Below are positions 1-51,242 of a DNA stretch of 51,242 nt, piece by piece; within the stretch, counting starts at the first letter, position 1; each line of letters starts with the position of its first letter. The notes under the pieces are model-generated. The model had not been told where the DNA came from. It did not search any database and was given only the letters and a program-made list of their open reading frames with translations. Where the stretch lies: contig NC_068982.1 of assembly GCF_001194135.2 (NCBI RefSeq), forward strand, positions 10,800,385 through 10,851,626, read 5' to 3'. The DNA is from Octopus bimaculoides. Lineage: Eukaryota. Both the position numbers and the translations under genes were made by a program.

Positions 1-11547: not shown

Positions 11548-11905
11548 AACGTCTTCTCATGCAGATGATACCGTCCTGTTCAGCAACTCGATCGACCAGC
11601 TCAAGGGTGCACTGACCATATACAAAGAAGAATCGGCAATGCTTGACTTTCAGGCGAGCTGGGCGAAGACGACTCGGACTTTCCTTCCTCCATATTGGGC
11701 CCTTTGTCGTGGAGCTTGCCAGTTCCTTCATCAATCTAGGCTCCACAGTCACCAAGAATGGAGACCTGACCATGGAGATCAACCGCAGATCAATCCCGCT
11801 TTGGTAAATGCAGAGAAGCTGGCACGGGACCGCCCGTGATGGAGAATACTAGTGGACCTGGTCGGCTCTGAGCATGATGACGTCCTTAGGACCATTAACC
11901 TGGGA
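11548..11905 (+). mobile_element. RTE-like LINE fragment, RT C-half joined by deletion to the C-terminus
   Basis: HADDTVLFSNSIDQL..SWAKT, frameshift, VELASSFINLGSTVTKNGDLTMEINRR, then KLARDRP*WRILV. Confidence 0.75.
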
Positions 11906-12149
11906 TGATCCCTGCCTCATCAAGCAAGAGCTTCAAGCGATGTGAGCGAACTGGCAGCTTGTGGTACTGCCATGTTGTAGTGAGCAGACTGTTTACGCTG
12001 GAATCTGAAATTTCAGTATTAGATTTTTACGTCAGCGTTCATATTTCTCTTTGCAACCGTTATACGTTGCCTGCTCTTTATTTTATAGTTTTGCTCGCCA
12101 TGAGAATATTTCCAAAAGTTGCCTGTTTTGTGGTAAACTATAAACAGTT

Positions 12150-12355
12150 GGTCTCATTCAATACGTTAAACTTAATATGGAAATCATTAATACTAAGCAA
12201 GAAGACCAAAATACGATTTTACAAAATCAACATATTTACAATCTTCCTCCAAGGATCCGAATGTTGGAAAACAACCGAAAGTATTGAAAAGAAATTGGAG
12301 GTGTTTCAAACTTAAATGTTTACGAAAAAGTTTGAAGGTCTACTGGTCGAGATCA
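12150..12355 (+). mobile_element. RTE-like LINE fragment (post-RT region)
   Basis: LNLIWKSLILSKKTKIRFYK..IFLQGSECWKTTESIEKKLEVFQT*(CL)RK..KVYW matches the RTE IWKS..TK..LLYG.E.W...L.VF..KCLR pattern. Confidence 0.75.
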
Positions 12356-12792
12356 TATTCGGCCAGTAGACCTTCAAATTAGTTACCAGACAGATACGAC
12401 ATAAGATTATCTAATGAATTCCTACAAATAAGAAACTGATAGACTTGGCAAATTTTCCAAACTTTTAACACATGTGTTCTAGTTAAAAAAACTATGAACT
12501 TCAGCTTGGATAGCTTTTACACGCATCACATAATAAAATCTGCTATATCAACACACATCGCTAAAGAGTTTCTATAGAATAAAACAGTTAGTTTACACAA
12601 TTAAGGTTCTTTTACGATATCTACAAGTTATTCTATATACTCCAACGTCTGATATTTATTCCAAGCATCTCAGTTAGACCCATTGTTAAGATACAGACGA
12701 TAAACACAAATGCTAATTTTCAAGCGATGTCAACGTTCTCGTTGGATTACGTGTCTGTTTCTCTTTTTGTCATCTGTAATTTTATTTTTGAT

Positions 12793-12832
<40 letters not shown>

Positions 12833-14764
12833 GATTTTTACTCCGTCTGGCTGTTTATTCTCTCAACATAACGGAAAGTTACATTGTAGAACAGTCATTT
12901 TAACACGAGTNNNNNNNNNNNNNNNNNNNNNNNNNNNNNNNNNNNNNNNNNNNNNNNNNNNNNNNNNNNNNNNNNNNNNNNNNNNNNNNNNNNNNNNNNN
13001 NNNNNNNNNNNNNNNNNNNNNNNNNNNNNNNNNNNNNNNNNNNNNNNNNNNNNNNNNNNNNNNNNNNNNNNNNNNNNNNNNNNNNNNNNNNNNNNNNNNN
13101 NNNNNNNNNNNNNNNNNNNNNNNNNNNNNNNNNNNNNNNNNNNNNNNNNNNNNNNNNNNNNNNNNNNNNNNNNNNNNNNNNNNNNNNNNNNNNNNNNNNN
13201 NNNNNNNNNNNNNNNNNNNNNNNNNNNNNNNNNNNNNNNNNNNNNNNNNNNNNNNNNNNNNNNNNNNNNNNNNNNNNNNNNNNNNNNNNNNNNNNNNNNN
13301 NNNNNNNNNNNNNNNNNTACATACATACATACATACATACGTACGTGGACAGATACGCACTCACGTCACAGTGAAGCACCCAATCAGCGACCACGTCGAA
13401 CTTCTGAAGCACGTGGCTGTGTCCGCTTCAGCGTTTCTCCCTCTGTCTCTGTCTCCTTTTGTATCTCTGTACACAGACATAGATACACACAAATATACAT
13501 AAATACAATTGTGTGTGTATCTTTGAATACATATATATGTGTGTATTGTATGAGCATAATATCAAAGAAACACTTCCATCCAACCACATCAAAAACAAAC
13601 TTTTCCTTTTATTGTAAAGCCTCTAATGTTTAATCCTCATTCACCTGATTACATTATGCATTTTCCTCTGTTCTTCTACCCACGTTTAACAATTAGCTCT
13701 AAAAGACCAAATCAATATATTTTCTACTTGCTTTCTGTCTTTTTGTTTGCTTTTTGTTATCTAGTAGCATCAAGAAATATTCAAATATATTCGAGTACAA
13801 TCAGTTGTCCTTCTGCCAGTTTGAGAAGATGCCAAAAACCATAGAAAAGTAAAGAAATACAGTTCTCATACAATTAGCACTATTATATATTTTTTCCTTA
13901 ATGAGATATTCTTGGCCTAAATTCAAACGGGGGATCTTTCACTCAATTTCTGGAAGAGAGATTCGGTGCTAGGAGGAATTTATTCCAACTTTATAAAGCA
14001 ATTTTTTCTGTCATCTTGCCTTATGTTTTTTTAGCTCCAAAATAGTCTTTGAACAAAATAACTTCCCATCATAGTACATTTACATTCTCAGTAGAATATA
14101 TTTAATTTTAATCCGTTAATATATATAACAAGTGTGCATATACATTTTACGCAGTCCCGTTGTATATAGATTATACTTATGTAACTGTAATCTCATCATT
14201 TGATTAAATGAAGAGGTTTTAATAAAACTGGTGCTGCTACTATTAATTACAAATAATGATTTATAAATCTGCAGCAAATTATTAACAAATTTCGCAATAT
14301 TCAATTTTATAGCATACATTCCCTATTTCTGATTCAATAAAAGGCAAACAGACGGTTCGAAAGCAAAACAATTTATTTCAATTGTTTTCAAAATGTAATT
14401 ATTAAAGTGTTTATTGCTCTATAATTTTAAAAAGAATAATGTATTAACTAACCTGGCAATTTGCCAGCATTCGATTTTGTATTATTTTTATCTTGATAGC
14501 TATATATTTTGAGGAGAAATTTTAAAATCAGGATGTACATAAATTATCCAGCAGTAGGCGTAAGTGAAAAGGCTTCTATCAAGAATTAAAAGTGTGCGGA
14601 ATATCCAAATTACCGGTGACTGGCATTTTGGTAACCATTGCATAATAGATATAAAATCTAAAAATTATAATTTTAAAGTTTCTTCTACAAACTGTAATAT
14701 TCTCCTTGAACTGTAATATTTTACTTTTCTATCTGAGGACGGCCTGTCTCTAAGTATGAAATAT

Positions 14765-14915
14765 TGATTTTAAATTTTATCACAAGGCCAGCAATTTGGA
14801 TGCTGGTGCCCAGATGCTACTTATTTTATCGACCACGAAAGGATGAAAGCAAGGTCGACCTCAGCGGAATTTGAGTTCAAAACGTAAAAACAGACGAAAG
14901 GCCACTAAGCATTCT
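14765..14915 (-). mobile_element. SINE family B, truncated
   Basis: ttttatcgaccacgaaaggatgaaagcaaggtcgacctcagcggaatttgag. Confidence 0.85.
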
Positions 14916-15257
14916 TTAACGATGAACTTCGATAAACCAAAAGCAATATAATGCTGCATTGCATTGACAAATAGTAACAGAAATAGTTTGAGTACTAGAA
15001 TAAATCTTTAGATTAACATTTTGGATAAAAACTTTATTGGAAAGAGATATAGTATCTACTTGTGATGCAGAATATATAATTTGGCTGTTTAAAAGATGAG
15101 GGAAAACTATTGCAAAATGGAAAATAAGGAAAGGTAGTTGAAAAGAATTTGCAAATACTAATAGCGAAATAATGGTTAGATCGCAGAGAATATAAAAGGA
15201 ACGCAAGCAGATTTGAAAACTGTGTACGGAATAATGCAGCGAGAAGAAAATATCATA

Positions 15258-15478
15258 CAGTAATCCGTCGATTATCGTTGGTGTCACGTTCCAAAAGCCC
15301 ACCGCGATAGGTGAAAATCCGCGAAGTAGAAACAGTACTGTACTGCATATTTTTTTTTTGTTTTTATAATTTGTTTATATTTATTTTATTATAAATGCAA
15401 AATAACACCACGGAGGAATCGACGTAAGCTTAAATAATAAACCGCGATATGTGACCGCGATATGGCAAGGGATTACTG
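15258..15478. mobile_element. Pogo/Tigger-type MITE, 221 bp
   Basis: TA-CAGTAATCC...GGATTACTG-TA; imperfect TIR about 25 bp; TA duplication. Confidence 0.8.
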
Positions 15479-15854
15479 TATACACATACAGTGTAAACAA
15501 GCACGTGCGTCTGTGTGTGTGTGCCTGCGTGTATGTGTGTGTGTATGTGTATTTGTGTATGTGTATCAATATGTGTATATCATTCTATATACAGCTTTTA
15601 TGTTAACATTACTTGTGTGAATGTTCTGATAAAGGCACATTATGTACATATTTCTACAGATAGAGATTGATACAGTTTCCCTTTCCGGTCTCTTCTTTCA
15701 TCAAAGCCGATTCCAATTTCCCGACTTAATAAATACCTGACTCATCCACTCTTTACCCAAATTTGTTTCCATTGCCGTAATTTATTCTTCTAAAATGTCC
15801 CTTAGTAATTCTCGAATATTTGCACCCAATAATAATAATGACGTCAAATGTCAG

Positions 15855-16040
15855 CACATGGCCTGCAAGTTCCGTGGTTGAGACGATTACATCGACCCTG
15901 TGTTCATCTGGTAATTATTGTACCAACTCCGAGAGGATGAAAGGAAAAGCCTACCTCGGTGGAATTTGAACTCAGAACGTTAAGATGGACTATTTAGCAT
16001 TTTTCTCCGGCGTGCTAACGATTCTGCTAGCTCTTTGCCT
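15855..16040 (-). mobile_element. SINE family B
   Basis: Reverse complement of family B, diverged. Confidence 0.85.
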
Positions 16041-16046
16041 CCAATA

Positions 16047-16263
16047 ATAATCCTTCCTACTATAGGCACAAGGTCTGTAAGTTGGGGGAGGGGGCCAATC
16101 GGTTAGATCGATCCCAGTACGCAACTGGTACTTAATTCATCGACCCCGAAAGGATGAAAATCAAAGTCGACCTCGGCGGAATTTGAACTCAGAACGAAAA
16201 GACAGACGAAATACCACTAAGTATTTCGTCCAGTGTGCTAACGATTTTTCCAGCTCGTCGCCT
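16047..16263 (-). mobile_element. SINE family B, full length
   Basis: Reverse complement of family B; ccaataataat on both sides. Confidence 0.9.
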
Positions 16264-17374
16264 TCTTGTATCCAATAATAATAATGTTGAATGTCACCGT
16301 TATCTGAGCTTTAAATTTTTATTGGGTTGTTATTTTGGTGCATTTTAATATTTTGAAGATTATCATCTTTTGTTCTCGAATTTTGTTTCTACTTGGCTAA
16401 GCTGACCTTTATTTCGTCATTAAAGGTTACTGACCTTTACCTACATCTGCATTAAAACACGATCTTTAGTTTATGCTTCAGTAACATCTTTTGTGTTTTA
16501 AGATATAATGATAAAATTATTTTATTAAACAATGCATTTATCACAGTATCACAATATCGACCAGACCAGCAGATGCTTTCATACGCCGCTGCTCACAATG
16601 CGCTTCCAATTCTGTCTTTCTTACGCCATTCTTTTCCATTTCGACCCAAATTGCTCAACTAGATCGTCTTCCCATTGTCATGGACTCCTTCAAGTGGCCT
16701 TTTCCGATCTCTTTTATAACAGTCTACAATTGCACGTTTGCACCTATTATCTGTGAATCTTACAACACATCCGGCCCAGCGTAACTTTGCCACATTTTAT
16801 ATAAGTGTGTATATCTTATTGTATCATTTTAGATTATTCTGCCTCTCCTCTATAATAAAATTTACATGGTATTATACAATGGCTTGCCATACTCTCGATG
16901 TCAATACGTTTATTGCAAAAATGATATTCTCCAACTAAAGGATTATTACTTTCGATTTTGATATATAAACTTTGTAACTATTTTTGGCTTAAGAGGTATT
17001 TTTGCCTTTACAGTCACTTACAAAGTAGAATTATATATGTATGAATACTTATAGACGATATAGTAAATCAAACAGCACAAATATATATCCGCATTTTAGA
17101 AGTATTTATAGAGCTAATATATTTAGTAACTTTCAAATCTATTCCAATCTTTTTCGAAAGTAAATAAAGAACCTGCGCTTCTACAGAAGTAATTCGTTCC
17201 TGAAACATTTGTGATAAGGCACAATTGATTTTCTCATTGATTTTCAAGTTATTAAAGTGATAATGATTTCCGTTGGATCTTTTTCCGAAGAAAAGAGCAA
17301 CAACAACAAAAACAAAATAATACGACTAATGTTATGCATGAAAATAACAATTTCTAAATATATACTGTTTTTTT

Positions 17375-17640
17375 TTTCCTGCTACGACTTCATCACTTCT
17401 GATAGAGGAACCAATCGCTGGACTCCTTCTGCCAGTGGTGGCCATGTAGTCCTCAAGTGGGATCCTCTCTCAGTCTTGTTTTTGGTTGGACTCTTCATCT
17501 TGTCCATCATTTTGGTGCCCATTCTATCACCCTGATTGTCCGTCGTTTTTCCTAAAGTCGCGCGATGTAGCCAACCCATCTATAATTGTTTTTCTCGATA
17601 GTTCATATGATGTCTTTGACTATCGCGCGCTCTGGTGCCC
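17375..17640 (-). mobile_element. RTE-like LINE 3' fragment
   Basis: Minus strand VKDII*TIEKNNYRWVGYIARL*EKRRTIRVIEWAPK*WTR*RVQPKTR matches the RTE RWAGHIAR..VTEW.P..R.RGRPK.RW tail. Confidence 0.72.
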
Positions 17641-18264
17641 AGGCGTGAGTTTTCTTGTCCCGCATGCTGATGCCTAGCATGATTCGTTCTATTTTCCGTT
17701 GGGTTACCGTTTGCAGTCGTTTGCAGTTATTAACTGTTTGAAAGTTCTTCTCAGATAACATGCTTCAAAATTACATATTACACTATGTTTCATTGACTTG
17801 AGCAAAGAAGTTGTATTCTTGGAGGTATATTTTGTACTTTCCCCTTATCAGAAAGCTCAGTTAAGTTCACTGGACGGTTTGTGCATCGGACACAGATTTG
17901 TCCTAAATATTATGCCCAGCATTATACTTCTAAAGTAACATTATATAAGCCCCAAATAACTGCTAAATGTTTTAATGTGTAATCTTAAAACAGCAGTGTA
18001 AAGAAGGAGATGCACTAATATACATAATTGTATTCCTTTCCATTCTCAGGAAGCCCTAAATCTGTTGCAGCCGATAGATTAATAACTTATGAAATGAATT
18101 TAATATGCTATTCTTTTCTTTGCAAACGCATGATGTTCTTCCTGTACAATAAATCGATTTAAAAGAAAGCTGAATAGTTACAAATATAGACGATTTCCTT
18201 TAAACAGTTAGCGTCCAAATATACACCATTTTAGCATAAGTTCAGAGATTTCGTGGAAGAGGAA

Positions 18265-18423
18265 AAGTCGACTATGTTGAGCCCAGTAATCAATTGGTAC
18301 TTATTTTATAGACCCCGAAAAGATGAAAAGCAAAGTTTACATCGGCGAGATTTGAACTCAGAACGTCAAGACGGACGAAATGCCGCTAAGCATTCTGCCC
18401 GACGTGCTAACGATTCGGCTAGC
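18265..18423 (-). mobile_element. SINE family B, truncated
   Basis: gaccccgaaaagatgaaaagc...gaactcagaacgtcaagacggacgaaatgccgctaagc. Confidence 0.88.
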
Positions 18424-18811
18424 ATAACGACTTCTAAAAAGCAAATTGTTGAATATTGATTAGTTTTTGTCTAGACACAAGCGAAGGAAGTGTATGGTTG
18501 GGATTATCTTCGAGGATGTTAGCATGTAATTAAGCGATTACTCTGTGACTCGCCTTAGGATATACGGCACTTACCGTAAACATTGTATAATACAGATGTT
18601 ACAGGCTAACTTTAAATACCATTTTTTCTTACGGCATCGGATCTTTTCTTTTTGCTCTATACTATAGAATATTTTACAATCAAAATATTTCTGTACAATT
18701 AATAATGCTCAGAGAAAATGTTCAAAAATAAATTTTCTTTCACAGTAATTTGTGGAAAAACAAAAAATGATTCTTCAAATTCCTCACCATATTCTTAATA
18801 ATGATAAAATA

Positions 18812-19196
18812 ATCTGCACTCCGTCGGTTACGACGACGAGGGTTGCAGTTGATCCGATCAACGGAACAGCCTGCTCGTGAAATTAACGTGCAAGTGGCTG
18901 AGCACTCCACAGACACGTGTATCCTTAACGTAGTCCTCGGGGGAAATTCAGCGTGACACAGAGTGTGACAAGGCTGGCCCCTTTGAAATACAGGTACAAT
19001 AGGAACAGGAAGAAATGGTGAGAGAAAGTTGTGGTGAAAGAATACAGCAGGGTTCACCACCACCCGCTGCCGGAGCCTCGTGGAGCTTTAGGTGTTTTCG
19101 CTCAATAAACATTCACAACGCCTTGTCTGGGAATTGAAACCGCGATCGCATGACCGCCAGTCCGCTGCCCTTACCACTGGGCTATTGCGCATCCAC
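18812..19196 (-). mobile_element. SINE family C, full length, 12-bp TSD
   Basis: tRNA-like head (TAGCCCAGTGG, GTTTCAATTCC) at right end; flanks aatgataaaata/aacgataaaata; copies at 43381 and 49613. Confidence 0.9.
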
Positions 19197-19461
19197 AACG
19201 ATAAAATAAAACACTATTTATCAAACAGACGTGGGACGTGGCAGCTAACTTTCCTGGAGGTAGGTTGTTTGTTTGCTATCACTGATGCCGCAATCCACCC
19301 GGAATGAGAAATCACAGGTGTAAGAATTATTCTTACAGTAACAGTGACAAGGTTAATATTAGCTTGCAGTGAAAGATTCAAATCCTCTTCATATGAGGTT
19401 GGCTTATCTAGGAAACTTTACCTTTGATAATAGGCATAGGGGAAGGCATGACAATGACATC

Positions 19462-19730
19462 AGAAGCTTGCTTCCCAACAACGTGGTTCCGGGTTCAGTC
19501 CCATTGCGTGTCATCTTGAACTTCTACTACAGCTTCGTGGGTAGTAAAAGTCTTGTGAGTGGATCTCATAGATACAAACTGAAAGAAGCCCGTCGTAGTG
19601 GCTGTGTGGTAAAAAGCTTCCATCCCAACTACCTGGTTCCGGGTTCAGTCCCACTGCGTGGCACCCTGAACAAGTATCTTTTACTATAGCCTCGGGCCTT
19701 GTGAGAAGATTTGGTAGACGGAAACTGAAA
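19462..19730 (+). mobile_element. Two tandem SINE family A head/core copies (19462-19596, 19597-19730)
   Basis: Both carry ggttccgggttcagtccca..gcgtg..gaaactgaaa. Confidence 0.88.
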
Positions 19731-19732
19731 AT

Positions 19733-20291
19733 ACCCCGAAAGGATGAAAGGCAAAATTTACCTCGGCAGAATTTGAACTCCGAACGTTAAGACAGACGAA
19801 ATACCGCTAAGCATTTCGACCGGCGTACTAACGTTTCTGCCACCTTGCCGCCTTAAGAACAGTTAAATATTCTTTTCTACTGTAAGCACAAGGCCCGAAA
19901 TTTGGTGGAGAGGAGGCCAATCGACGCCAGTATGCAACTGGTACTTAATTTATCGACCCTGAAAGGATGAAAGACAAAGTCGACCTCGGCGGAGTTTGAA
20001 CTCAGAACATAAAGACAGACGAAATATCGCTAAGCATTTCACCCAGCGTGCTAACGTTTCTTATTTTTTTATTGCCCACAAGGGGCTAACCATAGGACGG
20101 ACAAGGGCAGTCAAAGTGATTAAGTCGATTACATCGACCCCAGTGCGCAATTGGCACTTAATTTATCGACCCCGAAAGGATGAAAGACAAAGTCAACCTC
20201 GACAGAATTTGAACTCAGAAAGTAGCGGCAGACGAAATACCGCTAAGCATTTTGCTAGGCGTGCTAACGTTTCTGCCAGCCCACCGCCTTC
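19733..20291 (-). mobile_element. Three consecutive SINE family B copies (19733-19854, 19866-20060, 20062-20291)
   Basis: Each has gaccccgaaaggatgaaag..gaactc..gctaagcattt; the third has a different 3' tail (ttattgcccacaaggggctaa). Confidence 0.9.
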
Positions 20292-20882
20292 TAACTTGCA
20301 TAGTACTGTGTTATAAATTCGTTCGCTCATTAGAGTGCTGACACAGCATAACTGAACAAAAACTTGATGACAACGAAATGGATGAATTAAATAACACAAA
20401 ATATAAGATCATAGTTGCTGACATAGGTAATATATAGAACTAAGTATAATTAAAATAAATCATTAATACAATGTGTGTAAAAGGCTGGTGAGTGGGTCAG
20501 ATAATGGCATTATGTCCAGACATCTGGATATCATATTCATCAAATACCTTTTTAAGAAATTAATGAGCAATAATAAAATATAATTACATCAGCTGAAATG
20601 TATATTCACTATAATTGACGAGATGCTTTGCTTGGACATTTGTGTGTGTATGTGTGTATAATTCTATAACGGCCTTTCGATATAAATCCGATGATGACTG
20701 ACAGTATATTAAACAAAAGTCACTTAATCAATTGCAGGCATTCGTCAAATTTAATGAAAATTTATTAATTGAAATTATTATGAAATTTCAAGTGAGCAAC
20801 GCAGTGATTTGCGATATCGCCCGAACATGTTTACCTTGTTCTAGATCTATTCAGTGACTTGTATATTTACCAGTTCTGTCAG

Positions 20883-21175
20883 CAATGGCGGATTGGCCAC
20901 GTTGCCAGCTTATCCGATGGCAGGTGGGCACCTGCACCATTAGAATTCATATATGGGGGTCCATGCTAGTATCTGAGGGGCACATCCTCTCAAGTTTGAG
21001 AATTTTCTATTCACTCCTGGAAGAATGAATTAATTATATTCAGCCTGGCTGTGTTTGTAGACATTTGAAAAGAATACATTTAACAAAAAAAAATAATTTA
21101 ATGATTGCATTGTAGTTTTGGGTGGGGCCCCTTAGTCTCCTGGCAACCAATATTTTTAGATCCAGTCCGTCATTG
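20883..21175. mobile_element. hAT-type MITE, 293 bp
   Basis: 14-bp TIR caatggcggattgg / ccagtccgtcattg (2 mismatches); 8-bp TSD tctgtcag/tctctcag. Confidence 0.72.
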
Positions 21176-21743
21176 TCTCTCAGATAAAGGTGAAAACATT
21201 CGTGCTACACGCAATATCATCCGACATTTTTTAACACCTTTTACATTCTGAATTGAAGTAGTATTTTGATTTTCCGTCCTAAATATATATATCTTTTTCA
21301 AGATCAGTTTGTCGCTGCAAAAAGCATANNNNNNNNNNNNNNNNNNNNNNNNNNNNNNNNNNNNNNNNNNNNNNNNNNNNNNNNNNNNNNNNNNNNNNNN
21401 NNNNNNNNNNNNNNNNNNNNNNNNNNNNNNNNNNNNNNNNNNNNNNNNNNNNNNNNNNNNNNNNNNNNNNNNNNNNNNNNNNNNNNNNNNNNNNNNNNNN
21501 NNNNNNNNNNNNNNNNNNNNNNNNNNNNNNNNNNNNNNNNNNNNNNNNNNNNNNNNNNNNNNNNNNNNNNNNNNNNNNNNNNNNNNNNNNNNNNNNNNNN
21601 NNNNNNNNNNNNNNNNNNNNNNNNNNNNNNNNNNNNNNNNNNNNNNNNNNNNNNNNNNNNNNNNNNNNNNNNNNNNNNNNNNNNNNNNNNNNNNNNNNNN
21701 NNNNNNNNNNNNNNNNNNNNNNNNNNNNNNNNNNNNNNNNNNN

Positions 21744-21800
<57 letters not shown>
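21744..21800. repeat. (GT)n microsatellite
   Basis: Direct tandem repeat. Confidence 0.95.
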
Positions 21801-21803
<3 letters not shown>

Positions 21804-22967
21804 ACTGTTAATGTAATTAGATCAATAAAAGCACCACTAGACAAATTTCCCGCGCTGTAATGAACGACATATCAAGTGCAAACCAATTAATGTCCCGAGA
21901 ATGTTGCTGCCGACTCAATTACGTTAATGCATGTCTGTAAATACAGATATGGTCATATAGGTATTAAATAAATATTTTCATTCATTTCTGCGCCGGTATT
22001 AATTCCTATGCATAACAATCTTACTCCTCCTTGATATCTCATTGAGAATACTCTCAATATTTGCCATCATCTTAAGAGAAATGCTGCTAGGCAGTGATTT
22101 CCATATTTGAATCATGAGTCCAGTGTTCCACATTAGTTCGTTATTTTTCTTTAAGTCTAGAGACAGAGAAATCTCAAATATAATAGTGATTGACTTCTAA
22201 AATATAAATTCAGATTAGCTTTATGTACAACAGGGAATAAATATTCATTTGGAATCTGTTTGTCTGTTACATATCTTTATGAAGCTAGTTTTAGTTTCAA
22301 ACAATAGATCGGACAGGTATTTTGTTAACTGTGGAAAAAAAATATATTACGAAAGTATGTTCCAATGTAATAGGTTCTTAGTTCTCATATATTTTGAGAT
22401 TGCATACAAGTCAGAAAAAAAAGCAAAAAATTGACAGTTGTACACACACATTCAAGTCAGAAAAAGAGAAAATGTTTAGCTTTAGCTGTCCAATAAAAGA
22501 CATACTAGAAATGATAAAGAGGCAATAGAAATGTTGATCGTGCCAAACAAGACTTCATTTGAGCATAAAGCACATGAATAAAATAAGTAAGTCATGCTTC
22601 ACTCTCCAGCAGCTACGTGTGATTTGATGTCGTTTTTTTTTCTATCCAGTTATCAAGTGAATTAGCATTTGCTCAAACCAACATATGTATGCAGACCTGT
22701 TCGCCTCTAGTATTTTACGGTTAGTGAAGCAATACTTGTGCTTCAGTAGAAAGAGAAACTACGCATTAATGCTACATGCGTTTCATAACCGCTGTTCCTT
22801 TTCTCAGTTCATGACTATATATATATGTGTGTGTTTGTGTGTGTGCATATATGTATGTTTATATGTATATATGAATATATATATATATATATATGTGTGT
22901 TTGTATGTGTGTGCAAGTCACAATTATTCTTTGGAAGACATAGCGTATGCTATCATACCACAAATAT

Positions 22968-23169
22968 ACTCTTTTACTCTTTTACTTGTTTCTTTTACTC
23001 TTTTACTGCGGCCATGCTGGAGCATGGCTTTTGGTCTAGCAAATCGACCCCAGGACTTATTCTTTGTAAGAATAGTACTTATTCTATCGGTCTCTTTTTG
23101 CCGAACCGCTAAGTTACGGGGGCGTAAACACACCAGCATCGGTTGTCAAGCGATGATGGGGGGACAAAA

Positions 23170-23221
<52 letters not shown>

Positions 23222-23383
23222 GACGGGCTTCTTTCAGTTTCCGTCTACCAAATCCACTCACAAGGCTTTGGTCGGCCCGAGGCTATAGTAGAAGACACTT
23301 GCCCAAAGTGCCACGCAGTGGGACTGAATCCGGAACCATGTGATTGGTAAGCAAGCTACTTACCACACAGCCACTCCTGCACC
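22968..23383 (-). mobile_element. SINE family A, full length with internal (TA)n
   Basis: Head/core 23220-23383, microsatellite, tail 22968-23175. Confidence 0.92.
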
Positions 23384-24111
23384 ATTAAATATGTCAAATA
23401 TTTAATGATATAGTAAAAATAAATGATTTAAAATATAATTCAATGAAGTTATTCTTTTATAAAGAATGTCGTCGCAATTCGCTAAACACTATGGCCTCTT
23501 TGCAGGACTAGAATATTTTTCAGTTATTATAATTAAAACATATAAAATTTAATTACACAAAATAATGTAAAAAAAACTGAAACCATATTGAAACGCCTCA
23601 GTATTTTGTACATAGCATCTTGATTAGAATCTTCGATGTGTACAGTACAGTATAGGTTATACAACGTGTGTATTGAATCTGAGATGAGTAGTCTCCTTAG
23701 TCTGTCCCTTGATCTGGTGCTTTCGTTTATATGTGTCTTATCCACAGCCAAATTCTACACCAACAATGAAAAATTTAGTATCTTCAAAATTTTAGCAAAT
23801 TCACTCGAAAATATGTCACAAGCAGATAATTTGTGCTTTTAATATATAAATCAATTGCAAATTATCTCTCGCTTCGGCATATCTCGTGATAATTCGTTTT
23901 AGTAACTGTCTAAATGTGGGGTTCAATATTATAAATTGAAAAATAATAATGATGGTTTGGCTTTGTGATAAGAAGCTTACTTCCCAACCTCATGATTCTG
24001 TTTTCACTCCTGCGTAGCACTTTGGACAAGCGCATCTTCTGCTTCTTGCCTCGGGCTGATTAAAGCCTTGTGAGAAGACTTGATAGACGGAAACTGAAAG
24101 AAGCCCGGGTC

Positions 24112-24597
24112 TGTGTGTATCATGTAAGACTAGAGATGGGAGCAATGACCTCCCTCGCAAATACTAATCGGACACTGACTGTGTGTCGTTGTCCAGTCTT
24201 TCTGGGGATAAAAACAACAGTAACACCGTCCTGTATAGGACCGCCACATTTAGTTGGCAAATATATTTTACGATTCTGAACTGTTACTGTTTATTTCTCG
24301 CTCAGGGATTTCTCAGCGTCAGTTTGCCGCTAGAAAAGGCATATAGTATTTTGCGAGTAGAATGAGTTGTTTATCACTAGCCAGTGATTAACACACACTG
24401 AGGACGGGTAACCAACCAGAAATCAGGGACTGTGTGCATCACGTAAGGCTAGAGATTGGAGCGATGACCTCCCTCAGAAATACTAATCGGACACAAACTA
24501 TGTCGTTGGCCAGCTGGAAGAGATACCTTGCTCGGGCTATAAAAAACAGTAACACAACCCTCGTGGGACCGCCACATTTAGTTGGCAAATATACTTT
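24112..24597 (+). repeat. 1.5 copies of a 319-nt unit (direct repeats 24112-24268 and 24431-24597), retrozyme-like
   Basis: Both repeats start tgtgtg(t/c)atca and end ggaccgccacatttagttggcaaatata; a hammerhead-like motif spans the junction. Confidence 0.7.
24392..24436 (+). ncRNA. Decayed hammerhead ribozyme motif at the unit junction
   Basis: CACACA-CTGAGGA-CGGGtaaccaaCCA-GAAA-TCAGGGAC-TGTGTG; perfect 6-bp stem I; first repeat is preceded by CCCGGGTC. Confidence 0.55.
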
Positions 24598-27500
24598 ATA
24601 TATCTATATAGATATTTATGTATGTATGATGTATTATATATGTATGTATGTATGTATGCGTGTCTTTGTGTCTGTTTGTCAACCTTAGCTGCTTGGTGAC
24701 TGGCGTTGGTGTATTTACGTTCCTGTAACTAAGCATTTCGGCAAAAGAGACGGGTAGAATCAGTACCAGGCTTTAAAAATTTAAGTACTGGATTAAATTC
24801 CTTCGACTAAAAATTCTTCAAGGCGGTGCCCCAGCATGGCCGCATTCTAATGAATGAAACACGTAAAAGGTGAAAGATAAGAGATAGACATATTTTCTCT
24901 GGACACATTTAAATGCAGAATATGCAAAACGCTATTTATCTTTCCTGTGGCATTGTAGATGTTTCTGAATAATCTCTGCGGAATAAAATCATAATTTCAA
25001 TTATAGTTGTATGATGAGACTCGACGAACGGAATTTACGACGACTAACTTGAGAATAGAGTCTTTAGATAAAGAAAGGCATATCAATTGTTATTCTATTG
25101 CAAAGAGTTTAGAAATTAGTGATCAATGAATGGGATTCTTATAAAAAGCATTGGTATCATTTCAGTACTCCATAGAAGGCTATATATGGCTTACAATAAA
25201 CGTCGCTGCAAACGATGGGCATATTCCGAAGCTTCTTTTGTGTAATTCTTGGCAAGTTTGTAAGCACGTGTGATGTGTGTGTTTTTCTCGCTTTGTTAGA
25301 ATAATATTTGCGTTGGCGAATATTTGAAAACTTGGTTGATACTAGGAGTGAAAGATAGTTGTGAAAGGAATATTTTGAACTTCTTCCTTTGTATTGGAAC
25401 GTATGAAGATAAAACTGTTGATTGAGAAAACGTATAATCAATAAAGAGATGGAATAATCAGATGCTTTGTATAAACACGTTCCTTAAAGCGAAAGACGAT
25501 TTGATTATCACGCTGGAATGCAAATATATAATTAACCTGAATTTTAGAAACATACATTGATTAAATTTTAGGTTAAAAATTCAAGAAGTGGCTTTTCATT
25601 TTCAGACAATGGATGTCAAGTTAACTACAAAACCTTCGAATTATAAATCATCATCAAATTACCCTTGTGTATATCCATGTGTTCGTATATATGTGATGGT
25701 GGTGGGGTATATGTTTGTAAGCAATTGGGATACTAATCATTAGTATGACTACTATTATAAATCTCATTTTATCTGCTGACAACCATGAAACCACTGTTTC
25801 ATTGTCATACTCAGCATGTAACTTTAATGGTAACATTTTCAAGTTGCGTCTTTTTACTGTCCGTTTTAAAGAAAAACATTGTCACTGACTCCGTTATCTA
25901 TTGTTGAATTACTATGACTACTGTCAAGTGGTTAACAAAATAATTGGTTTTAAATGGAGAATATTACGGGAAGTAATAAATTAGAAAACACTGTGTACTT
26001 GATAAGGATCAAATTTAGACCAGAAATTGTCTGAAAGAATATTTCATATATCTGACAAATGAAAATTGTTCACTGTGAAATATTTCTTCCTGTTGCACCA
26101 GAGGAAGTAATAAACCTGCAATTCCTTACACCCTTCCATGTATTTATGAGGCTAAACATTGTTATATTTGCGGTTATGCAACACAGTTCCAGTGGCGTTG
26201 GTTTGCTTTAAAATATTCATTATATTAATACAGTGTATATAAGTGTATACATTCATAAAAGTGAAGCTGTTTATAAAGCGATCGACTTGGAGACCGAATT
26301 ATTTCTGCTTCTCTGACTCCAATAACTATAAACATTTGTAGTAATCAAATTAAATCCTACATGATATCTAATCAATAAGCTGATATTCACAGCATAAAAA
26401 ACAAGTACTCTCTTTCTCCTGCTATCTTGCTTATTTAGAGCGGTCAACATTTGTATGCTGACTTTATGTGTAATCTATCAAAATCTTACAACTACTTGGT
26501 TTAATAACCATCAGAGTATTATATGGCCAGAGTAATATGACTTTCGTATGTGACGAGAGTTGAAGAGCTAAAAGTGTTTGACTATTTTCGTTCAATAACG
26601 CAATTTCTATTCCAGTTGGATGGTATCTCATCTCATATAAAAGTAATGACCTTGGGAAAAAATCAACAGCGAGATAATTTTCCTCTTCGACGACATAAAA
26701 TGTTTCTGTGTCTAATCAAAATATACAGATAATAATATGTTTTCCAGTAGTGAAGTTATATATTCGGTGGTTTTACTGTTCATTAAATTAACAACTGAAT
26801 ACAATTTCTTTTACTCGAAAAAAGTAATGCACGTTTCTTATCAAAAGAAAATGGAAAACCGGAAGTTGCGATATTGATGCATTTCTCAAAACAATGAAAT
26901 GTTTCATATATTTTTTCATGACTTTTTACGTTGTCTTTTGTGTTCGCAAATGATTACTCGGAATTGACCCTTAGATATTACTGTTTTATTTTTTAGTCAT
27001 TTATTTATTTCTTCTCTAGATCAATCATCTTAAGAGAAAAAGCAATACAGTGATTGTTTCTTTCTGTTGACTGTAATTATTAAATTAAGGTAAAAATTAC
27101 TTAGCTAATTTCTGCATTCTAATGTGAAGCTATTTTACTTTACTTATAGAAAAGGCGTGAACACTTAAATATCACATCAATCTCAAACTTTACTGATATT
27201 TTCGAATCCATTCCCTAATCTATTGCACTCCCCACGACAGAAAGCATAAAAGGCAATGTGTATCTCGTCGGTCAAGCTCGTAAAAGGAAACTAAAACAAC
27301 AAACGGAGAAGGAGCGGGTGATCGTTAGAGATGCTGAATGCAGGCGAACAGTTGTAAAAGGTTTTGATCAGAAATCGCCGGCATTTAATCCAAATAAAAC
27401 TGAAAATCGTTATGATTAATTGTATTTGGCTTGAATTTCACACAGTCATATAAACATATAAATATATATGTGAAATTAAATATTAAACTCGTCTGTTTTT

Positions 27501-27929
27501 CAAAATATTATCGTTCACATAACATTTATATATTTACATATGTGTGTGTGTATCTATATATATGCGCGTATGTGTGTGTGTATGTGTGTGCATGTGCATG
27601 TCATGTAAACATGTATGGGCATGGCGATATATATATAAATATATATTTATATATTAGGTTGTCAAGAAAGTTCTTGCGGTTTTTAACCTTCAAATTCAAA
27701 TGCACATATTTCGGCCCAAACAATTATAAATGAGATTTCTAAAGTGCTTATTAACTGGGTAAGTTTTGCATGGAAATCTTTGTTTTTGAGACAGACGTTT
27801 TGATATTGACATAACTGAATGTATCAATGCATTTTGGAATAAATAACAATTTACAGTCTGAGTTGAAGAGGTGTTGAGTTTGAAGAATTGTCTATGAATA
27901 TTTGCTTTCTGCTTGATTTTGAAAGAAAT

Positions 27930-28385
27930 ACTCTCAAGGTGCAGTAATGGTCAAATGTCTTGTATTATAGCCCCAGGATGAACAGGGCTTTGCGAGTGGC
28001 TTTGTTAGACGGAAACTGAAAGAAGCACGTCGTAGATAGATAGATAGATAGATAGATAGATCATACACACATGCATGCATGCATGCATGCATGCATACAT
28101 ACATACATACATGCATACATACATACATACATACATACATACATACATACATACATACATACATACATACAGCTATGTGCGAGTGTTTGTGGTTGTGTCA
28201 GTCCCCACCACCGCTTGACAAGCGGTGTTGATTTGTTTACTTTCTCAAGACTTAACGGTTCAGCCTAAGCGAAGGATAGAATAAGTAACAGGCTTTAAAA
28301 TATAAGTACTAGGGATAGATTTGTTCGGCTAAAATCCTACAATGCATAGCCCTAATTTGCCTGTAGTCTAATGACTGAATCAATC
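27930..28385 (+). mobile_element. SINE family A, 5'-truncated, internal (GATA)n(CATG)n(CATA)n
   Basis: ttagacggaaactgaaagaagcacgtcgt, microsatellites, tail ccgcttgacaagcggtgttg...tagaataagtaac. Confidence 0.8.
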
Positions 28386-28699
28386 TTAGGTATTTTTTTG
28401 CGTCTCCAATAACGATATCAGACATGTTATCTCTGCATTTGTCAGGAAGTATGGTAGCAATATGCCACCGGTGTTTCTTGTGCTGATACGTTATGTATGT
28501 ACTGAAAACCTGGGATATTATATTTATTCAAGGGCAGTTTTTATTACGGATGGTATGTTATACTATTTCAATTACGATGTGCTGTATTTGAAAGCGGTAT
28601 CTAATTCACATTTTTAAACAACTGATCATATGTGTAATATGTTTAATGGAAATGTAATGTAATTGACATTTTCAGTAGCATTATTCTAGCTTAAGGTCA

Positions 28700-28704
<5 letters not shown>

Positions 28705-28758
<54 letters not shown>
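28705..28758. repeat. (CT)n microsatellite
   Basis: Direct tandem repeat. Confidence 0.95.
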
Positions 28759-29534
28759 NNNNNNNNNNNNNNNNNNNNNNNNNNNNNNNNNNNNNNNNNN
28801 NNNNNNNNNNNNNNNNNNNNNNNNNNNNNNNNNNNNNNNNNNNNNNNNNNNNNNNNNNNNNNNNNNNNNNNNNNNNNNNNNNNNNNNNNNNNNNNNNNNN
28901 NNNNNNNNNNNNNNNNNNNNNNNNNNNNNNNNNNNNNNNNNNNNNNNNNNNNNNNNNNNNNNNNNNNNNNNNNNNNNNNNNNNNNNNNNNNNNNNNNNNN
29001 NNNNNNNNNNNNNNNNNNNNNNNNNNNNNNNNNNNNNNNNNNNNNNNNNNNNNNNNNNNNNNNNNNNNNNNNNNNNNNNNNNNNNNNNNNNNNNNNNNNN
29101 NNNNNNNNNNNNNNNNNNNNNNNNNNNNNNNNNNNNNNNNNNNNNNNNNNNNNNNNNNNNNNNNNNNNNNNNNNNNNNNNNNNNNNNNTATATATATCTT
29201 TTTGAATGTGTGATGTTAAATTTAGACAAAATGCTCCAAGATAATTCTGAAGAGCGGTTTTTTTTGTTTTTTTTTGGAAGTTTTGCTTTTGTTCATCAAG
29301 ACTAGTTGATTAGAAGCGAACTTGTGGTCAATGCAAGATCATTATAATCCCGTCTCGAAACGATGTTTTTCACTCGACGTCTTAAATTCATACTTTTAAG
29401 TTCTTTATTTCACCTGACGTGTAGGATTTCTGTTCTTTTTTGTTTGTTTTTTGTCCAAGTTGTTACTAAATTACAGTCGTCGTTTTGTGGACAGATTTAT
29501 CTTATTTATGTATATGTATGTACGTGAGTAATGA

Positions 29535-29680
29535 GATAATTTGGCAGAATCTTTGGGCGTTCAGAGGAATGCCTAGCGCTGTATATTCTGGTCCTGCAAC
29601 CTGAGTTCAAATCCTGTCAAGGTCAACTTTACCTCCCATTGCCTCATTGTCAATAAAGAAAGGACTAGTTAAGGGCAGCG
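29535..29680 (+). mobile_element. Old SINE family B remnant
   Basis: ttggcagaatc...ctgagttcaaatcctgtcaaggtcaactttacctc. Confidence 0.5.
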
Positions 29681-31979
29681 ACATGAAATATTGTTCGAGG
29701 ATTCAACTGGATGCTTTGCGATTTTAGAATTAGATTTTTGCATTTTCGTCAAAACGATTGCAACAGCACTGGACAGCAGTGGACAACATCAGTTACAAGG
29801 AGACGACATACATATAAGCATGGGTAGCTACTGGTCTTCTATATCAATCTTTCTCAGACCTGTTCCTGGGAAGAAATACTCCAGGTGTAGATCAATTGTC
29901 TCAAAAGATGTATAGAAATCTTTTGTTGAATGAATGCATTTTCGTCCGCAAAAAATAGTCCTTTTTCTAGGTGTTTCTCTGCATGAAAATATTACCCCTT
30001 TTAGTTTATTAACTGTTATGTCTCATCGCTACTGCTATCTAGCACCTTCGGATGATCTCTACCCAACCGCTACACAACTGCTACTCGACTGTTACTCAAC
30101 ACTCCTACCACGGCCAGACTACCTCTATTTATATGTCTTGGGAGATCCTACTTCTTCGCCTGGGGGTGTCGACACAACATTAACGCTAGTTGACTGCATG
30201 ACGTATTTGAAAATTTAATGTTCGTATATGTTGTTTTAGTTAAATATGAAAATATGTTTACTTTTTCATAAATCATCTTATGTTTACCTCTAGATTCTCG
30301 ATAATTGTCTGAAAGAGACTTGCAAATATTCTTTGATAAGCAGCTGACCCTGAATTATAATATTTATATGAATTTTAAGAATTTACAGTTTCTGGCGCAA
30401 AGTTAAGTATTTTCGGAACCCATTCGTGAAACCTCCATATCTTCCTGATAGACTTAAATTGCCATGTCCCAAAACTTATATTATTTATCGAATAGCTCCA
30501 AATTGGACTTCATTCACTAATATGTCAGCAATGAAAATAAAAACTTCGCCTCTGTCCTATTTATAGTTGAAAGTTACATCTCTATTACAAAAATGTCCAT
30601 TCAACACGATACTGTATATTTCGTTATTCAACTTCTTGCTGTTAAATGTTTCAAGTAGATTGACAGACATTGCAATGTGTTTCAAATAATCCACGAAGTT
30701 TCCTTTAATTTGAGAAGATTATGTGAAATTCTCTTTTTTCACTTCATGTTTGATAGCCTTTTATATGAAAATCTCGTAAAAAGAAAAGAGAAAATACATG
30801 AATAAAATAAAATTTAATCTTCATATTTAAATATCAAATTTTGCTAAATATCACCAGCGTATGCTGCTAAAAACATCGACATTTAAAATGTGATAAAATA
30901 TAGTGATCATAAAGTTTAGGTCCCTATGGCGACGTAAGGTTAAAATCTAAATAGATATACAATTTATTATGTTTATTTAGTCGATGTTATAAAAACATGG
31001 TGTTATATCTTGTGTGTATTAATTTTGCGCCCACATTTCAATGCGTAAGGTGAAATAATTTACATAAGTGTTTATATATCGTGTAATCAGCATATGTGGT
31101 TACTCATCCTTTTCTGTTTGTTTATATTCAATAAAATTCAATTAATATTTTATTTATAAAAGCTATTCATGAAAGATATTTCAAACTCTCATAAACACTT
31201 CTCTATCGTTAACGAACATTATTAATATATTAGAAAACCTCCGTCTGCGGATCAGCTTTATTATGTGGCCACTAATCAACTTGGTGAATGTTGCAGCTCT
31301 CCAGTTTTATATTCGTGTTGATCGCATGCAGTAAGGCTATATAACATGCTTCAGTTTTCTTCTTTTCTTTTTTTAACGAATAAAATTAAAATTCCTATTG
31401 ATCGGTGTACATAGTACTTGGCAATTTGCATTTTTTCAAACACCTGATGAGTTAAATCTGTTTAATTATTCATAAATCATTTGTTTAGGGTTCCGTGTCA
31501 CATACAAGGTTCAACACTTTATGCAGTTGAAAATGTAATTGACATGAGAGTTGCACGATAAAAGTAAACAGAATGAAAAACTGATAGAAAAAAACGGAAT
31601 AAGATGGATGTAGTTTACGTTATATTTATACGACTTCAAACTGATACATACATGAAAGTGATTAAAGGAACGTGTAATAGCTATAAATATTGGTTTCACT
31701 TTTAATAAAATTGTTTCCTTCCTCCCTCCTCTCTCTCTATTTATCTTTCCTTCTTTTCTTTCTTTCTTTCTTACCGATGTAATTAAGACTTACCATTTTT
31801 AGTAAACATACAATTTTAGAGTCGCTTCTTGTTCATGCACATTTTTATCAGGGTTAATTTCAATAACGCCATTTTCTCTGAAGGAAATATTTAATGGTTT
31901 ATAGCCGAAACTCGAAAACCGCTAACTTGGTCCGTATATTATACAATTCACACCCGTAGCCTTACAATTTTTATCTTGT

Positions 31980-32019
31980 ATTTCTATATTTCGGGGTGAA
32001 GATCCCTTCTTCAGGACAT
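31980..32019 (-). ncRNA. Minimal hammerhead ribozyme-like motif
   Basis: Minus strand ATGTC-CTGAAGA-A-GGG(atcttcac)CCC-GAAA-TATA-GAAAT; stem I 4 of 5 pairs. Confidence 0.45.
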
Positions 32020-32657
32020 TTGGAAAAAGCGGTAGTTGGAAAAAGTTGTAGGACCATATTTGGCCGAAACATATCTAAGTTAACTAAGCTATAAATATAA
32101 ATACAAATATGAGCGTGTGCTTGCTTTTAGATTGCTACACATTACATTCTTCTGATCTCAAATACCGACATGGCAAAAATGTCCTTTAATCATTCCGGAG
32201 GTAACTAAATGAGCTGCTATTTCAGGACTGGAAGCGCGTATTCCCTTCCGAATATATTTGTCCTTGCGCAAAAATGTATCCAAGTGATTTCGGACTTCAT
32301 CCATCAAATCATCACATTGACCAAGTGATATCTAGCATGACCTTGAGTTGACCATAGCTAGTTTAATGAAATTTCATATGCCGAAACTAAGTACTAGTCC
32401 TTCAGAAGACCTATATATCTATGTATGTATATATATGTATGTATATTCAAAAACAATTGCAGCGTGGAAGATATTTGAGGGCCATTCAAGTTTCAAAGCG
32501 ACGAAAATATTTTGACACAAATGAAATTTAAATGTTGAAGTGAAACTGACGGTTTTTGTGTGTTCTTGAATGGCTTACAAATATCTTCCATGCTGAAATT
32601 GTTTTTGTTTCAGCACACGATCTCAGATCAAGTCACTTGCGATGCAAGTACATCTCC

Positions 32658-32703
<46 letters not shown>

Positions 32704-34384
32704 TATATATATATAAGCTTTTGTTCCTGTTGAGGAAAAATCGGAAAGTATCCAACAATATTTATTTTCATTTCTAAGTGTTAGTTATATCCAAATAAAT
32801 TTGATTCATCAAATATATATTCACGCGAGAAATATTGGAAGCGTTCATGTGATTTTTTTTTTAAATACTCAAATATGTATGAAAGAGTAAATCATTAACA
32901 TACAATTTGAAGCCTCTTGGCAACTTGATCATAAATTCGGATCATTATGCACATGTGGAGAAACTCAATGACAAAATTTAGAATGCAATTTGATTTTGAC
33001 TTTAAAATATCTTACTTTAAATATATTAATTACGTCTCAATAAATTTTTAAATAAAGTTCTTTATAAAGATGTATATTTATGTTCTTTGAAGCGGAAGCA
33101 GAAGTATATTAACCCTTTCCATACCCGTTATTCAACACACGTTTCCTCAATAGACAGGTTATAATTCTATTGTATATCACAAAATTGTATTCATTCGTCG
33201 TTTCCAACCTGGAGTATTCTGATGTAATTATAGACTTCTTTAACTAAACTGACTACTTTACTTCTTCACAATTATATTAGATATTTCCTCCTTATTTGAA
33301 GATATTTATAGCAAAGGGAGCTGGTTCATGCAATTAAGCATTGACAGATACCAGTGATACGCCTCTGTAATCTTGGTTAGTTTTCCCAGTATCGATCAAC
33401 TAATTTTATTTGTTTATCTTAAGGGAAATATTTTAACAATCTTCAACATTCATAACGTTAAGAGATTTACTGTTGTCGAACTTTTTATATGCTCTGTAAG
33501 ACTTGGTTGAAAACACAAAATGGTTGTTATACATAAGAGAAAGGTTTGTAATTTGATTGTTTTGGATAGTTGGTAAAAATCGATATTGATTAAAGTAAAT
33601 AATTTACTTAAGCTATAGATAGTAACTAATGGACGAAAACATAATACTATAGTGATTGAAAACAAAATACATTTGTGTAATTCATATCTCATATGAAAGA
33701 TACCAAAATTACAGAATATATTCGCTAATGCTTTGAATAGAATAGTTATTTCAAGAAATATTCATAAAAACAATTTTAGAAAATTTACATTTTCAAAACA
33801 AAATTGACTAAACTTATCTGAGCTTTATCTGTACTGTTCTCAATGGAACTCAACTTATTTATAATTATATTTCATGAAGATTCAACCTTTGTTGTATTGA
33901 TTGAATATCAGACTGATAGCTGAGGAGCTGCAGAGTCTATTATGTTGCTGGCAATACGATGCGTCAACTAGCACTATGCTTTACTTTCACACAGTTCAGT
34001 CCACCTAACTGCAAATAGACATAAAGGGCGAAAGCTTTCGCATAAAACCTAAATATTTATTAATTGATAAATACTTCAAGAATTTCAGTTAGATATGTAG
34101 CACCAAGTTCAAGTTATTTCATGTCTATAACAGTGAGACCGATAAATTACCCACCACGCGGCGCCAATACTGAGTTTCATGATTTGAAATTTATACAAAT
34201 TCTTCCTTTACGGTGATACTACATAGCATGCATTGGAATTCTTCAAATTTATATTAGCTCATTGATGTTTTATTAAATACTAGCAGAGAAACCCGGCCTT
34301 GCTCGAGATTAAAATAGCATAGTTTTTTTTTTTATTGTTTTACTTGTTTCGGTATTATAACCAGATTTCATTCGGGTCTACTCA

Positions 34385-34715
34385 GGCCACACTTAAAAAG
34401 ATGAGAAATTTTGCTATTGAGGCCACACCTTTCAATTGAGCAAACTCAAAGTTGCCATTCCAAGCCGCCAGCACTTTTAACATATGTGTGCAAACTTTCA
34501 GCTTGTGTATCGTAGGGGATTTTCTATCTCCGTCTTCTCTCTGGAATTTTTCTATATTTCTGATGAAGAGCTCCACTAGAAACGTGAAATCCTCTTTCTT
34601 TTCTTTCCTTTCCTGAGCGTCCAATAACTTTGTATTTATTCCACGCCCTCGCGTTGTTGTTTTTTCTTGCTTGTTCATGTTTGGATTGACTATATATATC
34701 TCGTACCCACAAGAG
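34385..34715 (+). mobile_element. Probable Penelope-type 3' terminal remnant with decayed hammerhead (34556-34590)
   Basis: ATTT-CTGATGA-A-GAGC(tcc)ACTA-GAAA-CGTG-AAAT followed by a pyrimidine-rich tail ending in tatatatat. Confidence 0.45.
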
Positions 34716-35424
34716 TTAACAAAAGAAACAGAGACAGACAGAAACAAGGAAAATGACCCTGGTATTTGAATACTATACAAATATGTTTTTAAAAAGACTT
34801 TCCATTTAAATTTGCCAAAATTTAATTCTTCCAAAGTTTGTTATCCATATTTACAGTTNNNNNNNNNNNNNNNNNNNNNNNNNNNNNNNNNNNNNNNNNN
34901 NNNNNNNNNNNNNNNNNNNNNNNNNNNNNNNNNNNNNNNNNNNNNNNNNNNNNNNNNNNNNNNNNNNNNNNNNNNNNNNNNNNNNNNNNNNNNNNNNNNN
35001 NNNNNNNNNNNNNNNNNNNNNNNNNNNNNNNNNNNNNNNNNNNNNNNNNNNNNNNNNNNNNNNNNNNNNNNNNNNNNNNNNNNNNNNNNNNNNNNNNNNN
35101 NNNNNNNNNNNNNNNNNNNNNNNNNNNNNNNNNNNNNNNNNNNNNNNNNNNNNNNNNNNNNNNNNNNNNNNNNNNNNNNNNNNNNNNNNNNNNNNNNNNN
35201 NNNNNNNNNNNNNNNNNNNNNNNNNNNNNNNNNNNNNNNNNNNNNNNNNNNNNNNNNNNNNNNNNNNNNNNNGCCCTGTGGGGGAATATTTAAACTTCGT
35301 GAGAGTGAAACGTATTTTCGACACAATATAATTATTTCCTATTTTATTCCTCTCCATTAAACACACTTGCGTCTGTCATCGCTTTCTCCCTATAGACACT
35401 GACAGACGTACAGAGACAGAGACG

Positions 35425-35590
35425 GTGTTGTACTCTTTCACCACAGCTTTCTCTCACTCTTTCTTCCTGTTTCTTGAGTAACGCTGCGATGGACTGGCGT
35501 CCCGTCCAGCTGGGGGAAATACATACGCCATAGAAACCGGGAAACCGGGCCCATGAGCCTGGCTAGGCTTTGAAAGCGCGACTTTTATCG
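35425..35590 (+). mobile_element. SINE fragment: family C core joined to a V-domain-like tail
   Basis: gtactctttcaccacagctttctctcactcttttcttcctgtttc matches family C, then ctgcgatggactggcgtcccgtccag. Confidence 0.7.
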
Positions 35591-36012
35591 TTTTATTTTG
35601 TGGTATACGATTTCTAAGTGTAGACCCTGCATAACCCCTCACCGATCTAAAAGTAGCAGCCCTATGCTCAATAGACGACACACTTGTGATTTGAAAAGAA
35701 AATAATCCATAGAGTAACGTATGTTTCGATACTCTTCAAAAAGTATAGAACAGCCCTAACTGGAATGCTTTTGTTATAAGGTCAAGATGATCAAATAAAA
35801 TCATGACATCACTAGGTATAACTTCCAACTGTTTTATTGTGGCTGTTCTCTTATTCAGAAGATCAATTGTCAATAGCATTCCATTCACGACCATTCTATA
35901 TTTAGTCATATTGTTGTCTGATGTTGTATAGGAGACATTTTATTTCTGTTTCTGTCACGATAGTTAATTCCTAGAAGCCATAGATATGGACTGGTAATAA
36001 AATTGCATCTCA

Positions 36013-36233
36013 AAGGCGGAGAGCTGGCAAAAACGTTAGCACGCCGGGCAAACTGCTTAGCGGTGTTTCGTCTGTCTTTACGTTCTGAGTTCAAATTCTG
36101 CCGAGGTCGACTTTGCCTTTCATCCTTTCGGTGTCGATAAATTAAGTACCAGTTGCGTACTGGGGTCGATCTAATCGACTGAACCCCCACCTCCCATAAA
36201 GTTTCGGGATTTGTGCCTAGAGTAGAAAAGAGT
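36013..36233 (+). mobile_element. SINE family B, full length
   Basis: Close to the in-window consensus; ends gtgcctagagtagaaaaga. Confidence 0.92.
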
Positions 36234-36570
36234 AACATTGCATTTCAATTCAAATGTTTTTCACTGAGTATGTTTTGTTCAGTTTAATCAGTTTCTCTTT
36301 GTTTAAAAGAAAACAGGAAACTGCTGCTCCGAAAAATTGTTCTAAGTACACAGGTTCCATCTTCGACCAAAAGCCAAAGATATTTTTATACTTAGAAATC
36401 TGGTTGAACACCTTCGTACATTTAAATTATGATTCAAACTGGGGACTAATTATTTTCCAGTTATTTTTGTAGCATTTTTTAGCAGAAATAATTACTCATT
36501 GTCTGCTATAAAGGATATGGTAATGGTTCGGAATCAGTTGACGTATTACATTTAGGAACACTATTATTTC

Positions 36571-36960
36571 AGCGGCGAGCTAGCAGAATCGTTAGCACAC
36601 CGGGCGAAATGCTTAATCGTATTTCGTCCGTCCTACGTTCTGAGTTCAAATTCCGCCGAGGTCGATTTTGCCTTTCATCTCATCCACTTCCCTCATAGTG
36701 CTGGCCTTGTGCTAGAATTTGTAACCATTATTTCTTCGCATGAAAGCGGTGAGCTGACAAAGTTATTAGCACTCCAGGCAAAATGCTAAGCGGCATTTCG
36801 TCCGTCTTTACGTTCTGAGTTCAAATTCTGCCGACGTAAACTTCGCCTATCAACTTTACAGTGTCGGTTAAATACCAATCAAATGCTAGGATTGATGGCA
36901 TCCTCCTAAGCCGTTTCCCATCAAAATTGTTGACTTGGTACCTAAATCAGAAACTGATAT
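36571..36960 (+). mobile_element. Two SINE family B copies (36571-36733, 36744-36960)
   Basis: Both have head gcgg.gagct and tttacgttctgagttcaaatt. Confidence 0.85.
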
Positions 36961-38114
36961 CGCTTCGCATCCACCGATTTAGTGTTCAATGTAAACCAGA
37001 GATTGAGTGCGTAAATCAAGTTAAATGAAAGTTTGACACACTCTTATTTCTTTTTTTCTTTTTTTTCATTATATATCTTTATAAGTCACCGGTTTAGTCA
37101 TGGGAGAATACTATTTATATTATAAGTCAATTTAAGTCAAAGACGAGCTCTTCATATTTATGCATAAGCAACATCTGTACAGAGAAAATGATATGAAGTA
37201 AAAGTGTGACAAGAGATATTTTCGCTGAAAACGGTGGAACGCGTTGTATTTTTTGCTGAAGCCTTATTTTAAACTTGTGAAGTTTTGCCTGATAAAGTTT
37301 AAACAAATGTATACGTACTAAAGCATTTAACCACCGAGCCAGTTTACACGCAGACTAACAGCCAAGGGCTATTTATAGTCAGAATTTTTGTACTTTTATA
37401 TATTCATATATCATTCAAGTGACATGTCATTGTCTTCCTCCAACTGTTTCTCGTCGAGAAGAATAATTTACATTTTTATTTTCTTCTTTTGACGCAGAAA
37501 TAATTACATACTTTTCAATATAGAGCGCTGTGCACACAATAACAATTTTTCTTCTACTTCAAAAGGGAAAAAAACAAATTACTGCACAAGAAGAAAAATG
37601 AGAGGAAAAATGAGATGGAAAATTACATGATACTTGAATGATGCAGAAAATATATTTATATTCTTTTCCGAATTAGAAGTATAATCAAATATACATTCTG
37701 GTAGAAAATTTGCTTATAATTTGGTACTCTTGTATAAAAGATTCAGTGCAGCCGATCTTGGAGGTATTGATTCTAGTACACAACAACAGCAACAAAAATT
37801 TAAGCCAAAGATTGTGAGACTGCCGAGAAGAGTTTCGAGAGTGAGATGATTGCATATATTCTTCAATATCGTAATCATGGCTGTTTTCCACTGGCTTTCG
37901 AAGAAAACAGCTTTCAAACTCAAAACTTTTTGAAGCAAGCCACCAATCTTCTTAGAAGAGATTTCTATGTGTGTGTATATATTTTCATATATACATGTAT
38001 CACGTGCAGTGATGTATATATATATTACACACACGTAGACACACATACACTCACACAGACGCACACGCTCACACATTCACATACGCACACACATATATAC
38101 AAACACATTTACGT

Positions 38115-38161
<47 letters not shown>

Positions 38162-38783
38162 CACTATCGAATACAATGAAATTTAAGAAAAAGTATTTAT
38201 TCTGTCGAATCTTTTGAAATCTTTTCAAACTGATAGAAAAATATTAAGCTATAGGGAGGAATAAACATTACCAATATGTTAAAATTGATATTAATAATAT
38301 TGATATTATTAAACAATAGCATAGCAACATCTTCGTGTAGTCTATATTCTTTAAGATTTTGCGTTAAAAACTATTAGAAGAATGTATAACATTAGAGTAA
38401 CAAATATATAAGACACTGATGCGACAATTGATAAACCAATACAAAAGACGGTAAAACATATACATATTGAATATCATTCAACAAAATAATTCCAATGAAA
38501 TGCCACATTTCACTTCTTATCTATGTAGATCTTTACTAATGTATAGAATAAATTAGCTTTTGCGATGATAATTATAACTGATACTGAGTTGTATGGACGT
38601 AAATCATTCCTAGATCATCATATAATTTGCAAAAATGAACGCAATTGTACATTTTTATGTCTTAGTTTGAAGTGGAAGCTCGTGTCCATATAAACCTACC
38701 GATCCATTGGAGCTGATGTCTTTAAAGGGGGGGGACTCTATGATTCAAGTGTTATTCTCAGACAGGAAACTTAGTCCAAATAC

Positions 38784-38936
38784 CTTCCACAGAAAGTAGT
38801 AAACTACAGTGTTCTGAATGTCCCTCGGTGGCTTTAAACTGAGCGAGAGCTTTTGTTCCACTATCCAAGAAGACATCCGACGGACTTTTGAATAATTTTC
38901 CCCACTTATACTCACAAGTATTGGATGGACCTAGGG
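38784..38936 (-). CDS. Candidate internal coding exon of an unidentified gene (153 nt, phase 1-1)
   Basis: Acceptor tttctactttag, donor aag/gtattt, open frame LGPSNTCEYKWGKLFKSPSDVFLDSGTKALAQFKATEGHSEHCSLLLSVE; no homology recognised with certainty. Confidence 0.25.
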
Positions 38937-39785
38937 CTAAAGTAGAAACCATTTGACCATTTAGTATGCAGTAGGCTTGACTTTTAAACACTATAGCCAC
39001 GCTTCTGCACAATGTAAAGGAAAGAGACATTGATTCAAGCCGTACACGATCTGAATGAAAAGAGACTGAAAATAGTTTATAAAGTTATGATTTCATATTT
39101 TATAAAAGCGTCTACCAATGAAAAATATATTTCAAATAAAATATATTCTGGAATTATGTTTTCATAAGTGAGGCAGATGACTCAAAATATTCTAATAATT
39201 AATAAATTAGCAAATGGATTTAGTAAACGAAAAATAATATCATGTTTCAGTAGAGTTACTCTAAGTGGATTTACAAAATTCTTAATGAATATGAAAATTC
39301 TAAATTTGATTGCGTCATCATCTACAAGGATGGCGGATTTCAAATATAACTAATTTGAAACTCTCATTTAGATCATTTGAATTCCTATAGCCTGGAATAT
39401 TTGTAATCAAACAACAAAATAATTAACGTTCATAAAACAAATTGAAATATATAACTTTTAATATCTCGTGTGTGTGTGCGTGTGTGTAAACAATATATAA
39501 TATATAAACAATATACAATATATCCAATATACATAGCATTAAAATCTGATATTAAAAACAAATTCTCAATGAAATTATAAAATGTTTAATGCACTTCTGC
39601 ATATCACTGTATAAGATTAAAAAGAGACATGTATTCTACAAAAAGTAATTAACAAATTTATAAACAAGGAATTAGTTTGCAGGTAATACTGCTGCCTTTT
39701 TCTTTATTTATTCATTCATATATATNNNNNNNNNNNNNNNNNNNNNNNNNNNNNNNNNNNNNNNNNNNNNNNNNNNNNNTATATA

Positions 39786-39994
39786 CAGTACAACCTCAGT
39801 TTTCGAACAAGTCTGATCGGGAATAAATCGTGCTTTATATATATATATGTATATATAGGTATAAAGCTCGATTTATTCGTGATCAGAGGCGTACTTAAAC
39901 CGAGGTACCACTGTATTAAATGAATATAATAAAGACAGGAAATAAAGTACAATTTATTTGTGATCAGAGTTCTTCGAAAACCGAGGTTCTACTG
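39786..39994. mobile_element. Palindromic Tigger-type MITE (39786-39913) plus a second right arm (39943-39994)
   Basis: TA-CAGTACAACCTCAG...CCGAGGTACCACTG-TA; arms pair over about 50 bp around a central (TA)n. Confidence 0.78.
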
Positions 39995-40296
39995 TTTATA
40001 TACTCACAGTATTATGATTGGTAAAAAAAAAAAATATTTATTTCATGCGGAATAAAAATAAAACGTTTCTTTGAACCGAAATCCCAAAAATGTATTAAAT
40101 TCAAAGGTGATCTTCTAAAGGAACATCCCCACCCTACCCAAGATGAGTAACAGTTTTGAAGAAACTAGAATACAAAGACAATACACTCATCCTCACTTAC
40201 AATTATACATGCATACACTTACGGCCAAAGCGACAAAAGCCACTTTAGATACGTTCATTCATACGTATATTTATGTTTATGAGTATGCATCGCCGT

Positions 40297-40453
40297 GAGG
40301 GCACGTGGCTTAGTGGTTAGGGCACTCGGCTCACGATCGTTAGGTCGTCAGTTCAATCCCCGGTGACACTTTATTTCACGTTGCTTCAGTCCCCCCACCC
40401 CACCCAGCTGGCAAAAATGAGTAGTACCTGTATTTTAAAGGGCCGATCTTGTC
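40297..40453 (+). mobile_element. SINE family D (tRNA head, cagctggcaaaaatgagt core, start of the family C tail)
   Basis: TGGCTTAGTGG, GTTCAATCCC; ends tacctgtattttaaagggcc..cttgtc as in family C. Confidence 0.8.
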
Positions 40454-41066
40454 GGCATTTCACAGCGGACCGTTACCGTGTTTCTCATACTTAGATACAA
40501 CTAGAAAAAGGCATAAGCATGCTTTCTCCAGTTCGCGGTACCTTGGGGTAGAACAGAAATTATACAAAAAAAAAACATATATACATAAAGAGAGAGAGCA
40601 AGTTGTAATGGGTAAAGTGTTGGTTTGATGAAGAGAATTGTTGTCAGATTATGACATCAGACTGTCGCTTCCGTTTTTATGGAGTTAAATTTTTTTTTTT
40701 TTTAATTAATTCTCCTCTAACTTCCTCATCTATCTCTCATAATATATTACGTGCACGATTATATACAGACTTGAATATATATAGACATGTATACACACAC
40801 AAACACACACACACATATGAAACTATATATATATTATTTTAATATTTATTACTTTGTACTTTTTTGATATTTGTTATAGGTTTTTTTAGTGTATTTACTT
40901 ATTAAATTTTTCTATTTGTGATTTTGGATTTTCATGGATGAATTCAATAATTGTGGGTTTTTTTCTTCAAATTATATATTAGTATATTATATATTGTGAA
41001 ATTTAATTTAATTTTAATAAATTAAATTAAATTGAATTTTTCCCTGTAAATTTGGATTTTTATCCC

Positions 41067-41112
<46 letters not shown>

Positions 41113-41397
41113 TTTATCCTTATCACTATTACCACCACTACTATTATTATTATTATCATTANNNNNNNNNNNNNATATGCAATCTTTAATCACACTGTCA
41201 CCAATTCAGGTGTTATGACAAATGCAGAATCTATGTATGTATGTATGTATGTATGTGTGTGTATGTATACACACACGTAGGGATGATTGTGTGACGAGAA
41301 GCTTGCTTCTCAGCCAAATGGTTGTGACTAAAACAGCCAAATGGTGGAGTAACTGAAACAGCGGAGTAGCTGTCAATCATGCTCTTGTTTAAGAATG

Positions 41398-41444
<47 letters not shown>

Positions 41445-41460
41445 AAGAAACATATATTTG

Positions 41461-41650
41461 GCGCAGGTGTTGCTGTGTGGGAAGAAGCTTCCTTCGCAAC
41501 CACATAGTTTGGGGCTCAGTCCCACTGCGTGGCACCTTGAGCGAGTGTCATCTATACTCTCGGGCCGACCAAAACATCTTGATTGGATTTGGTGGAGGGA
41601 AACAGAAAGAAGCCCGTTGTATATATTTGTGTATGTGTGTGTATGTGTGT
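41461..41650 (+). mobile_element. SINE family A head/core, diverged
   Basis: ggcgcaggtgttgctgtgtgg...cccactgcgtggcaccttg...gaaagaagcccgttgta. Confidence 0.85.
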
Positions 41651-42751
41651 GTGTTTTTATATATACGTATGTGTATTACGGCATATGTAAACAAACATAA
41701 GTCTAGAAATGATACCTTTCTAAATCTCTCAGAGAGATTTATGCAGTAGTGATACGACGAAGTAGTTGTATGCTGTGAACGTAATGTGACAGTCCCCTGA
41801 AGGGAATAATACTACTGTTGGTTAGACCTAGGAAGCTGCACTGCTTCCTGTCGGCCTTGATACATTTCCTGTAAGTCTGTTTTGAAGTGTTAAAATGTAT
41901 TCTGGGACAAGTAGAATGATAATTTTTTTTCAACACGTAAATACTGAACAGTATATATAAAGGATAACATTTACCGGCAAGTTTTTCTGCTCTTAAAAGG
42001 ATTTTATCCTTTATATATTCTCTTCAGTATTTACGTGTTTAAAAATATATCTTTCTACTTGTTCGACAATACCTGTGTATACATATGCATGTGTAGATGT
42101 GATTCTATGAGTATGTGTGTATGTACTTTGTCTATTCCCGATTAAAACACTCTATGAAAAAACAATCAAGTGTAGCTGATGTAAGAGTATGATTATTGAA
42201 AGTTCAATTCACTCTGAGGATGCTTTGTGGTCTTGGCTGACGGATAAAAGCTTATAACTGAAGGACACAACTTCTTTGTAATTAGATTAATTCTCTGCCA
42301 ACAAGAGCTCATCTATGAATTCATTAGGCTCTTTAAATTGCCAGCTGTTTCCCCCTCCCAAAACCAGCCTTCAGACCTGTGTAATTACTTTGATAAATTA
42401 TTTACATTATTTGTTTATACTTTTATGTTTTTTATCTTTGATTTTATCATTTTATCTCTTGGTGTTTGTTTAAATTAAGGATGGAAAATTCCTTAATTTT
42501 CTATTTCTTTAACTTAATTGACCTGAGGGAATTCATATGCGGTGAATTAAATTTAATTATAAATAGAACTATGGGATGCCTTTGCTCTTTACCGACCAAA
42601 TCAATGCATTTTCTCGAACCTTCCATACACTGTAAATATGAAGATGGAATTTTGCGTGCCTATTTAGAGTCGAACTATCAATGTAACCGTGATGCTCTGG
42701 TGTTCTGATGTGACAGATTACTTTATTTGCATTAATTTGTGAATATAGAGA

Positions 42752-43120
42752 GTTCAAATAACACCGAGGTCGACATTGCCTTTCATCCTTTCAGGGTCGA
42801 TAAATTAAGTACCAGTTGCGTACTGGGATCGATCTAATCGATTGCCTCCCTCCCAAAAGATTTCGGGCCTTGTGCCTAGAGTAGAAAAGAATATTTAAAA
42901 GGCAGCGAGCTAGCAGAAGCGTTAGCATGCCGGGCAAAATGCTTAGCGATATTTTGTCCGTCTTTATGTTCTTTCTGACTTCAAATTCCGCGGAGGTCGA
43001 CTTTTCCTTTCATCCTCTTGGGGTCTATAAATTAAGTACCAGTTGTGTACTGGGTAAATCAAATCGACTGGCCTCCTCTCCCAAAACTTCAGGCTTTGTG
43101 CCTAGAGTACAAAAGGATTT
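42752..43120 (+). mobile_element. Two SINE family B copies (42752-42894 truncated, 42899-43120 full)
   Basis: Core and tail match family B. Confidence 0.9.
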
Positions 43121-43274
43121 GTGAATATAGAATTGTATAATATCGACATCCATATTAATACCTTTAATTTTTGCATACTGAAATTAACACTACATGGAAA
43201 AAGTTGCGAAACGGCCGTCACCCTCTGGAACTCACTGGTTAAATAAATCTATATTCCCTTCTCATACCTTATGA

Positions 43275-43339
<65 letters not shown>

Positions 43340-43380
43340 CGTATTTTTTCATACCTCATGAGGTATTTTTTATAAACAGA

Positions 43381-43566
43381 AAGAAATAATGAAAGAAAGC
43401 TATGGTGAAAGAGTACAGCAGGGTTCGCCACCATCCGCTACTGGAGCCTTGTGGAGCTTTAGGTATTTTCGTTCAATAAACACTAACAACGCCGGTCTGG
43501 GAATCGAAACCGCAATCCTACGACCGCGAGTCCGCTTCCCTAACCACTGGGCCATTGCGCCTCCAC
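43381..43566 (-). mobile_element. SINE family C, head and core only
   Basis: Matches 19010-19196. Confidence 0.88.
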
Positions 43567-45290
43567 CCTACAAAAGTAGCCCGTCAGGTTTATGTAATAT
43601 TGTTTTCATTATAATGGAAGTCTCTGGCTAAATAAATCTATATTCACTTCTCATACCTCATGATATATTAACATATATATATTCTGTATATAGAGTACCT
43701 ATTAAACTATACAATATAAAACCATTTCATAAGAGCACAATGTATCCCTTTACACTCCGAAACAGATGTTACAGATATGGTAGGTATAATGATCGCAGGT
43801 TATGGATAGAATGTATAAAACTGGAGAATATTGTTTAATATTATTTACTTAGAACATCTTTCCATGAGTTTCTGTGATAATCATCTTAGGATTACAGTTA
43901 TTAAGATTAAACTTATGCAATCTTTTATCAGAATGTGTTATGATAAATGCAGAACCACAAAACATTTATATAAGTTCAGAAATTTGAAACTTATGTAAAG
44001 TAGGCAGGCTGCTGACAAACTTTATGGTTTGAATTAACGGAAGTTACGAGAACACTGTTTACAAAGCACATTAAAGATAGTAACAGTTAGACAGAATCAA
44101 AGCAAGCTATGTTTAGCAAGAGATGTAAATTGTAATATATATATGATAAAAATTTTGACGTGTAAACAAAACATGAAAGAAAAAGAGATCTACCGGCTCA
44201 TGAACGTAGGCCTATTAAAGCGTCTGCATGCTTACATTCATATACATAGAAATAGATACTCACCTATACATATCAGTAAATTCTGGCTGCCAGAAAATCA
44301 ATCATTAAGTTTGATAATAAGTCGTGGGTCCGGAAGGATACTCCTAACGGGTTCGATATTCCAATGGAAAGTTCGGATTTAGTCGGTATATGTATACTTT
44401 ATGAAATGGCTGACCAGTTCCCAGACATCTGTGGAGGTCTATATCGTAATGATTTGTTTGCTTTACCTCCAAAACGTTACAGAAGGTTAAATCAAAAGAT
44501 ACAGAAGGTTAAGAATAGGTTAGTTAGGTTTTCTCGTAGAATGGGCTTTCACATCGATTTTGACGATGAGATAATTAAAGCTAACTTCTTAGATATTACA
44601 CTTAATTTGCCCAATAACTCATACTTTCCATACTACAAACCATCCACCAATCTCAAGTATATTAGTCCATCCAGTAATCACGCTAGGGCAATTACTAAGA
44701 ATTTTGTTAAAAACATTTCAGTTAGATTGTCTAAACTATCCGCCAATGTTGACATTTTTAATGGCAAGGCAGAATTTTATAACTGCCTTAGTTAATGTAG
44801 GGTATAAAGAAAAAGTTACCTACATTGATTATGTGCAATCTCATTCTTCATCTACTATTCGAGACAAGAAATTTAGTTGTAATAAGAGTGATTTTAATTC
44901 TAATGTGGACAACAACACAAAACATGATAAAATTCTTTTACAGTGTAAGGGAGGCAACCGTTATTTAAGCCCATTTTTTCACTCTAGAGATTCTTTAGAG
45001 ACAGTACCACTTACAATTTGACTGGTGCTAGCAAAATTATTTGGTTTGTTATTCCGTATGGAAGGTAAATTAAATCTAATCTTCCTTTGTAGTTCCGTGA
45101 AGCGGTTAGTAAGAACTTTCCAAAAAATTCTAGATATTATTCCATTATTAATTCCCATATAGTTAGAGTTGCCTTCTCCAACACAAAGAATCTCTCACAA
45201 ATTATATCTTCTCCTAATACCAGCCTGTTAAATGAAAGTTCATTTACTGAGAGTTCCAACATTAATGTAGTTAATACCAGCTTTTCCCGT

Positions 45291-45324
45291 AATAATAATA
45301 ATAATAATGATAATAATAATAATG

Positions 45325-45384
<60 letters not shown>

Positions 45385-45433
45385 GCGCTCGGTAGTGAAG
45401 TGAAAGCACGTTATAAAAATAAAACTACTGAAC

Positions 45434-45468
<35 letters not shown>

Positions 45469-45470
45469 CA
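45291..45470. repeat. (AAT)n tracts flanking a 50-bp unique insert (45384-45433)
   Basis: Direct tandem repeats on both sides of agcgctcggtagtgaagtgaaagcacgttataaaaataaaactactgaac. Confidence 0.9.
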
Positions 45471-46186
45471 ACATAGTTTTAGTCTCTGAGGACAACCCCA
45501 ACAGAATTAAATTTATGTCTAATAATTCTAAGATTAAGAATCCTATATACCAATGTAAAATTACTTCCGGTACCGATGTCTATTTCTATATTGGCGCTTC
45601 CTCTTCCCAGTTATTTAAGAGAATTTCCAATCATTATTCTTCATGTAGGGATAGTAGTAAATGCAATTCCACAGGGCTTAGTAAATTTGTTTGGTATCTT
45701 AAAGACAACAATAAGGTTTTTAATTTAGATTGGTTCATCCTGTTCATCTCTTTCCCTTACGATAATGGCAAATGATTATGTAACATTCTGAACTCTTCCA
45801 TATTCTCTTCTCTAAGAATCACCTTGTTAACACGCTTATAGAGCGATCTTACAAATGTAATCATTGGCAGAAACACACGTTTAGCTCAGATAAATAATTT
45901 ATACCAGTCTGTATAGTTTGAACATTTAGTTCACCTTGCACTCTACTGCAATAGAGAAATTCACTTCCAAGCTTTTGAACATTTTTCCAACCAACATATC
46001 CCTCTAAATTTTTCCTTTATTTGTTCTCTACTTATTATTTCTTTATCCCTTCTCTTCCTATGGTCTACCTTTGACGTCAGATCTACTAACGGTTTTTTTT
46101 TTATTAAAACTTAATAACGTTCTGTTTATCATTTATGGAGTCATCAAAATTGTTATAATGCCTTGTTGTTGAGATCGGTTCGCTTT

Positions 46187-46272
46187 CTTTCCTGATGAGG
46201 AGATTGCATTATTTTACACCGTTTATTCCTTTGGCATAAAACCAATGTTGTCTTCGAAACATATGTCGAAAG
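46187..46272 (+). ncRNA. Intact minimal type I hammerhead ribozyme
   Basis: Stem I CTTTC/GAAAG, CTGATGA 46192-46198, stem II GGAGAT/GTCTTC plus GCATT/AATGT, GAAA 46256-46259, palindromic ACATATGT stem III, GTC cleavage triplet 46265-46267. Confidence 0.85.
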
Positions 46273-46476
46273 TAAAAGAATGTGAATAACATCTGCGTTT
46301 AACTCCATTTATTTACTTATATTATACAAATTACAGCACATTAACCCGGATTTTCTACCTTTGAATAGGTCGCTTCATACTTGTTACTTGCGTGAATTTT
46401 GCTACCCTGGTAACAGTTTATTGAATTTTTCCGTGTTAACTGTAAACAAAGGATAATTCATTCAGCCAAATATATA

Positions 46477-46531
<55 letters not shown>

Positions 46532-47039
46532 NNNNNNNNNNNNNNNNNNNNNNNNNNNATATATATATCTTATACGTACTCAGTTCTGGGATACACGTAA
46601 ACGTCATTCAATACTGACCTTATTTCAGCAGTCGTATATCTGATGTAGACTCTATCCTAGTAGAATCTTGCATTTTAGATAACCTATTTAACAGTATTTT
46701 TAATCGTGTTTAAAAACAATAATCATAATAGTACTTATATAAAATGTAAGTCTTACACTTTGATAGTTTCGTAAAATATTTTTAAAACCTCGAGTATAGA
46801 TGTACCTTCCAATCAGATAGAGATTATTTCGGTTCGCATCAGATAGTGTAATTTTAAAAGCTTCTTGGATATTGTGCACATACTTTTATATTTGAAATCG
46901 AATTTCATTCACTCCAGAAGCTTTTGCATTTATTAATGCATCTGGTGCCTTCATCTCTTATACTTGCATCGATCTCGGATTATCTGCATATTTATTTCAT
47001 TCATTTTAATTAAAGTTTCAATTTAGTGATGTAAACCTG

Positions 47040-47560
47040 TCAGTTATCTCCACCGTCAGCAATAGCTAAGGTGTTTACTGCATGGACGATGCTTCACTCC
47101 AGTTTCTTCAATAAGGTCGTAATGAATTTGATAGTGATATTGCTTGTTTGCAATATTACGAAGATATAATCGCTTTTAAGCATTCATTCAACAAATATTT
47201 TCTGAGCAGGAAATGATCAATCTTTTCCCAACATCATTTTTGGAGTCAAGTCTAAATTTTTCCGCAATGATGCGTGATTCTACCTCCCCATTTTTTTGCA
47301 TCGAAATTGCAATTTATAATTTGCAAACCGTCATACACATTTTCAATTTCCTTTTTATGAGCTCCCGATATTGGTGCATAAACTTGAATTAGACTCATAT
47401 TTGCTTTGCTTTGTGTTCGTATTGATAAAATCTTTTCGCTTATCGAATTGTATTGAATAATAGGTATAGAGATATGTTTGTCAATGACGAATTCAACTAT
47501 TTTTATCGGTATAAATGCATAGCTAAAGTTATATACGGCGAAGTTGCCTGAAATTACATT
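47040..47560 (-). mobile_element. Decayed APE endonuclease fragment of an RTE-like LINE
   Basis: Minus strand VEFVIDK..SISEKILSIR..SLIQVYAP..KEIE, frameshift, VYDGLQ..NFDAK..FRLDSKNDVGKRLI.SCSEN..KRLY..YQIHYDLI. Confidence 0.78.
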
Positions 47561-48260
47561 CCTTTTTTTAATTCACTTCTTACCAAAATGTCGATTGCAT
47601 TGCTTTTTATTTATTTATTATTTTTTTTAGTCAGAATCTAGTTTTGCTGACATAACAAATTTTATATTCTTGGTTCCAATATAATGCATATCGAACGTAA
47701 TTTCTATTTCAAAATCGTCAGAAGCGGTATCTCCATTCCCTGGATGGTGAGATCCCTCACACTGATCTTTCTGCTCCCCTCCCCCACTGCTTCAATTGAC
47801 ACATCTTTATTGCACCCCTCCTCATAGATTTAAATCGAAATTATACAGTTGAAAATTTCAACTTTCGGGAACAATATAGAATAAATTTCAGATTCAGTAT
47901 TCGTAAATGGTTTCCGAATTCTTTCCTCTGGCGTTTTATATTTGACACACATATGAATACGCTTTGTTATATCGCAATCGGTTGACAATAATATCGTTGT
48001 TTAATGTCTTCATACGGAGAATCTCTGATTCACTGCATTGTTGGTGAGAATAACAAGGGAAGTTTGTGTGTAATTGAAGGGAAGCGAAGCTTTATGAGAC
48101 ATTTTTTCATGGATAAGTATTCCTTTCGTCGATTCACACAGAAACACACACAATGTGACACACACAAAAAACATGCATACACACATATACATATAAATGT
48201 ATGTATATATGCAGTGAGAGAAAATAGATAGACAGACAGACAAAAGTAAGACAGGCAGAC

Positions 48261-48314
<54 letters not shown>

Positions 48315-48481
48315 AGATTGTGTGTGTGTGTGCGCGCGCGCGTGTGTGTGTAATTGTTTCTAGCCTAAGCAGCACAAAGCCTTAGTGCATACCTGTTTAG
48401 AGGGAAACACAAATTTACATGAAAAGTTTCAGACAGCTACATTTATATAACTTCAGTAGATTTATATATATATATATACAC

Positions 48482-48535
<54 letters not shown>

Positions 48536-49304
48536 NNNNNNNNNNNNNNNNNNNNNNNNNNNNNNNNNNNNNNNNNNNNNNNNNNNNNNNNNNNNNNNNN
48601 NNNNNNNNNNNNNNNNNNNNNNNNNNNNNNNNNNNNNNNNNNNNNNNNNNNNNNNNNNNNNNNNNNNNNNNNNNNNNNNNNNNNNNNNNNNNNNNNNNNN
48701 NNNNNNNNNNNNNNNNNNNNNNNNNNNNNNNNNNNNNNNNNNNNNNNNNNNNNNNNNNNNNNNNNNNNNNNNNNNNNNNNNNNNNNNNNNNNNNNNNNNN
48801 NNNNNNNNNNNNNNNNNNNNNNNNNNNNNNNNNNNNNNNNNNNNNNNNNNNNNNNNNNNNNNNNNNNNNNNNNNNNNNNNNNNNNNNNNNNNNNNNNNNN
48901 NNNNNNNNNNNNNNNNNNNNNNNNNNNNNNNNNNNNNNNNNNNNNNNNNNNNNNNNNNNNNNNNNNNNNNNNNNNNNNNNNNNNNNNNNNNNNNNNNNNN
49001 NNNNNNNNNNNNNNNNNNNNNNNNNNNNNNNNNNNNNNNNNNNNNNNNNNNNNNNNNNNNNNNNNNNNNNNNNNNNNNNNNNNNNNNNNNNNNNNNNNNN
49101 NNNNNNNNNNNNNNNNNNNNNNNNNNNNNNNNNNNNNNNNNNNNNNNNNNNNNNNNNNNNNNNNNNNNNNNNNNNNNNNNNNNNNNNNNNNNNNNNNNNN
49201 NNNNNNNNNNNNNNNNNNNNNNNNNNNGTGTGTGTTTGTGTGTGTGTGTGTAAAGAAAATGAATGTTCACAAGCTCGGAAATAAACGTAAATTAATCCAG
49301 TAAA

Positions 49305-49487
49305 TTATTTACATTTGACGGATATTTGTCCTCATCTTGTTTGTTGTTAACTCAACGTTTTGGTTGATGTGCCCTCCAGCCTTCATATCAGCCGAAACAT
49401 TGTGCTAACAACAAACGAGATGAGGACAAATATCCGTCAAATGTAAATAAAGTACATAATTCCTCATCTCTTAAATATAGAACTGTA
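49305..49487 (+). mobile_element. Penelope-type terminal fragment with inverted 5' part (64-bp arms), 12-bp TSD
   Basis: TSD taatccagtaaa at 49293-49304 and 49488-49499; homologous to 9686-9800. Confidence 0.85.
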
Positions 49488-49612
49488 TAATCCAGTAAAG
49501 TATTTTTACTTTTTGAACCTTCAGACTATTCCATTAAGATCATTTTTAATTAATTATCCAAGTCGAACCTAATGCACTCATATAAGTTATTGCTCAGACT
49601 ATAATCTGTAAT

Positions 49613-49940
49613 CGTGGCACTCCGTCGGTTACGACGACGAGGGTTCCAGTTGATCCGATCAACGGAACAGTCTGCTCGTGAAATTAGCGTGTACCCTTAA
49701 CGTAGTTCTCGGGGAGATTTAGCGTGACGCTGACTGTGACAAAGTTGGCCCTTTGAAATACAAGTACAATAGAAACATAAGAAAGAGTGAGAGAAAGCTG
49801 TGGTGAAAGAGTATAGCAGGATTCGCCACCACCCCATACCGGAGCCTCGTGGAGCTTTAGGTGTTTTCACTTAATAAACAGTCACAACACCTGGTCAGGG
49901 AATCGAAACCGTGATCCTACCACCACGAATGCGCCTCCAC
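49613..49940 (-). mobile_element. SINE family C with internal deletions, 12-bp TSD
   Basis: ataatctgtaat at 49601-49612 and 49941-49952. Confidence 0.9.
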
Positions 49941-50491
49941 ATAATCTGTAATAAAAGAGAAGGAAATAAACTTTTCAAGCACGGTTCTATGTTTGGTGCA
50001 CTTTCAGTTCTATGTATTTTCAATACTTTTTGTGCATTGAACGAAGATGAGATATATTAAAGGAAGTTAATAATAAAATCATAATATAGATCACATGGGA
50101 ATATCGACTTCGCTACGATAAAACAAAAGAATTATATTAATGAAGTATATCAGAGAAATGGTGAATATGAAAGTATTTGTGTGAATAGAGGAATAGAGGA
50201 ATAGATGAGAGATATCAAGGATTTGGAATCCGTTATGTTCAAGCGTATTAGTTTAATGAAATGATATGTTAAATAAATACAAAAAATGTATGTATATATA
50301 TATATATATNNNNNNNNNNNNNNNNNNNNNNNNNNNNNNNNNNNNNNNNNNNNNNNNNNNNNNNNNNNNNNNNNNNNNNNNNNNNNNNNNNNNNNNNNNN
50401 NNNNNNNNNNNNNNNNNNNNNNNNNNNNNNNNNNNNNNNNNNNNNNNNNNNNNNNNNNNNNNNNNNNNNNNNNNNNNNNNNNNNNTATATA

Positions 50492-50615
50492 CAGGGTGTC
50501 CACAAAGTCTGGCTACATGAAGTAAATAAAATCATAACATAAACAATTAATTATAAGAAATAATTTCTTAAAGTATGTGTTAATCCCCGTGTACCCAGAC
50601 TTTGTGGACACCCTG
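50492..50615. mobile_element. Tc1/mariner-type MITE, 124 bp
   Basis: Perfect 21-bp TIR cagggtgtccacaaagtctgg (26 bp with one mismatch), TA on both sides. Confidence 0.92.
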
Positions 50616-50617
50616 TA

Positions 50618-50620
50618 TAT

Positions 50621-50707
<87 letters not shown>

Positions 50708-50732
50708 CATACATGCATATTTACATGCATAT

Positions 50733-50829
<97 letters not shown>

Positions 50830-50837
50830 TGTGTGTG
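50618..50837. repeat. Compound (CA)n(TA)n(TG)n microsatellite
   Basis: Direct tandem repeats. Confidence 0.95.
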
Positions 50838-50839
50838 AA

Positions 50840-51077
50840 GGCGCATAGCTCAGTGGTCAGAGAGTCGAGCTTACAATCGTGACGTTGTGAGTTCAATTCC
50901 CAGACCGAGTTGCGTGTTGTGTTCTTGAGCAAGACACTTCATTTAACGTTGCTCCAGTTCACTCAGCTGTAGAAATGAGTCGCTGCGACATCACTGGTGC
51001 CAAGCTGTATCGGCCCCTTTGTCTTTCCCTTGAATAACATCAGTGGTGTGGAGAGGGGAGGTTGGTATGCATGGGCG
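50840..51077 (+). mobile_element. SINE family E (tRNA head, core shared with D, distinct tail)
   Basis: TAGCTCAGTGG, GTTCAATTCC, ttgagcaagacac..cactcagctgtagaaatgagt. Confidence 0.8.
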
Positions 51078-51082
51078 CAATA

Positions 51083-51242
51083 GCGCAGGAGTGGCTGTGT
51101 GGTAAGTAGCTTGCTTACCAACCACATGGTTCCGGGTTCAGTCCCACTGCGTGGCACCTTGGGCAAGTGTCTTCTACTATAGCCTCGGGCCGACCAAAGC
51201 CTTGTGAGTGGATTTAGTAGACGGAAACTGAAAGAAGCCCAT
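51083..51242 (+). mobile_element. SINE family A, near consensus, cut by window end
   Basis: Near-identical to 23220-23383 and 10050-10216. Confidence 0.93.

What the first reader, a model, noticed from the sequence alone, without database searches (positions are those of the whole stretch)
24104..24597. Retrozyme-like 319-nt tandem unit bounded by hammerhead cleavage sites, inserted inside a SINE
Seen: two diverged direct repeats (24112-24268, 24431-24597) start 319 nt apart. Both begin exactly at the 3' strand of stem I of a hammerhead motif at the junction (CACACA-CTGAGGA-stem II-GAAA-...-TGTGTG). The first repeat is preceded by CCCGGGTC, giving a GUC triplet and, with a preceding A, the palindrome ACCCGGGU. 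The junction copy has decayed to TCAGGGAC. No ORF, tRNA head or TIR is present. Known: animal non-LTR retrozymes are short tandem units cut by type I hammerheads into monomers that circularise. Inference: this is a decayed copy of a cephalopod retrozyme or Penelope-dependent family that landed in the microsatellite slot of a family A SINE. I am not aware of such a family being described in octopus, but could not check.
Basis: partly seen in the sequence, partly recalled or inferred. Interest (0 to 1): 0.85.

Follow-up and report, generated by a model that had tools for sequence, protein, structure and literature searches.

The report
Decayed hammerhead-like repeat inside a SINE
A 491-base insertion in the microsatellite slot of a SINE is one and a half head-to-tail copies of a ~320-base, hairpin-shaped, non-coding repeat whose tip carries a slightly broken hammerhead-ribozyme motif; it is probably a dead copy of a retrozyme-type (Penelope-dependent) mobile element, a known kind of element, but one locus cannot prove it.

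Summary
The direct repeats are real: R1 24108-24270 and R2 24427-24598 match at 86% of aligned bases, with indels. Together with a unique spacer S they form a 491-bp insert exactly between the head and the microsatellite of a SINE. No other copy lies in the window, and none could be fetched from any collection.

The hammerhead strings are present (CUGAGGA 24398-24404, GAAA 24419-24422, C17 at 24430). The motif is not intact: 10.1/11.1 is G·A, 15.1/16.1 is A·A, and no Rfam hammerhead model matches.

The unit is therefore a ~78-bp rod. The hammerhead-like core is its 32-nt apical loop, with helix I continuing into the rod, as expected of a type I hammerhead retrozyme.

The CCCGGG "palindrome" is a SINE/insert chimera. 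The repeat homology starts 4-13 nt before the predicted cleavage site, not exactly at it.

Verdict: probably (about 0.5) a decayed retrozyme-like, Penelope-type non-autonomous element. That makes it a new member of a known kind, of modest interest. Family consensus, copy number, circular RNA and self-cleavage are all untested.

The parts
23958..24107 (+). Head of the host SINE, ending ...GACGGAAACTGAAAGAAGCCCG
   Evidence: blastn against 7-8 other copies in the window. All other copies continue TCGTA plus a microsatellite after GCCCG.
24108..24598 (+). 491-bp insert, about 1.5 head-to-tail units (R1-S-R2) of a 319-328-nt repeat; GC 44% against 32% for the window
   Evidence: There is no other copy in the window.
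24108..24270 (+). R1, the first copy of the direct repeat. In-register similarity to the R2 flank extends back to 24099, overlapping the SINE end and suggesting 5'-junction microhomology
24271..24397 (+). Spacer S: a diverged inverted complement of R that forms the 5' arm of the rod with R2 (and with R1)
   Evidence: Local alignment of R against revcomp(S) gives p=0.001. With helix I excluded, p=0.0007 and 0.004, and direct-orientation controls score at background. The MFE fold has 78 S-R2 pairs, 10 of them G-U.
24384..24442 (+). Hammerhead-like type I motif. Helix I: 24392-24397/24431-24436, internal loop UAA/C, then 24384-24388/24438-24442. Core CUGAGGA 24398-24404. Unpaired C 24405. Helix II: G24406·A24418 (mismatch), 24407-24409/24415-24417, loop AACCA. 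GAAA 24419-24422. Helix III region 24423-24429, with A15.1·A16.1. C17 at 24430. Predicted cleavage between 24430 and 24431
   Evidence: No Rfam hammerhead match. The hammerhead fold scores -11.5 kcal/mol against an MFE of -18.3, in which CUGA pairs with UCAG.
24427..24598 (+). R2, the second copy of the direct repeat and the 3' arm of the rod. It ends ...AAATATACTTTA against the SINE (TA)-type microsatellite
24566..24598 (+). Best-conserved block of the repeat (32 of 33 identical to 24238-24270): GGACCGCCACATTTAGTTGGCAAATATAYTTTA. It is the unpaired 3' tail, or second terminal loop, of the unit and the 3' end of the insert
   Evidence: (family D4) and the folds
24599..24680 (+). Microsatellite of the host SINE (TA / TATG / TGTGTGTC)
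24681..24877 (+). Tail of the host SINE
   Evidence: blastn to the tails of other copies, and the inverted copy at 22970-23373

Best explanation
The 491-bp insert is a dead, partial-tandem (about 1.5-unit) copy of a ~320-330-nt non-coding, non-autonomous retroelement of the retrozyme / Penelope-dependent kind.

Inferred mechanism:
1. The unit RNA folds into a quasi-rod.
2. One tip of the rod is a type I hammerhead three-way junction, with helix I formed by the end of the rod and helices II and III inside the 32-nt apical loop. The other tip carries a conserved 3' tail.
3. In the active family, oligomeric transcripts would be cut after GUC into monomers, which can be circularised.
4. A Penelope-like (or microsatellite-targeting LINE) reverse transcriptase then copied more than one unit length of a circular or multimeric RNA.
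5. Priming was on the TA-rich target through the unit's AUAUA(Y)UUUA stretch. The 5' junction was closed by microhomology between the unit's AGAAA.C.GGG.C and the SINE's AGAAGCCCG.
6. Since insertion the copy has decayed: 11.1 is now A and 16.1 is now A.

Shown directly: the repeat architecture, the position in the SINE, the rod, the core strings, and the broken pairs.

Inferred only: ribozyme ancestry, the RNA intermediate, the identity of the reverse transcriptase, and the junction mechanics.
For: 1. Head-to-tail repeat with a 319-328 nt period sits exactly at the SINE head/microsatellite boundary.
2. In-situ tandem duplication is excluded. Neither the sequence before R1 nor the sequence after R2 is homologous to S, so the 1.5-unit arrangement arrived pre-formed.
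3. S is an inverted complement of R, giving a 78-bp rod. Shuffle tests give p=0.001, and 0.0007/0.004 without helix I. Folding z-scores are -2.3 to -3.9.
4. The apical 32-nt loop begins with CUGAGGA directly after the last rod pair. GAAA lies 14 nt later, and C17 lies 8 nt after that, directly before the rod resumes. I estimate a chance of about 2e-5 per loop and strand.
5. Helix I is 6 bp, then an internal loop, then 5 bp. There is a single unpaired nucleotide between A9 and helix II, as described for Penelope hammerheads (PMC4209133).
6. Only two single-base changes (A24418 to C, A24429 to U) are needed for G10.1-C11.1 and A15.1-U16.1. The R1 homologue of 16.1 is T, giving GUC.
7. Size, GC below 50%, and absence of ORF, LTR ends and PBS fit the published description of metazoan non-LTR retrozymes (PMC7229834).
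8. Penelope-like elements insert preferentially in microsatellites including (TA)n and form partial tandems (PMC8557442). Octopus genomes carry active Penelope families (PMC13282606).
Against: 1. The one complete motif is not a valid hammerhead: G·A at 10.1/11.1, A·A at 15.1/16.1, and only 3 Watson-Crick pairs in helix II.
2. No Rfam hammerhead model reports it, even at E<=10 on 81 nt. The same library gave only 12.3 bits to a much better core at 5546, so this negative is weak.
3. The hammerhead fold is 6.8 kcal/mol worse than the MFE, in which CUGA pairs with UCAG.
4. The lax descriptor is not rare: 0.14-0.35 hits expected per window and 4 observed.
5. There is only one motif and one locus. 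No family consensus, covariation, copy number or expression data are available.
6. Loop 3 is not palindromic.
7. The insert starts 4-13 nt upstream of the predicted cleavage site, so the 5' end is not explained by self-cleavage.
Confidence: 0.5

Rival explanations
1. An unrelated hairpin-forming short repeat (an unclassified non-autonomous retroelement, minisatellite or foldback-type element) arrived as 1.5 units. Its loop resembles a hammerhead core only by chance.
For: The lax descriptor hits 4 times in this window, against 0.14-0.35 expected by chance. Two defining pairs are broken and Rfam is silent. The MFE fold simply extends the hairpin by pairing CUGA with UCAG. Stem I is a low-complexity CA/TG run. 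No family data exist.
Against: All 11 invariant core bases are intact and placed flush against both sides of the rod end, with correct spacing. I estimate about 1e-4 for the two loops and two strands. The extra nucleotide after A9 and the GUC in the R1 copy fit Penelope-type hammerheads.
Confidence: 0.3
2. A MITE-like DNA transposon with long imperfect inverted arms inserted at a TA site of the microsatellite and was later partly duplicated.
For: S and R2 form a long imperfect inverted repeat whose outer ends pair best (TGTTACTGTTTATT / AAAAAACAGTAACA, 93%). The target is TA-rich, which is the preferred target of Stowaway-type MITEs (my own knowledge).
Against: The direct repeat R1/R2 extends 43 nt beyond the inverted arm into the best-conserved tail, which a MITE boundary would not include. 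There is no TA or other target-site duplication at 24281/24556 or at the insert ends. The insert termini are not inverted repeats. In-situ duplication is not supported.
Confidence: 0.1
3. Two independent insertions of the same 328-nt SINE-like, microsatellite-targeting non-LTR element (S+R) landed in tandem. The upstream copy is 5'-truncated to R1. The hammerhead is irrelevant to the architecture.
For: 5' truncation and head-to-tail stacking are typical of microsatellite-targeting LINE-dependent elements (my own knowledge). Dong-R4 LINEs are active in octopus (PMC13282606). R1 and R2 differ by 14% plus indels. The conserved 3' tail could be a reverse-transcriptase recognition site.
Against: No microsatellite remnant separates R1 from S: the junction is direct, TTTTA|CGATT. 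The truncation point falls within 4-13 nt of the predicted cleavage site. This rival is compatible with the element still being hammerhead-bearing.
Confidence: 0.07
4. R1 and R2 are the LTRs of a tiny LTR/TRIM-type element with a 156-nt internal region.
For: Two direct repeats flank a short unique region. R starts with TG, and a purine-rich AGAAATCAGGGA precedes R2.
Against: R ends in TTTA, not CA. No TGG-initiated primer-binding site follows R1 (S starts CGATTCTG). There is no target-site duplication. The internal region is complementary to the 'LTRs'.
Confidence: 0.03

Closest known systems
Metazoan non-LTR retrozymes (coral, mussel, axolotl; Cervera & de la Pena 2020, PMC7229834)
   Same: The unit is 319-328 nt (published range 170-400). 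It is arranged head to tail, has GC below 50%, and has no ORF, LTR, PBS or PPT. The monomer is highly self-paired. A type I hammerhead-like core sits at the unit junction, with helix I formed by the monomer ends.
   Different: Only 1.5 units and one motif are present. The motif lacks the 10.1-11.1 and 15.1-16.1 pairs. No family, array, circular RNA or cleavage is shown, and there is no sequence similarity to any described family.
Hammerheads in pseudo-LTRs of Penelope-like elements (Cervera & de la Pena 2014, PMC4209133; Craig et al. 2021, PMC8557442)
   Same: There is an unpaired nucleotide between A9 and helix II, and a short helix III. The insert is a partial tandem, giving pseudo-LTR-like direct repeats. 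It lies in a (TA)-type microsatellite.
   Different: G10.1-C11.1 is not present and loop 3 is not palindromic. Helix I is long (6+5 bp) rather than 4-5 bp. No Penelope ORF is nearby; the only RT relic in the window (11456-12315) looks LINE-like.
Schistosoma Sm-alpha SINE-like elements and newt satellite 2 (my own knowledge)
   Same: These are repeats of about 330 nt, both dispersed and tandem, carrying a type I hammerhead. They are non-coding.
   Different: Those hammerheads are intact and experimentally active. Sm-alpha has a tRNA-like Pol III head, which this unit lacks.
Plant LTR retrozymes (PMC4918200)
   Same: They are non-autonomous retroelements with a hammerhead in direct repeats, and they use circular RNA intermediates.
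   Different: They have type III hammerheads, true LTRs with PBS and PPT, 4-bp TSDs, GC above 55% and a 600-1000 nt size. None of these is seen here.

Membership tests
Type I hammerhead ribozyme (Rfam RF00163 and clan CL00010) | Conserved core C3-U-G-A-N-G-A9 and G12-A-A14, with H17 at the cleavage site | tested here: met
   CUGAGGA at 24398-24404, GAA(A) at 24419-24422, C at 24430
Type I hammerhead ribozyme (Rfam RF00163 and clan CL00010) | Helix II closed by a 10.1-11.1 pair (normally G-C), with at least 3-4 pairs | tested here: not met
   Best register is G24406·A24418 (a mismatch) followed by 3 Watson-Crick pairs and the loop AACCA. The strict descriptor does not accept it.
Type I hammerhead ribozyme (Rfam RF00163 and clan CL00010) | A15.1-U16.1 pair closing helix III | tested here: not met
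   A24422·A24429. The R1 homologue of 16.1 (24110) is T, so the ancestral state may have been U.
Type I hammerhead ribozyme (Rfam RF00163 and clan CL00010) | Helix I abutting the core and the cleavage site, open-ended (type I topology) | tested here: met
   6 bp, then an internal loop, then 5 bp, continuing into a 78-bp rod
Type I hammerhead ribozyme (Rfam RF00163 and clan CL00010) | Match to a curated covariance model | tested here: not met
   No hammerhead family appears at E<=10 on either 1 kb or 81 nt. Sensitivity is low: a better core at 5546 scored only 12.3 bits.
Type I hammerhead ribozyme (Rfam RF00163 and clan CL00010) | Self-cleavage at H17 | not testable with these tools
   Needs in vitro transcription of monomer and dimer constructs
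Metazoan non-LTR retrozyme | Short (about 150-450 bp) head-to-tail repeats, from dimers to multimers, each with a type I hammerhead | tested here: inconclusive
   There are 1.5 units with a 319-328 nt period and only one (defective) motif. Genome-wide arrays could not be searched.
Metazoan non-LTR retrozyme | Low GC (below 50%); no LTR, PBS, PPT or ORF | tested here: met
   GC is 43-44%. R ends TTTA and no TGG primer-binding site follows. The stop-free frames have no homologues.
Metazoan non-LTR retrozyme | Highly self-paired monomer RNA | tested here: met
   MFE is -92 to -95 kcal/mol and z-scores are -2.3 to -3.9. Arm complementarity gives p of 0.001 or less.
Metazoan non-LTR retrozyme | Multi-copy family expressed as linear and circular monomer RNAs | not testable with these tools
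   No eukaryotic genome or RNA-seq collection is available. Exact-word scans of metagenome and viral contigs, the protein database and paper texts found nothing.
Penelope-like element pseudo-LTR / min-hammerhead | Unpaired nucleotide between 9 and 10.1; G10.1-C11.1; palindromic 15.2-16.2 / loop 3 | tested here: inconclusive
   The extra C24405 is present. G10.1-C11.1 is absent, and the loop UCAGGG is not palindromic.
Penelope-like element pseudo-LTR / min-hammerhead | Partial-tandem insertion with a microsatellite target preference | tested here: met
   The 1.5-unit insert sits at the SINE (TA)-type microsatellite, and in-situ duplication is excluded.
LTR retrotransposon / TRIM / plant-type LTR retrozyme | TG...CA LTRs, PBS after the 5' LTR, PPT before the 3' LTR, 4-6 bp TSD | tested here: not met
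   R ends TTTA, and there is no PBS or TSD. Only a purine-rich stretch precedes R2.
MITE / foldback DNA transposon | Terminal inverted repeats at the element ends, flanked by a TSD | tested here: not met
   The insert termini are not inverted. The internal inverted arms have no TSD, and the direct repeat overruns them by 43 nt.

The most novel reading that the evidence does not exclude
The locus is a relic of a so-far undescribed cephalopod retrozyme family. Such a family would consist of ~320-nt rod-shaped RNAs cut by a type I hammerhead into monomers that circularise. It would be mobilised by Penelope-like elements and would preferentially colonise the (TA)n slots of SINEs. Intact, expressed copies would exist elsewhere in the genome.
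Probability: 0.2. Interest if true: 0.5.

Novelty: new member of a known kind. Interest (0 to 1): 0.35.

Why it matters
If the family is real, it would extend hammerhead retrozymes to cephalopods. It would also supply a case in which both insertion junctions show microhomology to a microsatellite target, which bears on how reverse transcriptases copy circular or multimeric retrozyme RNA. Retrozymes and Penelope hammerheads are already known in many invertebrates, including other molluscs. A single decayed copy is therefore an incremental observation, not a surprise.

Tried and rejected
Fetching other family members all failed:
- blastn of the unit, R2 and S against the window found only the locus itself.
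- Exact or IUPAC word scans of metagenome contigs and viral contigs gave 0 hits.
- A profile of the stop-free R peptides against the 5.8-billion-protein set gave 0 hits.
- Exact look-up of two window ORFs spanning R found them not on record. Raw ORFs of this genome are therefore not in that collection, and the protein negative is uninformative.
- k-mer searches of paper texts for the repeat and for the SINE gave 0 hits.
- Supplements of PMC8557442 are not held.

Hypotheses rejected:
- The spacer is a diverged SINE head, making a tandem head+R duplication. Alignment was no better than shuffles.
- In-situ tandem duplication. The flanks are not homologous to S.
- LTR/TRIM and MITE readings (see the membership tests).
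- Homology between this insert and the hammerhead-like element at 5505-5780. None was found.
- Homology to the motif at 9765-9806. It was only marginal: p=0.02 for the motif and 0.15 for the extended region.

Other:
- The organism could not be verified.

Full report
**Observation**

The direct repeats exist. R1 (24108-24270) and R2 (24427-24598) align over their whole length with 137 matches, 22 mismatches and 17 gap positions (JC distance 0.15). Start-to-start offsets are 319-328 nt. A unique spacer S (24271-24426) lies between them.

The 491-bp block R1-S-R2 interrupts a SINE. The head (23958-24107) ends ...GACGGAAACTGAAAGAAGCCCG. Seven other copies in the window share this end and continue TCGTA plus a TA/TG-type microsatellite. 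Here the microsatellite and SINE tail resume at 24599. blastn finds no other copy of R or S in the 51 kb.

**Details that need correction**

- In-register identity between the two copies continues upstream of the TGTGTG start. GGTC matches GGAC, and overall 9 of 13 positions match over 24099-24111 against 24418-24430. A simple binomial puts this at about 0.002 by chance.
- Nine of those 13 bases are SINE consensus. The CCCGGG "palindrome" is therefore a chimera of SINE CCCG plus insert GG, and it cannot be used to reconstruct an ancestral stem III.
- The overlap looks like 5'-junction microhomology.
- At the 3' end, the unit's AAATATAYTTTA abuts the (TA)-type microsatellite.
- Neither the sequence before R1 nor the sequence after R2 is homologous to S. 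A local tandem duplication is therefore excluded, and the 1.5-unit arrangement arrived as such.

**The hammerhead string**

CUGAGGA (24398-24404), GAAA (24419-24422) and C (24430) are present. They are bracketed by CACACA/UGUGUG. This stem continues, after a UAA/C internal loop, as GUGAU/AUCAC.

The best helix II register leaves C24405 unpaired and gives G24406·A24418, then three Watson-Crick pairs (24407-24409 with 24415-24417) and the loop AACCA. The helix III closing pair is A24422·A24429. Two defining pairs are therefore broken.

Each break is one substitution away from the canonical state. The R1 homologue of position 16.1 is T, which gives GUC.

No Rfam hammerhead model reports the site at E<=10, either on 1 kb or on 81 nt. 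That library is insensitive to this class: a much better core at 5546 reached only 12.3 bits.

The hammerhead fold scores -11.5 kcal/mol against an MFE of -18.3, in which CUGA pairs with UCAG.

A lax descriptor that accepts the site is expected 0.14-0.35 times per window of this composition and is found four times in the real window. The string by itself is weak evidence.

S is a diverged inverted complement of R. Local alignment of R1 or R2 against revcomp(S) beats 999 of 1000 shuffles. With the helix I bases removed the result stands (p=0.0007 and 0.004), while direct-orientation controls score at background.

S+R2 folds into a rod with 78 inter-arm pairs, 10 of them G-U. Folding z-scores are -2.3 to -3.9 on either strand.

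The rod has two tips:
- One is the 32-nt hammerhead-like loop, with helix I being the end of the rod.
- The other is a ~56-nt loop that holds the best-conserved block of the repeat (32 of 33 identical: GGACCGCCACATTTAGTTGGCAAATATAYTTTA). This block is also the 3' end of the insert.

A type I hammerhead at the end of a self-paired monomer is the geometry described for metazoan retrozymes (PMC7229834). Given the rod, I estimate how often a loop would begin flush with CUGANGA, hold GAAA at a suitable distance and end in H. The estimate is about 2e-5 per loop and strand. This positional coincidence, and not the string, is what argues against chance.

**Comparison with known systems**

- The unit fits the published description of non-LTR retrozymes: size, head-to-tail arrangement, GC 43-44%, absence of ORF/LTR/PBS/PPT and self-pairing.
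- The unpaired nucleotide after A9 is a feature of Penelope-element hammerheads (PMC4209133).
- Partial tandems and insertion into microsatellites including (TA)n are features of Penelope-like elements (PMC8557442).
- A 2026 preprint argues that animal retrozymes derive from Penelope pseudo-LTRs.
- Octopus vulgaris carries about 30 recently active Penelope families, and also Dong-R4 LINEs (PMC13282606).
- None of the papers found describes a cephalopod retrozyme.
- I could not verify that the window is from an octopus.

**Mechanism (inferred)**

1. Multimeric transcripts of a master array fold into rods.
2. The hammerhead cuts after GUC.
3. Monomers circularise.
4. A Penelope-type (or microsatellite-targeting LINE) reverse transcriptase primes on a nicked TA repeat through the unit's AUAUA-rich 3' tail.
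5. It runs more than once around the template.
6. The cDNA is joined upstream by microhomology to the SINE's AGAAGCCCG.
7. The copy then decayed.

Only the architecture, the rod, the core strings and the junction sequences are shown. Everything else is inference.

**Rivals**

| Rival | Confidence |
|---|---|
| Chance motif in an unrelated hairpin repeat | 0.3 |
| MITE-like element | 0.1 |
| Two stacked insertions of a 328-nt SINE-like element | 0.07 |
| LTR/TRIM | 0.03 |

The MITE and LTR readings fail their defining features: there are no TSDs, no terminal inverted ends, no TG...CA ends and no PBS, and the direct repeat overruns the inverted arm by 43 nt.

**Limits**

No eukaryotic genome or transcriptome collection was available. 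Word scans of metagenome and viral contigs, a peptide-profile search, exact ORF look-ups and paper-text k-mer searches all returned nothing. The window's own ORFs are not on record, so these negatives say nothing about copy number. Consensus, covariation, arrays, circular RNA and cleavage all remain untested.

**Verdict**

The best reading, at about 0.5, is a decayed retrozyme-like, Penelope-type non-autonomous element. That makes it a new member of a known kind, of modest interest.

Noticed in passing
window 5505-5780 (+), motif 5546-5586: A ~276-bp unique element is flanked on both sides by (TA)n (5468-5504, 5781-5812), directly after an assembly gap. It carries CUGAAGA-U-GGCUA-CGGAAA-UAGCC-GAAA: a perfect 5-bp helix II with G10.1-C11.1 and the extra nucleotide typical of Penelope hammerheads, plus a 5-bp helix I if cleavage is 3 nt after GUC. 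Rfam gives only 12.3 bits to Hammerhead_3 (E=4.5). It has no similarity to the 24108-24598 insert. It may be a second hammerhead-bearing element in a TA microsatellite.
   Followed up: partly
window 9765-9806 (-): GACAC-CUGAUGA-...-GAAA-CG-UU-GUGUU has a canonical core, a 1-bp helix III with a palindromic CG loop and a 5-bp helix I, but no convincing helix II. Motif-level similarity to the 24398 motif is marginal (p about 0.02). It may well be chance.
   Followed up: partly
window 10230-10348 (-) and 10058-10205 (-): A full-length 5S rRNA match (101.6 bits) is followed on the same strand, 24 nt later, by a copy of the SINE head and an (ATT)n tract. This is either a 5S gene with a SINE next to it or a 5S-headed composite SINE.
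   Followed up: no
window 11456-12315 (+): A frameshifted reverse-transcriptase relic (HADDTVLF, a weak RVT_1 match, and downstream LINE-like motifs). It looks like a LINE fragment, not a Penelope-like element.
   Followed up: partly
window 4943-5467, 7997-8953, 12911-13317, 21329-21743, 28759-29188, 34859-35272, 48536-49227, 50310-50485 and smaller runs: Runs of N (assembly gaps) create false long ORFs in several frames. About 4.1 kb of the window is unknown sequence.
   Followed up: yes
window 22970-23373 (-), 19459-19738 (+), 5870-6282 (+), 41466-41616 (+), 51092-51240 (+): Further copies of the same SINE family at 68-80% identity. These include an inverted copy 600 bp upstream of the host SINE and two heads in tandem at 19459-19738. 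The head-microsatellite junction is a recurrent site of rearrangement or insertion.
   Followed up: partly
window about 9845-9925 (+): A tRNA-like sequence with A and B boxes (GGCGTAGTGGTTAAGAGCGCGGGC...GAGTTCGATTCC) sits next to an (AAT)n tract. ARAGORN does not call it. It is probably the head of a different tRNA-derived SINE.
   Followed up: no
window 24112-24270 and 24431-24598: Both repeat copies are free of stop codons in the same three of six frames, and the net indel difference is 9 nt. No protein homologue exists in the searched database. This is unexplained and may be only a composition effect.
   Followed up: partly
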